From: Candidatus Peribacteria bacterium RIFCSPHIGHO2_01_FULL_51_35
GTDB taxonomy: Bacteria > Patescibacteriota > Gracilibacteria > Peribacterales > Peribacteraceae
Direction: 5' to 3'
Length of the DNA stretch: 64,000 nt
Assembly (NCBI GenBank): GCA_001787535.1
Contig: MFXP01000002.1
Location: 21,597 to 85,596 of the forward strand
The stretch's first letter is position 1; the number at the start of each line of letters is the position of its first letter. Both the position numbers and the translations under genes were made by a program. Positions 1-64,000 of this stretch are shown piece after piece. A model generated the notes under the pieces. The model was not told the origin of the DNA. It saw only the letters and a program-made list of their open reading frames with translations, and ran no database searches.

Positions 1-11
1 TGAGATATGAG

Positions 12-2555
12 CTATTTGGCATTCTCCTCATCGGGCGGCAATCCGTAGTACTTTATCAAGAATTCCGCAATATCATGGAAGATGGGAGCAGCAGCCTGCG
101 CACCGTGCGTGATGTTTTTTGCTTTGGGCCGGTCGAGCTTGATGAGTGCGACGAACTTGGGATGGTTCGCCGGTGCGTAGCCGATGAACGATGCGGTCGT
201 GGAGCCCGTGCCGGTTTCATACTTTCCGCCGGGACCTGCGATCTGGCTGGTTCCGGTTTTTCCGGCAATGTGGTGCCCTTTTACTTTGGCGGGCTTCGCA
301 TAACCATTCGTCACGGAACTCACGAGCATGGCCGTGATGGTGTCCGAGGTCTCCGGCGTGATGACTTGGTCGATGATGCGCGGTTCCGTTTTTTCCACGG
401 TGCCGTCCGCATGCAGTATGGAATCGATTATGGTGGGACGCATCAATTTTCCGCCGTTGCTCAATGCCGCGAACGCCGTCACCATTTGCAAAGGCGTTAC
501 GGAGACGCCTTGTCCGAAAGCGGCGGTGGCAAGCAGCGATCGACTCCAGTCGTCCCAGGGGAGCATCTCTCCGGGAAGCTCATCTTCCAGTTCGATGCCC
601 GTCAGGTGTCCGAAGCCGAATCGCGTGAGCATGCGGTGGAAGAGTTTGGGTCCCAGTTTGTCCGAGACGCTCGTCATGCAGGTGTTGATGGATAGTTCCA
701 AGCAATTCGTCATCGTCACTTTGCCGTAGTACGTGAGGAGCGAGTTCTTGATGGTGTATTCGTCCACTTTCACGGGACCCGTGTCATTGTAGATGTCATT
801 GGGCGCCACTTCCCCCTGGTCGATGGCAATGGCCATGGTAATAGGCTTCATGACGGAGCCCGGTTCGTAGATTTCTTGGATCGTGCGGTTCAAGTACGCG
901 CCGACGCCGATGTTGTTCTTGAACTTGAGCCACAGATCCGGATTTTCCGTGGGAAACACTTCGCGGCGGTTGTTCTCACCGATGTAATGGTAATAGCGCG
1001 CAAAATCTTCCAAATCGTAGAGCTGCTCCAGGTCCGCGAGCGCCGTTCGCGTTTTCTCACTCAAAAATTCGCGTCCCTCCGGGGTGAAGACGTCATTGCG
1101 GTACGCTTTCACCACGCGCACGTTCGTCTCCGGATGGAACACTTCCACGACGATCTGGTTCCGTTTCCCTTCATTCAAGAAAATCGGTTCTTTTTCGTAG
1201 ACGACCGCGTAGTTGTTGCTGTCGAAGAGCGGGGCGTTCACCATCGCGAGGATGCGTCCCGTGAACGGGTCCATGACGATCACCTGGCCGCTGTCCGCGG
1301 CATACTTTTCGATGGCAGCTTGCAAGATCGTCTCCACTTCTTTTTGGATCGATCGGTCGATGGTCAGCGCCACGGTGTCGCCGTCTTTCGGATCGACGAT
1401 GGATTGATCCGCCGTGAGAATCTGCCCGCCATGCGGGTCGCTGACGGTGCTGATGAGTCCTTCCTGGCCGCGCAGTTGCGGGTTGAACGTGCGCTCGACG
1501 CCGTACTGCGCTTCTTGATTGGTGTTCAAGAACCCGATGACGTGCGATGCGATGGTCGTATCGGGATAGAATCGCCAGTGCTCCTGAATGAGCGCGATGC
1601 TGCGGAGAGGGGATTGAATCTCTTGCGCTTCCTTGGTGGTTGCCGCTTTTTCTTTCAGAATATCCGTCTCCTTTATGGCTTCCAACTGGGCTTCTTTAAT
1701 CATTAGCGAGAGCGCGGGCGGCAAACGACGCATCACCGAAACGTAGCGAAGCGGGCGTGACCGAAGCAGGCGACGGAGCAAGACGGGATCCATGGCGAGA
1801 GGAACAGCCAACTTTCGCGCATGGGAATCGACGTAGGGTTGCGTGATGTCTTCCGGATTCGCGTAGATCAACTTTTCGTCTTCATGCACTTCGATGCCCT
1901 GGATATTCAGATCGACGACAGCTTTCATCTGCACTTTGGTGGCTCCGTACTTGAGCGGGACGAACGTCACTTTCCTCTCCGAAATTTTGCTTTCTATTTC
2001 GCGTGCGAAGAGTCGCTTCACTTCCGTGCGATCGGGAAGATGCAGAATGTCCGTCGGTGGGCGTGTGGCGGGAATCGGCTCGAAGACGACCCCCGAAGAG
2101 ATGCGCTTCATCTGCTCCACGGGATCAAAAGCCGCTGCGTAGAAGGGGATCAATTCGCGCGGACAGGTTTGCTCACCGGCCGTGCAGTGCGCGTGAAATT
2201 CCTCCGTGACGAGAATATCGGCAAGCGTTTCCGCCACCTGTGTCGCGTCATCGGTGATCAACGGATCGACGTAGACGAGATCCAGCGTGGTGTTCGTTGC
2301 GAGCAAATTCGTTTCTTCCGTTTTGCTGCTCATGCCCAAAATTTCGCCGCGTTTCGCAGGGAGACGCACGCCGCCAAAGTGCTGGGCCTGCGCCGCTTCG
2401 TGGTATTCCTTGCCGCGCACGAGCTGGAGTTCGATCAAGCGCGAAACGATAATGAGCAGAGCCAGCAGAAAAAAACCATGAACGATGGTCATTCTCTGCA
2501 GCAGCGAGCGTCGCTTCTGCGTTTCGGACTGTGAAATCTTCGGGCGAAGAGCCAT
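12..2555 (-). CDS. ftsI: Class B penicillin-binding protein (FtsI/PBP2-like transpeptidase) with large insertions
   Basis: N-terminal TM helix, dimerisation domain (AKRGEI...GVERTFN), SxxK motif EPGSVMKP, SxN motif SIN, KTG motif GKTGT. Confidence 0.85.
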   Translation of the reverse strand: MALRPKISQSETQKRRSLLQRMTIVHGFFLLALLIIVSRLIELQLVRGKEYHEAAQAQHFGGVRLPAKRGEILGMSSKTEETNLLATNTTLDLVYVDPLITDDATQVAETLADILVTEEFHAHCTAGEQTCPRELIPFYAAAFDPVEQMKRISSGVVFEPIPATRPPTDILHLPDRTEVKRLFAREIESKISERKVTFVPLKYGATKVQMKAVVDLNIQGIEVHEDEKLIYANPEDITQPYVDSHARKLAVPLAMDPVLLRRLLRSRPLRYVSVMRRLPPALSLMIKEAQLEAIKETDILKEKAATTKEAQEIQSPLRSIALIQEHWRFYPDTTIASHVIGFLNTNQEAQYGVERTFNPQLRGQEGLISTVSDPHGGQILTADQSIVDPKDGDTVALTIDRSIQKEVETILQAAIEKYAADSGQVIVMDPFTGRILAMVNAPLFDSNNYAVVYEKEPIFLNEGKRNQIVVEVFHPETNVRVVKAYRNDVFTPEGREFLSEKTRTALADLEQLYDLEDFARYYHYIGENNRREVFPTENPDLWLKFKNNIGVGAYLNRTIQEIYEPGSVMKPITMAIAIDQGEVAPNDIYNDTGPVKVDEYTIKNSLLTYYGKVTMTNCLELSINTCMTSVSDKLGPKLFHRMLTRFGFGHLTGIELEDELPGEMLPWDDWSRSLLATAAFGQGVSVTPLQMVTAFAALSNGGKLMRPTIIDSILHADGTVEKTEPRIIDQVITPETSDTITAMLVSSVTNGYAKPAKVKGHHIAGKTGTSQIAGPGGKYETGTGSTTASFIGYAPANHPKFVALIKLDRPKAKNITHGAQAAAPIFHDIAEFLIKYYGLPPDEENAK

Positions 2556-2685
2556 GGGGATGTGCGGTCAATCCTTTGTACCAGGATGCGAGCACGCTTT
2601 CGAGCGACTTCTGAGGACATTTTGACGAAATGGCACAAAGGAAGAATCTGGCAACTACGCTGCTTTTCTGCTATAATAGTCTGTT

Positions 2686-3828
2686 ATGGCCGATGCGACA
2701 CCCAAACAAAAAATGAGCACAGAAAACCCCCTTATGAGCATTCCGTATGCAACACTCGGAGGCGAAGCCGTACTCACCGCATTGCAAGAAGCGTCCGCAG
2801 CCCTCGGCATTTCCGACATCCACTTTTCGCCGCAGAAAACGGACGTTCGTTTGGAATGTCGTTTGCACGGCGTGCTTCGTTCGGTCGCCTTTCTCACGCC
2901 GGTGCAGTACGGGGACATTCTCCGTCGCATCAAATTTTTGGCGAAACTGAAATTGAACATCACGACGGTGGCGCAAGACGGCCAGTACGTCATTCCCATG
3001 AAAAACCGCGTGGTGAACATTCGCGCAGCGACGCTTCCTTCGCGTTTCGGCGAAGCTGTGACGCTCAGATTCTTGGATCCCGATCGCGGCATCCTGCCGT
3101 TGGAAAAACTCGGGTTTCCGGAGGAGATCGTGAAGAGTTTGCGCGATCTTGTGGAACTCCCGAACGGTCTCGTGCTCGTCACGGGGCCGACGGGCTCCGG
3201 CAAAACGACGACGCTCTATGCACTCCTCTCCACCATCGTCGGCAAGGAGCGAAACATCATCACGTTGGAGGATCCGGTGGAATACGAGCTTGCGGGCATC
3301 ATCCAGAGTCAGATCGACCCCGAGCATAATTTCACGTTCGCGAACGGACTTCGGTCCGTGCTCCGCCATGATCCCGATGTCATCCTGGTGGGCGAAATTC
3401 GCGATCTGGAAACGGCGCAGACCGCCATCAACGCGTCTCTCACGGGGCACTTGGTGCTATCCACATTGCACACCAATTCCGCCGTGGAAGCCATTCCGCG
3501 TCTACTCTCCATGGGCGTGAGCCCCTACACCTTTGCTCCGGCGCTTCGTGCGGTTTTGGCACAGCGTCTCGTGCGAACACTCAAAACCTCGTGTCGTGGC
3601 GGGAAATGTGACCCGGGTTCCCACGATTCGTACGATGGACAAATGTGTTTGCCGGAATTGCTCACCATGACGCCTGCTCTGCAAACACAGATTCTGAACA
3701 TGGCGCAAGGACCGAAGATTGCGGAACAGGCAAAGAAGGATGGACTCAAGACAATGAAGGAATGGGGAGAAGAATTTGTGAAGAAAGGACTCACCACAAG
3801 GGAAGAAGTGGAACGTGTGACAGCTTAA
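2686..3828 (+). CDS. GspE/PulE/PilB-family secretion/pilus ATPase
   Basis: Walker A GPTGSGKTTT, Asp box TLEDPVEY, LRHDPDVILVGEIRD, His box TGHLVLSTLHTN. Confidence 0.92.
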   Translation: MADATPKQKMSTENPLMSIPYATLGGEAVLTALQEASAALGISDIHFSPQKTDVRLECRLHGVLRSVAFLTPVQYGDILRRIKFLAKLKLNITTVAQDGQYVIPMKNRVVNIRAATLPSRFGEAVTLRFLDPDRGILPLEKLGFPEEIVKSLRDLVELPNGLVLVTGPTGSGKTTTLYALLSTIVGKERNIITLEDPVEYELAGIIQSQIDPEHNFTFANGLRSVLRHDPDVILVGEIRDLETAQTAINASLTGHLVLSTLHTNSAVEAIPRLLSMGVSPYTFAPALRAVLAQRLVRTLKTSCRGGKCDPGSHDSYDGQMCLPELLTMTPALQTQILNMAQGPKIAEQAKKDGLKTMKEWGEEFVKKGLTTREEVERVTA

Positions 3829-3870
3829 ATCATTGAGATCGAATCGATCGTGTTACTCGATAGTGAAGTG

Positions 3871-4062
3871 TGAGTCCTATTCAAGATCCAAAGCAGCACC
3901 AAACGCCAAGGGAATGATCAAGGAACCAAGGACTCAACTTTAGATTCCATATCATGACTCGATGTGAGTAGGGAAATGGTGTCGTATGCCTTTATAGAAT
4001 TGAAATGAAAATTCATTGGTCATGCGGTGCCTTCTTTGGTGTTTGATGCTGCTTTTGTCCTT
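3871..4062 (+). ncRNA. Candidate structured non-coding RNA (long irregular hairpin)
   Basis: Arm 3890-3913 pairs with 4032-4055 (24 bp, 1 mismatch, G-U wobbles on + strand); 3914-3925 pairs with 4012-4023; no credible ORF. Confidence 0.35.
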
Positions 4063-4147
4063 AATCCGCACAAAATCTCTTGTTAACAAGAATTGCTCGC
4101 AACCCTTGCCAGTCCGCTCTTCTTTTCCATAGGATAACAATCCTCCC

Positions 4148-5872
4148 ATGCTGTTTCATGCGCGCCACAGGCGAGGTACGTATCCGCTTGCGGCGACTTC
4201 GGCGTATCCAGTCCTTTTGAAATGGGTGCTTGCCGCCGTTCTTGCGCTGATCGTTCTTTATGTTGTGGGATCCTTCGTGCTCCGCGTTTTTGGCGTGGGG
4301 AATCCCATCCGTCACGAGAAAGTGACGCTCCATGTGGAAGGAAGAGATGCCGTGAGCGTGTCCCTGGACGGAGGTGACATCCAACGCGCGCAGGACGGGA
4401 TGAAACTGTATCCCGGGGATCGCGTGACAACGGGTGCGAACACGCATGCAACGCTCCTCTTTTTTGACGGTTCCATGGTTCGCTTGGATCAGAAAACCGA
4501 TCTTACCGTTGCGAAAAGCGCTTTTGGTTCCAGACAATCGGAGTTGGAGTTGGAGCTCCAGCAAGGAAAAATGTGGGTGGCAACGCCCCCGAAAAAATCC
4601 TTTACCGGAGCCATTGTGCGCACGGTTCGCACACCGATGACGACATTTGCGCTTCCTGCGGAAACGGAGGCCGTTCTTTCCGCCTTGGAAGCGTACGTCT
4701 ACAGCGCCGATGGCAGCGGCATCGAAGTGGAAGTGCTCTCGTCCGACCTTGATTCCATCTTCATCGGCGAAGGTCAAAAGTGGATTCTTCCGTCCACGGA
4801 GGACATCGGGAACGATCTCTACGCCTACCGCAGTCCGCTGGATCCCGGCGCCATTCGCATGCCCCTGGTGGAAGAAAGCAGAGTGCGTCGGACCATCGTG
4901 ACGAAGCAAGCATCGCAGACGGCCGCAGCGACGGATGGCGGCGTGGAAGGCGGATTCTTGCGCGTGCGCTCCCCCGCGAATGCCGCCAAGCTCACTTCGG
5001 GCACGGTCAAAGTGGAGGGATCCTTCGGGGAGGGTGTCGCTTCCATCAAAGTGAATGAATACTTTGCCGTGCTGGATGCCGAGAAGAAAACCTTCTCGCA
5101 AGAGTTGGCGCTCCCGACGGGCACGGAATCGTTCGATATCCGCATAGCGGCGTTGGATTCCGCCGGAGAAATTTTGGAGGAAGTGCTGCGCAACGTGACG
5201 CGGGAATTCAAAGCCCCGGATGCTCCGACAATTACGAGTCCGGCGAAGCAGGGGCAAACCTATCGCACGCAGACGCAGGAGTTTGTGCTTCGCGGAGGCT
5301 CGCCGGCGGGTGCCGTTGGCATCATCGTCAATGATTACCGGTTGCAGCTTTTTTCCCCCAGCAAAGGAGAGTGGAGCTATCTCGCAAGCACGCGGCTTGG
5401 TAATTTTATACAGGGCGAAAATATTTTTTCCGTTGTCGCCATCGATGACGCCGGTAACAAAAGCGAGCCCGCCGTGCTCAAAATCATATTGGGCGAAGGC
5501 ACGGAAGGTGTCATTGCAGAAGGGCAAGCAAGCAGTGCCGCTCCCGTTACAGAGACTCCCGCGGAGCTCCCGAACAATGCTCCTCTAAAACCGGGCTCTC
5601 TGGTTGTGACCGGTCCCACAGCGGGTACTGCGCATACGGCTACCGGCAGCGAATTCCTTATAGAAGGCACGACGATTCCGGAGACAGCCAGTGTCTGGGT
5701 GAATGACTACGAGTTGCAGTTGTATGTCGATGGCAAAACATTCTGGAACTACATCGCGAACACGGAGTACGGCAACTTGAAGCGCGGTAAAAATGTCTAC
5801 GTCATTGTCACGCGCAATGCGAGGAACGAGATCCTGGATAAGTTGGAGTACACGGTGACGTACAATCCGTAA
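4148..5872 (+). CDS. Membrane-anchored FecR-domain protein with C-terminal Ig-like repeats
   Basis: TM helix, FecR signature (LYPGDRVTTG...ATLLFFDGSMVRLDQKT...LELQQGKMW), three beta-rich Ig-like domains. Confidence 0.75.
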   Translation: MLFHARHRRGTYPLAATSAYPVLLKWVLAAVLALIVLYVVGSFVLRVFGVGNPIRHEKVTLHVEGRDAVSVSLDGGDIQRAQDGMKLYPGDRVTTGANTHATLLFFDGSMVRLDQKTDLTVAKSAFGSRQSELELELQQGKMWVATPPKKSFTGAIVRTVRTPMTTFALPAETEAVLSALEAYVYSADGSGIEVEVLSSDLDSIFIGEGQKWILPSTEDIGNDLYAYRSPLDPGAIRMPLVEESRVRRTIVTKQASQTAAATDGGVEGGFLRVRSPANAAKLTSGTVKVEGSFGEGVASIKVNEYFAVLDAEKKTFSQELALPTGTESFDIRIAALDSAGEILEEVLRNVTREFKAPDAPTITSPAKQGQTYRTQTQEFVLRGGSPAGAVGIIVNDYRLQLFSPSKGEWSYLASTRLGNFIQGENIFSVVAIDDAGNKSEPAVLKIILGEGTEGVIAEGQASSAAPVTETPAELPNNAPLKPGSLVVTGPTAGTAHTATGSEFLIEGTTIPETASVWVNDYELQLYVDGKTFWNYIANTEYGNLKRGKNVYVIVTRNARNEILDKLEYTVTYNP

Positions 5873-5878
5873 GAGTGG

Positions 5879-6337
5879 TTATACAGGATTAATCACTTGG
5901 AATAATTTTCGCAGTGTAGCTCCTGCTTGAAGGAGTAATCGATTGTGTTCCACCGCCGCACTATATGTTTTTTTAACCAGAGGTTCCAACCTGCTGGCGG
6001 TCCGAGGGGTCATTTTTGCTTTCAGCGTTGATTCCCAGTAGTTCATTAATGAATCTATATATCCTTTATCATCGAGAATGGCTTCCCTCGTCAGATCCGT
6101 CGGACGCGGTCTGCCTGCTGAGTTTGCACATTGTCGTCGATGCAAGTTAAACACGCGAAGAACTTGATCGAATTTTATATGATGAAGAAGATCGTTCGGT
6201 GTTTCGCATCTGGAAAGATCATCTTCTTCTATTTCCAAAGTTTGTTTTTCGTTGCCATCAGGTGGATCTACACGGGTGTCCAACTGAAACGTGCGTTCAT
6301 GCATATCAAAGAGAGGAATAGTGTTGTGATCGTACAA
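5879..6337 (-). CDS. Hypothetical protein (lower-GC ORFan)
   Basis: 152-aa ORF filling the gap downstream of rluD; no recognisable motif. Confidence 0.5.
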   Translation of the reverse strand: MYDHNTIPLFDMHERTFQLDTRVDPPDGNEKQTLEIEEDDLSRCETPNDLLHHIKFDQVLRVFNLHRRQCANSAGRPRPTDLTREAILDDKGYIDSLMNYWESTLKAKMTPRTASRLEPLVKKTYSAAVEHNRLLLQAGATLRKLFQVINPV

Positions 6338-6348
6338 CTCAGATCCTG

Positions 6349-7284
6349 CTAGGCAAGAAAATTGATGTTGAGTTTCTTCAGTATTTCCAAGAATTGCGCT
6401 GGCAGATGCGCTTCAATCGCATGATCTTTTGCATCGGCAGGTGATTCAAAAGTAAGTTTCCAGGCATGCAAGCAGAGCGATTCCACTTCCCATTCCTGCA
6501 CCACACGTTCGCTGAGTGCGCTGCTGTAGCTGCTGTCACCCAGTACAGGATGCCCGATGCCCGCCAAGTGCACACGAATTTGGTGCGTGCGTCCCGTGTG
6601 CAGGTCACACTCCAGAAGAGCAACATTGGAAGCTTTTCCTACTATGCGATAGGTCGTCTGCGCCTCGCGGCTCGTGCTGGTTCCTGTTATGGCCATCTTC
6701 GTTGGATTCATCGAACTTCTGCCGATGGGTGCATCGATCTTCGCTTGGGATTTCTCCGGAATGCCTGCGACGAGTGCCAAGTATGTTTTTTTCACGGTGC
6801 GCGTCTCAAACTGTTTCTGCAATGCTATGTGTGCCGCAGGATTCTTTGCGATCAGCAAGCAACCGGTCGTATCTTTATCCAAGCGATGCACGAGAACGCT
6901 CTCTGACGAGAATGGAATCTTCATCTTCGTAAACAGAAGGGCGACGCCATGCAGGATCGTGGGCTCATCGATTGCTCCGGCACCCGGATGGACGGAATAC
7001 CCCGCGGGCTTATTGATGACGAAGCATTGCTCATCTTCGTACAAGATCTCCAGATGCAGATCTTTCGGTTCGATCGCACTTTCCGTTGGAGTGGAAGCAT
7101 CGTCGCTTACAATCACGCGATCACCGGGTTCAAGACGATGCGCCGGCTTTTTGACAATCACGTCGTTCACGCGGACATGGCCTTCTTCGATCGCTCTCTT
7201 TGCTTTCTCGCGACTGAGCACACGTCCTTCTTCCGCGAGAAAAGAATCCAGCCTGTGGGGATACGAAACGAGCCACTCGGACAT
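6349..7284 (-). CDS. rluD: RluA/RluD-family 23S rRNA pseudouridine synthase
   Basis: S4 domain, INKPAG, VHRLDKDTTG, TGRTHQIRVH, LHAWKL motifs. Confidence 0.92.
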   Translation of the reverse strand: MSEWLVSYPHRLDSFLAEEGRVLSREKAKRAIEEGHVRVNDVIVKKPAHRLEPGDRVIVSDDASTPTESAIEPKDLHLEILYEDEQCFVINKPAGYSVHPGAGAIDEPTILHGVALLFTKMKIPFSSESVLVHRLDKDTTGCLLIAKNPAAHIALQKQFETRTVKKTYLALVAGIPEKSQAKIDAPIGRSSMNPTKMAITGTSTSREAQTTYRIVGKASNVALLECDLHTGRTHQIRVHLAGIGHPVLGDSSYSSALSERVVQEWEVESLCLHAWKLTFESPADAKDHAIEAHLPAQFLEILKKLNINFLA

Positions 7285-7344
7285 GCGGATACTATGCCTC
7301 TTTCACGTCATGATTCACAGCAAAGAGTCTGCTACACTTCCGTT

Positions 7345-8508
7345 ATGCCAAATGAGCTCTTAACACGCGCGGTGGAAGCAGTCACGCCAAAGGCTTTGGC
7401 GGAGGAGAAGTTGAAGACAGGTCTACCGATCCGCATCTACTTGGGCATCGATCCCACGGGAACCAAGCTGCATTTGGGGCATAGCGTGCCTCTACGCAAG
7501 CTGCGTGCATTTCAAGATGCAGGGCACCAAGTGATCTTCCTGATTGGAAGTTTTACTGCGATGATCGGGGATCCTTCCGGTCGCGATAAGCAGCGTGAAC
7601 CTCTCACGACCGAACAGGTGCTGGAAAATTTTAAGACCTACAAAGAACAAGCAGCGAAAGTGCTCGACTTCACCAACATCGAAGTGGTCTATAACCACCA
7701 GTGGTTGGAAAAGCTCATGTTTGTCGACATCATTAACTTAGCCGGTAACTTCACCGTGCAGCAGATTTTGGAGCGCGACATGTTCGACAAGCGCTTAAAG
7801 GAAGGAAAGCCGATAGGATTGCATGAGTTTTTGTATCCTCTTATGCAAGGCTACGATTCCGTAAATTTGGACGTCGATTGTGAGCTTGGTGGGAATGACC
7901 AGCTTTTCAACATGCTCGCGGGCAGAACGTTGCAGTCCACCTTCGGCAAACGCGATAAGTTCGTGATAACCACCAAATTGATAGCCGGAACGGACGGACA
8001 GAAGATGAGCAAGACGTACAACAACTGCATTTATTTGGAGGATGAACCCAATGATATGTACGGCAAAGTCCTTTCCATCAATGATGACCTGATTACGGTG
8101 TATATGGAGTGCTGCACCGGTATCCCGATGTCGGAAGTCACAGAAGCCGCAAAGGCTTTGAAGAAAGGCAGTGTGAATCCCAAGGATCTTAAAATGCGCT
8201 TGGCTCGCGAAATCGTAACGATTTACCACGGTGCAGACGCTGCTGCAGTCGCAGAGAGTGAATTCCAGAAGGTTCATAAAGATAAGGGTATTCCGGCAGA
8301 CATAATAATAAGAAATGTGAAGAAAGGAGACCTTGTAATTGACATCATGGTGGAATGCAAAATGGCTCCATCAAAAACCGAAGCAAAGAGATTGATCGAA
8401 CAAGGCGGCGTAACCATAGATGGCAAAGCAATTACAGCTCAAGATGCGAAGGCTGAGGCAGGAATTTTGAAAGTCGGGAAGAGGAAGTTTCTAAAAATTT
8501 TTTTATGA
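7345..8508 (+). CDS. tyrS: Tyrosine--tRNA ligase
   Basis: GIDPTG..LHLGH (HIGH), YPLMQGYD, GGNDQ, KMSKT, C-terminal S4 domain; start placed at ATG 7345. Confidence 0.96.
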   Translation: MPNELLTRAVEAVTPKALAEEKLKTGLPIRIYLGIDPTGTKLHLGHSVPLRKLRAFQDAGHQVIFLIGSFTAMIGDPSGRDKQREPLTTEQVLENFKTYKEQAAKVLDFTNIEVVYNHQWLEKLMFVDIINLAGNFTVQQILERDMFDKRLKEGKPIGLHEFLYPLMQGYDSVNLDVDCELGGNDQLFNMLAGRTLQSTFGKRDKFVITTKLIAGTDGQKMSKTYNNCIYLEDEPNDMYGKVLSINDDLITVYMECCTGIPMSEVTEAAKALKKGSVNPKDLKMRLAREIVTIYHGADAAAVAESEFQKVHKDKGIPADIIIRNVKKGDLVIDIMVECKMAPSKTEAKRLIEQGGVTIDGKAITAQDAKAEAGILKVGKRKFLKIFL

Positions 8509-9191
8509 ACACTCGAATTGTAATCGGATTATGTGTACTAACATTATTTATAATTTCACTTTTTGTACCCTTTTCTGTTAGGCCTTTTAAACTTGGTCAA
8601 TCAATTAATTTTAAAGAACTAACCATTGAGCAGTTAGAATTACATAGGGATGGAAATATATTTGTGGATAAGTTATTCAACAAACAGCCAGACTTATCAG
8701 ATCATTTTATTAACTTTGGAGCAGACCTCAGTGTCTTACAAATCCCCACTGTAGATTTCTCATATAAAACGTGTATTTCCATCAATAATTTTGTAAAAAA
8801 AGAGGATAATGATTTGGTTTTCATTAGTAATGGTCCTGTTGGTATGAAAATCGCAATTGATGATAGCCAAGTAGTAGTTGATGCAAATGAATATAAGGAT
8901 AACTATGAATATTGTGTCCTCAATAAAAATATTAATTTTATAGAATTAAGTACTAGAGAATCTTCAATTAGTCCTGAAATTTACAAATCACTTTGTGGAG
9001 AGCAGGAGGTTTGTGAATTATCAGGCAGGTTTCAATTGCTTTGGAGTACAAAAATATTGAACCCATGGAGTTCTATAGTAGCTGCTTTCCTGATTTCACT
9101 CATGCTTGCTGTTTTATATGCCAAATACATTTGGCTGCCTGCTGAGTTCTTTTCTAATAAAACAAATGAAAAAAATAAAACGGGGGTATAA
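8505..9191 (+). CDS. Hypothetical membrane protein, strongly AT-rich
   Basis: N- and C-terminal hydrophobic helices; overlaps the tyrS stop (ATGA) and the next start (TAATG). Confidence 0.6.
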   Translation: MNTRIVIGLCVLTLFIISLFVPFSVRPFKLGQSINFKELTIEQLELHRDGNIFVDKLFNKQPDLSDHFINFGADLSVLQIPTVDFSYKTCISINNFVKKEDNDLVFISNGPVGMKIAIDDSQVVVDANEYKDNYEYCVLNKNINFIELSTRESSISPEIYKSLCGEQEVCELSGRFQLLWSTKILNPWSSIVAAFLISLMLAVLYAKYIWLPAEFFSNKTNEKNKTGV

Positions 9192-9535
9192 TGCGATATG
9201 TGTCTCAAGATCTTCTTAAAAAGCGCTGCGTTCCCTGCGAAGGAGGCGCTCAGCCCCTCAGCCCGAGCGAGGCTCTGGAGTTGCTGAAGCAGACTCCGCA
9301 GTGGAAGATTGATGAAGAATCCAAGAAGATTTCACGAACTTTTAAGAGCAAAACATTTTTGGATGCTGTGGCATTTGTAGAAGCAGTTGCAGCAATTGCA
9401 GAGGAAGAAAATCATCATCCTATGATAAAAGTGGATTTCAATCGTGTGACGTTAGAATTATGGACGCACGCGATTGGAGGATTGAGCGAGAATGATTTTA
9501 TTGTTGCGGCAAAAGTAGACGCGCTGGGAGAGTGA
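9191..9535 (+). CDS. phhB: Pterin-4a-carbinolamine dehydratase
   Basis: CVPCEGG, AEEENHHP, WTHAIGGLSENDFIVAAK. Confidence 0.93.
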   Translation: MRYVSQDLLKKRCVPCEGGAQPLSPSEALELLKQTPQWKIDEESKKISRTFKSKTFLDAVAFVEAVAAIAEEENHHPMIKVDFNRVTLELWTHAIGGLSENDFIVAAKVDALGE

Positions 9536-9544
9536 TTGAATCGC

Positions 9545-9640
9545 TCAGGAAAAAATCAGTAAGGATGCCAGCGAGGCACCACTGACCAGAAGAGTGGAGA
9601 AGAGGAGTCCCAAGCCGACGCTAATGGTTTCTTTGGACAT
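9545..9640 (-). CDS. Putative 31-aa single-TM micro-protein (MSKETISVGLGLLFSTLLVSGASLASLLIFS)
   Basis: ATG-started, fully hydrophobic after a short polar N-terminus. Confidence 0.35.
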   Translation of the reverse strand: MSKETISVGLGLLFSTLLVSGASLASLLIFS

Positions 9641-9720
9641 GTGTTTATAGGACGAATGAAAAAGTAATTTCTTACCGGAGAGAGAAAATTTTTGGTGATA
9701 GGGGAGTGGTCGAGAGGGGA

Positions 9721-9822
9721 GTGTCAGTCTTCGAGACGCCCTGCGGGTGTCAGACTGAGGAGCGAGGCATCGCAATGCCGAGTGTCTCGAAGGCTGACGG
9801 GCAGGGCTCCTCAGACTGACAC
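9721..9822. repeat. Nested REP-like palindromic elements (GTCAG.CTGAGGAG-hairpin-GTCTCGAAG.CTGAC family)
   Basis: Outer copy 9721-9822 has terminal IR GTGTCAGTCT/AGACTGACAC; an opposite-orientation copy (9747-9799) lies in its loop. Confidence 0.65.
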
Positions 9823-10055
9823 ACTGATTTCTTACGCGTCACAATGCAGCCCATGGATTGCAGTGCGTTTTGAAGTGTTCGCACTTGGCCATGGCAACGT
9901 GAAGGAAGGAATACATGGATCTTCTGTCCCTGCGGCGATGTGCGCACCCAATTCAAAAGAGTCTCTCCGGAGTCGTCGTGTCGAGCAGTCCAGTCGATCA
10001 CGATCCAACTCTTTTCTCTTTGGGAAGCCATAAGTTGGTTTAGCAGGGAAGTCAT
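9750..10055 (-). CDS. Hypothetical protein (~101 aa) whose C-terminus is read from the palindromic element
   Basis: ORF MTSLLNQ...; no motif recognised. Confidence 0.4.
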   Translation of the reverse strand: MTSLLNQLMASQREKSWIVIDWTARHDDSGETLLNWVRTSPQGQKIHVFLPSRCHGQVRTLQNALQSMGCIVTRKKSVCQSEEPCPSAFETLGIAMPRSSV

Positions 10056-10126
10056 GTATGTAGTGTACAGATGTACACCTGAAGAATCAATTAAACAGTC
10101 TTGCACTTCGTACACCTTCCAGGCGA

Positions 10127-10200
10127 AATGACCAATGACCATAGACCAATGACCAAAAAAGAAATCACCCTGGTCATTGGTCATTGCGTCATTGGTCATT
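10127..10200. repeat. Inverted repeat built of AATGACC heptamers
   Basis: 4 x AATGACC-like units, spacer, 4 x TGGTCAT-like units; just downstream of the xer stop. Confidence 0.85.
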
Positions 10201-10209
10201 CATCATCAT

Positions 10210-11136
10210 TTATTTCCCATGGAACTTCTTATGAACCTCTTTGAGTTGAGTATTAGTCACGTGTGTATATATTTGCGTGGTCGAAAGATCTTTATGGCCA
10301 AGCAGTTCCTGCACCGACCGAAGATCTGCGCCGTTCCGAAGGAGATCAGTAGCAAAACTATGTCGGAGTGTGTGCGGAGAAGGATCCGTAACAATCCCCG
10401 CCTGCAGCGCGTATTTTTTGACGACGTTATAAATGCTGATGCGCGACAACCGAAAGTCTTCCCCCGGAGGCAGCATGTTCAGGGCTTTTCCGTGGTCACG
10501 AATAAAAAGGGGATGCAGGTGATCCAGACGAATCTCCAAGTAATCCTTCAATGCGCTCACAGCGACATCGGACAGGAAGACAACCCGGAGCTTGCTGCGC
10601 TTCCCGCGTACGCTGATCTCACGAGTATTAAAGTTAAGATCCTTGCGGTTCAGAGATCGCAGTTCGGCCAAGCGAAGGCCGGTGGAAAAGAAGAGGTTGA
10701 GGATGGCGCTGTCGCGCTTGCCGGACTTGGTGGAGGTATCCGGTGCCTGCAGCAGGCGAATCAGTTCTTCTGCAGTCAGCACTTTGACTTTTCGCTGTTC
10801 TTCTTTAAAACGCTTTACTCTGTCCGGCGGGTAGACATCCATTTCTTCTTCCTGCACCAAGTATCGCAAAAAAGCCCGTAGGATTGTGAGATGATGATTT
10901 TTGGTACGAACACCCAGCTCCTTGTTTTTCTTGGTGCGGAACTCATGGAGCTTCTGCTTATACATTCGTACACTCTCCTTGGAAAAGTCTTTGACCGATG
11001 AGAGAGGGGAAAGGCGCTGCAGAAGAGCCAGGGACTCTCGGTAGTTTTTCACCGTTAATGTCGATTTATTTTCTTCCGATTGCAGGAAGGAAAGGTAACG
11101 ATTGATAGCCTCTGTCAGCGAGTCGCGTTTGGGCAT
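10210..11136 (-). CDS. Xer-family tyrosine recombinase
   Basis: SAM-like N-terminal domain; catalytic R (TGLRLAEL), K (RGKRSK), HTLRHSFAT, LLGH, TTQIYTH. Confidence 0.93.
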   Translation of the reverse strand: MPKRDSLTEAINRYLSFLQSEENKSTLTVKNYRESLALLQRLSPLSSVKDFSKESVRMYKQKLHEFRTKKNKELGVRTKNHHLTILRAFLRYLVQEEEMDVYPPDRVKRFKEEQRKVKVLTAEELIRLLQAPDTSTKSGKRDSAILNLFFSTGLRLAELRSLNRKDLNFNTREISVRGKRSKLRVVFLSDVAVSALKDYLEIRLDHLHPLFIRDHGKALNMLPPGEDFRLSRISIYNVVKKYALQAGIVTDPSPHTLRHSFATDLLRNGADLRSVQELLGHKDLSTTQIYTHVTNTQLKEVHKKFHGK

Positions 11137-11170
11137 AGAATGGCTCTATCTTGGAGACTACCAGATCTAA

Positions 11171-11198
11171 GGTTAACATAAAATGCATTATGTTAAGT
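11171..11198. other. dif-like Xer recombination site (11-6-11)
   Basis: GGTTAACATAA-AATGCA-TTATGTTAAGT; right arm matches the E. coli XerD arm TTATGTTAAAT at 10/11; 35 bp upstream of xer. Confidence 0.8.
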
Positions 11199-11215
11199 TA
11201 TAGAGAGGTGTGCAA
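11187..11215 (-). promoter_or_regulatory. Putative sigma70 promoter of xer, overlapping the dif arm
   Basis: Minus strand TTGCAC-17 bp-CATAAT. Confidence 0.55.
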
Positions 11216-11256
11216 GAGCACTTCCCTGCCCCATTGCCTTGAATAATTCGTGTCCA

Positions 11257-11604
11257 ATGCTTCATACTCATCCTATGGAAATACCGCAAACATTCGCTCG
11301 CCTGCTCGATCGCCCTCCGCCCGGCACCGATATTGCTATGGCCATTCTCCACATTCGCCAACACTTGCCCAAAAGGTTCTTGGAATTCCCTCTCAATGAA
11401 AATGCAATTCATCAGCTTGAAGCGCACAAGCGTTCCTGGGATGATTTATTGGTGGAACAGTCATATGGAAATGATTGCGATACTGCTGAATATAAAACTC
11501 AATGTGAAGAATTTAATGCCATCAGTTTGTCCATCGCTTTGTTGCGCCATTATTTGGAGGACAATTTTAGCCAGCAGAGTGCTACGTCTGCGGCTCAATC
11601 GTAA
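11257..11604 (+). CDS. Hypothetical protein (lower-GC ORFan next to dif)
   Basis: ~115-aa ORF with no motif. Confidence 0.4.
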   Translation: MLHTHPMEIPQTFARLLDRPPPGTDIAMAILHIRQHLPKRFLEFPLNENAIHQLEAHKRSWDDLLVEQSYGNDCDTAEYKTQCEEFNAISLSIALLRHYLEDNFSQQSATSAAQS

Positions 11605-13174
11605 TGTGCGAGAGGATGCGTGGCAGTTCCCCGCTCCATGGCGGCCAGAGCTGAATCTGAACTTTCTCGACCTCCGGAAGGTTTTTGATGATCCGCAGCG
11701 CATCCTCCTTGGACATACCTGCCACTTCCTCGCGCATTTTCTTATTAAGCCTGGCGCCCGTGGGAGCAAGCGCGTCCAAGACGAATTGTTCGGTGCCCGT
11801 GAGATCGACTGTCAGCTTGATCCAGGAGAGGTCATCCGCATAGTCGATGACGTGGACGATCATGCGTTCCATTTTCAATGTATCTTTGAGTAATTCACGG
11901 CCTTCTGTGACGTGCGCTTCCAGTTCTTCGCTGAGCATATTTAAGATCGCTTGAGAGTCGTATGCATACGCGGTGTAGGAGATTTTCCCTTCGATGGGGA
12001 TGGATGTGACGGGCTCGCCCAAGAACTGCGTTGGAAGCACAAAGTCGTGATATTCGATCTTCGTCAGTTCATCGTAGTAGAGCATTTCGTAGACGACGCC
12101 TTCACCCTTGCCCACGTTCCGCAGAATCCTCTCCTCATCCACCAGTTGCTTGGCATTGGAAAGCAACTCGTGCTCCAGTTTTTTCTTCGCAAGATCCACG
12201 TCCGCTTGCGAGAGCACGGTGCGATAGGACGTCGTTCCGCCCTTCACGTCGGCTCGATTTTCCCCGTAGATGAGGGTGCGTTCCTCGGGAGCCAACCCCG
12301 GAAATTCCCATTTGATGCCTGCGGGGACATTCGCGCGCGCGCCGATGATTTCTCCGTAAATGTCCAGGTTTTCCGCACGTGTGCGTATGGTGAGCTCATC
12401 CCCCGCCGAAATGTTGATGGGTTCCAAGGTTTTGAAAATCATGCCCGCCTGGTTCATGAGTCGCGTGCCCGTGCGCAGCGAATAGCGTTCGTTGGATTTG
12501 TTGATGATCGTGATAAGAGCCTCTGCGCTCTTGCCGATGAATTCCTTGCTGATTTGATCGAACGTGATGGATTTTTCGATGATCACATTGATGGGAATGA
12601 GGGGCATGGTACGCACACGGGAGGAAGCTAGCAGCACGGCTCCCGAGGTCGTCAAAAAGATGTTCGCCGTTTGGTTGACGTTGTCTTGTCGCGGCCAAAT
12701 GCGGATTTCTGCGGACGGGAGCAAGCGGAAAAAGACGAAGAGGAAAAGTCCGGCGCTCACGGCGATCAATATCCAAATGCGGATTTTCGGCAGTGACAGA
12801 AGTCCCATGGATTGCAAGCGCGAGCGCAGTTCCTGCCGCCACACGTGCGGCGAAAAAAGGCGGATTGCTTCCTCCGCGCTCGTGTGGTCTTTGAGGATTT
12901 CTCTGAGCTCGCGCGTGCCATCCACCACGCGTACGCCGCTTCTGCGGGTCGCCATAGCCAGCGGTTTCAGTTTTGTTGCGATGCGCAGTCGACTGCGAAT
13001 TTTGACGCACTCCTTCAAAAACCCTTCGCGATCTTCCTTCTTTGGAAAGAGTGTCTCTTCACTGCCGGAGAGCATTGCGATCACTTGCCCCTCGGTTTCC
13101 GAGAGTCGTTTTGCAAATGCACTCCATGATTCTTCTTCCTTGGGAAAAAGAACGATGAGAGATTCGGGTGCCAT
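11582..13174 (-). CDS. Conserved CPR-type membrane protein with baseplate-J-like domain
   Basis: N-terminal cytoplasmic domain, TM helix followed by LPSAEIRIWP, beta domain ending in GGT, C-terminal WPPW...LP. Confidence 0.65.
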   Translation of the reverse strand: MAPESLIVLFPKEEESWSAFAKRLSETEGQVIAMLSGSEETLFPKKEDREGFLKECVKIRSRLRIATKLKPLAMATRRSGVRVVDGTRELREILKDHTSAEEAIRLFSPHVWRQELRSRLQSMGLLSLPKIRIWILIAVSAGLFLFVFFRLLPSAEIRIWPRQDNVNQTANIFLTTSGAVLLASSRVRTMPLIPINVIIEKSITFDQISKEFIGKSAEALITIINKSNERYSLRTGTRLMNQAGMIFKTLEPINISAGDELTIRTRAENLDIYGEIIGARANVPAGIKWEFPGLAPEERTLIYGENRADVKGGTTSYRTVLSQADVDLAKKKLEHELLSNAKQLVDEERILRNVGKGEGVVYEMLYYDELTKIEYHDFVLPTQFLGEPVTSIPIEGKISYTAYAYDSQAILNMLSEELEAHVTEGRELLKDTLKMERMIVHVIDYADDLSWIKLTVDLTGTEQFVLDALAPTGARLNKKMREEVAGMSKEDALRIIKNLPEVEKVQIQLWPPWSGELPRILSHITIEPQT

Positions 13175-14370
13175 TACGTTTCAAGAAGGGCTAAGGCAGG
13201 CAAATGTTTGCCCGCAATGTATTCCAGCATCGCACCGCCGCCGGTGCTCACAAATGTGTATGCATCCAGCGGATAGCCGTAGCGCCGGTGGAAATCAATG
13301 GTGTCTCCCCCGCCGACGATGGTAACGGCTCCCCGCTTTGTTGCGGCCGCAACGGCCTCCGCGATTCTCTTGGTGCCGTGTGAAAAACGATTCACTTCGT
13401 AGAATCCGAGCGGTCCGTTCCAGAGAATCATCTCCGCTTTCTCAATCACCATGATGTAGCGTTCGATGGTGACTTTGCCGATGTCGAAGATCGCCATGTC
13501 TCCGACAATGTCCTCCACCGGAAGATCGATCTTCTCAGCGCCCTCTATCGCTTCGGTGGCAACAACAGCGTCCCGCGGAACGAGAATGTTTGCTTTGCCG
13601 TCATTGTCTGCCAACAACATCAATTCCTGTGCTTTCGGTACATATGCTTCTTCATATTTCGATTTGCCGACATCAAACCCACGTGCCGCAATGAAAGTGT
13701 TCGCGACGCATCCTCCTAGTAAAATGTCGTCGCCTTTCGATAGAAATTGCTCAATGATCGGAATTTTCGTTTCCATCTTTGCTCCACTGATGATGAGCAC
13801 CAGCGGTCTGCGCGGATCATCGTGCACTTTCGACAGATATTCGAGTTCGTGCGCCAGGTTGAGTCCTGCGGAGCTTGGGAGCAACTTTGGAAGCTCCACC
13901 ATGCTGGCATGTTTCCTGTGCGAATTCGTAAATGCATCGTTCACGTACATGTCCCCCAGAGCAGCCAAATGTTTCGCAAGCGAGGGATCATTTTTCTCTT
14001 CGCCCGGTTCGAAGCGCAAATTTTCCACGAGCAACACTTCTCCCGGTTTCAAACTCATTGCCATCTTTTCCGTTTCGCTGCCTACAACATCGGGTGCAAA
14101 TGCAACCGATCTCCCGAGTAGCTTCTCGAGAACGGGAACCAGCGGCTTCTGCGTGAACGCGAGATCTTTCTTTCCTTTCGGCCGACCTTGGTGCGAAAGA
14201 ACAACGAGCGATGCTTCGGCATCCAGTATCACCTTCATGGTCGGAATAACGGCTTCAATACGTTCAAAATCCACTACTTTTCCCTCTTCGATAGGCACAT
14301 CGAATCCGGCACGTACGATCACGCGCTTCCCCTTCATTTTTGATGAATCCATTGTGCGGTAACGGCTCAT
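13174..14370 (-). CDS. pgk: Phosphoglycerate kinase
   Basis: KRVIVRAGFDVP, SHQGRP, LVENLRF, YVNDAF, WNGPLG, GGGDT, STGGGA. Confidence 0.95.
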   Translation of the reverse strand: MSRYRTMDSSKMKGKRVIVRAGFDVPIEEGKVVDFERIEAVIPTMKVILDAEASLVVLSHQGRPKGKKDLAFTQKPLVPVLEKLLGRSVAFAPDVVGSETEKMAMSLKPGEVLLVENLRFEPGEEKNDPSLAKHLAALGDMYVNDAFTNSHRKHASMVELPKLLPSSAGLNLAHELEYLSKVHDDPRRPLVLIISGAKMETKIPIIEQFLSKGDDILLGGCVANTFIAARGFDVGKSKYEEAYVPKAQELMLLADNDGKANILVPRDAVVATEAIEGAEKIDLPVEDIVGDMAIFDIGKVTIERYIMVIEKAEMILWNGPLGFYEVNRFSHGTKRIAEAVAAATKRGAVTIVGGGDTIDFHRRYGYPLDAYTFVSTGGGAMLEYIAGKHLPALALLET

Positions 14371-14412
14371 AGGTGCGTAGTGTACGCAGGAAGTGCAGAG
14401 TTTTCCACTCTG

Positions 14413-14518
14413 TTGACGGAAGATGGCTTCAGTATAAAATTTCATCAAGTGAACGCCATGATGGTGTTCGCACGGCGGCTGAGTGTTAAGGGACTAGAGA
14501 GGTGCTCAGCCGCCTCTT
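14413..14518 (+). ncRNA. Small-RNA-like unit 1 (promoter, hairpin, GCGG-stem hairpin)
   Basis: TTGACG-16-TAAAAT; hairpin 14449-14471; hairpin 14474-14514 (GGCGGCTGAG/CTCAGCCGCC) followed by TCTT. Confidence 0.5.
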
Positions 14519-14529
14519 CATACGAAATG

Positions 14530-14611
14530 TGATATAATTTCTTCACGTGCAGTCGAAACTGCACGTATGAGAACAGCGGCCAAGAACCTTCGGGTTCTTG
14601 GCCGCTTCTTT
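14530..14611 (+). ncRNA. Small-RNA-like unit 2
   Basis: Extended -10 TGaTATAAT; hairpin ACGTGCAGT-cgaa-ACTGCACGT (14545-14566); linker GAAC; hairpin AGCGGCCAAGAACC-TTCG-GGTTCTTGGCCGCT followed by TCTTT. Confidence 0.55.
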
Positions 14612-14633
14612 GATGATATTTTGTAATGATTAC

Positions 14634-14756
14634 TTGACGTTCCTTCCACTCACATTAGTATTTTGATATGCAGCAGCTCTCCAAATCTGTTGCATGTAAG
14701 CAAGGCGAGCTTTTGCTCGCCGGCGGTTGGGACAGGTACCCCCAACCGCCTTTTTT
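14634..14756 (+). ncRNA. Small-RNA-like unit 3
   Basis: TTGACG-16-TAGTAT; hairpins at 14668-14695 and 14704-14721; GGCGGTTGGG/CCCAACCGCC (14722-14750) followed by T6. Confidence 0.55.
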
Positions 14757-14772
14757 CGGCTTCGGACAGAAG

Positions 14773-14875
14773 TTGACGTATTCAATCTTTTACGTAAATG
14801 AGTATTAGTACCTTGCAGCTTGCTGCAAGCGAACAGCGGTCGAGTGCTTCTCCACAGGCCTCGACCGCTCATTTA
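14773..14875 (+). ncRNA. Small-RNA-like unit 4
   Basis: TTGACG box (weak -10); hairpin CTTGCAG-CTTG-CTGCAAG (14812-14829); linker GAAC; AGCGGTCGAG/CTCGACCGCT (14835-14869). Confidence 0.5.
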
Positions 14876-14916
14876 AAAATTCAAGGAATGAGTCTTTTCC
14901 TCTATCATCGGAAGCA

Positions 14917-15984
14917 ATGACTTTGCTTCCACTTCTTGCGTTTGCCCTCACTGCACTGGTTCATCTGGCAGCACTGAAAATTTTTCCGGCGCTCGGAATT
15001 CTGGATTTTCCCGAACGGTACGGATTCAACCGCCCGAGACTCCCCTATCCAACGGGAATCCTTTTGATTATTTGTTTCATCGCAATTTTTCTTTTTCTCG
15101 AAGAAATGACGATGCAGTCTGTGGGCGTGACCATCGGAATCGCGCTGCTCGGCATCTTCGCATTCATCGATGACCGCACTCCCCTCCCCTCTTCGCTCAG
15201 GCTCGGTATTCAGATCCTGGTTGCGCTGATTATTTTCCTCACCGGAACACGCATCTTTTCGCTCACGAATCCTCTTTCTGTCGTTTTCCCTTCCTCTGTC
15301 ATCGACCTGGATAACCTGGTTATCCCTTGGGCCTTTTTTAGCAATCCTTCCGTCATTGGAGCGCTGTTCACGGTCATCTGGCTCGGGCTCACGATGAATG
15401 CCTTGAACTGGTTCGATGGTATTCCGGGACAAGTGAGCACACTCTCGGCGATCGGTTTCTTCACGATTGGATTTCTTTCGTTGAGTGACCGCGTGAATCA
15501 ACCCGAACTCGCAACGATCGCTTTTGTTCTCGGATCCATCTCCTTGGCGGCACTGCTTTTCGATTTCCCCCCGCCTCGCGTGCTCATGGGCGATACAGGG
15601 TCGATGTTTTTTGGCCTCATGCTCGGCGTGCTTACGATCTACGCGGGTGGAAAAGTGGCAACGGCGTTCCTTGTCCTCGGCGTACCATTGATTGATAGCT
15701 TGATCGTGATCGTGCGACGTTTGCTGAAAGGCGTTTCGATCTTCCGTGGCAATACTCGCGATGAACATCTTCACCATCGCTTACTTCTGAAAGGATGGTC
15801 TGCGCGGCAGATTATTTTGCTCACAGCGGCCATCGGTGCAGGCTTCGGCACGAGCGCTCTCTTCATGAGCACATTGGAAAAATTCCTTGCGGGGATCGTG
15901 TTATTCATTCTCATGCTGTTTCTTTCCTATTATTCACGTCCCGAGATCGATCCCGCAGGCGCGGGATCGATCTCTACGAAATAA
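14917..15984 (+). CDS. Glycosyltransferase family 4 (WecA/TagO/MraY-like polyprenyl-phosphate GlcNAc-1-P transferase)
   Basis: Multi-TM; FIDD, NALNWFDGIPG, LMGDTGS, HLHHRL motifs. Confidence 0.88.
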   Translation: MTLLPLLAFALTALVHLAALKIFPALGILDFPERYGFNRPRLPYPTGILLIICFIAIFLFLEEMTMQSVGVTIGIALLGIFAFIDDRTPLPSSLRLGIQILVALIIFLTGTRIFSLTNPLSVVFPSSVIDLDNLVIPWAFFSNPSVIGALFTVIWLGLTMNALNWFDGIPGQVSTLSAIGFFTIGFLSLSDRVNQPELATIAFVLGSISLAALLFDFPPPRVLMGDTGSMFFGLMLGVLTIYAGGKVATAFLVLGVPLIDSLIVIVRRLLKGVSIFRGNTRDEHLHHRLLLKGWSARQIILLTAAIGAGFGTSALFMSTLEKFLAGIVLFILMLFLSYYSRPEIDPAGAGSISTK

Positions 15985-15991
15985 TCTTGCC

Positions 15992-16318
15992 ATGAATTTT
16001 TCTCACTATCATCTTATCGTGTACGTTCCCCTTTCGCACGCGGATGCTGTTCGAAAGGCATTGGCCAACGCAGGCGCAGGAATGATCGGGAACTATGACA
16101 ACTGCTCCTTTTCGATGAAAGGAGCAGGACGGTTTAGACCGCTCAAGGGCTCAAATCCTACAATTGGAAAACAAGGAAAAATCGAAGAAGTACCGGAAGA
16201 AAGAATCGAAGTGGTTGTGACCTCACACCAATTGAAAGGAGTGGTCGAAGCCGTTAAAAAGGTTCATCCGTACGAGGAACCGGCCATTCATGTGCTTCCC
16301 ATGATTCTGGAGCCTTGA
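15992..16318 (+). CDS. YqfO/NIF3-insert (PII/CutA-like) domain protein
   Basis: VYVP...AGAGMIGNYDNCSF...G.GRFRPL.GSNP.IG...HPYEEPA. Confidence 0.85.
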   Translation: MNFSHYHLIVYVPLSHADAVRKALANAGAGMIGNYDNCSFSMKGAGRFRPLKGSNPTIGKQGKIEEVPEERIEVVVTSHQLKGVVEAVKKVHPYEEPAIHVLPMILEP

Positions 16319-16353
16319 AACAGGAGGAAATGCTCTGTAGTGTTCGTACCTTT

Positions 16354-17037
16354 ATGCTGCCACAACACGAGCGAGCCAAAGAGCCCATCTCCCAAATTCT
16401 GTCCGCCTCAACCGACAAGGAGCGCATTTGTGCAATTTCAGAAATAATGAAACTTTTTGTCGATGAGCTCCGAATACGAATACTTCATGTTCTTCTTGAG
16501 AGTGATGAGATGCACGTTAAGGCTTTGTCTAGATGGCTTCGGATGTCACAGCCTGCAGTTTCTCGTCACCTTGCATTGCTAAGGCACGCCGGAGTGCTCA
16601 CTCTGCGGAAAGGCGGGAAATATAATTTCTATAGTATTAGTGAAAATTTTCGAGAACTTCTGAATGTCTGCATTCCGAATACTATCCAATTATCGGAGAA
16701 TTCTTGGCAAATTGAAGGTGATGGTTCAATGGCTGATGGGAAACCATTTCCTGTAGAGCTACCTCTACAATCATTTCCACAAACACCATCTCAGTCTCCG
16801 CGTTCAGCGGAAAAGCCGATCAAAAATCCTGTGGATTATGTGTTCACGAGAATCAGAGATGCTATTCGTCCGGAGTATCAATCTGATTGGGATCAGAAAA
16901 GAGAACTTGCGGAGGATATAATCTCGAGGCGCTTAGAAGGAGGAGCTTCACCGAAAGATTGTGCAGAAGCAATGATCGCGAACATGGCAAAATCCAAAAG
17001 CGCACATCAGATGCGTGACGCTGAATCAAAAAACTGA
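16354..17037 (+). CDS. ArsR/SmtB-family HTH regulator with C-terminal extension
   Basis: RIRILHVL...MSQPAVSRHLALLRHAGVL..RK.GKYNFYS; lower GC. Confidence 0.7.
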   Translation: MLPQHERAKEPISQILSASTDKERICAISEIMKLFVDELRIRILHVLLESDEMHVKALSRWLRMSQPAVSRHLALLRHAGVLTLRKGGKYNFYSISENFRELLNVCIPNTIQLSENSWQIEGDGSMADGKPFPVELPLQSFPQTPSQSPRSAEKPIKNPVDYVFTRIRDAIRPEYQSDWDQKRELAEDIISRRLEGGASPKDCAEAMIANMAKSKSAHQMRDAESKN

Positions 17038-17040
17038 TAA

Positions 17041-18492
17041 TTATTCCTTCTCGTACTTCATCGGGCTGCTCAGGATTCCTCCCGGCTGCACCTGCACGAC
17101 GACTGTTTGGTGTCCGCGCGGGAGCATCTGCACCACAGCTTCGCCGTTTTCAAAGTCGAGCGCGGAGAGCGTTTCCGGTCGGAATTCCGCCGTGCCGTAG
17201 GCGCTCCTTAAATACAGATCACTCGTGAGTTCCGGTGAGCGAATGGGACTGCCCTGTGCATCCAGCAGACGGATTCTGAGCTTCTCCCAACCGCGGCTGA
17301 ACGCTCCGTCATGCATCAAGTCGATACTTGTCACGTTGTTCGATGTGATCATGAGAGGTGCGGCGGCGGCAACCGTTTCCTGCTTGATGATTTCAATCGG
17401 AACATCCTGCGGCGCTTCCGCAAGCTGGACGATGGCAGTGTTCTTCAATTCCATCGCAATGCGTCTGCTTTCACGGTTCTTGATGCGCTGCTCGCGCCGC
17501 TCGGCAACCGTCATGCGTTTTCGAACCGTCTTTTCGATTGTTTCTTGATCGGAGTTCTCGGCAACCGTGATGACGGGCTTGTAATGCGCTTGCACGTATT
17601 CCAGCGGGTTCACCGTGCACTGCAGACCGTACTCGCGCTTAAGTCCCGTGTTGATGGCTTCCGCGAAACTGACACCCGCCTCCTTCATGTCCGACGTTGT
17701 GAACGACCAGAACGGATTGCCTCCGATTTCCGTGCCGTCTTTGCAGACGTCACGCTGCACTTGGAAGTGCAGGTGCGGCCCGGAGGCATTGCCCGTCATG
17801 CCGCTCGCTCCAATCGTCTCGCCTTTTTGCACCACGGTTCCGTTGGAAACGAACACGCCGCTCAGGTGAGCGTAGAGCGAGTACAGCGTGATGACTTCAG
17901 TGGGCTTTTCCGGATTCGGCACGCGCGGATGTTTGACGATGATGTACTTGCCGAAGCCGCTCGGCTGCTCCGCAGTCGCGATGACGATGCCTTGCATAAT
18001 GGAACGCACGGGCGTTCCTTCCGGGACGCGAATGTCGATGCCTACGTGCCCTCCGCGTCCTCCTCCTGTCTTGTACGTACCAAAGTGATCAACCGAGAAG
18101 ACGATCTGTTCGAGGACGTCATCCTTGCCCAATGCATCATGAGATCTGTAGGAAGGCAGTGGAATAAGCAGATCTTTCGGCACTTGGCGATACGTGTGCG
18201 TACCGGAATCGCCGCCGTACAGAGACCATTTGCGATAGTCCGGGACGAGTTCAATCGGCTCGATTGTTCCATCGTAGACGATCAAGCTATCATCGTACTG
18301 TCCCATCACGGACTTCCAGAACACGTGCCAACCGTGTTGCCCCACCATGTTCCCCGTCACAAATGCGAACAGAGAAAGCACGGCCACCCAGAAAGACGTC
18401 CTCTCTGCCAAATAATGGAATGCATGCGGCTCCTTCTTCTTATGAAGAGCGGCGGAGCGGAAGCCCAAGCGCTTTTTTGACACAGTATTCAT
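17041..18492 (-). CDS. M23-family metallopeptidase, membrane anchored
   Basis: HVGIDI (HxxxD), YAHL, GPHLHF (HxH). Confidence 0.85.
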   Translation of the reverse strand: MNTVSKKRLGFRSAALHKKKEPHAFHYLAERTSFWVAVLSLFAFVTGNMVGQHGWHVFWKSVMGQYDDSLIVYDGTIEPIELVPDYRKWSLYGGDSGTHTYRQVPKDLLIPLPSYRSHDALGKDDVLEQIVFSVDHFGTYKTGGGRGGHVGIDIRVPEGTPVRSIMQGIVIATAEQPSGFGKYIIVKHPRVPNPEKPTEVITLYSLYAHLSGVFVSNGTVVQKGETIGASGMTGNASGPHLHFQVQRDVCKDGTEIGGNPFWSFTTSDMKEAGVSFAEAINTGLKREYGLQCTVNPLEYVQAHYKPVITVAENSDQETIEKTVRKRMTVAERREQRIKNRESRRIAMELKNTAIVQLAEAPQDVPIEIIKQETVAAAAPLMITSNNVTSIDLMHDGAFSRGWEKLRIRLLDAQGSPIRSPELTSDLYLRSAYGTAEFRPETLSALDFENGEAVVQMLPRGHQTVVVQVQPGGILSSPMKYEKE

Positions 18493-18539
18493 AGTTTGTT
18501 TTTATGTATATATAATATCATATTTTGACCAATTAATCA

Positions 18540-19550
18540 ATGAATGAGAAAGTAACCATTTGGCTCCCTGATGCCAAAAAAACGACCTCCTGCGGAGAGT
18601 CGATGGCAAAGACGTTCTATGACGTTCCGCTCGATATTTGTCTGCGCGGAGAGTTGGGAGCAGGCAAAACGACGTTTTTACAGGGATTTGCCAGAGCTCT
18701 TGGCATCACAGAGCCAATCACGAGCCCCACATATGCCCTGGAGCAACGCTATGAGACCGCCAAGGGTATGTCTCTCATTCACATCGATCTGTATCGCTTA
18801 CGTGCAAAGCAGGCCAAGGAATTGCTCTCCACGACAGATAATCATAATGGCATTCGCGTCATAGAATGGCCGGAGCGCGCGGAGCGATCTACCGCCGAGC
18901 ATCCGACTATTTTCATCGATCTTGCCGAAGAGAAAAGTGGCAGATCACTGACCTGCATGTTCGAGGATATGCCGCTTCCTTCCAAGGATGATATTTATCA
19001 GTGGCGTAAAGATGTTCTTCTTCCCAAGCACATTGTTGCGCACTGCGATGCTGTTGGAGCGTTTGCAGAAAAACTTGCGCGATTGCTCATGAAGAGCGGA
19101 ACCATCGCACGCCCGCAGGCGCTGCTTCGCGCAGGACAGGTGCATGATCTTTTGCGCTTTATCGATTTCCGTCCGGGAGCGGCCCCTCCGGGCATGATGG
19201 AAACAACAGAAGAAACAAAACGACATACGGATTGGAAGCGGCGTTACAAAGATCTGCATCATGAAGCTGCATGCACGGAATTTCTGAAGGAACACGGCTA
19301 TGACGGTCTCGCAGCGATCGTATTGACGCACGGATTCTCGCGTTCGAAGGAACGTGAAACAATCGAGCAAGAATTGCTGTTCTACGCAGACAAGCGCGCG
19401 AAGATGGATGTCATCGTTTCTCTGGATGAACGCTTCCGCGATTTTCGCAAACGGTACGGAGCATCCAAAGAGAGCGATCAAGCGGAAATCTGGTTCAGGG
19501 AGTGCAAAGACCTGGAAGAAAAACTTTTCCCCGAAGGTGCCCCCTTTTAG
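18540..19550 (+). CDS. tsaE: TsaE (t6A biosynthesis ATPase) fused to an HD-domain
   Basis: GELGAGKTT, SPTY, HIDLYRL, IEWPE; C-terminal H...VHD...HHE...TH...YADKR. Confidence 0.85.
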   Translation: MNEKVTIWLPDAKKTTSCGESMAKTFYDVPLDICLRGELGAGKTTFLQGFARALGITEPITSPTYALEQRYETAKGMSLIHIDLYRLRAKQAKELLSTTDNHNGIRVIEWPERAERSTAEHPTIFIDLAEEKSGRSLTCMFEDMPLPSKDDIYQWRKDVLLPKHIVAHCDAVGAFAEKLARLLMKSGTIARPQALLRAGQVHDLLRFIDFRPGAAPPGMMETTEETKRHTDWKRRYKDLHHEAACTEFLKEHGYDGLAAIVLTHGFSRSKERETIEQELLFYADKRAKMDVIVSLDERFRDFRKRYGASKESDQAEIWFRECKDLEEKLFPEGAPF

Positions 19551-19551
19551 A

Positions 19552-20139
19552 TTAAAAGTTCCACGGAATCAATTGGTCTACCAATGCTTTCTCCAGGAGA
19601 GTTGCATCGATGGTCAACAGCATGGGAGCAAGCAGCAGCAGAAGAGTGCAGAATGCGGCAATGCAGAGCATACAAGCGACAAAGAAAGACCAACGAGCCC
19701 GTACGTTTTCGTGCAGATGTTGCATGTGTTCTTGCGGATTCATGAGCGTGTCAAGGAAGCGATAGAGAATTTCCAATTTCGGAATCACAGTGCCAAGGCC
19801 GCGCGCAAGCGTGACTCCCGCACGCACAAGTCCGCTTACCGCTGCAACTTCCACGCCATGGTGCAGGTACACGACGAACACGAGACCGATGAGGAGCAGG
19901 ACGATGTCGATGCTGCTCTCGGAGAACATGGCCTTAAGCGTCTCTTTGCGTTTGTATCCGTAGACTTCGGTGTATTTCACATAGTCCAATGTCATATGAG
20001 CAATGATGACGAGTGCAAACATGCCGAGATTGAACAAAGCAGCGATCAAAAATGTCACCACCAAGTATCCTGCATGAAAGGCAGGCATCTTGTCGTGTTC
20101 GTGAATGAACAAACGAATGTTGTTTGTTAGGATGTGCAT
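19552..20139 (-). CDS. Hypothetical multi-pass membrane protein
   Basis: Several hydrophobic segments; typical codon style. Confidence 0.6.
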   Translation of the reverse strand: MHILTNNIRLFIHEHDKMPAFHAGYLVVTFLIAALFNLGMFALVIIAHMTLDYVKYTEVYGYKRKETLKAMFSESSIDIVLLLIGLVFVVYLHHGVEVAAVSGLVRAGVTLARGLGTVIPKLEILYRFLDTLMNPQEHMQHLHENVRARWSFFVACMLCIAAFCTLLLLLAPMLLTIDATLLEKALVDQLIPWNF

Positions 20140-20233
20140 TTGTGAAATTATAACATATTTCTTATACCTTAGCAATAGACCACAATTGCTTTAGAGAAGA
20201 CAAGGTCGACTTTCGCAATCAAGCAAATACTTA

Positions 20234-20848
20234 TCAATTGCTTCTTTGAGCCAAACTTTCATGAAATTTATTTAATGCTTCAAACATTACGCTGGCAAGA
20301 GCTGAATCGACTTTCCAGCCCTTCCTATCCTTTTCTGGCAGGGAACCAACGGTTTTTTCATACATGTCTGCTTCCGCATGAAGGGAAAAATCCGTCGCAG
20401 CAATATTGGCCAGTGCAGCTTTCATAATATATGAGGCAGCAAATGATATTTCCTTGTGCAGTTGAGGGTACTTTCCATATTTTGGCAAAGACAATTCAAA
20501 TGCTCTTTCACCTGCATCTGTAATTAATGCGGGAAAATTTTCTATAGCAAAACCATCATTTGGAAATTGAGGAATAGCACTCCTTACAGCCTGAACAACA
20601 AGAGACTTGATGATCCGAGTTTCATCGTCACTAAAATTAGGAGGCAGCAAATTCAGTTCTCTTAATTGTTTTATCAGATCATCTAAATTTGTATCATTCA
20701 AATATTCCTCAATCTCGGAATTCAGTTCACTTTCGAAGTTGGCCATGGAAAATTGCTTCCCTTGTAAGCTATTAGGATCGAAGAATACTTCTCTCTGCAG
20801 TATTTCTGAATACATATATGAAAGGCTAATGAGTAAAATTTCATGCAA
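20234..20848 (-). CDS. Hypothetical protein, AT-rich ORFan (start uncertain)
   Basis: Long ORF in AT-rich DNA. Confidence 0.5.
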   Translation of the reverse strand: MHEILLISLSYMYSEILQREVFFDPNSLQGKQFSMANFESELNSEIEEYLNDTNLDDLIKQLRELNLLPPNFSDDETRIIKSLVVQAVRSAIPQFPNDGFAIENFPALITDAGERAFELSLPKYGKYPQLHKEISFAASYIMKAALANIAATDFSLHAEADMYEKTVGSLPEKDRKGWKVDSALASVMFEALNKFHESLAQRSN

Positions 20849-20918
20849 CTTTATACCATAAGTTTGTTAATGTCAATTCTTGCTAAACTGATTAAAATCA
20901 CTATTCCAGGAAAGGACC

Positions 20919-22193
20919 TTAAGTCCTCAAGATTTTTCTTGTCCTCTCCAGCCGTCCCCGCACCTCCGCCTCAAATCCCCTCTCCGTCGGTTCGTAGAAA
21001 TTTTGAGGCTTCATTCCGATGGGAAAATAATCCGCTTTCACCACGCCGTCTTTGTGATCGTGCGGGTATTGATACCCGACGTGGTAGCCCTGTTCCTTCA
21101 TGCCTTTCACCGGCGCATTGCGTACGTGATACGGCACCTCGAGCGTTGACGCTTTGTTGATGGCTTGCTTTGCACCGCTCATTGCGACAGTCACGGCATT
21201 GCTCTTTGGTGCTTGCGACACATACACGCACGCATGTGCCAGAAAAAATTCTCCTTCCGGAAGCCCTACGAGTTCAAACGCTTGCCACGCGGCAATGACA
21301 ATTTGCAATGCGCGCGGATCTGCCATGCCGATATCTTCGGATGCAAAGATCGCCATGCGGCGGAAGATGAAGCGCGGATCTTCTCCGCTCTCGATCATTT
21401 TGAAGAGCCAAATAAGTGCGGCATCGGGATCGCTCCCGCGCATGGTTTTAATGAAGGCAGAGATCGTGTCGTAGTGATCCTCGCCTTTTTGGTCATACCG
21501 CTTGCTTCGTTCTTTGAGCAGCGCTTGTGCATGTTCGACGGAGATCTTTTTACCGACGGTCATGACGGCCATTTCGAGCAAATTCAAAGCGATGCGCGCA
21601 TCACCGTTCGCACGCGTTGCGATGTGCGTGATGGCTTCATCGCTGATCTGCACCGTGCCTTTGAACCCTTCTTCATGAACCAGTGCGCGTTTGATGATCG
21701 CCTCGAGCTCTGAAACTTGGAGCGGCTTCAGCAAATATACTTGTGAGCGGGACACGAGTGCTTGGTTCACATCAAAGTACGGATTCTGTGTTGTCGCACC
21801 TATCAAGATCACGACCCCGCTCTCGACGAACGGAAGCATGGCATCCTGTTGCGATCGATTGAACCGATGAATTTCATCGATGAACAGAATCGTTCTCTGT
21901 TTCAGATTCTGATGCAAACTCTGCGCTTCCTCGCATACAGCCCGGAGTTCTTTCACACCACTGATGACTGCATTCAGCTGCACAAAGGCTGCATTCGTGG
22001 CTTCTGCAATGATCGTCGCGAGCGTGGTCTTCCCTGTGCCAGGAGGCCCTGCAAGAATCACCGAGGAAAGTTTGTCTTCTTCTATGGCTTTGCGTAGCGG
22101 CGTGCCTTTGCCAACAATTTCTTGCTGTCCCACGAAATCATCCAACGCTTTTGGGCGAAGCCTGTAAGCCAGCGGAGCTTGGGTTGCTTGCAT
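20919..22193 (-). CDS. rarA: Replication-associated recombination protein A (MgsA/RarA)
   Basis: PLAYRLRP, GPPGTGKTT, FIDEIHRF, GATTQNP, HYDTISAFIK.MRGSDPDAA, SEDIG. Confidence 0.95.
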   Translation of the reverse strand: MQATQAPLAYRLRPKALDDFVGQQEIVGKGTPLRKAIEEDKLSSVILAGPPGTGKTTLATIIAEATNAAFVQLNAVISGVKELRAVCEEAQSLHQNLKQRTILFIDEIHRFNRSQQDAMLPFVESGVVILIGATTQNPYFDVNQALVSRSQVYLLKPLQVSELEAIIKRALVHEEGFKGTVQISDEAITHIATRANGDARIALNLLEMAVMTVGKKISVEHAQALLKERSKRYDQKGEDHYDTISAFIKTMRGSDPDAALIWLFKMIESGEDPRFIFRRMAIFASEDIGMADPRALQIVIAAWQAFELVGLPEGEFFLAHACVYVSQAPKSNAVTVAMSGAKQAINKASTLEVPYHVRNAPVKGMKEQGYHVGYQYPHDHKDGVVKADYFPIGMKPQNFYEPTERGFEAEVRGRLERTRKILRT

Positions 22194-22209
22194 CAGTATT
22201 GATAATACC

Positions 22210-22295
22210 AGAGCAGGTCTTCGACCTGCGATGAAAAGGCAAGCAAACAACGGATTTCTTCGTCTTGCGTTAATCGCGCGTCGAAGACGCGCTCT
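22210..22295. repeat. REPIN-like doublet (two inverted GAGC-stem-TCTTCGA-stem-GCGAT units)
   Basis: AGAGCAGGTCTTCGACCTGCGAT ... ATCGCGCGTCGAAGACGCGCTCT; second copy at 47847-47910. Confidence 0.75.
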
Positions 22296-22352
22296 TCGCT
22301 TGCAAAATGAATCCATCTGAACGAAAATAGTCCTATTCTTTCTTCCCTTTTT

Positions 22353-22490
22353 ATGAACAAAGTCTGCGGAACCTGCGGCAAGGAAATAGAGATCTGCCCC
22401 GAGTGTGGCGGCAAGATCTGTGTGCCGGATTGTCCGGATAGAGTGGATGACGGCTGCACCTGTGATGTGGGAGAAGACAGCGACGAATAA
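22353..22490 (+). CDS. 45-aa cysteine-rich micro-protein (8 Cys)
   Basis: MNKVCGTCGKEIEICPECGGKICVPDCPDRVDDGCTCDVGEDSDE*; pyrimidine-rich leader as on other genes here. Confidence 0.7.
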   Translation: MNKVCGTCGKEIEICPECGGKICVPDCPDRVDDGCTCDVGEDSDE

Positions 22491-22544
22491 TTTCCTCGCA
22501 GCGGAAGATCGTGGTTCGATGCGCTCACCATAAACTATCTTCCG

Positions 22545-23108
22545 CTACATTTTGAGGAAATATTCGTGCAATCGTGTTTCCCCACGAACCTCCGGGTGGC
22601 ACGTTGCAATGAGGATATTTTTTTGTCGAGCAACGACCGGATGCCCTTTATGTGTGGCGAGCACGTTTGTTCTCCGTCCCGCTCGCGTGATGATGGGAGC
22701 ACGTATGAAAGCGACATCCACTGATTTTGCGAGGTCTTTGACATCGATGCTTGCTTCAAAGCTTTGCAGTTGCGATCCGTACGCATTGCGATCCACCGTG
22801 ATGTCGATCAATCCCAAAGACTTCGGGGCGTTCCTTCCCGTAATCTTCCTCGCGAGAATAATTGCGCCAGCACATGTTCCAAAGATCGAGAGTGTTTTTC
22901 TTCGAACTCTTTTGATGATCGCACGATCTAGTTTTGTCTCACGTAAAAATTTTGCTATGACCGTGCTTTCCCCGCCCGGAATGATCAGTTTTTGTACACC
23001 TGCAAGATCATCCACAGTGCGCACTTCTATGGAAGTGATGCCAAGGCTCCCTAGCACTGCTTTGTGCTCAGAAAAATCGCCGTGGAATGCTAAAATCCCT
23101 ACTTTCAT
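22545..23108 (-). CDS. pdxT: PLP synthase glutaminase subunit
   Basis: IPGGEST, FGTCAG, RNAYGSQ, FIRAP, HPE. Confidence 0.95.
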   Translation of the reverse strand: MKVGILAFHGDFSEHKAVLGSLGITSIEVRTVDDLAGVQKLIIPGGESTVIAKFLRETKLDRAIIKRVRRKTLSIFGTCAGAIILARKITGRNAPKSLGLIDITVDRNAYGSQLQSFEASIDVKDLAKSVDVAFIRAPIITRAGRRTNVLATHKGHPVVARQKNILIATCHPEVRGETRLHEYFLKM

Positions 23109-23140
23109 AACAGTATTATAACTACTATAGACATTTATAA

Positions 23141-23208
23141 AAGTGCCAAGGGCGAAGTGCCATGTGCCAAGTATTTCCTTGGCACTTCGAACCTGGCACT
23201 TGGCACTT
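23141..23208. repeat. Inverted repeat built of AAGTGCC heptamers
   Basis: aagtgcc aagggcg aagtgcc atgtgcc ... ggcactt cgaacct ggcactt ggcactt, between pdxS and pdxT. Confidence 0.8.
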
Positions 23209-23210
23209 TG

Positions 23211-24104
23211 CTAGAGTCCTCTTTCCTGCATCCTGGCAGGTAATGTCGATATTTCCAGCCCCGGCATTGCCAGTCCCAGACCTGTGCTGACTTTGGCAAG
23301 GACATTCGCATCTTTGTAGTGCACGGTCGCCTGAACTATCGCATGCGCAAATTTTGCAGGATCTTTTGATTTGAATATTCCTGAGCCCACGAAGACGCCT
23401 TCTGCGCCCAATTGCATCAAAAGCGCTGCATCCGCAGGCGTTGCGATTCCTCCGGCGACAAATGTCACGACGGGGAGTCGCTGCAAGTCTTTCACTTTCT
23501 TCACAAGATCGAGCGATGCTCTTTCTTTCTTCGCATAGGCAGCCAATTGCGTCGCGGACATTTTTTTGAGCGCTGCGATCTCTCGATTGATCAACTTCAA
23601 ATGCCGGACAGCTTCGACAACATTGCCTGTGCCCGCTTCGCCTTTCGTGCGGATCATCGCGGCACCTTCATCAATTCTTCTTAGAGCTTCACCAAGATTC
23701 GTCGCGCCGCAGACAAACGGAATCTTAAAATCTTTTTTAGCGACATGATCAAACGGATCCGCAGGCGTCAGCACTTCGGACTCATCGATAAAATCAATAT
23801 TGAGTGACTCCAAAATTCTTGCTTCCGCCGTGTGGCCGATACGCACTTTTGCCATCACGGGAATAGAGACTGCTTTTTGAATCTCTTTGATCAGCTTAGG
23901 ATCACTCATGCGTGCCACTCCCCCTTGGGCGCGAATGTCGCTGGGAACGCGCTCTAGGGCCATAACAGCGCATGCTCCTGCCTTCTCTGCGATCCTCGCT
24001 TGCTTGGCTGTGACCACATCCATAATGACACCGCCTTTGAGCATCTTTGCCAGGTCTTCGCCGAGGATGTTTCGCCCTTTTTTCACGAGACGGAATTGTA
24101 GCAT
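23211..24104 (-). CDS. pdxS: PLP synthase lyase subunit
   Basis: [40 protein letters not shown]. Confidence 0.97.
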
Positions 24105-24143
24105 AGAAAAACCGATCAATATATCCCCCGGGTGCTTTTGCGA

Positions 24144-25715
24144 TCAAGCCCTTACGACCGTTTCCATGATTTTTTGCTGCAAGCCTGTCGCCTTTCCAAT
24201 TTGATCGGGCAGCAGGCAGGAAAGGACGGGGTCGCGTTCTTCTGCTGAATAGAGAACCGTGTACATCTCGGGCAACATCGGTTGCATCATTTCTTCCAGC
24301 GTAACAGTCTTGCTCAGCGCCAAAAAATGCTCGTAGGACGTATCGCATTCTTCCTCCAGAATCATGTCTATGCCGGTGGCCGGCACGATATCGTCTTCCC
24401 GTGTTTTGGTATACGCCAAGACGAGTCCATCGCCGCCCAATTCCTTCGTTTGAACGGGGGCGAGAGCTTCCGCCTCTTTGGTTTCGCCAAGATCCGTAAG
24501 CAACTGACCCCACGCATCCTTAATCACCGTGAGGTCATGCACTTGGCAAAAACCACCCAGGCACTTCATGCCGTAATAGAGGGAAATCATAAGATAGCAG
24601 AGTGCCATGCTCGGATACATCTTGCGGTTTCGCAATGCATCGCTTATTGCTTCCGGCGTCAGCTCGAAGCGCAACACCCCGTCTTCGGATTGCAACGCAG
24701 CATCGTGTAACATCAAACGGACACGGTGTCCCTGAGCATCTATGCCCCAGAATAAAACGCTTCCGGATTTATTCTCGAGCGAAAATGCGCCATGAAGATT
24801 ATTGAAATATTTCAAAAAGAGCGTCCGTGCTGCCGGGTCGAACATCATCCTATAAATGAGGGTATTCTTTGTTAAATGATGCCGGAGCAGCAACCGGCGC
24901 ACCACCGATTCGATATCAACGTAAATCAGGTTTGGCACGTCCTGTGCATTCCGAAAGAGCGTCGGCCAGAGCATGTAATTGATTTTCGTGAATTGCTGGT
25001 TGGCATCGTCCGCTTGCAGGACATTCTCCGCTCCAAAGTGCGTTTGTAGAATGGCGTGAACTTTGTACGCTCGCTTGGCAGTCACCTGATTGGTCTGTAC
25101 TTTTTTGTCCAATTCCGCATGCGCGCGATCCAGATCTTCGCTGGTAAAAGGGCGAGTGGCATACACCACGGACATTTTTTCTCTGTCCAAGAAGATGGGC
25201 AATTTTATCAGATTCCGGGAGCCATTCATGCCTCCGTGGAACAGCAGACCGCGCGCGAAAGTGGATGCATTGTTTAAGGAAGTACTCGAAAAGGAAAAGA
25301 CGACGAGGTTTTGCAAAGTTTCGTCGCGAGCTTCTTTGTACGGCAAAGCCGAGATGATGTTCGCATTGAGGAAGAACGGATGCTGGATGGGGCCGTGATG
25401 GTCCGTGGTGGAAACAAGAGGCCGCTTTTCCAGTTGTCGTGCTACGGAATCCGCTACGTTTTCATCCAAGCGCTCCGCAACCAGTTCGCGCACTATGGAA
25501 ATAAGTTCGGGTTTGCGTTCATCGAGCCCCGGGCTTGGGTTCACATCCAAGAAATCACGTGAGTATGTGAAAAGGTTCTTGCCGCCGTGTTTCTCCATAA
25601 TACTGCCGAGCACTGGTCTCCTCCGCCAGATGGCGGTTTTGAGAGCTTCTAACGTGCCACGCACCGTCCACTCGGTTCCATCTGCTCTGCGGATGCTTGC
25701 ATCCGAAAATACCAT
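24144..25715 (-). CDS. Hypothetical protein (523 aa), possibly an enzyme
   Basis: Long ORF co-oriented with pdxS; STTDHHGP and GGFCQV motifs; no family recognised. Confidence 0.7.
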   Translation of the reverse strand: MVFSDASIRRADGTEWTVRGTLEALKTAIWRRRPVLGSIMEKHGGKNLFTYSRDFLDVNPSPGLDERKPELISIVRELVAERLDENVADSVARQLEKRPLVSTTDHHGPIQHPFFLNANIISALPYKEARDETLQNLVVFSFSSTSLNNASTFARGLLFHGGMNGSRNLIKLPIFLDREKMSVVYATRPFTSEDLDRAHAELDKKVQTNQVTAKRAYKVHAILQTHFGAENVLQADDANQQFTKINYMLWPTLFRNAQDVPNLIYVDIESVVRRLLLRHHLTKNTLIYRMMFDPAARTLFLKYFNNLHGAFSLENKSGSVLFWGIDAQGHRVRLMLHDAALQSEDGVLRFELTPEAISDALRNRKMYPSMALCYLMISLYYGMKCLGGFCQVHDLTVIKDAWGQLLTDLGETKEAEALAPVQTKELGGDGLVLAYTKTREDDIVPATGIDMILEEECDTSYEHFLALSKTVTLEEMMQPMLPEMYTVLYSAEERDPVLSCLLPDQIGKATGLQQKIMETVVRA

Positions 25716-25804
25716 AATTGATAGAGCATTATAGAAACGAAGCCTCGGAAAGCAAGGGTGTAAAACGAGAGAATCTCTGTAACTATTTACGCCGTCACAG
25801 GGGC

Positions 25805-27001
25805 TTACTCTGCAGTTCTGACCACATACAGTACACCTGCCTTGTCATCCGAAATCAGCATTTCTCCTTTTGCCGTAAATCCGACCCCAACCGGCCGTCC
25901 CCAACTGCTTCCATCGGGCAGAAGCCATCCTGTGATGAAATCTTGCGGCTTGGGATCACGTTCCGATGTATCAAACCAAATGATTTTGTAACCCGTCGGC
26001 ACACTGCGATTCCATGAGCCATGCAGTGCGACAAATAATCCATTGCGATACATGCGAGGGAGATTGCTGCTTCCGGGAGCAAATGTGAGTCCGAGCGGTG
26101 CTGAGTGCGCTTGCATGACGTACGTCGGATCCTCTGTTTCATTCTCGCAGAACTCCGCACGCCCAGGATACTCCGGTCCCGCGATGCCATTGCCATGGCA
26201 GTACGGCCACCCATAATGTTTGCCTTCTTCCACGACATCGATTTCTTCCGGCGGGACACCATCCCCTATCAAGTCGCGCCCATTGTCCGTCGCCCAAAGC
26301 TGATCATCTTCAAAGACAAAACCGACGGCATTCCGTAATCCTTTTGCGATGACCTGTTCGCCTGTTCCATGCAGGTTATAGCGAAGGATTGCGGCGCGTT
26401 TTTCGTTTGATTCCTCGCAGAGGTTGCAGCTGCTGCCGACGGAAACATAGAGTTTGCCATCATGAATCTGTACGGTGCGCGTTACATGACCGCCGCCCGA
26501 AGGGAGTCCGCGCACGAGGATTTCCTTCTCCAGATACGTGCCATCCACATGCACATTTCGATACACGACGACTTGATGTTCTTCTCCCACGTAAAGATCC
26601 CCTTCATACCAATCGATTCCATGCGGACTGCGCAGGCCTTCATCCAAATAATTTTTACGATCGGAAACACCATCGCCGTCTTCATCTTTCAGCACAAAAA
26701 TATTTCCGGTGATGTCCGTGACGTACACCGTTCCGTCATCCGCAACATCGAAAAAACGCGGCTTTCCGAGACCCGTGGCAAACAGTTTTATTTCCAATCC
26801 TTCTGGAAGAGTGATCGATCGTCCATCCATCACTTCTTGTTTCACAAAACCACCGGTATCTGATGCGGATGCGGTCGAAGAAGATTCAGTCTCTTGTTCG
26901 TTCGTAGGAATTTCAATATCTGAAGTGCAGCCAAGAATGCTCATTGTGCCCACTAAAAGCAGTGCCAAAGGCAAAAGCGACATGTTTCGGATGGTCAACA
27001 T
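25805..27001 (-). CDS. PQQ-dependent sugar/sorbosone dehydrogenase-family lipoprotein
   Basis: Lipobox ILGC, SVGSSCN.C, GLRNAVG, YGWPYC, AHSAPLG, LHGSWNR, GRPVG. Confidence 0.85.
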   Translation of the reverse strand: MLTIRNMSLLPLALLLVGTMSILGCTSDIEIPTNEQETESSSTASASDTGGFVKQEVMDGRSITLPEGLEIKLFATGLGKPRFFDVADDGTVYVTDITGNIFVLKDEDGDGVSDRKNYLDEGLRSPHGIDWYEGDLYVGEEHQVVVYRNVHVDGTYLEKEILVRGLPSGGGHVTRTVQIHDGKLYVSVGSSCNLCEESNEKRAAILRYNLHGTGEQVIAKGLRNAVGFVFEDDQLWATDNGRDLIGDGVPPEEIDVVEEGKHYGWPYCHGNGIAGPEYPGRAEFCENETEDPTYVMQAHSAPLGLTFAPGSSNLPRMYRNGLFVALHGSWNRSVPTGYKIIWFDTSERDPKPQDFITGWLLPDGSSWGRPVGVGFTAKGEMLISDDKAGVLYVVRTAE

Positions 27002-27032
27002 AGACGCACAGTATAAAGGATGCGCACAGGAT

Positions 27033-27743
27033 TTACATCCGGATACTCAACGGATTGAACGACGTGTGCGTATCGTAGTGGTCTTCTTGTTCGGATTTCT
27101 TCAAGAAGGACACGATGCCGTAGGTGACAGGCGTGAAGAGCACTTCTATCGCAACTTTGAAAATGTAATTGGAGACAATCAGACTTACCGCGATTTCCCA
27201 TGGGAACACTCCGAAGGCACATGCAATCGTGATGAATGCGACTGTGTCCAAACCCTGACCAATCAGCGTGGATCCGATGGTACGTATCCAAAGCTGCTTT
27301 CCTTTTTGAATCACTTTCATCTTTGCCAAGACAACGGAGTTCGCAAACTCGCCGACAAAATATGCAGAGAGACTCGCGATGATGATGCCGCCGGAGCTTA
27401 TTCCGCCCAAGATGGCGGCAAATGCATCATCCCCTGCGTAGTCCAGCCACATGGCTTCGCCCGGCATCCATCCGACGATGCCTAGTGTGATGCTCATCAG
27501 AAGCGATGCAGCAAAGCCGACCCAAATCACTCTGCGTGCTCGCGCGAATCCGTACACTTCTGTGAGCACATCCGCGAAGATGTAACTTAAAGGAAAAAGC
27601 AATGTTCCGGCATCAAATGCCAGTGGCAGTACCCAGATTGATACTCCCCAATCCACAATTTTTGCAGAGGAAGCGATATTGCTGATGAGCAGGACGGCGA
27701 CGAATGCGCCGAGCAGAACATCGTAGTAGCGGTAGGTTTTCAT
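27033..27743 (-). CDS. yhhQ: Queuosine precursor transporter (YhhQ/VUT family)
   Basis: ISNI...K, FPLSYIFADVLTEVYG, ASLSAY, RTIGST..GQ.LDT. Confidence 0.88.
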   Translation of the reverse strand: MKTYRYYDVLLGAFVAVLLISNIASSAKIVDWGVSIWVLPLAFDAGTLLFPLSYIFADVLTEVYGFARARRVIWVGFAASLLMSITLGIVGWMPGEAMWLDYAGDDAFAAILGGISSGGIIIASLSAYFVGEFANSVVLAKMKVIQKGKQLWIRTIGSTLIGQGLDTVAFITIACAFGVFPWEIAVSLIVSNYIFKVAIEVLFTPVTYGIVSFLKKSEQEDHYDTHTSFNPLSIRM

Positions 27744-27762
27744 TCGATAAAGTGGGTAAATC

Positions 27763-27839
27763 TGGTCGGGGCGGCGGGACTTGAACTCGCGGCCTCCTGG
27801 TCCCAAACCAGGCGCTCTAGCCAACTGAGCTACGCCCCG
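27763..27839 (-). tRNA. tRNA-Pro(TGG)
   Basis: CGGGGCGTAGCTCAG...CCTGG-TTTGGGA-CCAGG...GTTCAAGT...CCCCGACCA; one T-stem mismatch. Confidence 0.93.
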
Positions 27840-27893
27840 ATGATGTATTCGAAGTATAAACGACATTTTTGCTGATTGGTATAAGATTCATTC

Positions 27894-30029
27894 ATGCGCT
27901 GCACCGTCCTTACAGTTTCGCGCTCGCAGGGAATAGGATCGGGTTTAACGTACGACCCCGGGAACCTTTCTGTGAAGCCCGGAAGTTTTGTGCAAGTTCC
28001 GCTTCGCAATAAAATTGTGGATGGCATCGTGTTGGATGTTTTGCAGGATCATGAGAAAGAAGAATACGATGTAAAGTCCATCAAAGAAATTTTTGGAGAG
28101 AGCCCCCTGCTGACAGAATCGCAGATCAAAACTGTTCGTTGGATGGCGGACTATTACTGCTGCACGGTTCGCGCAGCGTTGTCTGTCTGGCTCCCCTCCC
28201 CTCCTTGGGCAGCCCTGCTTCCGAAAGTTGTGACGCTGTGGAAACTCTCGAATACAAAAAGCATCGATCAGATAAAAGGTAAGAAACAGATAGCCGTGCT
28301 CGAATTTTTGGAAAGCTCGGATGCAGTGACTGCAGCGACTATTCAAGAAGAAACAGGAGCCACGCTCACGACTCTCAAAACTCTGGAGGAACGCGGATTT
28401 GTGAGCCAAATAAAAAAGCGAGAAGAAGTGGACCAAACACTGCCATCCATAAAGATCACGGAGCCAACGCTCACAGAGTTGCAGCAGAATGCGTACGACA
28501 GTATTCGCTCTCAGCAGCTGCCATCACTTCTCTTTGGTATCACCGGAAGTGGAAAAACAGAAGTCTACGCAAAGTTGATTGCCGATACTATTCGCGAGGG
28601 AAAGCAGGCAATTCTTCTGGTTCCGGAAATTCTGCTCACAGAAAACTGCATCGATCGCTTTCGCAGGTTACTCAATGCCGAACGCATTGCAGTCGTGCAT
28701 AGCAAACTCACTCCGACAGAGCGAAGAGAAATTTGGAAGAACATTCATCGTGGAGCAATTTCACTCGTCATTGGTTCACGCAGTGCACTGTTCGCGTCGC
28801 TTCAACACCTTGGTCTTGTGATCTTGGATGAAGAGCATGAGTGGACATACAAGAACGAGCAAACACCGCGGTATCACGCACGGGAAACGGCAGAGGCACT
28901 GTGCAGGTTTTCCAAAGCACGCCTTGTTCTTGGCTCTGCAACGCCATCGTTAGAGTCCTGGTCTCGTGCAAAAGCAGGACTCTATCATCTGGCCAGACTT
29001 CCCGAGCGCTACAAAAATCAGCCGCTTCCGAGTGTTCGGATTATCGATCTTGCAGATGTGAGTTTCGGACAGCTCTATCCTTTTTCTCCTCCACTCATTA
29101 AAGCAATGGAGGAACGGCTCGAACGAAAAGAGCAATCAGTTTTATTTTTAAATCGGCGTGGCATTGCGACAGCGCTCCTCTGCCTCAACTGCAGACGCAG
29201 AGTTGTGTCTCCTGAATCGCAATTGCCTTTCACGGTCCATGAGCGCCGCGATGGATCACAAATTCTTGTCGATCACAGCACAGGGCTCACTGCACAGGCT
29301 CCGAGCATGTGTCCGCACTGCAAATCGCCAAATTTAAGAGCAGTGGGAGCAGGCACGCAGCGCATCGAACACATTGTCGCGAAGCTCTTTCCCAAAGCCA
29401 GAATCCTCCGTGCAGACAGTGACACACTCACAAAGCCGGAAGAGATGCGCGAACTTCTGGATACCATGAAACGCGGTGATGCCGATATTTTGCTCGGCAC
29501 ACAATCGGTCGTGAAAGGACTGGATCTCCCGAATGTCACACTCGCAGCAGTGGTGCTGGCAGATGTTGGTCTTTCCCTCCCTCACTTCCGCGCCGGTGAG
29601 CGAGTATTCCAGTTGCTCACACAACTTGTTGGCAGAAGCGGACGATCCAAACCCGGTGAAGTGATTATTCAAACGTTTCGGCCCGAAGCCGAAGAAATAC
29701 TCCGTGCTTCCCGTCACGAAGTGGAACCATATTTGGAACAAGAACTGCGACTCCGCCTGCATACGGGTTACCCGCCCGCTGTTTCCATGATTCGCTACAT
29801 CGTGCGAGGGAATCAGCCGAAACACGATGCGGAAGCACTCGCTGCATCTATTTTGCTAAAAGCCAAAGACCAAAATCAGAGCCACGTGAAGGTCAGCTTC
29901 GGTCCCACGCTCATGAGTGGAGGCAAAGAATGGCATGTCCTTGTTCGCGGCTTACGTAAGGGCTTCCTGGATATTCCTCTTGAAGGAAAACAGATAGTGA
30001 CAGACGTCGATCCGCTCGATTGCATATAA
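27894..30029 (+). CDS. priA: Primosomal protein N' (replication restart helicase)
   Basis: GITGSGKTEVY, LVPEI, DEEHE, LGSATPS, LNRRG, GTQ, KGLD, GRSGR; only two CxxC pairs in the Cys-rich region. Confidence 0.95.
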   Translation: MRCTVLTVSRSQGIGSGLTYDPGNLSVKPGSFVQVPLRNKIVDGIVLDVLQDHEKEEYDVKSIKEIFGESPLLTESQIKTVRWMADYYCCTVRAALSVWLPSPPWAALLPKVVTLWKLSNTKSIDQIKGKKQIAVLEFLESSDAVTAATIQEETGATLTTLKTLEERGFVSQIKKREEVDQTLPSIKITEPTLTELQQNAYDSIRSQQLPSLLFGITGSGKTEVYAKLIADTIREGKQAILLVPEILLTENCIDRFRRLLNAERIAVVHSKLTPTERREIWKNIHRGAISLVIGSRSALFASLQHLGLVILDEEHEWTYKNEQTPRYHARETAEALCRFSKARLVLGSATPSLESWSRAKAGLYHLARLPERYKNQPLPSVRIIDLADVSFGQLYPFSPPLIKAMEERLERKEQSVLFLNRRGIATALLCLNCRRRVVSPESQLPFTVHERRDGSQILVDHSTGLTAQAPSMCPHCKSPNLRAVGAGTQRIEHIVAKLFPKARILRADSDTLTKPEEMRELLDTMKRGDADILLGTQSVVKGLDLPNVTLAAVVLADVGLSLPHFRAGERVFQLLTQLVGRSGRSKPGEVIIQTFRPEAEEILRASRHEVEPYLEQELRLRLHTGYPPAVSMIRYIVRGNQPKHDAEALAASILLKAKDQNQSHVKVSFGPTLMSGGKEWHVLVRGLRKGFLDIPLEGKQIVTDVDPLDCI

Positions 30030-30121
30030 ACAAGCATTCGGTTTTCTTCATCTGTAAAGCACAGTCGGGTTTTTTGAAGAAAATCAGCGGTATCATGCTA
30101 AATAATTCCTCCCCTCCCCTC

Positions 30122-30727
30122 ATGAAGAATCTTCACGTTCAGAAATATTTGGCAGAAGTCCTTGGTGCATTTGCACTCACGCTGGCCGTCTGGCTCAGTA
30201 TCGGGTTCACGATGCCATTGGCAACGCCGGTCGCTGCTGCACTCGTCCTGGGACTCTTCGTCTACACCGTGGGTCACGTGAGTGGAGCGCACTTGAACCC
30301 GGCAGTCACGCTTGGGCTCATGAGCGTCAAGAAAATTTCGGTGCAGGATGGACTCCTCTACATCATCTCACAGTGCGTTGGTGGTGTCGCCGCAATGGTC
30401 TTGGGACGTTTGGTCACAGGAGAAGTTGTCCGCGTCACTGCGACAACCAGTTTGAATGTTGGTCTTGCGGAAGCAGTAGGTGCCTTTATCCTTGCCTTTG
30501 GCGTCTGCTCCGTTGTCTACAAGAAAGTGCAACCGGCAACGTCCGGCTTGGTGATCGGTGGATCTTTATTGCTTGGCATTTACTTGGCATCTGCTATGAG
30601 CAACGGGGTCATCAACCCGGCAGTGGCCATCGGCATTGGCTCACTGAATGTCATGTACATCCTGGGACCGCTGCTCGGCGGCATACTGGGTGCACAAGCC
30701 TTTAAGTACCTTTCCGAGGAGAAATAG
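30122..30727 (+). CDS. Aquaporin / MIP channel
   Basis: SGAHLNPAVT and second NPA box. Confidence 0.92.
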   Translation: MKNLHVQKYLAEVLGAFALTLAVWLSIGFTMPLATPVAAALVLGLFVYTVGHVSGAHLNPAVTLGLMSVKKISVQDGLLYIISQCVGGVAAMVLGRLVTGEVVRVTATTSLNVGLAEAVGAFILAFGVCSVVYKKVQPATSGLVIGGSLLLGIYLASAMSNGVINPAVAIGIGSLNVMYILGPLLGGILGAQAFKYLSEEK

Positions 30728-31178
30728 ATCGCAGTTGATGCAGAGCGATTCCCGCTGCCACAGCCACGTTCAACGATTCCTTTTTACCAAGCATCGGGAT
30801 CATGACGGTTTCGTCGACTATCGAAAGCACATTCTCCGGAACGCCTATCAGCTCATGACCGACAATCAAGCATATTTTCTCATGCGGTTGAAATGATTCG
30901 ATTTCCTTAGCATCCGCTGTCAGTTCCAGCGCTACCAGTTGCCAGCCTTCTTTTTTGAGTTCCAGAAGTATAGGGACAGGGTCCTCAAACTTCTCCCATG
31001 GGATAAATTCTTCTGCGCCCAATGCGGTCTTTGTGATCTCCTTGCGAGGCGGAGTGCCTGTGTACCCCGTTAAATACATCCTCTCCACGTTCATAGCATC
31101 CGCAGTGCGAAAGAAGGAACCGACATTCCAGAGAGAGCGGACATTATGAGCCAACAGTCTTATACTTCTAGTTTTCAT
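30702..31178 (-). CDS. TrmH/SpoU-family RNA methyltransferase
   Basis: NVGSFFRTADA, GHE..GV, IPM.G..ESLNVAVA. Confidence 0.9.
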   Translation of the reverse strand: MKTRSIRLLAHNVRSLWNVGSFFRTADAMNVERMYLTGYTGTPPRKEITKTALGAEEFIPWEKFEDPVPILLELKKEGWQLVALELTADAKEIESFQPHEKICLIVGHELIGVPENVLSIVDETVMIPMLGKKESLNVAVAAGIALHQLRSISPRKGT

Positions 31179-31210
31179 GTATTTCAATGGAATAAATTCC
31201 ATTACTTCTT

Positions 31211-31250
31211 GGAGCGTTACCCCGGCACTTAAGTGCCGGGGTAACGCGAT
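31211..31250. repeat. 34-bp perfect palindrome with GAGC...GCGAT ends (REP-like)
   Basis: GCGTTACCCCGGCACTT|AAGTGCCGGGGTAACGC at 31214-31247. Confidence 0.75.
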
Positions 31251-31273
31251 GAATGAGGGCGAATTTATTCGCC

Positions 31274-32539
31274 TTAGTGCATTCTTTCCAGTGTGCTGGC
31301 ATGCGGGTTTGCGAAGATTTCCAGAAGCTCTGCTTTCGCGAGATCAGATTCCGATACGTTATGCATGGTGTAACACACTCCCGTCTCGCTTCCGTGGCCA
31401 AAACTTCCTGCTCCCGTATCAGGAACATCGCGCCGCAGTAAAGAGATGCCTTCGAAGGCATCTGCATCAGATACTTCTGCTTTCTTCTGCTGTGCATTCC
31501 AACGGAGCACTTTGCCATCTTTTTTGATGAATGCGCGTTCTTTGTTCGGATTAAAGACGGCAATATTGGAGAAAATATAATCGAGCGCATCGCTCTGTAG
31601 AGAAATGTATTTCCACTGCTTGAGCTTTAAGCGGGGAGCAATCCTCTTGGCAGCCTGTTCCACCGTGCGTTCCTCATTATTCACGATGATCGTGTCGATA
31701 AAGATTTCAGTGGATTTCGATTTTCTGTTTCCTAGTGAATATTTCCCCTGAGGAGCGGGCATACTTGCCCGCGAGTCGCGGCCAGGTATGGCCGCTCCTC
31801 TTCGAGGAGTTGAGAACCACTGTTTTAGTGAATCAAAATACGGTTTTCCTCCAGGAGTCCGTTCCGGGTGCGGCATAAGCGCAACAACATTGCCCGCAGG
31901 ATTGCAGATGCCCGCGATGGCAAACAGAGACCCGTTCGGTGTCACGATGGGATCTGTGGATACATTCCCCTCCGCATCACAGTACGAAAATGCAATTTGA
32001 TCATTCTTCTTCAGCTCATCGATCATGTCCTTATCTTTGGTCGTGAATCGTCCTTCACCGTGCGCCATGGGAAGATGCATGATGCCCTCAAAAAAGGCAG
32101 TCGCACAGCGCCCCGGCTTGCATGTTCGCTTGATCCATACCCATTCATTGAGGAAACCCACCGCCTCCGATCCCCTCTCGGTTTCTATGACATTGCGTGC
32201 CAAACACATGCGAAGACCGGCATCCAGCGGAATCAAACCGCTTTCGACAAGGATCTGTGCTCCATTGCAGTTGCCGATGATTGCTTTGCCTGCGGTGGAT
32301 TCCTCATGGAGAAATTGCATCAAAGAATCACGTGCTGCCACCATGCCACTCCTGCCGCGGTCTTCGTAGGAAAATCCCCCGGGTACAAAATAGCCATCGA
32401 CATCTTTTAACTTCGATCGATCATCATTCCACCGGAAAAAGCGTGCCTCCATTCCGCTGTCTTTGATGGCACGCAGGGACTCCACTTCACAGTTGTTGCC
32501 GGGGAAAGAAAGGACTGCGATAATTGGTCTTTTATTCAT
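31274..32539 (-). CDS. purQ: FGAM synthase glutaminase subunit PurQ with long C-terminal extension
   Basis: FPGNNC, PGGFSYED, GNCNG.QIL, AHGEG, PNGS, MPHPER; about 170 extra C-terminal residues. Confidence 0.9.
   Translation of the reverse strand: MNKRPIIAVLSFPGNNCEVESLRAIKDSGMEARFFRWNDDRSKLKDVDGYFVPGGFSYEDRGRSGMVAARDSLMQFLHEESTAGKAIIGNCNGAQILVESGLIPLDAGLRMCLARNVIETERGSEAVGFLNEWVWIKRTCKPGRCATAFFEGIMHLPMAHGEGRFTTKDKDMIDELKKNDQIAFSYCDAEGNVSTDPIVTPNGSLFAIAGICNPAGNVVALMPHPERTPGGKPYFDSLKQWFSTPRRGAAIPGRDSRASMPAPQGKYSLGNRKSKSTEIFIDTIIVNNEERTVEQAAKRIAPRLKLKQWKYISLQSDALDYIFSNIAVFNPNKERAFIKKDGKVLRWNAQQKKAEVSDADAFEGISLLRRDVPDTGAGSFGHGSETGVCYTMHNVSESDLAKAELLEIFANPHASTLERMH
31750..31800. repeat. REP-like doublet inside the purQ reading frame
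   Basis: GAGGAGCGGGCATACTTGCCCGCGA-G-TCGCGGCCAGGTATGGCCGCTCCTC. Confidence 0.65.
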
Positions 32540-32560
32540 GAAATAATTGTAACATGAATA

Positions 32561-32628
32561 AATGACCAATGACGCAATGACCAATGACCAACACTATCTT
32601 GGTCATTGGGATCTGGTCATTGGTCATT
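32561..32628. repeat. AATGACC heptamer inverted repeat (inverted sibling of 10127-10200)
   Basis: Same arms, including the irregular 8-nt AATGACGC unit; different spacer. Confidence 0.85.
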
Positions 32629-32637
32629 ATATGGTAC

Positions 32638-33180
32638 CTATATGGTCATAATCTCCTGCTCCTTCTTCTTCGCCGTTTCCGCAATCTTCGCGTTGAACTC
32701 ATCCACGTCTTTCTGCAGCTGTTCCAAGAGCGTTTCACGGACATCTTCATCCTTTTCCGGCTTGATGGCATCGTGCGCTTCCTGGCGGTTCTTGCGTATG
32801 GAAATACGTGCTTCCTCCGCCAGTTGATGCACCACTTTGGAGAGCTGTACTCTCCGCTCCTCCGTCATTGGCTGAAAATTCAAACGAATGAGTACTCCAT
32901 CGTTCACGGGATTTGCTCCAACATTGGCCGCTTGCAGCGCTTTTTCCACGTTTGCCAGCACAGATCTGTCCCACGGCTGCACTGCAATGGACCGCGCATC
33001 CGTCACGCTGATGCCCGCAAGGGATTTGAGCGGTTGTCTCTGCCCGTATGCTTCCACGTCAACGTTTTCGATCAACGCCGCGTTGGCTCTGCCTGTTTGC
33101 AATTTTGCATACTCGTTCAGTAAATAGTGCAGAACGCTTTCTGCTGATGCGCGAAATTGTGCGACGCGAGGATTGTTCAT
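32638..33180 (-). CDS. frr: Ribosome recycling factor
   Basis: LQTGRAN, VEAYG, QPWD, MTEERR, ARISIRKNR. Confidence 0.93.
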   Translation of the reverse strand: MNNPRVAQFRASAESVLHYLLNEYAKLQTGRANAALIENVDVEAYGQRQPLKSLAGISVTDARSIAVQPWDRSVLANVEKALQAANVGANPVNDGVLIRLNFQPMTEERRVQLSKVVHQLAEEARISIRKNRQEAHDAIKPEKDEDVRETLLEQLQKDVDEFNAKIAETAKKKEQEIMTI

Positions 33181-33195
33181 AAGAGAGAGGAGAAA

Positions 33196-33903
33196 TTATC
33201 CGTGGACGTGAGTGCCTATTTTCTCACCAAGAGCCGCTTTCAGCAAGGAGCCCTGCTTCAAAAAGTTAAAAACGATGATCGGCAGGTTTTGATCCTGACA
33301 AAGGCTGAATGCCGCTTGATCCATGATTTCCAGATGCTTCTCCAATGCTTCTTTGTACGTCACAGAATCATATTTTACCGCGTCCTTGTGCTTATTCGGG
33401 TCTTTATCGTAGATGCCATCTACGTTTGTGGCTTTGAGAACGACATCGCACGAAAGTTCCAGTGCACGGAGCGCGGCGGCGGAATCCGTCGTGAAGTAGG
33501 GATTTCCTGTGCCACCTGCGCAAATCACAATTCTTCCTTTGTCCAAGTGACGGAGCGCACGACGTTTAATGAAAGGCTCCGCAAGTTGCGGCATGTTGAT
33601 GGCGGAGAGCACACGTGTTTCGGCTCCCAAGGAATCCAATGCAGCCTGGAGTGCAACGCTGTTCATAACGGTCGCCAGCATGCCCATGGCATCCGAAACC
33701 GTCCGCTCGATGCCGTTTTCCTTTGTATCGCGGTAGCGCCAAATATTTCCTCCGCCAACGACAATCACAAGCTCGATGCCCTTCTTCGAAACTTCCATGA
33801 TTTGTTTTGCAGTATCCAAGAATGCCTTTCGGTGGATGCCGTACTCATGTTCTCCGGAAAACACTTCGCCGGAAAGTTTCAACATGATGCGTTTGAATTT
33901 CAT
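33196..33903 (-). CDS. pyrH: UMP kinase
   Basis: LKLSGE, VGGGNIWR, MGMLAT, GTGNPYFTTD. Confidence 0.96.
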   Translation of the reverse strand: MKFKRIMLKLSGEVFSGEHEYGIHRKAFLDTAKQIMEVSKKGIELVIVVGGGNIWRYRDTKENGIERTVSDAMGMLATVMNSVALQAALDSLGAETRVLSAINMPQLAEPFIKRRALRHLDKGRIVICAGGTGNPYFTTDSAAALRALELSCDVVLKATNVDGIYDKDPNKHKDAVKYDSVTYKEALEKHLEIMDQAAFSLCQDQNLPIIVFNFLKQGSLLKAALGEKIGTHVHG

Positions 33904-34406
33904 ATGGTTGGGGGAGAAGGCGGATTTGGTGCGATGTGTTCTTTTTCAACCGCTTTCGCAACTTTGCCTGCACGCTTGAAAAACTTTTTAAGCGCAGTCA
34001 CCAGTTGCGCGACTGCATGTACCAAATCATGCCACGTCCCTTTAAGCGTCTTCTCTCCTCTGGAAAGAGGCCCGACGAACGGAACATCCTTCTTCTTGCC
34101 CTGCGCAGCATTGATGAAGCCAATGACCATGCCCGCGAGCACGATCAATTCCAGAAAGCGGGAGAAGTAATCAAATGGAATGAACCAGATAAGCACGGTG
34201 AGCCCGAACAGGATCATCGCCTGCTTTGCATGAAAGCGGACGAATGGAGAATCTTTTTTCAAGAAAAACACGACGACGGACATCACCCACAAATAGCTGA
34301 AGGCGGCGATGTCTTTGTTTTCGTCTACATCATGCTCCGGGGAGAGTGTCGGCTTTGGCACCTCTGCCGATGGCTCCTCTGTTGGCTCTGGAAAGGCATT
34401 GTCCAT
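33900..34406 (-). CDS. DUF4870-like membrane protein
   Basis: AAFSYL...KDSPFVRFHAKQA...GFINA.QG...VPFVG. Confidence 0.75.
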   Translation of the reverse strand: MDNAFPEPTEEPSAEVPKPTLSPEHDVDENKDIAAFSYLWVMSVVVFFLKKDSPFVRFHAKQAMILFGLTVLIWFIPFDYFSRFLELIVLAGMVIGFINAAQGKKKDVPFVGPLSRGEKTLKGTWHDLVHAVAQLVTALKKFFKRAGKVAKAVEKEHIAPNPPSPPTI

Positions 34407-34481
34407 ATCTAAGAAAGTATACCATAAAACGCTTCGCTGAACCAAGGTAAGGCTGCAGAAAGACCTCAATGAAAAGCCGAA

Positions 34482-34551
34482 TGGTACCCCCGGCAGGAAT
34501 TGAACCTGCGGCCAACCCCGCGCTAAACGCGGGCCTGCTCTAACCACCGAG
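34482..34551 (-). pseudogene. tRNA-Arg pseudo-copy (D-arm remnant to CCA) with anticodon arm replaced by a CCCGCG hairpin
   Basis: 34482-34515 is identical to the tRNA 3' part; followed by ccccgcg-ctaaa-cgcggg and a degenerate D arm. Confidence 0.75.
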
Positions 34552-34762
34552 AAACGTTTTTGGAGTTTTTAATACGTTTCTCCAGTAGCTTGGCTTCAGC
34601 TATTGAATTACAGGGTATAAATTTTCGCAAAGTCCAATTGCCGATTCTTTTGGTTGTGTGGGTATGGCCATGTGCATGCTGTACTAGCCTACGTTCAAGA
34701 TCCGTCGTACTCCCAACGTAGAACCTCGATCCCTGTAAAATATAAACACCAATTTTTTTCAT
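34523..34762 (-). CDS. Small GIY-YIG nuclease-family protein
   Basis: GVYIL..RFYVGST.DLERRL.QH..G...TT, EA..LE..IK. Confidence 0.85.
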   Translation of the reverse strand: MKKIGVYILQGSRFYVGSTTDLERRLVQHAHGHTHTTKRIGNWTLRKFIPCNSIAEAKLLEKRIKNSKNVSRWLEQARV

Positions 34763-34766
34763 AAGA

Positions 34767-34842
34767 TGGTACCCCCGGCAGGAATTGAACCTGCGGCCAA
34801 TAGGTTAGAAACCTACTGCTCTATCCACTGAGCTACGGGGGC
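34767..34842 (-). tRNA. tRNA-Arg(TCT)
   Basis: GCCCCCGTAGCTCAGTGGATAGAGCA-GTAGG-TTTCTAA-CCTAT...GGTTCAATTCC...GGGGGTACCA. Confidence 0.95.
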
Positions 34843-34897
34843 GTATTTAAATTATGTATGAAGAATGGCAAATTAGGAATGCCTCATCGAAGCAACA

Positions 34898-34948
34898 GCC
34901 AACCCCGCGTTAGGCGCGGGGCTGCTCTATCCACTGAGCTACGGGGGC
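34898..34948 (-). pseudogene. tRNA-Arg 5'-half pseudo-copy with the same replacement hairpin
   Basis: Identical to the tRNA 5' 27 nt, then ccccgcg-cctaa-cgcgggg-ttggc. Confidence 0.75.
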
Positions 34949-35212
34949 ACGAAAGAATCGTACCAGAACCGTGCGATCAGCAAATGTGTTTTGGCCTCTC
35001 TGCGGACTCTACCCTATGGAAGAACTGCGGGAACTCCACTCTCATTCTTAATAAAGAGCACCATAAACGTCTTCTTCATCTTTCTGCGCTGAGCTTGCTC
35101 ACCGCGACCGTTGGGATACGCGTACTTCCGACGACGGATGGAACGGAGCTTGCGACCGGGAATGGAGTAGATAGTGCAAGAGACGAGAGTGAGCATAAAA
35201 GGGAGAGAGAAA

Positions 35213-35332
35213 TCATTCTTGCTTCTGCGGTCGCAATGCCCTGTTGACCGCAATGGCAAGCGCCATGGAATTGACGAAGATGAGCAGCGGAAGGAGGTAA
35301 TAAAAGACGGGGGTGAAGGTGTGAAGCAGCAT
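35213..35332 (-). CDS. Putative 39-aa single-TM micro-protein (MLLHTFTPVFYYLLPLLIFVNSMALAIAVNRALRPQKQE)
   Basis: Hydrophobic core followed by a basic tail. Confidence 0.45.
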   Translation of the reverse strand: MLLHTFTPVFYYLLPLLIFVNSMALAIAVNRALRPQKQE

Positions 35333-35672
35333 GGCGGAGACATTTGCAGAGAGAACGATTCCTGACCAGGGAAAATCTCAAGATTTTAGATCACAGTATT
35401 TGCCGGTTGTATAGTCCCGCGATGCTTTCTTTTTCTCAAAATATATGAGATGCGAAAATAATTTTCCGTGCATAGATGAAAAACAGAAAAATTATAATCG
35501 GAATATTTCCATATTATTTTTTAAAAAAAGAAATTTTTGGTAAATTTTTTTGCTGAAATTCTTTTTTTGTTAAATGCGAAGATGACATATATTTTCTTTT
35601 ACGCCGCAAAAAATATTTTCCGAATTTTCATTTCATTGTACAATTACTTCCAATCTTTCCCCCTTCCTTCTC

Positions 35673-35741
35673 ATGGCAAAGAAAGCAAAGAAGAGGAAGA
35701 AGACAAAGGCAAAAAGGAAATCGAAGAAGAAGCGCCTTTAG
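35673..35741 (+). CDS. 22-aa extremely basic peptide MAKKAKKRKKTKAKRKSKKKRL
   Basis: Pyrimidine-rich leader, AT-rich upstream region, terminator immediately downstream. Confidence 0.6.
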   Translation: MAKKAKKRKKTKAKRKSKKKRL

Positions 35742-35753
35742 TCTCGACTTCTG

Positions 35754-35784
35754 AAAAAAGCGTCACAGAGTGTGGCGCTTTTTT
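35754..35784. terminator. Bidirectional intrinsic terminator
   Basis: AAAAAAGCGTCACA-gag-TGTGGCGCTTTTTT between convergent genes. Confidence 0.75.
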
Positions 35785-35800
35785 ATTTCAATAAAATCAT

Positions 35801-37288
35801 TTACCGAAGTGCCATCCATCGCACTCCGACCGTTATTCCTGCAATGGTGCCAAGAACGCTGCTGATGATAAGTACAAGAATAATCACCGTGTTGTCGCCC
35901 TTCGCGCCATCGTCGAGCGCAATCATCTTACACAACGTGCTGCAGGTGCCGGTTTCATTCTTATTCTCTTGTCCAAGGTCGCAGTCTTCTCCTTCTTGCA
36001 AGAATCCGTCTCCGCACACGGGGAGTTCACAGATGACGGTGCAGTTGTCCGTAGAAAGATCATTGCCATCGTCACATTCCTCCTCGTTGTCGAGAATGGC
36101 ATCGCCGCAACGGGGGGATGCGCAGGTCGTGCGACAGCGGCCGGGTTCGATATCTGAGTTTTCAGACCCTTGATCGCATTCTTCTCCGACATCGATGATT
36201 CCATTGCCACACGTCGCGGCCTCCACACCGCATACGGACGAGCAGCCGTCTCCATCGATGGGATTTCCGTCGTCGCATTGCTCGTTTTCATCGATAATCG
36301 CATTGCCGCACGGCGATGCGGGGTTCGAAGCGGAACCCGACGGATCCCCGAACGCGCAGGTTGCATTGCAACCCTCTTCACCATCGCACTGTTCGCCGGT
36401 ATCGATGACCCCATCGCCGCAAACGGCGGGCGAACAAGTCAAACGACAGGCGCCCGATTCGATGTTGGAATTTTTCTCTCCGTCATCGCATGATTCCCCG
36501 AAGAGCCCATCCACGATGCCATCGCCGCACACGGGAAAGGAGCATGATGTGCGACACACATTGGGCGTGGCATCGGAATTGCCCTTTCCGCTGTCGCACT
36601 CTTCGCCTTGATCCACCTTTTCATTGCCGCAGAGTGATTGGTCCACCGCGCCTTGGGTTCCGATTTTTGTTGCGCCGGAGAGAATGCTTTGTGAGGAAAC
36701 AAATGATCCTATGGAGGAAGCAGCCTTTGCTTTGATTTTTTTGAGCAATTCTTCCGATACGGGAACAACCTCCGCGGAGCACCGATCTTGAAATTTCCAT
36801 TGGCAGCCCCCCGAACACGTCGTCACCAATGCTCCCGTACTGGATTTCGTTTCCTTGCACTCGGGCGGCAAGCAATACGTTCCGCATGACGGCCTCGCAA
36901 ATTCTTTCACGGTTTTCGTTGCGCCCGTCACGGGATCAATCGCTTGCACATCGATTTTGGTCGGCTCGCATTCTTCCTTCAATTCCGTCGCAATTTCTCC
37001 GTCGCCGCACACGCGAAGTTTGCATTCGTTGGAGCATTTTCCCACCCCGTTGATCTCCTTGCCGTCGTCGCATTCCTCCCCTGCATCAACGTTTCTGTTG
37101 CCGCACACGGCGGCAGGCTTGGCAGAACTCTGCGCCGAAGAGGAAGAGGAACCTGCGCCATAGGCAATCTGCCCGATGCCGCCTGTTGGCAGCACACGAA
37201 AAACACCGTCCACCTGCGCAAGGAACATGGCAAGAAACAAGCCGAGAGAGCCGAAAAGGATGATGCGTGATAGGGGTTTTTGTTTCAT
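35801..37288 (-). CDS. Surface protein with Myxococcus cysteine-rich (DUF4215-like) repeats
   Basis: About 9 CG[DN]G..D.GE.CDDG repeats; N-terminal signal/TM and C-terminal TM. Confidence 0.85.
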   Translation of the reverse strand: MKQKPLSRIILFGSLGLFLAMFLAQVDGVFRVLPTGGIGQIAYGAGSSSSSAQSSAKPAAVCGNRNVDAGEECDDGKEINGVGKCSNECKLRVCGDGEIATELKEECEPTKIDVQAIDPVTGATKTVKEFARPSCGTYCLPPECKETKSSTGALVTTCSGGCQWKFQDRCSAEVVPVSEELLKKIKAKAASSIGSFVSSQSILSGATKIGTQGAVDQSLCGNEKVDQGEECDSGKGNSDATPNVCRTSCSFPVCGDGIVDGLFGESCDDGEKNSNIESGACRLTCSPAVCGDGVIDTGEQCDGEEGCNATCAFGDPSGSASNPASPCGNAIIDENEQCDDGNPIDGDGCSSVCGVEAATCGNGIIDVGEECDQGSENSDIEPGRCRTTCASPRCGDAILDNEEECDDGNDLSTDNCTVICELPVCGDGFLQEGEDCDLGQENKNETGTCSTLCKMIALDDGAKGDNTVIILVLIISSVLGTIAGITVGVRWMALR

Positions 37289-37519
37289 TTTCTCTCTATA
37301 ATATCATGTTTTTTGACCTGTGTCTCTCTGCAACTATTTGTAAAAACAGGGTAAAAATGACATAATATACGTGGTTTTTCCGTATCTATGAAGTGGCAGT
37401 AAAAGGCAGATTGTCACGAATACGCATTACTTCCTCCTCTCGTGCGCCGTAGCGATATCGCAGCTTCGGATGCAACGTATTTATCTCTCGATCAGGCGAT
37501 ATTCTTATCGCGAAGGCGT

Positions 37520-38935
37520 ATGAGACTCACAAAAATCATCTGCACGCTTGGCCCCTCCTCCCATTCTGACGAAGGGATTGATGCGTTGGCGCGTGCGGGC
37601 ATGAACATTGCTCGCATCAACTTTTCCCACGGCGACCGCAAACAGCATCTGCAAGTGATGGAACGTATTCGCGCATGGAATGAAAAACACGGTCGCGGTC
37701 TGGGCATATGCATCGGAACGATTTTGGATACGAAAGGAGCCGAAATTCGCACGGGCGACACCGATCACCCCATCGAGATTCTCAAAGGCGAGGAAGTGAT
37801 CTTTTCCCCGGAAACGAACGAACGTTCGGCCAAGAAAACCATTTTCGTCAATTACTCGGGGTTTGCCAATGATGTGCGGGAAACCGATCGCATTTTGATC
37901 GATAACGGAGAAATTGCTTTTGACATCGTGCGCACGGAAAAGAACGGTGACGTCGTCGCCAAAGCGCGTGGCGCGGGGAAGATCGGATCCCGCAGGCACA
38001 TCAATTTGCCCGGCGCCGATGTCGATTTGCCTTCCATCACCGAGCAAGATTGGAAGGACATTGAATTTGGCATAGAAGAAAACATGGACTTTGTCGCTCT
38101 CTCTTTCATACGCAATCGTGATGACGTCGAAATTGTGCGGGAATTCATCAAAAAGAAAAAGGGGTCTATGGAAATCATCGCAAAGATAGAAACGGAGCAA
38201 GCGGTGGAGAACATCGCGGAGATCGTTCATGCGGCGGACGCCATCATGGTGGCACGAGGCGACTTGGGTGCGGAGCTCCCCTTTGAGCGCTTGCCTGTCA
38301 TCCAAGATGAGATCGTTGCACGCTGCAGGGAAGTCGGCAGGCCCGTCATCATTGCGACGCACATGTTGGAGAGCATGATCGCGCAGCCAATCCCCACGCG
38401 TGCGGAAGTAACCGACATTGCGCACGCAGCCATGACGCAAACAGATGCCACGATGCTTTCGGGTGAAACCGCCGCAGGCAAGCATCCTCTGCTTGCACTG
38501 GAAGCCATGGACAAGGTGCTGAGGGCCACCGAGGAGCATTTGGCGGTGTTCCGTATCAATCAACCCGAACCCGTGCAATCGGAGCGTCAGGCCCGCGCCG
38601 AAGCCGCGTTCACTTTGGCGGAGTCCACAAATGCAAAAGCTCTCCTTACGTTTACGCGCACCGGACAAACCGCGCGCGACTTGGCGAAATTTCGACCGCG
38701 CATTCCCGTTCTCGCATTCACCGATGATGAAGCAACGCAGCGAAAACTATCTCTGTCGTACGCCGTTGCCCCCTTCGTAATGAAACTCGACAAAGATCCG
38801 GAGAAGACCGTTCTGCAAGCACTGGCTCACGTTAAAGAGGCGGGGCTCTTACACACGGGCGACCGGGTCGTGATTGTGTCCGATGCACAGGCGCATGAAC
38901 AGCTTATAAACACGGTACAATTACGGGTAGTCTAA
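37520..38935 (+). CDS. pyk: Pyruvate kinase
   Basis: TKIICTLGP, RINFSHG, DTKG.EIRTG, AKIE, MVARGDLG, MLSGETA. Confidence 0.96.
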   Translation: MRLTKIICTLGPSSHSDEGIDALARAGMNIARINFSHGDRKQHLQVMERIRAWNEKHGRGLGICIGTILDTKGAEIRTGDTDHPIEILKGEEVIFSPETNERSAKKTIFVNYSGFANDVRETDRILIDNGEIAFDIVRTEKNGDVVAKARGAGKIGSRRHINLPGADVDLPSITEQDWKDIEFGIEENMDFVALSFIRNRDDVEIVREFIKKKKGSMEIIAKIETEQAVENIAEIVHAADAIMVARGDLGAELPFERLPVIQDEIVARCREVGRPVIIATHMLESMIAQPIPTRAEVTDIAHAAMTQTDATMLSGETAAGKHPLLALEAMDKVLRATEEHLAVFRINQPEPVQSERQARAEAAFTLAESTNAKALLTFTRTGQTARDLAKFRPRIPVLAFTDDEATQRKLSLSYAVAPFVMKLDKDPEKTVLQALAHVKEAGLLHTGDRVVIVSDAQAHEQLINTVQLRVV

Positions 38936-38937
38936 AG

Positions 38938-39026
38938 AAGACGTAAAACGCAAGACGTAAGACATAAGACTCAAGACTACAAAATTGAACCTACATCGTA
39001 AGTCTTATGTCTTATGTCTTACGTCT
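38938..39026. repeat. Inverted repeat built of AAGACRT heptamers
   Basis: aagacgt aaaacgc aagacgt aagacat aagactc ... atgtctt atgtctt acgtct. Confidence 0.8.
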
Positions 39027-39399
39027 ATTTCGTAAGTGCTACAGCAGATTCATCATGCGTGAACTTGGGATTTCGCACGGGCACCATCACTTGAATCAAT
39101 TTGTCTTCCTGGAGACTCACCATGGATTGCGATTCGGCAATGTGCATGTTCAACACTTCTTGCTCCAAAAGTAAAAGGGACCGCTCTCGCTCCAGTGAAC
39201 GCAGCCGATACCCTTTCGTCGCATTGGCGTTTTCATGGAACAGGATCAGCAATGCCAAGAACAGAATGAGCGATCCGATGCACACCATCAAAAGCACGGT
39301 GCTTTGATTCACCAGTCTGCCCAGCGACAGCCGGTGCGGAATATCCGATGATGGGAAGAAGGATTCGAGCAAGAACGAAAGGGAGTGTAACAGAAGCAA
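39025..39399 (-). CDS. FtsL-like small bitopic protein
   Basis: Directly downstream of rsmH; TM helix followed by coiled coil (ATKGYRLRSLE...). Confidence 0.6.
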   Translation of the reverse strand: MLLLHSLSFLLESFFPSSDIPHRLSLGRLVNQSTVLLMVCIGSLILFLALLILFHENANATKGYRLRSLERERSLLLLEQEVLNMHIAESQSMVSLQEDKLIQVMVPVRNPKFTHDESAVALTK

Positions 39400-39402
39400 A
39401 TT

Positions 39403-40323
39403 TCAAATGCGACGAATGGCGCGGAAAACGGCGCTGCGGGAACGAGGATTTGCCCGTACTTCCTCATCCGAAGGCTTGACGGGTTTTTTCGTGAGAATCT
39501 CGAACGGAGCGGCTTTCGTGATTCCTCCGCGAACGGGATCGCGATCGGGCTCGGCACGCTGCTTGAACGCCTGTTTTACCATGCGGTCTTCGAGTGAGTG
39601 GTAACTGATGACGCCGAATCTTCCGCCGGTCTTGAGCAAAAGAGGAGCGACTATCAGAAGATGTTCCAGTGCCCCCAGTTCACCATTGATGTGAATGCGA
39701 AGCGCTTGGAACACTTGCGGCAGTATTTTTGGAGCCCGATATCCTGCTGCAATCTCGATGCATTTCTTGAGATCGAACGTCGTCCGAATCCCATCGTTGA
39801 TCGATCGGTCATGCAGCCTCTTCGCAAGACGTCTGCTCTCTCTCAACTCGCCGTATCGAAAAAGAACATCGGCAATGTCATCTTCAGCGGCATCATGAAG
39901 AAAATCGGCAGCGGTTGCGCCTTTCGTTTGATCAAAGCGCAGATCCAAGGGGCCGTCGAAGCGAAAGGAGAATCCCCTCTCGGGACGATCAATGTGCGGG
40001 GAACTCAGTCCCAAATCCGCAAAAATGATGTCGAACGGTGGAAAGGAATCCTCACGAAGGGATCGGAAGTTTTCGTGTCGCAGATCGATCTGTTTTTCGT
40101 AGGCTTTCAGACGATCTTTTGCGATGGAAAGATTATCGCTGTCCGTATCCAAACCGCAGAGGAACCCCGTTGCACCGACAGCCTTGAGAAAAGCTTCCGC
40201 ATGCGATCCCAGACCCAACGTGACATCCAGCACTCGCTCACCGGGTAGAGGTTTGAGGACAGATAGGACCGGGGAATGGCCGTCGTCGCTGTGAAGGACC
40301 GGAATATGCGTAGGACGTTTCAT
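39403..40323 (-). CDS. rsmH: 16S rRNA m4C1402 methyltransferase
   Basis: HIPVL, D.TLG.G.H, DLGLSS, RGFSF, FQALRI.IN, SYHSLEDR, NPRSRSA. Confidence 0.95.
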   Translation of the reverse strand: MKRPTHIPVLHSDDGHSPVLSVLKPLPGERVLDVTLGLGSHAEAFLKAVGATGFLCGLDTDSDNLSIAKDRLKAYEKQIDLRHENFRSLREDSFPPFDIIFADLGLSSPHIDRPERGFSFRFDGPLDLRFDQTKGATAADFLHDAAEDDIADVLFRYGELRESRRLAKRLHDRSINDGIRTTFDLKKCIEIAAGYRAPKILPQVFQALRIHINGELGALEHLLIVAPLLLKTGGRFGVISYHSLEDRMVKQAFKQRAEPDRDPVRGGITKAAPFEILTKKPVKPSDEEVRANPRSRSAVFRAIRRI

Positions 40324-40508
40324 CGATGAATTGTAAGCAGATCCCCTCATCTGGCAATGAATTGGGCTTGTTGGAACCAATGCTCATTTCACTGTATACA
40401 TAAGTTGATCAAAATAAACGCCAATTGGCACGGAAGGACTGCTTTTAGGCTCATTTAAGCCATTCCAGACCATTGACAATTATTACTATTAACATACAAT
40501 AGCACACT

Positions 40509-41075
40509 TTGGTACTCCTCTCTTCCGCCGTTTTCAGCTTGGTACTGGGCATGGCCAATCCACTGACACTTGTCACGTCTGTTCCCGTGCAGACGTGGGC
40601 GCCGGAAGTAGGCGACTCCTTCTTTGTCGATACGAAGGCAAACATGGGATATTTGGTACATACGGACGGTGTGTATACGGAATTCCCGGTCGTCACCGGC
40701 AAGAAAGCGTTTGTCCATTACATTGGCAGAGGGTATCGGGCAGAAACCCCCAGCAGGAACTGGGTTGCAAAGTCATTGCACTTTAAGGGAGATCGCATGA
40801 CGTTTGGTGCTGCAAACCCGAAAGAATACAAAGACATCGACGGGGCTTTCCTTCGCTTGTACGTCGACGGAGTGGAAAACAGTCCGTACGGCATTCATCC
40901 GACCAGAAACAGTGCTCGCATGTTTGCGGAGACTGACCGTTACGAAAGCATGGGTTGCGTCATCGTCAGCGATGCCATGATGCGCGTGATCTTACAAACC
41001 TGGCGCTTGAACGGTGAACAGCTTACCGTAGTCACCAGGCACGGATTTGAATCAAAAGAAATAGCGAAACTTTAG
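40509..41075 (+). CDS. L,D-transpeptidase-family (YkuD-like) exported protein
   Basis: Signal peptide; FPVVTG, YGIH...SMGCV catalytic motif. Confidence 0.7.
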   Translation: MVLLSSAVFSLVLGMANPLTLVTSVPVQTWAPEVGDSFFVDTKANMGYLVHTDGVYTEFPVVTGKKAFVHYIGRGYRAETPSRNWVAKSLHFKGDRMTFGAANPKEYKDIDGAFLRLYVDGVENSPYGIHPTRNSARMFAETDRYESMGCVIVSDAMMRVILQTWRLNGEQLTVVTRHGFESKEIAKL

Positions 41076-41111
41076 ACAAAGCTGGCGGAGCCACGCACTT
41101 CGCGAAGCGCG

Positions 41112-41203
41112 TGGCGGAGAGGGAGGGATTCGAACCCTCGATACGATTTTACCCGTATACCACATTAGCAGTGTGGTGCTTTCGGCCACTCAGCCACCTC
41201 TCC
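41112..41203 (-). tRNA. tRNA-Ser(GCT)
   Basis: GGAGAGGTGGCTGAGTGG...CCACA-CTGCTAA-TGTGG, long variable arm, GGTTCGAATCC, CCGCCA. Confidence 0.95.
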
Positions 41204-41247
41204 ACGAGGCCGCAACAGTATACGGAACATCCGCTGTCCAATGCTAG

Positions 41248-42000
41248 TCAAGAGGCTGATTCCTTTTTCACCGCCGCCCTCCGATACGCACACCATTCGC
41301 AATCGGGATTCGCAGGAGGCGGCAGATCGCGCACAAGGCAGAGTTTCATCTCCGACAGCGCCTCCGGAATCCAGTCTGCGTTGCCAGTATACGCTATGAG
41401 TTGGACGGAGAACTCCAAAGTTTTATCGAATGCTTCTTTGTCTTTGTCTGCATTCACATACACAAAATATCCCGTGTCCGAGACGTGGAATCCATTCTGA
41501 CGATAGAGCCATTGATAGACCTCCATCTGTCTTTTGTATTTGCTTCCAAAGTGACCATCCAGTGTGATGTCCGCTGCAGTGCTTGTTGCTTTGTAATCAA
41601 CCACAATCAATTCTTTCCGATCATCGATCCACACATCATCCACAGCACCTGTGATGATGAAATTTGATTCGTCATGGAGGAATTGGATCCCTTTGAAGTT
41701 ATCACGCCATGTTGCAAGGTCAGGGTGTGCGAAAGGAACGGCATGGACACCATAGGTATGCATGAGTGGGTGCGCTTCACTCTTTTTCCGATGCACATCG
41801 AATTCTTTTTTCAGAAGTGCATCGACTGCGATGTTGAGCGTAAAGGCGGGGCCGGATGGCCTGCCGATACCGCAGCGCCTATCCAAATAGAAACAGCGTG
41901 AACACTCGAGAAACAATTCGATCTTGCTGCGGCTGATCTTGAATGGTTCTTTTACATGAGGATCAAAAATATTGCGCGTTCGTGTGCCAGTGGCAGCCAT
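41248..42000 (-). CDS. PD-(D/E)XK nuclease (RecB/Cas4-like, stand-alone)
   Basis: SRSKI..F.EC.RCFY, GAVDD, VVDYKAT, RQMEVY, C-terminal CEWC. Confidence 0.8.
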   Translation of the reverse strand: MAATGTRTRNIFDPHVKEPFKISRSKIELFLECSRCFYLDRRCGIGRPSGPAFTLNIAVDALLKKEFDVHRKKSEAHPLMHTYGVHAVPFAHPDLATWRDNFKGIQFLHDESNFIITGAVDDVWIDDRKELIVVDYKATSTAADITLDGHFGSKYKRQMEVYQWLYRQNGFHVSDTGYFVYVNADKDKEAFDKTLEFSVQLIAYTGNADWIPEALSEMKLCLVRDLPPPANPDCEWCAYRRAAVKKESAS

Positions 42001-42041
42001 GATCCCATGATAGCTTGAATTCGCACGAGCGTCCTCTAGAC

Positions 42042-43199
42042 CTAGACCCGAGAAGGAGACACGCGAGCCTTTAAAGCTCCAACCATCTGTTGCACTTCCC
42101 GAACATACGCATCCAACTTCTGTTTGCGAACATGATGCGCGGCAAGAACGGATTTTTGGATCTCCTCCAATCGTTTCAAGGCGGACTCACAGGCCGTCAC
42201 CGTTTCATCGATTTCTTCCGGCGTAATGGGTACTTTGCCGTATTCGCGTCGCAAGCGACTGATTTCTTCCTGCGCGTGATGCAGCATGTCCAATAGCTGC
42301 GCGCGAATGGTTTTGACGGCATCAAACCGCTTCAACGCATTCACCTTGTGCGATTCCAGCATAGGCTCTGCGACGCGCTGCACATTCCAGATCAACCCAA
42401 GGCGCTCCAGTGCGCGGATGAGGAGCCCCGAAAAATCCACTTGCCACCAACGGAGTCCGTGGAACGCATTGCGCGGGAATGCATGATGGTTGTTGTGCCA
42501 ACCTTCGCCGAAGGCCAGGAGCCCAACGATCCACTCATTCCTGCTCTCATCCGTTGTCTCAAATTCGCGTTTGCCGAACGTGTGGCAGACCGAATTCACG
42601 CTCCAGGTAACATGCGTTGTCAGGAAAATGCGCACGCCCGCGCCCCAAATGAGTCCGGTCCATCCGCCGAGCAGAAACGGAAGAGATACGGTCAGGAGAA
42701 ACCAAACCCAGGAATATTTATCCACAAACATCGTGACGGGGTCATCCAGAAGATGCGGCGCATAGGTCTTTGCGTCGGCGAAATTTTTCTTGGAAAAAAG
42801 CCAACCCATGTGCGCATGCCAGAAACCATGGAGCGGACTGTGCGGATCTCCGTCATCATCGGAATGCGCATGATGTTTGATGTGCGTCGCAGCCCAGTCT
42901 AGCGGCGTTCCTTCGCAGGCCATGCATCCGAGAATGAGGAACATAAGACGCACAAGACGGTTCGACTCAAATCCCTGGTGCGTCAGCATGCGATGATACC
43001 CAATCGTCACACCAAGCGTCGTCGGCACGTAAAAGAGCGCGAGCAACAGGAGGTCCTTTGCGTGCACGTATTGGTTCCAAAAAAGGACGATGGCAGCGAC
43101 CACCGCTGCAAGGGGCAGCACGACCAGAAAGAGAACCCGAATTTTCTGCCATGTTTCCGCCATTTGCGAGATCCTCATCCAGAGCGTGTGAAGATGCAA
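42042..43199 (-). CDS. Membrane fatty-acid (acyl-CoA/lipid delta-9) desaturase with C-terminal coiled coil
   Basis: Three His boxes: GYHRMLTH, HIKHH, GWHNNHH; DPHSP. Confidence 0.9.
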   Translation of the reverse strand: MHLHTLWMRISQMAETWQKIRVLFLVVLPLAAVVAAIVLFWNQYVHAKDLLLLALFYVPTTLGVTIGYHRMLTHQGFESNRLVRLMFLILGCMACEGTPLDWAATHIKHHAHSDDDGDPHSPLHGFWHAHMGWLFSKKNFADAKTYAPHLLDDPVTMFVDKYSWVWFLLTVSLPFLLGGWTGLIWGAGVRIFLTTHVTWSVNSVCHTFGKREFETTDESRNEWIVGLLAFGEGWHNNHHAFPRNAFHGLRWWQVDFSGLLIRALERLGLIWNVQRVAEPMLESHKVNALKRFDAVKTIRAQLLDMLHHAQEEISRLRREYGKVPITPEEIDETVTACESALKRLEEIQKSVLAAHHVRKQKLDAYVREVQQMVGALKARVSPSRV

Positions 43200-43263
43200 C
43201 TGTGAAGCCCTCGTCTTTTGTTGACAATATGCAAAATTGCTGCGAAAGCTTTGAGGTTCTTTC

Positions 43264-44751
43264 TCAGAATTTCGGCTTCAGGATCTCCACATCGGCTTTA
43301 TCCATGAATTTCAGTTCGCCTTCTCCCTGCAAACGCACGATGACGCGTTGTGCAGACACTTCCGCTTTCTTGGCCAAAGCAACGGCCTCCTCCCATTGGT
43401 CCAGCAGCAGCGCACGCTCGGCCTTCTCCAGGGCTTTCTGCGCAACCAGCAATTTCTTGCGAGCGTCCTCAAAATACGTATGAGCCGCGTCTGTCGTTTT
43501 CAGGAGTTCTTTGAGACGCGCAACGGAAACCTTTGCGGCTGCAATGGAAACTTCTGCTCCTGTTCTCAAACCTGCGCTCTCTTCGCCCTTCATCTGCATC
43601 TTCTCTGCCGGAGCGCCGCTCTGCTGCAGGTCATGTTCTATTTTCACAAGAAGTTTCGCTTCCTCGGCTTCCGCCAAAGAAAATTTTCGAAGATGCACCG
43701 ATGCTTCCGCATTTCCTTCCGCGAGTAACAGTTCCGCTTCCTTCAATTGCATTTTCGCATTCTCGATCTTTTCCAGAGAGAAGTTCACTGCGTCCATGCC
43801 GGAGGTTTTGCGCATGCTTTCGATCGCTGAACGAGATTCCTCGATCTTCATTTTGGCCGTCTGCAACTGCTCCACTGCGTGATTGTCCACTCTCTTTGCG
43901 GCACGAGTGGCGATGAGCGACGTTTCTTGGGTGAGTGCAAGGGATTCCGTCGCATCATCGGCTATGGCGATCGTCACGACTTCTTCGATCTCCATTCCGC
44001 GAAGAACGGTGGCGATTTCATTTTTCAGATTTTGTCGTGACAGAGCAACGCGCACAAGAATATTTTCATGCGCCTGGATGGACGCCATGAGTTCCGCATC
44101 CAAACTTGCTGCTGCATCTGCAAAACCTCCTGACCGCAGGGATTCGATGTTCTTGCGCACCTTCGCCGAATGCCATCGCACCTTATCCGAAATGGTTGCC
44201 GCCGCCACCCGGCTTAAATTCGATCGAACCGCAAGATGTTCCGCTTCTTCCAGACGGCGGATGGTGCGCCTTGTTTCGTAGCGTGCTCTGCTCTCCGATG
44301 TGAACTTGAATGATCCGGCCAACGGCTCATTGATATGCACTTTGATGCCGTAGAGAAACTCTCCCGGGAGCGCGCTCTCTGCCGCGTAACTCACTGTTCC
44401 ACCTACGGTCATGGCGAGAAGGAGCACGGATGCAAAGACGGGCGTAAAATGAAAACGTGGCAGATAGATATCGAAGATCTCCGTCACCGTCCGCGCCGTT
44501 CGACTGTTTTTACGATCCGCCACGATGCGAGCAAAAGATTCATTCCTTTCCGAATTTGTCATTTGAATGCCCTGAGCTGCATGTATGAATTGGTGAATAT
44601 TTCTCATTCGCTTTGTATGACGGACATCTTCGGCCTTTCTTACGGCCGCACCCCTTTGGAAATCCAAGAGATTTTGCCAAACGGAGGCCTTTTCTCCCGT
44701 TCGCAGAGAGATTTTCTTCGCCGTCCCGAAGAAAGCGTTTAGGTCATCCAT
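43264..44751 (-). CDS. DUF5667-like putative anti-sigma membrane protein
   Basis: TM followed by AESALPGEFLYGIK...RRLEEA; coupled to the ECF sigma gene. Confidence 0.7.
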   Translation of the reverse strand: MDDLNAFFGTAKKISLRTGEKASVWQNLLDFQRGAAVRKAEDVRHTKRMRNIHQFIHAAQGIQMTNSERNESFARIVADRKNSRTARTVTEIFDIYLPRFHFTPVFASVLLLAMTVGGTVSYAAESALPGEFLYGIKVHINEPLAGSFKFTSESRARYETRRTIRRLEEAEHLAVRSNLSRVAAATISDKVRWHSAKVRKNIESLRSGGFADAAASLDAELMASIQAHENILVRVALSRQNLKNEIATVLRGMEIEEVVTIAIADDATESLALTQETSLIATRAAKRVDNHAVEQLQTAKMKIEESRSAIESMRKTSGMDAVNFSLEKIENAKMQLKEAELLLAEGNAEASVHLRKFSLAEAEEAKLLVKIEHDLQQSGAPAEKMQMKGEESAGLRTGAEVSIAAAKVSVARLKELLKTTDAAHTYFEDARKKLLVAQKALEKAERALLLDQWEEAVALAKKAEVSAQRVIVRLQGEGELKFMDKADVEILKPKF

Positions 44752-45250
44752 CTTTTAAATGGGAACGGAGCTGCTGCGTGCCTCTGTGCAGACGCACCGA
44801 AATGACATTGGCGGATTCACCCGTGATCTCCGCAATTTCCGAAGGCGAAAGGCCATCAATATGGCGCATAATGAGCACATCACGGTAATGCTTTTCGATC
44901 ATCTTGAATGTGGAGAGCACCTTCCATTCATCCACTTTGTTTTTCATGTCCTGGCTGCCATCGAAGCCGGGATTGAAGCCTGCCTCCATCAAGGAATCAA
45001 GTGATGCCTCTTTTTTCTTGCGCACATCATCGATGACCAAGTTGTTTGCGACGCGGTACAGAAACGCGCGGATGTTATCGATTTGTTCACCTTTCTGAAG
45101 ATATTCCCACGTGCGTACAAATGCATCTTGCATCAAATCGCGTGCACGATCGCGATCAAAAACACGAAAGTAGCAGTGACGGAAGATGGCGTCTGCATAC
45201 TGTTCGTACGCGTCATTGAAGATTTTTTCGATGTCGCTCTGCTGGTTCAT
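44744..45250 (-). CDS. ECF-family RNA polymerase sigma factor
   Basis: Region 2 (DLMQDAFVRTW...FLYRVANN) and region 4 (EIAEITG...VRLHRG). Confidence 0.92.
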   Translation of the reverse strand: MNQQSDIEKIFNDAYEQYADAIFRHCYFRVFDRDRARDLMQDAFVRTWEYLQKGEQIDNIRAFLYRVANNLVIDDVRKKKEASLDSLMEAGFNPGFDGSQDMKNKVDEWKVLSTFKMIEKHYRDVLIMRHIDGLSPSEIAEITGESANVISVRLHRGTQQLRSHLKDG

Positions 45251-45372
45251 GGGCTTCGGAAAGAGAAGAAAAGGGGCATGAGAATATCAGCCTTTTCACT
45301 CTTTCTCTAGACATATTTTCATCTTCTGTTCAATTCTCGCAACAGCGAACCTGTCTGCGGTTTGTACGAGGG

Positions 45373-45519
45373 TCAAATCTTCGCAAATGCCAGTGCTATG
45401 GCAAATCCAATGCCGACGCTCAAAAACACTCCCGTAGTGTAGAGGATCGGAAGCAGAACTTTGGGGATGCCGATATCCGTGAGGAATGCATGCCGATGTG
45501 TGAGGATGGAAGCTGCCAT
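45373..45519 (-). CDS. Putative 48-aa membrane micro-protein
   Basis: MAASIL...LLPILYTTGVFLSVGIGFAIALAFAKI hydrophobic segment. Confidence 0.35.
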   Translation of the reverse strand: MAASILTHRHAFLTDIGIPKVLLPILYTTGVFLSVGIGFAIALAFAKI

Positions 45520-45728
45520 ACAAGGATGAGACGCAGAAAAGCATTCACTCTTACACGAATGCAGAAACAAATCCCCCTCTTCTTCCTCTCCAGCTTAGAG
45601 TTCTTATACCCTAAGGAAAAAAGAGGGGGCTGCATCCTCTGACGATCTCCGCAGGAATTTCTTACAAACGAATGTTGCTGCATTCACTTTTATTTTTTGT
45701 AGAACTTGGTTCATTTGCTTTTGCCAGA

Positions 45729-45788
45729 TTCTTAGCTTTTTAGCTTCTTAGCAAGACACAGGTCTGTGCCTAAGAAGCTAAAAAGCTA
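45729..45788. repeat. Inverted repeat built of 8-nt TTYTTAGC units
   Basis: ttcttagc tttttagc ttcttagc ... ctaagaag ctaaaaag cta. Confidence 0.7.
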
Positions 45789-45794
45789 CTTTCC

Positions 45795-46334
45795 TTATGA
45801 ATGCCTCGCCGGATTCTGCAAATACTGCGTCGCGGGGAAGGCCATCGAGAGATACTCCGCAGCGGTATCCGCAAACTCGGCATCGAAGTGCAGATCTTGA
45901 TCCAACCACAGGCGTGTGAATTCCGTGACGTCCACGGCGCCTTCAAACCCATTGTCTTTGTTTTGGACGACGCCGTTCTTTAAAATCTTGTACGTCCAAT
46001 GCAAATGCGGACCCGAGGTGTTGCCGCTTTTGCCGCTTTCTCCGATGGGATCACCCTGATAAATCGTTTGGCCGTTCGTGATCGTGGTTTTGGAAAGATG
46101 TGCCAGCACACTCTGGCGTTTGCTGTCTTCGATGGTCACCGAGAGTCCGTAGCCATTCGTTCCATCATCCACAACCTTTGCAATGCCGTCGTGTGGTGCA
46201 TAAATGATGGTTCCTTCCGGTACACCAAAATCGATGCCGTTGTGTCCTGCAAGTCCGAACGGCGTGTACATATCGGGATTTTGTCCAAACCCTTGGGTAA
46301 CGAGCGGCTTGCCGGGGAGAGGACAGAAGATCAT
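45795..46334 (-). CDS. M23-family peptidase
   Basis: HNGIDF, LAHL, GPHLHW. Confidence 0.88.
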   Translation of the reverse strand: MIFCPLPGKPLVTQGFGQNPDMYTPFGLAGHNGIDFGVPEGTIIYAPHDGIAKVVDDGTNGYGLSVTIEDSKRQSVLAHLSKTTITNGQTIYQGDPIGESGKSGNTSGPHLHWTYKILKNGVVQNKDNGFEGAVDVTEFTRLWLDQDLHFDAEFADTAAEYLSMAFPATQYLQNPARHS

Positions 46335-46339
46335 GACTA

Positions 46340-46404
46340 ACAATGTACAACGGACAACTGACAATGGACAATGAATTCGTTGTCCATTGTGCGTTGTACA
46401 TTGT
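46340..46404. repeat. Inverted repeat built of ACAAYGK heptamers
   Basis: acaatgt acaacgg acaactg acaatgg ... ccattgt gcgttgt acattgt. Confidence 0.8.
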
Positions 46405-46410
46405 CAATTT

Positions 46411-47823
46411 CTAAAGATTCCAATTCGTATGGAAGTTCCCTTCCTCATCCAATTTCTCATATCCGTGTGCCCCGAAGAAATCACGCTGCGCTTGGACGAG
46501 GTTCTGCGGAAGCCATGCAGAGCGGTACGAATCGTAATACGAAAGTGATGCAGACATCGCAGGTAATGGAATACCGCGTTCCGCACCCAGTGCGACGACG
46601 TGTCTCCATTCCAGTTGACGGTCTCCACTGCAACGTTCACGCAAATGCTCCGAAGCAGCTTTGTCGCCTTCGAACGCTTTTTGGTAGTGCTCCAATATCG
46701 CAGAGCGGATGATGCAGCCACCGCGCCAAATGCGTGCCACTTCACTCGTCTGCATCTGCCAATCTTCCTTCGCATTTGCGACACTGAGCATCTGCATGCC
46801 CTGTGCGTACGTGTTGATGATCGAAAGTTCCAATGCGCTGCGCACGATATCGGGCAGAACTTCTTTCGGCAGAGAATCTTCCTCCACAGAAACGGGAGCG
46901 ATGCCGCTGCGCATCACACGAAATTCTTTGGTGGAGGACATGATGCGCGCATCCACCGCTGCGGTGATGGTTGGAACGGCAACGCCGTATTCCATAGCGG
47001 CATCCGTCGTCCATTTGCCCGTTCCTTTCTGGCCCGCTGCGTCTTTGATTTGATCCAAGACAAATTTTCCTGATTCCTTCTTTTTGAAAACTTTTGCCGT
47101 GATCTCCATCAAGAACGATCGCAAATCATCGCTTGCACTCCATTCTGCAAAAATTTTCCCAAGATCCTCATTCGAAAGTCCTCCTTCGACTTTTAAAACG
47201 TGATACGCCTCGGCGATCAACTGCATGATGCCGTACTCGATGCCGTTGTGAACCATCTTCACATAATGTCCGCTGCCACCGGGACCGACGTACGTGAAAC
47301 ATTTTCCTCCAGCACCGCCTGTGGTGAGCGAAGCCGAACCATCGTCTGCAGCCATCTTGATAAAGAGCGGCTCGATCTTTTCGTACGCAGACTTGTCCCC
47401 TCCCGGCATCATGCTGGGTCCTTCCAACGCGCCGACTTCACCACCACTGATACCCATGCCGAGGAGGTGAATCCCCTTCTGCTCCAATTCCTCTTGCCGA
47501 CGCTCTGTGTGCCGATAATGGCTGTTGCCGCCGTCGATCAAAATATCTCCCTTGGAAAGATGCGGAAGCACTTCACTGATGCAGGCATTCACTGCATCCC
47601 CTGCTTTCACCATCAGAATGATCACCCGTGGTGATTTCAATGTCTTGCAAAGACCTGCGAGGCTATAGACAGCTTCCAGTGAGCCTTCTTTTGCATAGTC
47701 TTTAATGAATGCATCCGTTTTTTCTGACGTTCGATTGAACACGAAGACATCTGCGCCATTTCTGGCAGCATTGCGCGCAAGATTCGCACCCATTGTTCCC
47801 AGACCGATCAATCCTAGCTGCAT
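46411..47823 (-). CDS. gnd: 6-phosphogluconate dehydrogenase (NADP+, decarboxylating)
   Basis: GLGTMG, DGGNS, GHYVKMVHNGIEYG, QKGTGKWT, WRGGCIIRS, QAQRDFFGAH. Confidence 0.96.
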   Translation of the reverse strand: MQLGLIGLGTMGANLARNAARNGADVFVFNRTSEKTDAFIKDYAKEGSLEAVYSLAGLCKTLKSPRVIILMVKAGDAVNACISEVLPHLSKGDILIDGGNSHYRHTERRQEELEQKGIHLLGMGISGGEVGALEGPSMMPGGDKSAYEKIEPLFIKMAADDGSASLTTGGAGGKCFTYVGPGGSGHYVKMVHNGIEYGIMQLIAEAYHVLKVEGGLSNEDLGKIFAEWSASDDLRSFLMEITAKVFKKKESGKFVLDQIKDAAGQKGTGKWTTDAAMEYGVAVPTITAAVDARIMSSTKEFRVMRSGIAPVSVEEDSLPKEVLPDIVRSALELSIINTYAQGMQMLSVANAKEDWQMQTSEVARIWRGGCIIRSAILEHYQKAFEGDKAASEHLRERCSGDRQLEWRHVVALGAERGIPLPAMSASLSYYDSYRSAWLPQNLVQAQRDFFGAHGYEKLDEEGNFHTNWNL

Positions 47824-47846
47824 GGCATCAGATTACCACACTAACA

Positions 47847-47910
47847 AGAGCGCGTCTTCGACGCGCGATGAGTTGATCAATATTCGCATCGCGGGTCGAA
47901 GACCCGCTCT
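47847..47910. repeat. REPIN-like doublet, sibling of 22210-22295
   Basis: AGAGCGCGTCTTCGACGCGCGAT ... ATCGCGGGTCGAAGACCCGCTCT. Confidence 0.75.
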
Positions 47911-47926
47911 GCGGTATTCAATACGG

Positions 47927-48592
47927 CTACTTCTTCACTTTCTCCCAATCATCCAAAAATCTCTTGATCCCGGCATCTGTAAGAGGATGCACCGGAAGTT
48001 TTTTGAACAGATCGTACGGAATTGTGCAGATATGTGCTCCATAACGTGCTGCATCGACGATATGCCCGGGGTGCCGTGTGGACGCGACCAGCACTTCGCA
48101 ATCAAAACCATAATGAGACCATGCTTCCATTATCTCCTTGATTAATTTCATGCCGTCTTCACCGGCATCATCCAATCTTCCCACAAACGGACTGATGATG
48201 TTCGCTCCGGCTTTTGCTGCAAGGATGGCTTGTGGAACGGAAAAAACAAGCGTCGTGTTCGTCTTGATTCCTTTGGAGCGGAAATACGACAACGCTTTGA
48301 GTCCTTCGGTTGTCATGGGAACTTTCACGACGATGTGCTTATGCCAGCTGGCATATTCCTCACCTTCCTTTTTCATGCCTGCAAAATCCGTCGATGTCAC
48401 CTGTGCGCTGACACACGGGACGTGCTTGCACATCTCTAAGACTACTTTTTTGAAATCCGCTTGTCTTGAGACACCTCGAAGGGTGCCCTCTTTCGCGACA
48501 AGACTGGGATTCGTCGTAACGCCATCCAATACTCCCCACGCTGCGATCTCCGCAACATAATCGGTATTTGCTGTATCGAGGAATAATTTCAT
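47927..48592 (-). CDS. tal: Transaldolase / fructose-6-phosphate aldolase (short type)
   Basis: FLDTA, GVTTNPSL, VVKVP, N.TLVFS, SPFVGRLDD, HPLTD.G. Confidence 0.93.
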   Translation of the reverse strand: MKLFLDTANTDYVAEIAAWGVLDGVTTNPSLVAKEGTLRGVSRQADFKKVVLEMCKHVPCVSAQVTSTDFAGMKKEGEEYASWHKHIVVKVPMTTEGLKALSYFRSKGIKTNTTLVFSVPQAILAAKAGANIISPFVGRLDDAGEDGMKLIKEIMEAWSHYGFDCEVLVASTRHPGHIVDAARYGAHICTIPYDLFKKLPVHPLTDAGIKRFLDDWEKVKK

Positions 48593-48658
48593 GGCGAAAT
48601 AGTAACGCATTTGCGCGTGTTCTTCCAGAAAGAATTACAGTCCGGGAGCCATCTTTAT

Positions 48659-48877
48659 TTAAGGATCTCCGGACGCCGGTGCTGCTTTAGGATTTGAGAT
48701 AATGCGTTTCATTATGCCATTGATGGAGGACAGATACACACGCAATGCGACCAAGACGTTCGTATCGTTTGGCTCCTGCAGCAATCGCATGACCTGCTGC
48801 TGTACGCCAAGCAAAGTCGGATGCATCCTCAATAACTCTTCATGCAACCGGATAATGGGGAGCAGATCTTCGTGCAT
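48659..48877 (-). CDS. Hypothetical small protein
   Basis: 72-aa ORF filling the intergenic gap. Confidence 0.35.
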   Translation of the reverse strand: MHEDLLPIIRLHEELLRMHPTLLGVQQQVMRLLQEPNDTNVLVALRVYLSSINGIMKRIISNPKAAPASGDP

Positions 48878-48940
48878 ACCAAAATGATGTAAGAGGACAT
48901 TCGGTCATACGTCAAAGGAAACATGCAGTACACTCTCTCC

Positions 48941-49711
48941 ATGCGCTTGCTCTCAGGCAAATCGGCATCCCTTCTGTTCCTCGCCGTGCTCCTTTCCGGA
49001 ACGGCATGGTTTGTGTACGGCCACTTGCAACCCACTATCGTATACAAAGCTCCGCCGACGCCCAAGGAGGACCCGCTAACATCGCAAGGAGCGGCTATTG
49101 AAGAAACCGAATCGCAAGCAAGCAGTTCCGTAGCTTCGGCGCTTCCACCGCGCGTTGTCATTCAAGTGCCTTTCGCATCACAAGCGCCTTTGGGTGATTG
49201 GGGCATGCCCTACCAGGAAGCGTGTGAAGAATCGTCATTGATTCTTGTGCACCACTACCTTACAGGAGAAGCAATGAGTCCTGAGATCATGGATGCGGAA
49301 ATCCGAAAAATGGCGGACTACGAAGTGAATGAACTCGGCTTCCATGCCGATACGACAGCGGAAGAAACGGGACTCGTTGCGCAGAAATTTTACGGGCACA
49401 AAGCAACGGTGTACTACGACATCACGATCGATGACATCAAGAAGCAAATTGCTGCCGGCAATCCGGTCATCGTTCCGCTGGCAGGACGCGACATTGGAAA
49501 TCCGTACTACAGCGGTCTCGGCCCCTGGTACCACATGCTCGTCATTGTCGGCTACGACGGCAAAAATTTCATCACGAACGATGTCGGCACAAAACGCGGA
49601 GAAGGCTACAAATATCCGCAACAAGTCCTCTACGACGCCATCCACGACTGGACGGGCTCAAAAGAAGACATCCGCAACGGGCGGAAGGCGATCCTGGTGG
49701 TTACTCGGTGA
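48941..49711 (+). CDS. C39-like peptidase-family exported protein
   Basis: TM; VPFASQAP...QEACEE (Cys), YHMLVIVGYD, TNDVG. Confidence 0.75.
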   Translation: MRLLSGKSASLLFLAVLLSGTAWFVYGHLQPTIVYKAPPTPKEDPLTSQGAAIEETESQASSSVASALPPRVVIQVPFASQAPLGDWGMPYQEACEESSLILVHHYLTGEAMSPEIMDAEIRKMADYEVNELGFHADTTAEETGLVAQKFYGHKATVYYDITIDDIKKQIAAGNPVIVPLAGRDIGNPYYSGLGPWYHMLVIVGYDGKNFITNDVGTKRGEGYKYPQQVLYDAIHDWTGSKEDIRNGRKAILVVTR

Positions 49712-50047
49712 ATTTATTCTTCAAACTGTTCTTCGAGTGGATCGAGTTCACCATCTCCAATTTTTCGGGCATGGATTTCGCGATTAAATTTCCGAGCCTG
49801 ATTGGAAACTTTGTATGCAATTCCTGTTTGTTCGAGTTCTAAGGAACTGAGTCCATGGATAGTGGATAAACGACAGTCCAAGTCATTGGAATGATCATGG
49901 AGAACTGCATTAAGATTGCGTGAACCCATAGTGTTTGAAGGAAAGAAGTTGGCGACATTATTAGGAGTCAGGCCCGCATGTCAACACGATGACCTCCTTT
50001 ACCTCTCTTCTCTTTGCCCATACACTAAAAGTCGATTTCTTCCCCGC

Positions 50048-52339
50048 ATGAGCAAGAGACCATCCTATGAATCCTTGATCGGCAAAGATCCGAAGCTTGT
50101 CCCCCTTTCTTTGCAAAGAATCCTTGGAGCAAGCGAAACAGTCGATTCTCTCTGGATTGGCCCTCATGATACAAAGAAGCTGTCTGAAAAAGATCAAAAG
50201 GCATACGAATCTGCACATACCATCATGTGCCATTTGGCAGTGCGCGCTCCCACGGAACACCAGTCGGGGCATCCCGGCGGTCCGCTCTCTTCTTTCACAT
50301 TCGCCTATTTCCTTTCGAAGAAGAGAAATCCTGCAGTCGATCAGCCACTTCGCATCAGTGCGGGACATCTTTCATTGCTAGCATATGGTCTTCAGTGGTT
50401 ATTTGGTCGAGAAGGAAAAGACAAACGATTGGCATCACCGCAGGCAATCATCGATTCGTTCCGCAAGCCGGATGGTTTGCCGGGACATGTGGAAGCAAGC
50501 ATCGGCGATATTCCCTTTGGGACTGGACCGCTTGGAAAAGGTGTGAGCAATGCGTTGGGTGCTGCATTCGGTTTGAAATATCAGATGAAACCCGGAATCG
50601 TTGATGTGCTTCTTGCCGATGGCGATAGCCAAGAAGGTCAAGTACAGGAAGCGTTTCGATTGGCTGCACATCTTCAGTTGGATAATTTGGTCGTGCACGG
50701 AGACTTCAATGATATTCAACTAAGCGACATGCCATCCAAAGTTGTTGCATGTGACTTTGCATCCATTGCATCTGCAACCGGTTGGCAGGTCATCGAGGTT
50801 CAGAACGGAAATGATCCCGCTCAGGTTGCTGCTGCCCTCGAAGTTGCAGATCAATATATTGGCAAGGGAAAGCCAATCTTCATGTGCTACTACACCACTA
50901 TGGGACACGGAGTAGCGCTCATGGAAGAAGGGTCCAACACGGGCACGAAAAACTTCCACGGCACTCCCCTCTCCAAGGAAGAAGCTGCAAAAGCAATTGA
51001 GCCTCTTCCCAATTTCGAGGAAACTATCAAGGCCTACGAATCATTTCGTACGGAAGAAAAGAAGCGATATACATCCAAACCTGCAATGCAGACGAATCTG
51101 CTTCTTTCGTGGAGCACTCCGAAGAATTACAAGCGAACTCTGACGGATGCAAAAGGAGCGGCCCGCAAAGATTTCGGCGCAACGCATTTGAAAAATTTGA
51201 TGGCCGTGGATGACCGCATCGTTGTGCTGCATGCAGACCTCGCTGCATCCGGTGGATTCGATCTTGTACACAAAGACTTTCCCAATCGAGTGATCAACGT
51301 TGGCGTCGCGGAAGCAAACATGTACATGATGGCGGCGGGCATGCGCCAAGTCGGCCTGCTTCCTGTCACGTACACATTCGCAGCGTTTGGAACAAATGAA
51401 GCGCGCGCAAACGCACGGCTCATCGACATCAATTCTTCGCACACGCGTTGCGCAGTCCTGCACGATTGCACACACAGCGGGCTTTCCGTCGGAGAAGATG
51501 GCGAAACACACCAGGAACAGAATTATCTGAATATTCCATTCCACCACACGCAAGTGTGGATGCTCGCGGACAGCAATCAAGCAGGCGCCGCCGCCGAACG
51601 CGCAATGGAGTTGATCGCGAAGGGCGAGGAAAGCGTGTACGTTTTTTCTCCACGGAGCGGCCACGAACAATTGTCATCACCGAACGGCAAGCTGATCTAC
51701 GGTGCCGAGTATGTTTTTGATGGCAAAGCAGATCTTATTCGCGGCAGCGGTGACACCAAAGATCAAGCAACGATCATTGCAACGGGAATTCCCGTGCACG
51801 ATGCCGTGAAAGCTGCGGATCGCTTGCTGAAAGAAGAAAAAATACAAGTGCGTGTCCTCAGCGTAGCATGCGTGCGTCCACTTGATGCATCGGCTGTCAT
51901 TCAAGCAGCGCTCGAAACAGGACACCTGATCGTTGTAGAAGATCACAATGCGGAAGGAGGACTCGCGACACTCGTGGCAGATCTTATCGCAGACTTCCAG
52001 CTCCCCTGCTCTCTTCGACGCCTAGGGCTCAATCATTATTTCCCCTCAGGAACGGACAAGGATCTCAAGTTTCTCGCGGGGCTGGATGATGAAAACATCA
52101 TGAATACGGTACAGGATGAACTGCGTACGGAAGTGAAAGGCGGGGAGGACGCATTTGTGACATGCATCTTCGCAATGGCCAAAAATGCAAAGGAAAGCAC
52201 ATTCGGGAAATTCGCTCAGAGTTTTCTCGATCAATTGAAAAATAGGAAAGGATATTTGGAGACGCTGCGCGGCGCGTGGAAGAAGAGGGAGGCCGGCACA
52301 CTTCCGGACAACGAACACTTGCGCGAACTTCTTTCCTAA
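50048..52339 (+). CDS. tkt: Transketolase (fused N- and C-terminal halves)
   Basis: SGHPGG, SAGH, LPGH, TGPLG.G, DGDSQEG, NVGVAE, HSGLSVGEDG.THQ, VEDH. Confidence 0.9.
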   Translation: MSKRPSYESLIGKDPKLVPLSLQRILGASETVDSLWIGPHDTKKLSEKDQKAYESAHTIMCHLAVRAPTEHQSGHPGGPLSSFTFAYFLSKKRNPAVDQPLRISAGHLSLLAYGLQWLFGREGKDKRLASPQAIIDSFRKPDGLPGHVEASIGDIPFGTGPLGKGVSNALGAAFGLKYQMKPGIVDVLLADGDSQEGQVQEAFRLAAHLQLDNLVVHGDFNDIQLSDMPSKVVACDFASIASATGWQVIEVQNGNDPAQVAAALEVADQYIGKGKPIFMCYYTTMGHGVALMEEGSNTGTKNFHGTPLSKEEAAKAIEPLPNFEETIKAYESFRTEEKKRYTSKPAMQTNLLLSWSTPKNYKRTLTDAKGAARKDFGATHLKNLMAVDDRIVVLHADLAASGGFDLVHKDFPNRVINVGVAEANMYMMAAGMRQVGLLPVTYTFAAFGTNEARANARLIDINSSHTRCAVLHDCTHSGLSVGEDGETHQEQNYLNIPFHHTQVWMLADSNQAGAAAERAMELIAKGEESVYVFSPRSGHEQLSSPNGKLIYGAEYVFDGKADLIRGSGDTKDQATIIATGIPVHDAVKAADRLLKEEKIQVRVLSVACVRPLDASAVIQAALETGHLIVVEDHNAEGGLATLVADLIADFQLPCSLRRLGLNHYFPSGTDKDLKFLAGLDDENIMNTVQDELRTEVKGGEDAFVTCIFAMAKNAKESTFGKFAQSFLDQLKNRKGYLETLRGAWKKREAGTLPDNEHLRELLS

Positions 52340-52345
52340 TTCTCC

Positions 52346-53293
52346 ATGCTCCTCCACCCGATACGCCTGTGGTTGCCGTTATGGATTTTCCTGGGCACAG
52401 CCGCCTTGCCACTCGGCGCATCTGCAAAATCTTTCCTTGATGTTCCGAAAACGCATCCCGCTTACGAGGCGATCACTTCTCTCACAGACCAGGGCATCCT
52501 GAAGGGTTATCCGGATGGACGGTTCCACCCCAACCAACCGGTGAACCGCGCCGAGGCGGTTCGCATGATGGCAAGTGAATTTTCTCCGGAATACATCGAG
52601 GCCTTTTCGTATTCGACAGTGTTTTCAGATGTGCCGAATGGCGCCTGGTACCTGCCGTACGTCGAAATCGCGCGCCAAAACGGCGCCATTGATAGTCCGC
52701 CAAAATCCTCTCTCTTTTACGGCGAGAGACAGGTCACCAACGCCGAGTTCGTGAAGATATTTCTCATTCTCAAGCGACGAAACATCCATCTTTTCGAGCA
52801 AGAGCAAAAACCGCTCGCGCCGGATGTCAGTGCAGGCAAGTGGTTTTACCCATACCTGACGCTTGCACTCTCCATGAACATGATTCAAACCGACGCCGTA
52901 GGGAACCTCTTGCCCGAAAAAGCGTTGTCTCGAGCCGATGCGGCAGTCCTGCTGCACCGCTATGCACAGTACGCTTCCACGCAAGCCCTTCCCCTTCTCA
53001 TCGACGCAATTGATGAAAACCTGCACAAAATTTCTGCACACCGTACAGGTGAGTACACGCCACAGGCACCGGCCGCTTCCTTTCGGGCAATCCTCCTGGC
53101 ACACGGGCTCCGCTCGCTTCACGACAGTCTCGAACATCAGGCACTGCAAAAAATCACGTGGGCTGCCGGAAAGCTCCTGAAGGGTGAACCGCAAGAAGCG
53201 CAGAAGCTGATGAAGGAAGCCAAGATGCTGTCACCAGCGACCGTTTCAACGTACGGAAGTTCGTTGACACGCTCACTGCAGTTTCAGCCGTAA
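52346..53293 (+). CDS. S-layer homology (SLH) domain protein
   Basis: Signal peptide; FLDVP...GILKGYPDGRFHPN..VNRAE and further SLH repeats. Confidence 0.85.
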   Translation: MLLHPIRLWLPLWIFLGTAALPLGASAKSFLDVPKTHPAYEAITSLTDQGILKGYPDGRFHPNQPVNRAEAVRMMASEFSPEYIEAFSYSTVFSDVPNGAWYLPYVEIARQNGAIDSPPKSSLFYGERQVTNAEFVKIFLILKRRNIHLFEQEQKPLAPDVSAGKWFYPYLTLALSMNMIQTDAVGNLLPEKALSRADAAVLLHRYAQYASTQALPLLIDAIDENLHKISAHRTGEYTPQAPAASFRAILLAHGLRSLHDSLEHQALQKITWAAGKLLKGEPQEAQKLMKEAKMLSPATVSTYGSSLTRSLQFQP

Positions 53294-53303
53294 ACATTTA
53301 CAA

Positions 53304-53440
53304 CCGGCTGTTCTGCGAAACTTTATAAATAAAGTTTCCCGTTTGCCATGACCATTCCCCGCGACCTGTCCCTCGTGCCATGTTAACGGCGTTAACATCA
53401 CCCTTCGAGGAGATTGAGGAACGGCGGACAGCAGAAGAGT
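53304..53440 (+). repeat. Duplicated blocks: truncated copy of the fic promoter/start plus ATGTTAAC-GGC-GTTAACAT block
   Basis: 53304-53360 resembles 54243-54322; 53378-53440 resembles 54134-54191. Confidence 0.8.
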
Positions 53441-53466
53441 TTGCTCCTGCCGACTTTCTTCTGCCA

Positions 53467-53724
53467 CTATCTATACACATTCTTCCTGTGTGCCACGTTC
53501 ACCACAGTCACCGTGATAATGCTGTGGTCAACACCGTAGATGATACGATACGGCCAAACTCGTAGAGAGCGGAGCCCCTTATACTTACCTTCAAGCTGTT
53601 TCCCTGCGGTTGGGTTTTCTCTGAGAACATCAAAGGCGGCCAGTACGCGCTTCTGATCTTTCTTTGGAAGAGATTCCAGCTGCTTCACCGCCTTTGTTTT
53701 TACTTCAAGCGCGTACATACTCAC
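53467..53724 (-). CDS. RelE/ParE-family toxin
   Basis: KQLE.L....KR...L.ENP..GKQLEG...LRV.PYRIIY...V.HRK.VYR. Confidence 0.9.
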   Translation of the reverse strand: MSMYALEVKTKAVKQLESLPKKDQKRVLAAFDVLRENPTAGKQLEGKYKGLRSLRVWPYRIIYGVDHSIITVTVVNVAHRKNVYR

Positions 53725-54002
53725 AGCTTCAGCCTCTTTTTCGTCGTATTAAGGCTGACGGTATTCTTGTGCAATTTTCCCGCCTTCATGTCCTTTACCG
53801 CCTCTTCAAGCTCCTTATCCAACTCCGAGTCAGACATAATCTCCATTGTCTCTTGCCATCCTTCATATTCCTCAAAGGACATCACAACCACCTTAGGAGT
53901 GCCTTCATGGGTAATAGCCACAGCAACCCCTGGGTGCTCTGCCTCATCAATGACCGCATAGAAGTTCTTTCTCGCCTCTGTTGCTGTCATAAACTTATTC
54001 AT
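53721..54002 (-). CDS. Phd/YefM-family antitoxin
   Basis: TATEARKNF...ITHEG.P.VVVMS.EEYE...ET; overlaps the toxin start. Confidence 0.9.
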   Translation of the reverse strand: MNKFMTATEARKNFYAVIDEAEHPGVAVAITHEGTPKVVVMSFEEYEGWQETMEIMSDSELDKELEEAVKDMKAGKLHKNTVSLNTTKKRLKL

Positions 54003-54284
54003 ACGTACATTGTAGCGTACGCCTTCCCTTCCTGCAAGAGCAAAAGGACGACAGCGAAGAGGCAACGATCCCAGCCTATTCGCCGCTTTTTTTCATGTTA
54101 ACTATTTACGAAAAAACTAACGTCTTCAATGTACCATGTTAACGGCGTTAACATCTCGAGGAGATTCAGGAACGGAGGACAGCAGAAGAGTAGTACTCGA
54201 AGAACCGGAAGGAATGATTCCTTTTCCTTGAAGCACCGTCAGCCGGCGGTTCTGCGAAACTTTATACATTACGTACTATCTGCT

Positions 54285-54300
54285 AAACTTTATAAAGTTT
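54285..54300. promoter_or_regulatory. Palindromic operator upstream of the HTH-Fic gene
   Basis: Perfect 16-bp palindrome AAACTTTATAAAGTTT 10 bp before the ATG; an extra half-site lies further upstream. Confidence 0.55.
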
Positions 54301-54310
54301 CCCGTTTGCC

Positions 54311-55234
54311 ATGACCATTCCCCAGAAACTCCGGACCATCCGACAGTTGTCAGAGCTGAGCCAGACTGAACTGGCTCGCACGCTCGGCGTCTCCTTTGTC
54401 GCCTTCAACCGTTGGATCACCGGAAAATCCACTCCCCACAGGAAGGCGCAGGAGCGCATTGATGCACTGTACCGAGAGTACACGGGTCTCACGGTGATTC
54501 CCGAGGAAGCCTTGGCAGCGAAGAAGGCAATCGTGATGGGGAAGGCAAAAAAGATGAAGCAGGTGTTTCGGACAATTCTGGGAAATCCCGATATCCGCGA
54601 TCAGTTCGTGCTCGTGCTCACCTATACCTCCAACTCCATAGAGGGGAGCACCCTCACACAGGCGGAGACTGCCGCCGTGCTCTTTCAGAACGCCGCGCTT
54701 CCCGATAAGACACTTACGGAGCAGCTGGAAGCAAAGAATCATCAGGCAGCGCTCCTGTATCTCTTTGAACACCTCTCATCAAAAAAGCCTCTCGGTGAGG
54801 AGTTGATCCTGAAACTTCATGGGATGCTCATGAACGGTATCCGCGCGGATGCCGGATCGTACCGCCGACACGGTGTCCGCATTGTCGGAGCAGATCTTCC
54901 AACGGCGAATTATCTCAAAGTGCCGCATCTCATGGAGGAGCTGGCAAGGGACCTGCGCCCAAACCGCAGAGATGTCATCGAGCACGTCACAACTGTCCAC
55001 GCTCGCTTTGAGCAAATACACCCCTTCTCAGATGGGAATGGGCGCATCGGGCGGCTCCTGATGCATGCCATGCTTCTTCGGGAAAATCTGCCACCTGTGG
55101 TAGTCATGCCCGAAAGGAAGCGACTCTACTACTCCGCTCTCAATATCGCCCAAAAGAAAGGCGATACCACTCTCCTGCAAGATTTTTTCTGCGATGGGAT
55201 CATGGAAGGATGGAACATCGTGGAGAGGAAATAA
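54311..55234 (+). CDS. XRE-HTH + Fic domain protein
   Basis: LSQTELARTLGVS..AFNRW; TSNSIEG inhibitory-helix-like motif; HPFSDGNGRIGR. Confidence 0.92.
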   Translation: MTIPQKLRTIRQLSELSQTELARTLGVSFVAFNRWITGKSTPHRKAQERIDALYREYTGLTVIPEEALAAKKAIVMGKAKKMKQVFRTILGNPDIRDQFVLVLTYTSNSIEGSTLTQAETAAVLFQNAALPDKTLTEQLEAKNHQAALLYLFEHLSSKKPLGEELILKLHGMLMNGIRADAGSYRRHGVRIVGADLPTANYLKVPHLMEELARDLRPNRRDVIEHVTTVHARFEQIHPFSDGNGRIGRLLMHAMLLRENLPPVVVMPERKRLYYSALNIAQKKGDTTLLQDFFCDGIMEGWNIVERK

Positions 55235-55434
55235 TCCTCGAGGAAGAGGAAATTCGAAGAACCAGAAGAAATGATTCCTCCTTGCTGCTTTTTCTCATAT
55301 CTATTCCGGTTCAATATGATACCCAAATCCGGACTCTGAGTATCTGCGATCAATACCGCGTAGCTTTCACGCAAGCCATAGATCATTAACCGATTCGGTT
55401 ATCTTTGTTCTATCAGTGAGAAAGCGACGTGGTA

Positions 55435-58400
55435 TCAGAAGCTGAACATGGGCAACCAGATTTTTCCCCAATGCTTTGTGGCAGCGGGTCCGCCCGGCGG
55501 CTCGCCGAAATCCCAGTTCGTGTTGCGGCCGCTGTCCGTGCATTCCTCGGCAACATCCGAACACACAAGTGCATCTCCTCCGCTCGCGTCACTGTCGAGC
55601 ACATCGAGAAAATCGATGGTTTGGGAACCGCCGTCCCCATCGAGGAGGAGGTTGCTTGCAGAACCCGTCTTCGTCGTCCGCAGGCTCATGAGGTTGGATG
55701 CTGCGCCTCTCAATGTCAGAGCGCCCGAAATGCTCTGGCGAGACGTATGATCGAACGTGAGCGTCTGTGCTGATGTCACGGTCTTCGTAAAATTATGGAA
55801 GACGGTCGAACCGGAAATCGTCTGATCGCCGCCATCGAGCGTGAAGGTGCCGCTGCGTTTCGTGAAATCGCCGTAGAGGGCTGCCGAACCGGAGAGTGTG
55901 ACGTTGTAGTTGCCGGCGGAGGCATCCAGCGCTGCGCTATAGATGTTCAAATTGCCATTCACGTCGAGGTTGGACCCGAGGACATAGACCCCGGATCCGG
56001 TCGATTTGCCGCCGTTGTAAAGAGCATTGATTTCCGAAGCAGTGAGCGCGCGGTTGTAGATGCGGATGTCATCAATTTTTCCATCGTGCCTGTCAGGGAG
56101 CGTTGTTGTATCTTCTTTGTACGTTCCGAAGAACAAATCCATGTCACCTGTCGTCACGATAGTTCCCGTCTTGGGGGTGGACGCGGCCAGCGCTCCATCT
56201 ATATAGATAGATTGCGTCACACCGTCGTAGACGCCCGCTACGTGGTGCCATGCGCCATCCGTATAGAAGTTACTGTCGTTCGGGCCTAAAGCGGTCAAAC
56301 CGCCGGTCGTTTCAACGATGAAGGTCAGCCCCTGGGGGTTATCTGCGGCAAAATCTCGCAGCAATAATGCCCATTGGACCGTGCTCGAGGTATTCGGCTT
56401 GCTGATGAAGTAGTTATTATCCTCATCCGTTTGCGTGTCGGCGGTGAACCACGTTGCAACTGTAATCCCCGGTCTTGTAAAGTTAAACACACTGCTGTTC
56501 GTCACTCGCACGTGCTCGTCCACTCCGTCGAAATCAAGAGAACTTGGATCGTAAAATTGGACTCGCGGCGGGACGGACGCGGACCAATCCGTGCCCACCT
56601 CTAGGTTCGTGGACACACCGTGATTGCCGTATTGGGAACTATCCTTCGCGGCTGTGGCTCCGCGTCCCTCGTCGAACTTCCAATAGCCGATGAGGCCGTT
56701 GTCGAGCGTCAGGTTCTGCGTTGCGTTCGTGCCGAGGCTGAGGGTCTCTGATGTCATCCTGCTGTTCAGGAGGATTCCCGTGGAGGTTGTAAGCGTGCCG
56801 GTGCGTGCGATCAGCGAGCCGGAAACGACGAGTCCGTTCGTGCCAAGAACAAGGGAACCGGAGACGGAGAGATCGTGCGTCTTGATGCGCGCTCCGGGTG
56901 TGTACGTGTCACCCACCCAGACCCAGAGTTCTTTGTTCAACCCGAGTGTGACGATATTGGAGGCCTCCAGGGAGTAGATTGCCGAGAGATCGTCGTCGCC
57001 CGTGCCGTCCGAGGTATTCAGGTGGGTACTCGTGATCGTGTATGCACCGCTCTCCGAGCGGGCGATGAGGTGGTCTTGGTAGATGGTCATCCCCGTCATG
57101 TTGTTGCCTTGCCCCAGCGACACGAGGACGCCATCCTCTGTTTCGTCATTGAGGAAGAGCGTGAGGACCGCTCCTGTCTGCTGATTGATAGAGAACGTGT
57201 ACATGCCGCCCGCATCCGTATCGTCCGACGTGGTAACGGCTGCCCCATCGATGGAGAGTGCGACCGTGATGTTCGCGCCGATGACGGACGTGCCTTCATC
57301 ACTGTAGACAGTGCCTGTGATGGTTGTTTGCGGACCCGTGGCCGTCGTCAAACTGGGATAGGTACACACTGCTGTGGCGCAGTCATTGGCACCGTCGTTA
57401 TCCTGCTCGCGAAATATTCCGGTATCCATGCCAACGCTGCTGATCACAGGCTCATAGAGGCGGAAATAGTAGGTCGTGGTCAATCCAACGTCCTCCGCCT
57501 TCAGTGGAAAGTCGATCTCCACCACCTTCGTCTCGAAATGATCGAAATCAAGGTCTGCCGCGGCGTCCTTGTCGGAGACGTAGAATACTGCCGGCCCTGT
57601 TTGGTCTGTCCCCGTAAGACTCGATGTGGTGCTGGTATTGCCGTCGGTGCAAGCGGTGCAGGTTTCGGCTGCGGTCGCATAGCGCCACACCGCAGAGGTT
57701 TCGCCCGTGTCCCCAACATCCACCCAGGTGCAGGTCGCCTCCCCGCCGGCGGCATCCGGGTTGCAGCCGGACGTGTACTGCAATTTCTTCCGAATATCCA
57801 GGCCCGTTCCTCCGGCGCGCTCGGACATATTCATGCGCAGTCGAATGAATTCCTCCGAATCCACGCTCGTCGGCGTCACGTTCTCCGCGGCACCGTTGAG
57901 ACCCGTGGAGGGATCGTCCACTGTTTCATCGTCGTAGAACCGCCAGTTGAGCGACCACGGGGAATACGGAACGTAGGAGGAATGGTGCACGAGCGAAACG
58001 GTATTCGTTCTGGTCCCCTGTTCCGCGTTGACATCGAGGAGTTCCCCGATACTGACCCAGTCGGCGTCCGCGCAGCCGGTGGCATCCGAGTACGTCAGGG
58101 CACGGATGTCGTCACCGACGGTTGCCTCTATGGAGCGGCGGGTGAGGAGCATTCGATTGTTATTGCAAGAGGAGACGATGGCCATGTCCTCAACGTCATC
58201 TTCGTTGCTGATGTTCGGGTTGCCGACGTCGGCGACGACGGATGTAAATCCTCCAGCGGATGTCCAGCACTCCATATCGCTCGTGAAGACGCTCGCATCC
58301 GTCCACATGTACAATGCTCGCTGCGAGTTACGGGTCCATGCAGTCGCAGCCACGTGACCGACCGTTGCCTCCGCTGAAATGTCGTCTGTCCCTTCCGAAA

Positions 58401-60306
58401 AACCGGCTCCCGTCCAAACAAACAACTCCACGTCATTGCCGCTATCGGTTGCGACAACGGAAATATCGTCACTGAGCGGATCATTCGCCATGTCTATCCA
58501 TCCATTGTACGTTTGCCCGTTGTTATTCGCAGGGCCATCCGTTTGGATGCCGCCCCAACTCGTCGTGTAGATGCTGTACCGTAAATTTGCAACGCCGTCA
58601 TCAGTCACGACCGCGAGGCCTGCCCCGGTTGTTTCTTCATACGCAAGATCGAACTTCTGGGCGTTCGTGTTTGTGAGGTCATCCACGGGGTTGCTCTCGT
58701 CGTCCCACGCGGAACCCGTCCAGTGCGCCAGGAACAGGTCGTTCAAGTGATCGGAGACGCCGACGAGCATCTCGTCGCTGCGAAAATTCGTGAGGCGTTG
58801 TCCCCGAGCAACGAGGCGGACCCACTCGGGCTTTCCGTTCACGCCGACTCCCGTCATATCGATGTCATTCGTGGTGTCCGGGGAGAACGTCGAGCCGCAG
58901 GCGGGCGACGGTGTCCAGCTCGTTCCGTCCCAGACGCAATAGTGGACATTGCCGCCGCCCGTCGTGATGCCGCCACTCCCAAAGACGACGATTGCATCTC
59001 CCGAGAGCTGTTCGTACGCCACATCGAACCCACGCATAAGGCCTCCACTAAGCGTCAGCACCACTTTGGGCATGGTCGCACGCAGCGACCAGTCCCCTGC
59101 CGCGTTGCAGCCCCCTGTGCAGGTGAGCACGTCCATCCGGCCGGTTTCCTTTTGATGGACCGCAATGAACTCCTCACGCGTGGGAGACGCCATAACCTTC
59201 ACGAAACGGATGGCTTGCCCGTCCGTTGCGACGGACAGGATCTGCGCACCCGATGTCGTCGGGTCGGTGTAGAGGCGATTATTCAGGTCGCCGGGGTTCG
59301 TGGCAGACTCGCTGTAGACCAAAATACCGCTGTTGGAAACAGCATCCACCGCAAGAAGCCAATCTTGCTCCTCCAGCACAATGGTGTCGCCCGCGGAGGA
59401 ACGGAAGCGTATGGGCCCGAGTGCATGGAGGGCAGGGCTCTTGGTGGGAACCACGTAGCGATACCATACGTTGGCTTCCTCTCCACGAACGGGGAAATGA
59501 ATCTCTTGGCCATTTGCGTTCGGGCGGAGTGTCGCACCGGTCGAAAACCCCTCGACCTGCAGAGGAAACGGAACTGTTTCGATAAGAGTGCCGGAGAAAG
59601 GCAACGCGCCTCGAAGAGTGAAACGCATGTCGTACTGCTCCTGTGGAAACAGGCGCGTTGCCCCATTGCGGATAAGTGTGAATGCGGCATCGTTCGAAAC
59701 CGCAAACATTCGTTCGAGCGACTGCGGACCACCGGGAGTATCGACGGTGAGAGTGACGACGTGGATGCCAAGGGTTTGTGCGACAAACGATGCGGTGTAA
59801 TCGGCAGTATCCGAGATCGCACGATTACCGCACCGCTCGATTCTCCGGACCGTCCCCTCCTCGGACGAGAGAATGGTCGTATTGCCATCCGGTGCCCGGA
59901 CATTGATGCTCAGAAGCCCGTCACAGACCGTCTCTCCGGCCTGATCGACAATGCCAATCTGGAAAGAAACCGCCTCTCCAATGCGGTAGGACGATTGCGG
60001 AACGTTGAGAGCGAGCGTCCAGAGCTCCCCTTGGGAGAGGTCCCCTCTCCACCGGTTCGCGCACCCTGCAAGAAACAGAACTGTGATAAGAACTGCCGGC
60101 TGTACCCACCGTTTCTGCGGAGAAAGCATCCTGTAAGCAGCAGCGAGAGAGGCTCGCACCCGGGAAAGATCCACGGGCGTGAGTATATCCAAAGCCGTCT
60201 GTGAATCAAAAGGATATTGGTGAGCATAGAAGCGAGCCGGAATAAATTCCGGAGACGTGTTTGCCGTTAGCCGCCGATTTAAATCGGCGGCTAACGGATG
60301 AAGCAA
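55435..60306 (-). CDS. Large exported/surface protein (1623 aa) with LamG/concanavalin-like domain
   Basis: Lipobox-like LAGC; beta-rich T/S/D/G composition; GLIGYWKFDEG...WHHVAGVYDG...GKIDDIRIYNRAL. Confidence 0.85.
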   Translation of the reverse strand: MLHPLAADLNRRLTANTSPEFIPARFYAHQYPFDSQTALDILTPVDLSRVRASLAAAYRMLSPQKRWVQPAVLITVLFLAGCANRWRGDLSQGELWTLALNVPQSSYRIGEAVSFQIGIVDQAGETVCDGLLSINVRAPDGNTTILSSEEGTVRRIERCGNRAISDTADYTASFVAQTLGIHVVTLTVDTPGGPQSLERMFAVSNDAAFTLIRNGATRLFPQEQYDMRFTLRGALPFSGTLIETVPFPLQVEGFSTGATLRPNANGQEIHFPVRGEEANVWYRYVVPTKSPALHALGPIRFRSSAGDTIVLEEQDWLLAVDAVSNSGILVYSESATNPGDLNNRLYTDPTTSGAQILSVATDGQAIRFVKVMASPTREEFIAVHQKETGRMDVLTCTGGCNAAGDWSLRATMPKVVLTLSGGLMRGFDVAYEQLSGDAIVVFGSGGITTGGGNVHYCVWDGTSWTPSPACGSTFSPDTTNDIDMTGVGVNGKPEWVRLVARGQRLTNFRSDEMLVGVSDHLNDLFLAHWTGSAWDDESNPVDDLTNTNAQKFDLAYEETTGAGLAVVTDDGVANLRYSIYTTSWGGIQTDGPANNNGQTYNGWIDMANDPLSDDISVVATDSGNDVELFVWTGAGFSEGTDDISAEATVGHVAATAWTRNSQRALYMWTDASVFTSDMECWTSAGGFTSVVADVGNPNISNEDDVEDMAIVSSCNNNRMLLTRRSIEATVGDDIRALTYSDATGCADADWVSIGELLDVNAEQGTRTNTVSLVHHSSYVPYSPWSLNWRFYDDETVDDPSTGLNGAAENVTPTSVDSEEFIRLRMNMSERAGGTGLDIRKKLQYTSGCNPDAAGGEATCTWVDVGDTGETSAVWRYATAAETCTACTDGNTSTTSSLTGTDQTGPAVFYVSDKDAAADLDFDHFETKVVEIDFPLKAEDVGLTTTYYFRLYEPVISSVGMDTGIFREQDNDGANDCATAVCTYPSLTTATGPQTTITGTVYSDEGTSVIGANITVALSIDGAAVTTSDDTDAGGMYTFSINQQTGAVLTLFLNDETEDGVLVSLGQGNNMTGMTIYQDHLIARSESGAYTITSTHLNTSDGTGDDDLSAIYSLEASNIVTLGLNKELWVWVGDTYTPGARIKTHDLSVSGSLVLGTNGLVVSGSLIARTGTLTTSTGILLNSRMTSETLSLGTNATQNLTLDNGLIGYWKFDEGRGATAAKDSSQYGNHGVSTNLEVGTDWSASVPPRVQFYDPSSLDFDGVDEHVRVTNSSVFNFTRPGITVATWFTADTQTDEDNNYFISKPNTSSTVQWALLLRDFAADNPQGLTFIVETTGGLTALGPNDSNFYTDGAWHHVAGVYDGVTQSIYIDGALAASTPKTGTIVTTGDMDLFFGTYKEDTTTLPDRHDGKIDDIRIYNRALTASEINALYNGGKSTGSGVYVLGSNLDVNGNLNIYSAALDASAGNYNVTLSGSAALYGDFTKRSGTFTLDGGDQTISGSTVFHNFTKTVTSAQTLTFDHTSRQSISGALTLRGAASNLMSLRTTKTGSASNLLLDGDGGSQTIDFLDVLDSDASGGDALVCSDVAEECTDSGRNTNWDFGEPPGGPAATKHWGKIWLPMFSF

Positions 60307-60434
60307 ATGGCGAATTCATTCGCCTCTTCGAAGCAAATTCCTCTCTATGAGGCCAATTATTCGAGTTTCAAGATTCACAGAAGTCAAGACTCCTTCCCTC
60401 CCTACCTTTTTTTGCGCCGCCTCACTGTGCCTCT

Positions 60435-61472
60435 TTACATGTCGAACGTTCCCATCAGCATGATGGTGATGCCGGAGCCCGCGCGCGATGAACCGATCTG
60501 ATCGACATCGAGGTGAATCTCCGAGCCCTTGGCAAGAGAGGTATCCGAGAAGGCGTGCGTACCGGCTTCTGTCTCGGCTCCATCACTGATCTGGGGTCGT
60601 GTCGAGAAGATGGTGGTGCCTTCTTCATTGATATCGATAATCAGTGCTGCACCCGTCGGACCGACGACTCCCTTGATCTCCACGTCATTCGCTGTGAAAG
60701 CGTACGGCAGGATGAATGTCGGACCCTTCTCCGGGCCGACAACCTGCACGCCATCCAGGAACCAGATGAGCGCGCCTGTGATCGTGGAGATCGTGTTGTT
60801 GTTCACATTGATGGTCTTATTCTTCAGCTCCTGCGTCGCTCCGGTGCCGACGAGGGTGGTTGAGTCGTCGGGGAGCGTCCAGGTGCGGTCGGCCGTGATG
60901 TAATGGTTGAGCGTACCGGCATTGCCCTGGCCGCTGAAGAAGCTGATGTTGTTCGACGCCGCAATGCTGGAGCCGGAGAGCGTTCCGATGACGCTGAGAT
61001 CGTCGCTGAATTGGAAGCGATCGAGAGTGTTGCGGAATGTCAGGGTTTCATTCGTGCCGTCGCTGCCGAAGGTGAGCACCGTGTCGGCCGCCGTCTGGTC
61101 CTGGTTCAAGGCCAGGTCTCCCTCTGTCGTCACGTCGCCGTCGACCTTGAGCGTACCGGAGCCCGTGATGTTGCCCTGCACGTGAAGATCATCGGTGAAC
61201 TCGAACCGAGCGGGAGCGAGATTCCAGAAGAGCTTCTCACTCAGCGTGCCTCCGAACCGGATCTCAACATCCCCCGTCGAGTCGCCCTCGTCGATGATCT
61301 GGAAGGACTCCGTGTTCACGAGGAGCGTCGGCGACCAGCTGCTGGTGGCCGCAAGCGCATTCGTGCTCTGCAGCAAGATCATTGCCGCGAAGATCACAGC
61401 CAGAGCTGTCGCGGGGGCGCGGGACACGCGTCCGCTCCGGATCAGCCTTTGATTGTGCAAGGTGCGGATCAC
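60435..61472 (-). CDS. Exported beta-rich protein with tail-fibre-like segments
   Basis: GTG start overlapping the upstream stop (GTGA); signal peptide ending NALA; ITADRTWTLPD and C-terminal IIDIN...LDVDQIGS domain. Confidence 0.7.
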   Translation of the reverse strand: MIRTLHNQRLIRSGRVSRAPATALAVIFAAMILLQSTNALAATSSWSPTLLVNTESFQIIDEGDSTGDVEIRFGGTLSEKLFWNLAPARFEFTDDLHVQGNITGSGTLKVDGDVTTEGDLALNQDQTAADTVLTFGSDGTNETLTFRNTLDRFQFSDDLSVIGTLSGSSIAASNNISFFSGQGNAGTLNHYITADRTWTLPDDSTTLVGTGATQELKNKTINVNNNTISTITGALIWFLDGVQVVGPEKGPTFILPYAFTANDVEIKGVVGPTGAALIIDINEEGTTIFSTRPQISDGAETEAGTHAFSDTSLAKGSEIHLDVDQIGSSRAGSGITIMLMGTFDM

Positions 61473-62035
61473 GGCTGTGGAGGACAAGGAGAGGACTCCG
61501 TACACGGCTCTTCAGGAGTGCCAAGCAGACTCGCGCGAAGCGCATCCGTCTTTGGAGCACCGAGAAGGACGAGGAGGAGAAGCAAGTTGATAACGACACT
61601 CCCGATGAGAAGACCCATCGCAAAAGCGCCCCACGCGAAGCGTGCAGGCGCAGTTTCTTTGGAAACGGGAACGCTCTCTTCTTTCTTTTCGATCACTTCC
61701 GCCTTCTCACTGACCGCAACCTCCGGCACAGTCGTTCGCGAACGACGTGCCTCCGGCACCGAATGCATCTGCATCGTCCAGGTCTGGAACTTCTCCGGGA
61801 GAGGTGTTGGTTTATCCTCCAGCGAGCGAAGGTCAGCCGGATCAAAGCGTTTCAACCATCGGTAGAACGTACTGCGCGCGATCCCAAATGTGCGGCACGT
61901 TCTGCTGATGGACCGATGTGTTGCAAAGTCGAAAAACCACTCAAGGCGTTCTGTCACCTCATTGCGCATGTTCTCCTGCCGCGCGCGTGCGAGGAGAGTC
62001 CGGAGATGCTCGAGGGTTGTCGGGAGCAGGGACAC
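61469..62035 (-). CDS. IS481-type N-terminal HTH fused to a C-terminal TM helix (no transposase catalytic domain)
   Basis: RLEWF...SISRTCRTFGIARSTFYRWLKRFDP.DL.SLEDK; hydrophobic FAMGLLIGSVVINLLLLLVLLG. Confidence 0.7.
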   Translation of the reverse strand: MSLLPTTLEHLRTLLARARQENMRNEVTERLEWFFDFATHRSISRTCRTFGIARSTFYRWLKRFDPADLRSLEDKPTPLPEKFQTWTMQMHSVPEARRSRTTVPEVAVSEKAEVIEKKEESVPVSKETAPARFAWGAFAMGLLIGSVVINLLLLLVLLGAPKTDALRASLLGTPEEPCTESSPCPPQP

Positions 62036-62268
62036 GGTTTGTTTTTGGTGTGTATGGAGCGCAACATCTGTCGCGCAACAAATCCTATCAGTATAGCGAT
62101 TTTATGCCTTTTGATCAATAGCTCCCTTCGTGCGGGGTTTGGAATGCATTGCAGCGATGCGTCGCTACAACTGTAGCGCGACGTCTGTAGTGCCGAAAAC
62201 ACTTGACATATATTGCAAATATACAAGCGAATGGATGCCAGCGGTGGTTTGACATTTGGTTCTTTCCG

Positions 62269-63117
62269 TCACCAGTCGATGAACCAGAAGAAATGCCTCC
62301 TCCTCTTCACAGGTGGACTCGCGGCCCCTGCAGCAGGGTTCACCTCAACGCCGACCCAGTTCCACGCGGCGGCGCTCGTCCCGAAACCATCGAAGTTCAT
62401 GGTCACGGCCGTTCCGGAGGGGGACGTGTCGGCTGCTTTGTGTGCGGAGAGGAGGGAGATTTGGAGCGCATCGTGCTCGGCATCCTCTGTGTCCGTTGAT
62501 GAAGGCAAGCCCAAAGCATTCCAGTCAGTCGCACAGCCAAACCCACGCGAATTGTTCACCGTCGAGGTATAGATGGTCGGAGTGATGTTGTTTGTGGTAG
62601 AGCTGTTTTCCCCGCTCGCGCCGATGGGGTCGGACGTGTCATGGCCGGTAATAACGTATACTTTGAAAGAGATCCGCTCCGTGCCGCCTAGCCCCGCCGT
62701 GCGTGTCACGGAAACCGTCATCGATTGGCTTGTCGGCTGCAGCGCGTACCACGCGCTCGCGTGCCCGTCTTCAGCGCCTGCATCACCTTTGTCCCGCTCA
62801 ACGATGTTGGTCCATGTGAGTCCGGTACTGTCGGAAACGCTGATCGTGATGTTACTACCCTGTGAGTTGTCCGCGCTCACCATGACCAGCAGCAGGGACG
62901 AGTTGGGTGGGGTAAAACTCGCCGAGACCAGCGCATTAGCATTGGGCGGGGTTCCTGTTGCCCGTGCGGGAGACGAGGCATCAATGGCGATGGCGGCCTG
63001 TGCAATCGTTGGCAGGAACAAGCTGCCAATCGTCAGTAGAAAAACGAGCGAACGCCGTACACCCATCCTCGTTGTCATCATGCCGATGCGAAACACATGC
63101 GCGATTGTCAGAATCAT
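62269..63117 (-). CDS. Exported beta-rich protein (start uncertain)
   Basis: Signal peptide ending AQA-AIAIDASSP; S/T-rich; C-terminal RRRHFFWFIDW. Confidence 0.7.
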   Translation of the reverse strand: MILTIAHVFRIGMMTTRMGVRRSLVFLLTIGSLFLPTIAQAAIAIDASSPARATGTPPNANALVSASFTPPNSSLLLVMVSADNSQGSNITISVSDSTGLTWTNIVERDKGDAGAEDGHASAWYALQPTSQSMTVSVTRTAGLGGTERISFKVYVITGHDTSDPIGASGENSSTTNNITPTIYTSTVNNSRGFGCATDWNALGLPSSTDTEDAEHDALQISLLSAHKAADTSPSGTAVTMNFDGFGTSAAAWNWVGVEVNPAAGAASPPVKRRRHFFWFIDW

Positions 63118-63199
63118 GTTGCTGTCGGGAGGCGCAGTATACAAGATCAACTGCTCCGGCGGAAGGCAGAAGCAGTTGACCAGTCGCCGGATCTTGTCC

Positions 63200-63283
63200 T
63201 TAATTTCCCGGCCGTACTTCAAAGCCAACCCAATTCCAGAGCGGTGCACTCGTGCCGAAAGCATCGAAGTTCATGGTCACTGC
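63200..63283 (-). pseudogene. Remnant of a paralogue of the 62269-63117 gene (C-terminal ~27 codons)
   Basis: AVTMNFDAFGTSAPLWNWVGFEVRP* versus AVTMNFDGFGTSAAAWNWVGVEVNP. Confidence 0.7.
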
Positions 63284-63361
63284 ATCGGCGCTGTGGTGCT
63301 GAAGATTTCGTGTTTCGAGCCGGGCATGAGAGAGTGGAATCGGTGCAAGGTCATCGCTCAA

Positions 63362-63393
63362 GGAACCCCTCTCGCGTCGCAGAGAGGAGTTCC
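63362..63393 (-). terminator. Hairpin downstream of the final ORF
   Basis: GGAACTCCTCTC...GAGAGGGGTTCC on the minus strand. Confidence 0.45.
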
Positions 63394-63417
63394 CGAACAG
63401 AGTGTGTCGTCGCGTTC

Positions 63418-64000
63418 TTACGGTGCGGTGTACTGCACCGTCACGTCTTTCAAGACGGACGTGGATTTATTCGCCGTCGTGGAAAGCTGGGCTCTGTACT
63501 GCAGATAGCGAGCGGTGGTTCCTACCGAGTCTCCGGATGTCGGGACTGTCACATAGCTCGACCAGGTGCCATCCGGTGTGGGGGTATTCCCCGTTCGGAC
63601 GCTCATGATGAGGCTCGTACCGGCAGGCAGGCTGCTTGTCCAGGTCAAAGCGCCCCAGTTCACCGACTGTCCTCCATCGATGATGCGCGACTGGAAGGTG
63701 CCCGGGGAGACGTAGGGTGACATGCGCATCCAGTCGACCTTCAGCACGCCGTTACCGACGTCGTAGTCGCTGATGAGCGGACGCATTTGCGAGCTGATGG
63801 TCCGCGCGAACGAAGCGACCTGGCTTCCGTCCACGAAGTACACGATGGAACTGGCGTTCCATTCGATCCGGTACAGGTGGGGACTGCCGATCAGACTGCT
63901 ACTCAAGAGCGTCTGATTGTTCTGCGATCCGTTCAAGAATCTGGCGTATAGAGCATTGCCTTCTTTCGTGGTGAAAATCATCTGCCGTGTTGTACCCGAA
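63418..64000 (-). CDS. C-terminal part of a large exported beta-sandwich protein (truncated by the window edge)
   Basis: HLYRIEW...VYFVDG lectin/GH16-like segment; GTFQSRIID...RTGNTPTPDGTWS...RYLQYRAQL. Confidence 0.7.
   Translation of the reverse strand, partial: SGTTRQMIFTTKEGNALYARFLNGSQNNQTLLSSSLIGSPHLYRIEWNASSIVYFVDGSQVASFARTISSQMRPLISDYDVGNGVLKVDWMRMSPYVSPGTFQSRIIDGGQSVNWGALTWTSSLPAGTSLIMSVRTGNTPTPDGTWSSYVTVPTSGDSVGTTARYLQYRAQLSTTANKSTSVLKDVTVQYTAP

Follow-up and report, generated by a model that had tools for sequence, protein, structure and literature searches.

A 546-nt non-coding stretch is costly for a genome of 1.2 Mb in which the median gap between genes is about 76 nt, and the locus described here raises the question of what such a stretch, occupied by hairpins, could encode. 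According to the original prediction, the interval between pgk and a wecA-like gene of Candidatus Peribacteria bacterium RIFCSPHIGHO2_01_FULL_51_35 holds four consecutive modules of the same layout, each with a promoter-like box, a 5′ hairpin and a strong 3′ hairpin followed by Ts, and these were taken to be a family of paralogous, individually transcribed small RNAs. We followed this up by computational analysis of the window, by which we mean the whole 64,000-nt stretch of DNA (C2:21597-85596), of the genome from which it comes (18 contigs, 99% complete) and of related genomes. The explanation that we favor, tentatively and at a little under an even chance, is that the gap carries a young, species-specific cluster of four paralogous sibling small RNA (sRNA) genes on the + strand, of which at least units 1-3 are transcribed separately.

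Results

The Gap Between pgk and the GT4 Gene

The gene-free gap runs from 14371 to 14916 (546 nt) and lies between the divergently oriented pgk on the - strand and a gene of the GT4/WecA family on the + strand. These bounds replace the ~460 bp given originally, since pgk starts at 14370, a position that agrees with the N-termini in relatives; the four modules themselves were present as predicted. The left border, pgk (13174-14370, - strand), encodes a phosphoglycerate kinase of 398 aa (Pfam PGK, E 2e-126), and the right border is a gene for a glycosyl-phosphate transferase of the GT4 (MraY/WecA) family (14917-15984, + strand; Pfam Glycos_transf_4, E 9e-24) whose nearest public relatives are from Candidatus Peribacteria, Peribacteraceae or Peregrinibacteria. 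The other neighbors are housekeeping or unknown genes (a CutA1-like gene, an ArsR-type regulator, an M23 peptidase and TsaE), and an XerC-type integrase lies 3 kb to the left of the gap. In the genome as a whole, gaps of at least 500 nt numbered 6 of 932 in a crude ORF call, which covered the 546-nt gap with spurious ORFs and so hid it from that count. Hfq is absent from the genome, and two CsrA genes are present.

Both border genes have a -10 box of their own. That of pgk (TACACT, 14379-14384, - strand) is located 8 nt before the ATG in a leaderless layout, and an A[GT]T[GC]TA box occupies the same pgk-side place in the gaps of relatives. That of the GT4 gene (TATCAT, 14903-14908, + strand) is likewise 8 nt before the ATG and ranks at the 98.3rd percentile in a rough organism-specific matrix, which carries little information given how faint the -35 signal is in this organism. 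A -10 box is kept before the GT4 gene even in relatives with gaps of 44-125 nt. The GT4 gene thus has its own leaderless promoter, and the modules are therefore not needed as its leader. There are DNA runs that contain 53-99% of the words of this locus. Contigs assembled from four DNA runs span the gap with zero differences, so that there is no strain variation against which the stems could be tested.

The Gap Contains Four Hairpin Units

Across the gap, AT-rich spacers (GC content 0.23-0.37) alternate with four GC-rich modules of two or three hairpins (GC content of the hairpins 0.6-0.73). For the stretch from 14353 to 14916 (564 nt), the folding energy is -231 kcal/mol in the + orientation (z -10.0) and -203 kcal/mol in the - orientation (z -8.0), and on neither strand did any of 100 shuffles fold as well. 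The spacers, folded alone, are unstructured (z -0.9 and -1.3). We counted 493 perfect hairpins of at least 9 bp (loops of 3-25 nt) in the genome, five of which fall in a 396-bp stretch of this gap; it is the densest hairpin cluster in the genome, all other 500-bp stretches having at most four. Every box and hairpin named in the original prediction was found in its place, and each of the four units, when folded separately, proved to be structured.

Unit 1 begins with a promoter-like site at 14413-14440 (TTGACG-16 nt-TAAAAT, with TAAAAT at 14435-14440) that matches the consensus at 10 of 12 positions. The candidate RNA, of ~74 nt, extends from 14447 to 14520 on the + strand (-36.1 kcal/mol; z -4.2 on the + strand vs. 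-3.5 on the - strand) and is composed of a 10-bp 5′ hairpin with two G-U pairs (14449-14471) and a 3′ hairpin (14474-14514) with the stem GGCGGCTGAG, a 21-nt loop and the weak tail TCTTCA. The 3′ hairpin scored 44.6 bits with R1, the covariance model that we built from the four 3′ hairpins.

In unit 2, an extended -10 box (TGaTATAAT, 14530-14538, + strand) stands without a -35 box and ranks at the 95.5th percentile among all TAnnnT sites by the same rough matrix. Its candidate RNA is ~68 nt long (14545-14612, + strand; -43.6 kcal/mol; z -9.9 on the + strand vs. -8.2 on the - strand), with a 9-bp 5′ hairpin that has the loop CGAA (14545-14566), a linker with GAACA after it, and a 14-bp 3′ hairpin (14575-14606) that is closed by a cUUCGg loop, includes the stem AGCGGCCAAG and is followed by the tail TCTTTG (R1 49.3 bits). 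This was the sole terminator-like site flagged in the gap by our scan. The contigs from the DNA runs break close to the 14-bp palindrome.

Unit 3 is preceded by a promoter-like site at 14634-14661 (TTGACG-16 nt-TAGTAT, with TAGTAT at 14656-14661; 9 of 12 consensus matches). Its candidate RNA of ~89 nt (14668-14756, + strand; -45.8 kcal/mol; z -5.6 on the + strand vs. -5.4 on the - strand) has three hairpins, namely a 9-bp 5′ hairpin with one G-U pair and the loop CUCUCCAAAU (14668-14695), a middle hairpin (14704-14721) and a 3′ hairpin with the stem GGCGGTTGGG that runs into TTTTTT (14722-14750; R1 42.2 bits). The 100 nt next to its promoter fold more stably than those of any other among the 41 non-coding promoter matches of the genome. 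Unit 3 is followed, before the TTGACG of unit 4, by a weak hairpin with a GGACA loop (14756-14776, + strand), in a region whose folding is not significant (14752-14812, z -1.3).

The promoter-like site of unit 4 (14773-14800, TTGACG-16 nt-TAAATG) has a defective -10 element (TAAATG, 14795-14800) without the final T seen in the -10 boxes of this organism; the promoter scan did not report it, and no TAnnnT occurs at a usable place. The candidate RNA of ~69 nt (14807-14875, + strand; -33.3 kcal/mol; z -5.6 on the + strand vs. -3.7 on the - strand) comprises a 5′ hairpin with a CUUG loop (14812-14829), a linker with GAACA, and a 3′ hairpin (14835-14869) with the stem AGCGGTCGAG, a 15-nt loop that includes CUUCUCC and the weak tail CATTTA (R1 53.2 bits). 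The sequence said to be shared by units 2 and 4, GAACAGCGG, was found in both, and the two stable tetraloops that had been pointed out are those of the unit 2 terminator (UUCG) and the unit 4 5′ hairpin (CUUG).

The claims of a promoter-like box before each unit and of Ts after each 3′ hairpin held in part. Canonical -10 elements precede units 1-3, and unit 4 has TAAATG instead; good U-tracts follow the hairpins of units 2 and 3, and those of units 1 and 4 are followed by TCTTCA and CATTTA.

The Units Are Paralogous and Their Stems Are Compensated

The 3′ hairpins of all four units can be aligned (alignment A3) on a common 10-bp stem, RGCGGYYRRG, and all four begin with RGCGG and end with CCGCY, as had been noticed in the sequence. 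Every one of the 40 cells of this stem alignment is Watson-Crick paired, with no wobble pairs. Half of the ten pairs vary on both sides, always by transitions, and one-sided changes number zero. The covariation score of 0.60 was reached by none of 500 shuffles, and pairing fell to 30-55% of cells when the partner strand was slid by 1-3 columns. The units are therefore, as originally proposed, paralogous structures whose stems vary and keep their pairing. A replication template switch can in one step produce perfect Watson-Crick stems with paired changes, as part of one report sets out (PMC8794818).

The copies resemble one another in pairs. GGCGG...CCGCC is common to units 1 and 3 and GAACAGCGG...CCGCT to units 2 and 4, a pattern that fits duplication of a two-unit block. 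Units 1 and 2 are also alike at 15 of 18 nt of their -10/start regions, and units 3 and 4 have TTGACG and an ATTAGTA stretch in common. The TGCAG...TGCA core reported for the 5′ hairpins was present in units 2-4 (as TGCAG/YTGCA). The pair flanking this core is G-C, A-U and U-A in units 2, 3 and 4, respectively; this covariation was read by eye and left out of the counts because MAFFT misaligned the 5′ hairpins.

The units are also biased toward one strand. All three G-U pairs, two in the 5′ hairpin of unit 1 and one in that of unit 3, are on the + strand and would be A-C mismatches on the - strand, which favors the + strand. The + strand fold is better than the - strand fold by 28 kcal/mol, and the R1 scores of the copies are 42-53 bits for the + strand vs. 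17-24 bits for the - strand. Together with the cUUCGg cap, the G-U pairs and R1 scores point to a feature that would act at the RNA level on the + strand, the direction assigned from the promoter-like boxes in the original prediction.

Promoter-Like Geometry of the Units

The genome has 104 matches to TTGACN-16..18-TAnnnT, and at 31 of them an ORF of at least 100 aa begins 5-12 nt downstream of the -10 box. Of 2171 long frames, 459 have a TAnnnT located 5-10 nt upstream of their start codon, vs. 100 of 2171 control positions. From these counts we infer that the organism uses sigma-70-type promoters and has many leaderless mRNAs. Candidatus Peribacter riflensis is classed among organisms in which SD sequences are scarce in the part of the literature source concerned with it (PMC10783764), and our inference of leaderless starts fits that classification.

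The -10 boxes of units 1-3 (TAAAAT, TGnTATAAT and TAGTAT) end 8, 6, and 6 nt, respectively, before the first pair of the 5′ hairpin. A promoter-like site that runs into a perfect hairpin was seen at 5 of 1064 hairpins, unit 2 included. The promoter-like boxes are credible as candidate promoters in this genome. The occurrence of three TTGACG boxes within 365 nt has a local expectation of 0.054, with ~0.2 such clusters expected genome-wide, and could be explained by duplication alone.

Units 1-3 each have a start codon (GTG, GTG, and ATG) behind the -10 box, at a distance of 8, 8, and 6 nt, respectively, in exact agreement with the leaderless geometry of the genome (8 nt for both pgk and the GT4 gene). 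Since the frames that they open contain hairpins and a T6 terminator, and the units have no peptide similarity, we regard these codons as relics of duplicated leaderless promoters.

Homologues and Known Families

At the gathering threshold, the only Rfam 15 matches in the window were three tRNAs (RF00005), none of them in the gap; the earlier statement that the units belong to no recognizable RNA family thus stands at this threshold. The best sub-threshold match of the gap was to Pxr (RF01812), at 21.9 bits against a gathering threshold of 80 (E 0.17). With a covariance model, as the original prediction had envisaged, the four units were recovered and nothing else in the genome exceeded 24 bits. 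In 40 relatives R1 gave no match at E ≤ 0.1, and among 150 family genomes nine had a single weak match of 20-26 bits, none of them beside pgk or the GT4 gene. The homologues looked for in relatives therefore did not appear as a convincing copy in any of the 190 genomes, and it follows that the covariation rests on four paralogues at one locus in one genome. The pgk of the relatives searched is at most 74% identical to that of the present genome; because they are this distant, the absence of homologues is weak evidence against function. A metagenome scan with pgk returned no closer relative (best match 62% identical).

Searches by sequence gave similar results. BLAST of the gap returned no second copy in its own genome and, against 60 relatives, matches of 24-27 nt in three genomes only. 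We attribute these to chance, as that in G011 lies inside a Clp-type ATPase gene and the other two come without a matching hairpin module. No match was obtained by blastn of the gap against phages and plasmids, and its local alignment to the gaps of two genomes of the same genus gave scores at the level of shuffles. Nineteen other structured gaps or orphan promoters of the genome had Rfam matches to tRNA only, and none was like the units. A replication origin was also considered and rejected: the window has 14 DnaA-box-like sites vs. 10 expected, one of them in the gap, and the GC skew turns ~3 kb from the gap.

The pgk/GT4 Gap in Relatives

The divergent arrangement of pgk and the GT4 gene was found in 19 of the 21 family genomes for which the pgk locus was fetched, and in none of eight genomes outside the family; of the two family loci without it, one is cut by a contig end and the other has no GT4 match. 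The gap between the two genes ranges from 44 to 655 nt in relatives. In 8 of the 19 family relatives that keep the arrangement it contains a - strand ORF of 115-141 aa that is weakly similar to Shikimate_dh_N (E 0.015-0.034, below the cut-off). The possibility that the present gap is a remnant of this ORF was discarded after tblastn found no trace of it in the gap or in the genome.

A genome of the same genus (G001) has a single module in the corresponding position, likewise on the + strand, composed of TTGACA-17-TAACCT, a 5′ hairpin where transcription is predicted to begin, a middle hairpin and a terminator of 10 bp with AAUUUUUAUU (z -5.8, + strand). Its layout is that of the four units, which lends them some support, although its sequence is unrelated to theirs. 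In G002, the pgk/GT4 gap has two tandem 43-nt hairpin repeats.

Discussion

If the gap does carry a cluster of sibling sRNA genes, local duplication in this species would have given rise to four paralogues, and units 1-3 would each be transcribed from their own sigma-70-type promoter. Transcription would start at the base of a 5′ stem-loop that protects the RNA and stop at the RGCGG...CCGCY hairpin, yielding RNAs of ~68-90 nt. The hairpins of units 2 and 3 would terminate it efficiently and those of units 1 and 4 leakily, and the RNA of unit 4 would be produced at a low level or as a read-through product. The working parts would be the variable loops and linkers, among them the 21-nt loop of unit 1, the C/U-rich CUCUCC of unit 3 and CUUCUCC in unit 4, which would most likely base-pair with mRNAs independently of Hfq. 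No single-stranded seed or unpaired motif is common to all four units, GAACA being confined to units 2 and 4. A 12-mer complementarity scan for targets returned 9-33 sites per unit vs. ~10 expected, which is chance level, and the longest complementary runs of 14-15 nt included none at a gene start.

By analogy, the cluster would be an unusually diverged case of a known kind, tandem sibling sRNAs, of which LhrC1-4 of Listeria are a further example. The sibling sRNAs PrrF1/PrrF2, OmrA/OmrB, AbcR1/AbcR2, and the csRNAs are among those treated in part of a review (PMC4211561). The likeness lies in the presence of several paralogous RNAs of ~70-110 nt in one intergenic region, each with an orphan promoter and a terminator hairpin, and in local duplication with partly diverged sequences. 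However, known sibling sRNAs are more than 65% identical and have a common single-stranded seed, whereas the units are alike almost only in their stems. The cluster also differs in having four copies, in being species-specific, in the lack of Hfq in the genome, and in that its RNAs are predicted ones. Pxr sRNA resembles the units in its two or three hairpins and in the long GC-rich terminator at its end, but the score of 21.9 bits against a gathering threshold of 80 does not make them members of that family.

A limited literature search found no description of a regulatory small RNA in CPR/Patescibacteria. Because the genome is compact, and because it has many leaderless starts and no Hfq, we count the four orphan promoter-hairpin modules among its clearest candidates for trans-acting RNAs. 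If expressed, the units would offer a concrete point of entry into RNA regulation in a lineage of uncultured episymbionts, and they would illustrate cleanly how tandem duplication with compensated stems can give birth to sRNA genes. If silent, the locus would show that palindrome-generating processes can mimic covariation.

Several other explanations deserve weighing, and the strongest of them takes the hairpins as palindromes at the DNA level, either REP/BIME-like or made by template switching, which piled up in a tolerant gap with the boxes as by-products of duplication and with no dedicated RNA. We consider this unlikely. Clustered GC-rich palindromes in a gap are what REP/BIME elements look like, and the genome has REP-like families as well as nine matches to Y1 transposases (RAYT/IS200-type), with GTAG/CTAC-bearing hairpins alongside; next to one Y1 gene, at C5:16975-17230, there are five related hairpins with compensating stems. 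Ten loci carry a dispersed palindrome, AGCGGAAGAT, in which the arm CCGTAGCGGAAGATCG precedes its own reverse complement; it has the same AGCGG...CCGCT base as units 2 and 4, so that when short loops are allowed the RGCGG...CCGCY signature has 14 loci in the genome, the four units and these 10 palindromes. Ten-pair 3′ stems free of wobble pairs and an array restricted to one species also speak for this explanation. Yet the four units are not dispersed, being confined to one locus with no other R1 match above 24 bits in the genome, and R1 gives the REP-like copy in the window a noise-level score of 9.5 bits. They lack the GTAG motif at the stem base, and all four point in one direction, unlike the hairpins of the C5 cluster, which occur in both orientations. 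Y1 genes are absent from the 64-kb window, the nearest match on the contig being at C2:117129. REPs are unusual between divergent promoters, which is where this array sits. Strand specificity is seen in the G-U pairs, in the UUCG loop and in the covariance model scores, which depend on the flanks. Each unit has a second hairpin besides its promoter-like spacer, and palindromes alone leave unexplained why promoter-like AT-rich spacers alternate with the hairpins. Palindromes of this genome may nevertheless have been the raw material of the unit terminators.

The remaining alternatives assign the gap a function other than separate sRNA genes. A single long transcript could start at the unit 1 promoter and cover the whole gap on the + strand, as a multi-terminator leader gating read-through into the GT4 gene, which acts on envelope glycan, in the manner of the attenuation or processive-antitermination leaders of polysaccharide operons. 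WecA-type genes are often first in operons with long regulated leaders, every hairpin points toward the GT4 gene, and an open frame from 14798 ends in ATGA on its start codon; read-through is plausible because the terminators of units 1 and 4 are without U-tracts. We nonetheless think such a leader distinctly improbable, since the GT4 gene has a -10 box to itself at 8 nt from the ATG and relatives manage with gaps of 44-125 nt; in addition, unit 3 ends in a canonical 10-bp hairpin and six Ts, the genes downstream (CutA1-like, ArsR-type) form no glycan operon, and relatives have no conserved leader. That the units are leaderless mini-genes for small peptides has, in our judgment, very little chance of being right. 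It would account for the start codon at the leaderless position in units 1-3 (by rough estimate, a start codon falls 5-10 nt after a -10 box by chance with a probability of ~0.25 per unit), which opens frames of 28, 7, and 46 codons, but strong hairpins lie inside these frames, accompanied in unit 3 by the T6 terminator, and what the units have in common is stem pairing and not peptide sequence. None of five gap ORFs tested had a Pfam match, and an 80-aa - strand ORF found no relative in a protein search. Least credible of all is a protein-binding or guide array, be it a CsrA sponge or CRISPR- or TIGR-like, in spite of the two CsrA genes and of loops that vary among otherwise similar hairpins. 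The sponge fails because GGA motifs are not enriched in the gap (7 vs. 11.5 expected), and the decoy function once suggested for the units finds no support. TIGR-Tas was considered because, in the part of the TIGR report that deals with CPR bacteria, these are said to carry stem-loop arrays (PMC12045711), which resemble the present locus in their tandem hairpin units with variable palindromic stems and loops. Unlike in those systems, the Nop/Tas protein (PF01798) had no match in this 99%-complete genome, while four control genomes were matched; the loops, at 4-21 nt, cannot accommodate two spacers flanked by box C/D, and the spacers between units are promoter-like. The longest loop, the 21-nt loop of unit 1, had no viral match, which likewise counts against the guide-like role proposed at first, and an antitoxin-like role finds no toxin-like ORF to go with it. 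The original prediction was right that this is no CRISPR array: near-identical repeats are absent, the longest direct repeat being 20 nt at 70% identity, and the neighbors are housekeeping genes without anything cas-like.

Beyond the separately transcribed sRNA cluster that we favor, the locus can be imagined as a nursery in which a reduced CPR genome gives rise to new regulatory RNA genes, an idea that we think unlikely. A leaderless promoter with its start-codon remnant and a REP-like palindrome would have been duplicated four times, with the loops diverging and the slot itself turning over, and the product would be fast-evolving, species-specific, Hfq-independent hairpin RNAs in which pairing is kept. 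The pgk/GT4 slot does seem to turn over hairpin RNA-like modules across the genus.

Leaderless Starts, Orphan Promoters and Gap ORFs

As a rule, genes of the source genome seem to have a leaderless layout; genome-wide, 459 of 2171 long frames carry a TAnnnT box 5-10 nt ahead of the start codon, vs 100 of 2171 at control positions. The TAnnnT-type boxes of pgk and of the GT4 gene (MraY/WecA family), whose start-side box regions lie at window positions 14371-14384 and 14903-14916, respectively, are kept in approximately 19 relatives. Further orphan promoters, each followed by a structured stretch that ends in a terminator, were observed in the same genome, for example at loci L202 (C3:~1000-1241, minus strand; C denotes contigs of this genome) and L203 (C15:~77300-77479, minus strand). 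Loci L212 and L216 have a large structured element in common. No Rfam match was found for any of these.

The pgk/GT4 gap of 8 of the 19 family relatives (loci L012, L013, L014, L016, L017, L018, L023, and L024) contains a minus-strand ORF of 115-141 aa, which was not found in the source genome. Its similarity to the N-terminal domain of shikimate dehydrogenase is weak (E 0.015-0.034) and below the cut-off. The 1.2-Mb source genome has two CsrA genes (C9:6743-6898 and C3:16631-16777), and a search of it for Hfq found none.

Dispersed Hairpins and Y1 Transposases

A dispersed REP-like palindrome, in which the arm CCGTAGCGGAAGATCG is followed by its own reverse complement and accompanied by a GTAG motif, was detected at 10 loci: window 22500-22558, C4:40707, C4:136722, C4:160473, C9:44738, C15:22733, C15:22968, C16:39251, C16:69999, and C17:11895. 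Nine matches to Y1 transposases (Y1_Tnp; RAYT/IS200-type) were identified in this 1.2-Mb CPR genome, two of which adjoin REP-like hairpins with GTAG. A cluster of five hairpins at C5:16975-17230 (locus L218), adjoining a Y1 transposase fragment (C5:16723-16914), looks BIME-like; its hairpins take the form GAGC-NNN-TCTTCGA-NNN-GCGAT and are present in both orientations, and the variants in the 3-nt stem segments are compensatory.

Two perfect 15-bp hairpins with TTAA loops occur in the window (31214-31247 and 60264-60297), having in common the flanks GGAATAAATTCC upstream and GCGAATTYATTCG downstream; the second was found again at C8:34527-34560, where it adjoins a Y1 transposase match. Long hairpins are also formed by inverted runs of short tandem words, such as ATGACCA-type heptamers and GTGCCAAG, at window positions 10119-10200, 32550-32640, and 23141-23206. 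In the pgk/GT4 gap, relatives carry words of their own, for example at L008, L009, and L012.

The peak of cumulative GC skew, at approximately 10000-12000 of the window, adjoins both a low-GC stretch (6-12 kb) and the gene for a XerC-type integrase (10210-11136). This region may mark an island edge or a replication terminus.

Follow-up and report, generated by a model that had tools for sequence, protein, structure and literature searches.

On the minus strand of the analysed window, a stretch of 64,000 nucleotides from contig MFXP01000002.1 of Candidatus Peribacteria bacterium RIFCSPHIGHO2_01_FULL_51_35 (positions below are those of the window), a partial 5' copy of tRNA-Arg(TCT), here termed copy A, is followed by the intact tRNA-Arg(TCT) gene, a GIY-YIG ORF and a second, hairpin-bearing tRNA copy, copy B, the whole running from 34948 to 34482 (Table 1). 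The tRNA gene is the only tRNA-Arg(TCT) called by ARAGORN in the genome. The insert behind it is about 285 nt long with one ORF of 79 codons, the ATG of which lies 4 nt (34766–34763) from the tRNA CCA. This layout, its coordinates and the 4-nt gap had been proposed in an initial annotation of the DNA, and were reproduced on the minus strand by ARAGORN, Rfam, ORF and repeat comparison.

Table 1. Features of the tRNA-Arg(TCT)/GIY-YIG locus, in minus-strand order.
Feature	Position	Strand	Basis
Copy A, partial 5' copy of tRNA-Arg(TCT)	34898..34948	-	Sequence comparison with the intact tRNA
Spacer from copy A to the intact tRNA; first part a decayed T-arm-like remnant	34843..34897	-	
Intact tRNA-Arg(TCT)	34767..34842	-	ARAGORN; Rfam tRNA 73.4 bits (cut-off 29)
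GIY-YIG ORF, 79 aa plus stop	34523..34762	-	Pfam PF01541
Copy B, hairpin-bearing tRNA copy	34482..34556	-	Comparison with the intact tRNA; Rfam below cut-off
Terminator-like stem-loop (copy B 3' acceptor strand plus flank), then T-rich tail	34476..34494	-	Consensus match only

In copy A, 34948–34922 is identical to tRNA positions 1–27 (27/27) and is followed by a GC-rich 19-nt hairpin (34921–34903; 7-bp stem, 5-nt loop) in place of tRNA positions 28–42, and by TTGGC (34902–34898), which corresponds to positions 43–47. The T-arm-like sequence 3' of TTGGC is decayed and extends to about 34886. Folded as DNA, copy A has an energy of −13.5 kcal/mol (z −2.75). Copy B begins with a D-arm-like segment (34556–34535) matching tRNA positions 6–27 at 18 of 22 nt, carries a GC-rich 19-nt hairpin (34534–34516) again replacing positions 28–42, and continues at 34515–34482 with positions 43–76 (identity 34/34). 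The exchange of the 15-nt anticodon stem-loop for a 19-nt hairpin at the identical place in both copies is as initially annotated. So is the end of the ORF, which shares its last 11 codons with copy B (D-arm-like part and hairpin): the D-arm-like part encodes the C-terminal residues and the hairpin loop provides the stop codon (TAG, 34525–34523). The exact tRNA repeats of 27 and 34 nt have E values of 7e-12 and 5e-16, respectively. In the window, CCCGCG-N5-CGCGGG is found twice (0.22 expected), a count that taken alone is a weak test because 3 of 100 shuffles also reach two. The idea that a simple insertion divided one tRNA-like gene with a hairpin into copies A and B was rejected, since about 40 nt (D arm, hairpin and TTGGC) are present in both.

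Neither copy qualifies as a tRNA. In copy B the 5' acceptor strand is missing, and the Rfam RF00005 score of 19.6 bits is below the gathering cut-off of 29; the 'tRNA-Leu(tag)' called by ARAGORN at 34482–34554 is this copy and was dismissed. Copy A gave no Rfam match at E ≤ 1. A scan of 33800–35800 at the same threshold returned no intron or other RNA family besides tRNA, and a plastid match opposite the intact tRNA was judged spurious. No promoter-like site was found at 34300–35300 in a σ70 consensus scan. Co-transcription of the ORF with the tRNA is plausible, as judged from this result and from the short CCA–ATG gap. The 20 sequencing runs listed for the locus included no RNA run. Two terminator-like sites were found versus a shuffle mean of 1.2, no more than by chance.

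The protein matches the Pfam GIY-YIG domain with 42.3 bits (cut-off 22.6) over residues 5–69, and its predicted structure (pLDDT 87.4) shows the order E-E-H-H-E-H-H of the GIY-YIG fold, in which helices flank a three-stranded sheet. The catalytic domain fills all 79 residues and leaves no separate DNA-binding domain. Among 15 relatives 16 columns are invariant, including Y7, Y15, R25, H29 and E61; the Tyr, Tyr, Arg and Glu residues are those we take to form the GIY-YIG active site. The closest folds in the PDB according to Foldseek are the N-terminal domain of UvrC (1yd6, TM 0.63), UPF0213 (1zg2), Slx1 (6seh) and I-TevI (1ln0), all of them GIY-YIG domains, with no match reaching E ≤ 0.001. Sequence searches of the PDB gave only weak matches to UPF0213 proteins (E 0.078 and 0.16). 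In size and fold the protein resembles these minimal stand-alone Slx1-like/UPF0213 proteins (1zg2, 1ywl), for which the accessible text of Dunin-Horkawicz et al. (2006; PMC1564403) reports neither a function nor a tRNA context. Between relatives, dN is 0.19–0.33; dS was at least 1.7 in three of 15 pairs and not computable for the other 12. At the sequence level, the protein is conserved and its silent sites are saturated; dating of the tRNA copies by dS fails for this reason and was abandoned.

The initial annotation had advised verification of the assembly. One alternative is that reads of tRNA-related sequence, derived from several members of the metagenome, were wrongly joined. Logan contigs from four runs of four studies, one of which may be the source sample, tile 34300–35150 without a differing letter. 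Contig pieces at 34486–34795, 34816–34948 and 34922–35150 span every junction and break only at short repeats. A further contig, present in all four runs, links 34521 to 34916 via 15 other letters. Its shorter side being only 26 letters, it was judged not to be an allele and was taken as a related hairpin–tRNA unit from another organism or locus. Breaks at repeats, and a higher depth over the tRNA-like parts because tRNAs of other organisms map there, are what mis-assembly would produce as well. However, with all junctions bridged without differences in four runs and the identical architecture recurring in independent genomes (see below), we regard an artefact as extremely unlikely.

Of the 401 genomes of the class that were sampled, 31 hold a relative of the protein at E ≤ 1e-8. 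The analysed set comprised 32 loci from 32 genomes, 30 from this search and two from another. The initial annotation had suggested testing such loci for adjacent tRNA genes and anticodon-replaced copies. ARAGORN placed a same-strand tRNA within 132 nt of the gene at 29 of the 32 loci; of the other three, two start at a contig edge within the 3' part of a tRNA, and the upstream sequence of the third stops after 85 nt. The neighbouring tRNAs at the 29 loci are Lys-TTT (16), Lys-CTT (4), Arg-TCT (3), Met (3), Trp (1), His (1) and Asp (1), and units of nuclease and hairpin occur at genes of all six amino acid specificities. Their conserved core is a single-domain GIY-YIG gene of about 73–84 codons plus the hairpin (C/T)CCCGC-loop-GCGGG(G/A), and one intact tRNA copy is always kept at occupied sites. 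The GC hairpin directly follows 16 of 17 5' copies ending at the 5' foot of the anticodon stem and directly precedes 22 of 22 3' copies starting at its 3' foot, i.e. it abuts 38 of 39 foot-broken partial copies. A strict breakpoint rule recognised units in 20 of the 32 loci. By eye, nine further loci showed a hairpin-substituted unit and two had the hairpin in place of another arm (the T arm of His; part of the D/anticodon region of Trp), the last being cut by the contig end.

The hairpin stems covary: besides CCCCGC/GCGGGG we found CTCCGC/GCGGAG, TCCCGC/GCGGGA, CCCTGC/GCAGGG, CCCCGA/TCGGGG, TCCAGC/GCTGGA and CTCGGC/GCCGAG. Among 3' copies of at least 31 nt, 15 of 17 are 100% identical to the adjacent tRNA, the other two differing by one base. 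Such identity despite saturated silent sites indicates that the spare copies are renewed or homogenised and are not old neutral relics. The 5' stubs end at varying points in the T arm, tandem arrays of stubs and units occur, and hairpin loops are inverted between copies within three loci (L033, L038 and L048).

As the initial annotation had also proposed, the locus was compared with relatives lacking the gene. A genome of the same genus (G001) contains neither the ORF nor copy B; its tRNA-Arg(TCT) and the downstream genes DUF4870 and pyrH are ordered as in the window, and a 5' stub (tRNA positions 1–18) with a GC hairpin is retained. Two others (G004 and G018) have clean tRNAs and no nuclease gene beside the same tRNA. 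In the protein tree, whose resolution is poor (of 25 inner branches 13 are open, and the bootstrap had not settled), a seven-member clade with the window protein (support 94/90) spans Arg-TCT, Lys-TTT and Lys-CTT sites, and another clade unites one His and one Lys site. Related genomes are in general not independent samples, and some loci are inherited, since two of the genomes (G000 and G011) share synteny. Weaker GIY-YIG relatives, mainly from Actinomycetota, have a tRNA within 300 nt at 1 of 30 loci; the absence of the tRNA link there limits the association to this clade and its near kin.

These data bear on the thought that the locus is the relic of an ordinary integrase-borne island or prophage, the insertion of which duplicated the end of the tRNA gene in the manner of att sites and most of which has been deleted since. 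A repeat of the tRNA 3' end downstream of an insert is the usual att signature, and such a repeat is present downstream of the insert here. However, no integrase or transposase family was detected in the ORFs of the window from 25.8 to 42 kb (within about 7 kb of the locus), in agreement with the initial annotation, which had seen no integrase. Moreover, the 5' half is duplicated as well, the start of the repeat coincides exactly with the anticodon stem foot and the arm is exchanged for the hairpin, as in 38 of 39 copies across loci, and the insert is small with equal content in many genomes. A decayed island is hence very improbable. Group I introns, some with homing endonuclease genes, reside in the anticodon loops of bacterial tRNA genes and resemble the present case as selfish elements aimed at the anticodon region. 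They differ in that Rfam detects no intron RNA here and in that an intact tRNA is kept alongside instead of being restored by splicing.

The whole genome (1.2 Mb) was searched for similar arrangements. All six GIY-YIG matches lie beside tRNA genes at distances of 5–358 nt; the share of random 200-nt segments lying as close to a tRNA gene is 0.037, so that six out of six has a probability of about 2e-9. The cassette or its remnant is present at 8 of 46 tRNA genes. GIY-less derivatives include a solo hairpin-substituted tRNA-Lys(CTT) copy, 13 nt 3' of that tRNA, and a mini-cassette 3' of tRNA-Pro(CGG). Hairpins of the type CCCGC-N3-5-GCGGG number 40, versus 4.6 (maximum 8) in 20 shuffles. Many of the 40 lie inside longer palindromes, and the CCCGC/GCGGG core is found at many non-tRNA sites of the genome.

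The initial annotation had left the choice between a minimal tRNA-targeting mobile or homing element and a module of a nuclease and a tRNA mimic. In the latter, the copies would be functional tRNA-like RNAs, such as decoys, processing signals or stabilisers of the nuclease mRNA, co-transcribed with the tRNA and the ORF. The close spacing of CCA and ATG in a region devoid of promoter-like sites, the sustained identity of the 3' copies to the tRNA, the covariation of the hairpin stem and the use of the copy B acceptor strand in a terminator-like stem are compatible with this. It is opposed by the truncated acceptor stem and sub-threshold score of copy B and the lack of any Rfam match for copy A, by the variable ends of the 5' stubs, by the inverted loops, which are easier for a DNA palindrome than for a specific RNA, and by the occurrence of the hairpin core away from tRNAs. 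GIY-less solo copies and stubs likewise speak against it. We therefore consider an RNA-level role improbable, and of the two original options the mobile or homing element is favoured by the many tRNA hosts, the G001 site without the gene and the absence of an integrase within about 7 kb.

The closest known systems are phage SegB and the Ssn family of nucleases with hairpins. SegB is reportedly larger and has a DNA-binding part, whereas the window protein comprises 79 residues in one domain. SegB and the window protein both have a GIY-YIG catalytic domain and a gene among tRNA genes; as with Seg-type genes, the nuclease gene is present or absent at the same tRNA in relatives, and the ORF ends in D-arm-like sequence. 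Sequence similarity to the phage protein is at superfamily level only (TIGR01453, 21.2 bits against a cut-off of 56), and NCBIfam returned nothing above cut-off. SegB of phages T4 and T6 has been described as a free-standing homing endonuclease in a tRNA gene cluster (PMC2330249). According to the accessible text of PMC13096335, genes for SegB homologues are found more often than expected at distances of up to 1 kb from tRNAs, and SegB causes segmental and tandem amplification by cleavage and recombination, for which the 3' end of segB shares microhomology with the tRNA 5' region. The accessible parts of both papers describe no exchange of a hairpin for the anticodon arm and no split tRNA copies.

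Ssn enzymes, e.g. SsnA of Neisseria meningitidis (CDD cd10448), are site-specific single-stranded-DNA nucleases with NTS/SRM hairpin repeats. Their genes are flanked on both sides by hairpin-forming repeats of 20–50 nt, and the repeat–gene–repeat layout was likened by the authors to an insertion sequence (accessible text of PMC11893778). The window protein is likewise a small single-domain GIY-YIG protein, the two hairpins of the locus flank the tRNA and the ORF, and the genome is rich in related hairpins; the protein is set beside Ssn by description, as Pfam and NCBIfam identify only the generic GIY-YIG domain. One might thus suppose a host-serving, Ssn-like nuclease with cognate hairpins scattered over the genome, for instance limiting incoming DNA, whose gene merely borrows strong tRNA promoters and whose tRNA copies are by-products of local amplification and not of movement. 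The hairpins of one type on both sides of the gene, their excess in the genome, the size and hairpin-flanked setting of Ssn proteins, the amplification at tRNA genes attributed to SegB and the tandem arrays of stubs and units would agree with this. On the other hand, the unit is present or absent at syntenic sites among close relatives, related proteins occupy different tRNA species, and the hairpin always replaces a tRNA stem-loop and is never free beside the gene, as the Ssn repeats are. In addition, the exact hairpin of this locus occurs genome-wide only in copies A and B, and the word 'tRNA' does not appear in the main text of the Ssn paper (PMC11893778), the accessible part of which reports no tRNA link. 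A host-serving nuclease is, on balance, unlikely.

In our judgement the locus is probably one copy of a small, presumably selfish DNA cassette that lives in tRNA genes. The cassette would consist of a minimal GIY-YIG nuclease and its cognate hairpin and, judging from the sequence comparisons, probably spreads among tRNAs sharing D-arm and variable-loop sequence. No published description of such a nuclease/hairpin/tRNA cassette was found in the literature searched. The predicted nuclease would attack DNA able to form hairpins, be it the hairpin of the cassette or a stem-loop in a tRNA gene. Recombination may then repair the break or nick, with the conserved tRNA segments on both sides, 5' ...TAGAGCA(G/A) and 3' (T/G)TGG..., serving as homology arms. 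The nuclease gene and the hairpin would thereby be copied into tRNA genes sharing these segments, and split or duplicated tRNA halves such as copies A and B would arise as by-products. Transcription of the nuclease gene probably starts at the tRNA promoter, and 3' processing of the tRNA would then release it. Repeated invasion and loss could then leave behind 5' stubs, GIY-less remnants and spare segments identical to the working tRNA.

Some observations stand against the cassette. The tRNA-Lys(TTT) gene of the same genome is unoccupied despite having ...AGAGCAG and TTGG... on either side of its anticodon arm, and the exact hairpin of the locus has no further genomic copy. Plain homing, i.e. 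cutting the anticodon arm of an empty allele, moreover has a self-targeting problem, because the adjacent intact tRNA equals that of G004 over positions 1–49. It is conceivable, although we hold it doubtful, that the minimal element moves by a structure-guided exchange of hairpin for hairpin. The GIY-YIG enzyme of about 75–80 residues would then cut the bases of stem-loops extruded from single-stranded or cruciform DNA, with targets both in the GC hairpin of the element and in tRNA genes (anticodon or T stem-loop). Joining of the element would take place at the cut point while a working tRNA copy is regenerated. Such a movement would be transposition-like, with recognition of DNA shape and not of a long sequence, and nuclease-less hairpin copies could be mobilised in trans.

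Elements that carry an integrase classically insert at tRNA genes. In these ultra-small, genome-reduced bacteria, tRNA genes appear to be colonised by something far smaller, namely a hairpin and a single gene for a nuclease of 79 residues. Should the enzyme prove to recognise hairpins or cruciforms in DNA at defined stem feet, it would extend the recently described Ssn class to a mobile context, explain many stray 'pseudo-tRNA' calls in annotations and give laboratories a structure-specific DNA cutter of very small size. The locus would also be a natural case of an essential single-copy gene hosting a parasite by always keeping a spare intact copy.

Read along the minus strand, the locus consists of a partial tRNA copy (copy A), an intact tRNA-Arg(TCT), a GIY-YIG ORF and a second partial copy (copy B), and both this order and the hairpin swap match the initial annotation exactly. 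In each copy, tRNA positions 28–42 are replaced by a GC hairpin that stacks on the retained 27:43 pair. In copy A the hairpin is followed by TTGGC (tRNA positions 43–47) and a decaying T-arm-like stretch. The ORF begins 4 nt after the intact tRNA, and its last eleven codons pass through the D-arm-like segment of copy B into the copy B hairpin.

Coordinates of the locus (window positions) and of examples of core hairpins elsewhere in the same genome (contig:positions)
Feature	Position	Strand	Description
Copy A, 5' tRNA part	34948–34922	-	tRNA-Arg(TCT) positions 1–27, 27/27 identical
Copy A hairpin	34921–34903	-	19 nt; 7-bp stem CCCCGCG/CGCGGGG, 5-nt loop
Intact tRNA-Arg(TCT)	34842–34767	-	ARAGORN; Rfam 73.4 bits
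GIY-YIG ORF	34762–34523	-	79 codons; Pfam GIY-YIG 42.3 bits (cut-off 22.6)
Copy B, D-arm-like segment	34556–34535	-	18/22 identical to tRNA positions 6–27
Copy B hairpin	34534–34516	-	19 nt; TAG stop of the ORF inside the loop
Copy B, 3' tRNA part	34515–34482	-	tRNA positions 43–76, 34/34 identical
Core hairpins, examples	C8:64543–64596, C6:90198–90262, C5:2194–2258

The 'tRNA-Leu(tag)' called by ARAGORN at 34482–34554 is copy B and was rejected, with an Rfam score of only 19.6 bits against a cut-off of 29; the Rfam tRNA search gave no match at copy A. Copies of this hairpin-substituted kind probably give rise to false tRNA or suppressor-tRNA calls in genome annotation. The flanking genes are of housekeeping type, with PriA, an aquaporin-type channel, SpoU methylase, an amidotransferase, ribosome recycling factor, UMP kinase and a DUF4870 membrane protein in order on one side, and a DUF4215-repeat protein, pyruvate kinase and RsmH on the other. 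No integrase, transposase or phage families were found from 25.8 to 42 kb of the window, in line with the earlier remark that an integrase is missing.

Logan contigs from four runs of four studies tile positions 34300–35150 completely with zero differing letters, a check made with contigs and including one run that may be the source of the window. The pieces 34486–34795 (copy B, ORF and 3' part of the tRNA), 34816–34948 (5' part of the tRNA, spacer and copy A) and 34922–35150 together bridge each junction, and breaks occur solely at the 27- and 34-nt repeats. Seven out of the 20 public runs listed, these four among them, contain at least half of the sampled words, none of them an RNA run. The occurrence of the same architecture in independent genomes, described below, is a stronger argument for real DNA than contig tiling. 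A short contig found in each of the four runs (X1, X3, X4 and X5) joins the hairpin regions (34521/34916) with 15 other letters between them. It matches a tRNA copy whose hairpin is longer, as in the related genomes G024 and G374, and probably stems from another organism or locus of the same community.

The window's own genome (G000; 1.196 Mb, 18 contigs) contains six GIY-YIG genes matched by the 79-aa protein, all of them 5–358 nt from a tRNA gene (Arg-TCT, Arg-TCG, Arg-CCT, Tyr, Leu-CAG and Leu-TAG). A random 200-nt segment has a chance of 0.037 of falling within such a distance of any of the 46 true tRNA genes, which for six out of six gives about 2e-9. Two further tRNA genes carry remnants devoid of a nuclease, so that eight of the 46 are marked. 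One remnant, 13 nt past tRNA-Lys(CTT) (C6:2150–2317, minus strand), comprises positions 15–27, a TCCCGC-TTCT-GCGGGA hairpin and positions 43–76, and may be derived from a unit of this type, with the nuclease missing. In the other (C2:112339–112480), tRNA-Pro(CGG) precedes a leader of about 60 nt that contains a GC hairpin, after which 17 nt of the tRNA 3' end are repeated; this remnant resembles a miniature, in another subfamily, of the cassette type found behind tRNA-Leu(TAG).

A DNA search recovered the tRNA-plus-ORF unit in three out of 41 related genomes, behind tRNA-Arg(TCT) in G011 and G023 and behind tRNA-Lys(TTT) in G024. At the G024 locus a tandem pair of 100-nt 5' copies is accompanied by the intact tRNA, the ORF and a 3' copy, and an identical 27-nt hairpin takes the place of the anticodon arm in all three copies. 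Protein relatives at E ≤ 1e-8 were present in 31 of 401 sampled genomes of the class. Thirty loci from this search and two Arg loci from the DNA search were analysed, a set in which related genomes are non-independent samples and some loci are shared by descent. In 29 of the 32 loci ARAGORN found a tRNA on the strand of the ORF and no more than 132 nt away from it (16 Lys-TTT, 4 Lys-CTT, 3 Arg-TCT, 3 Met and a single Trp, His and Asp); the ORF lies downstream of the tRNA in 23 and upstream in 6. Of the other three, two start within the 3' part of a tRNA at the edge of a contig, and the third is truncated 85 nt upstream. The association with tRNAs and substituted copies that the initial annotation had proposed to look for in GIY-YIG homologues was found in these loci of the class: the nuclease-plus-hairpin unit is conserved and its adjacency to tRNA genes strict.

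Across loci the partial tRNA copies break at recurring places. Under a strict rule, 17 5' copies terminate at the anticodon stem's 5' foot, 16 of them with a GC hairpin directly after it, and 22 3' copies start at the 3' foot, every one with a GC hairpin directly before it. This rule identified hairpin units in 20 of the 32 loci and the other 12 were judged by eye. Nine have the unit, missed through an imperfect stem, an extra insertion or the lack of an intact tRNA in the locus; in two the hairpin substitutes for a different stem-loop, the T arm in the case of tRNA-His and the D/anticodon part in that of tRNA-Trp, and a contig end truncates the last. The hairpin precisely replaces a tRNA stem-loop while one intact tRNA is retained. 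ORF and hairpin are conserved between sites; each host site has its own flanking tRNA segments and CCA-to-ATG spacer.

Several loci show further rearrangements. Some 3' copies in L028 (G374), L041, L043 and L048 have a second insertion or second GC hairpin replacing the T loop, and therefore more than one stem-loop of the spare copy is replaceable. In L051 (G005:C41, 1501–2070), behind tRNA-Lys(TTT), two truncated nuclease starts, fused in frame to a different, UPF0213-like GIY-YIG sequence, look as if one cassette had landed in another. The nuclease ORFs of families f11 and f22 (L035, L040–L043, L046–L050, L052, L053) contain one to eight in-frame TGA codons, with an in-frame TAG too in one locus, and read through if TGA is a sense codon, which fits a lineage that has reassigned TGA.

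The outer stem of the hairpin varies across lineages (CCCCGC/GCGGGG, CTCCGC/GCGGAG, TCCCGC/GCGGGA, CCCTGC/GCAGGG, CCCCGA/TCGGGG, TCCAGC/GCTGGA, CTCGGC/GCCGAG). As it covaries, pairing is maintained beyond sequence alone. Loop inversion is frequent in DNA palindromes, and in L033, L038 and L048 the upstream and downstream copies have identical stems, their loops being reverse complements of each other. The exact hairpin of the window locus occurs in its genome in copies A and B only. The core CCCGC-N3-5-GCGGG was found there 40 times, against 4.6 (maximum 8) in 20 shuffles. Many of these hairpins lie inside longer imperfect palindromes away from tRNA genes, some with conserved flanks repeated at three or four sites, and the 40 form a REP-like dispersed family. 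The 5' tRNA stub of L008 (G011) bears one of the longer palindromes.

An AlphaFold model of the protein, obtained from 15 relatives, is confident (pLDDT 87.4). Its top PDB matches are all GIY-YIG domains, namely the UvrC N-terminal domain (TM 0.63), UPF0213, Slx1 and I-TevI, none at E ≤ 0.001. Sixteen columns are invariant, including Y7, Y15, R25, H29 and E61, and the 79 residues leave no space for a DNA-binding domain in addition. Searching 1.84 billion cluster representatives with a profile returned 8699 matches at E ≤ 0.001, of which 415 reached E ≤ 1e-10 and one E ≤ 1e-30; the protein belongs to a small, tight subfamily within a very large minimal GIY-YIG family. Among 48 loci (one genome per species), 16 have a same-strand tRNA within 300 nt, 15 of the 18 best matches versus one of the 30 weaker ones. 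The former include other Patescibacteria and MAGs labelled Omnitrophota, Acidobacteriota and Pseudomonadota; the latter are mostly Actinomycetota.

The unit is present or absent among kin. In G001, of the same genus, DUF4870 and pyrH homologues lie 85 nt after tRNA-Arg(TCT), and this syntenic site has neither ORF nor 3' copy. Upstream, tRNA positions 1–18 form a stub that runs directly into a GC hairpin; a comparable stub in G009 carries a different hairpin, and the tRNAs of G004 and G018 are clean. Recombination between the 34-nt direct repeats around the ORF would remove it cleanly and leave a stub like that of G001. Among six proteins of the Peribacteria-type clade dN is 0.19–0.33 with dS saturated (of 15 pairs, 12 gave no computable value and three gave 1.7 or more), and the nuclease is therefore under purifying selection. 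Neutral DNA of the age implied by the saturated silent sites should be scrambled. The spare copies are fresh: out of 17 3' copies of at least 31 nt, 15 are 100% identical to the adjacent tRNA and two differ at one base, and lineage-specific changes are followed (TTCAATT in tRNA and 3' copy alike in G000, TTCGATT in both in G011 and G023). The spare segments are therefore renewed or homogenised. Close proteins reside at different tRNA hosts. In a tree of 28 proteins, from which second tandem copies and four loci (one misparsed ORF, three truncated or chimeric) were left out, a clade of seven including the window's protein (support 94/90) is spread over Arg-TCT, Lys-TTT and Lys-CTT genes, and one well-supported pair combines a His and a Lys site; the rest is poorly resolved, with 13 of 25 inner branches open.

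Seg enzymes have two domains, and because this feature is absent here the locus is not placed in the Seg family. SegB, a free-standing phage GIY-YIG homing endonuclease of a tRNA cluster, has homologues enriched near phage tRNA genes and drives segmental amplification by recombination between a tRNA 5' region and the segB 3' end, according to a 2026 paper (PMC13096335); this parallels the D-arm-like 3' end of the window's ORF and the tandem arrays in relatives. Members of the Ssn family (cd10448) are small GIY-YIG nucleases with a single domain, which cleave single-stranded DNA at the hairpin repeats found on either side of their own genes (PMC11893778). The main text describing them does not mention tRNA, and the locus is not placed in this family either. 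Full-text searches outside subscription journals found no account of bacterial tRNA genes that host nuclease cassettes and hairpin-substituted copies. The GIY-YIG papers retrieved instead concern phages, organelles, rRNA insertions and Ssn, and one paper on Patescibacteria merely lists a GIY-YIG protein among transferred genes.

The predicted enzyme may act by simple homing and cut the target tRNA gene, but it would then run into self-targeting, since the anticodon arm of the intact tRNA next to the ORF is the one that cassette-free alleles have. Candidate cut sites are the target tRNA gene (homing), the cassette's own hairpin (as in Ssn), or both (hairpin exchange). Copy A would be a 5' half stranded in an earlier round and copy B a 3' half with its junction, and the nuclease gene may be expressed from the tRNA transcript. 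The unit appears to be selfish and would spread between tRNA genes sharing the anticodon-arm flanks ...TAGAGCA(G/A) and (T/G)TGG..., by a predicted nuclease-initiated recombination in which conserved tRNA segments would serve as homology arms.
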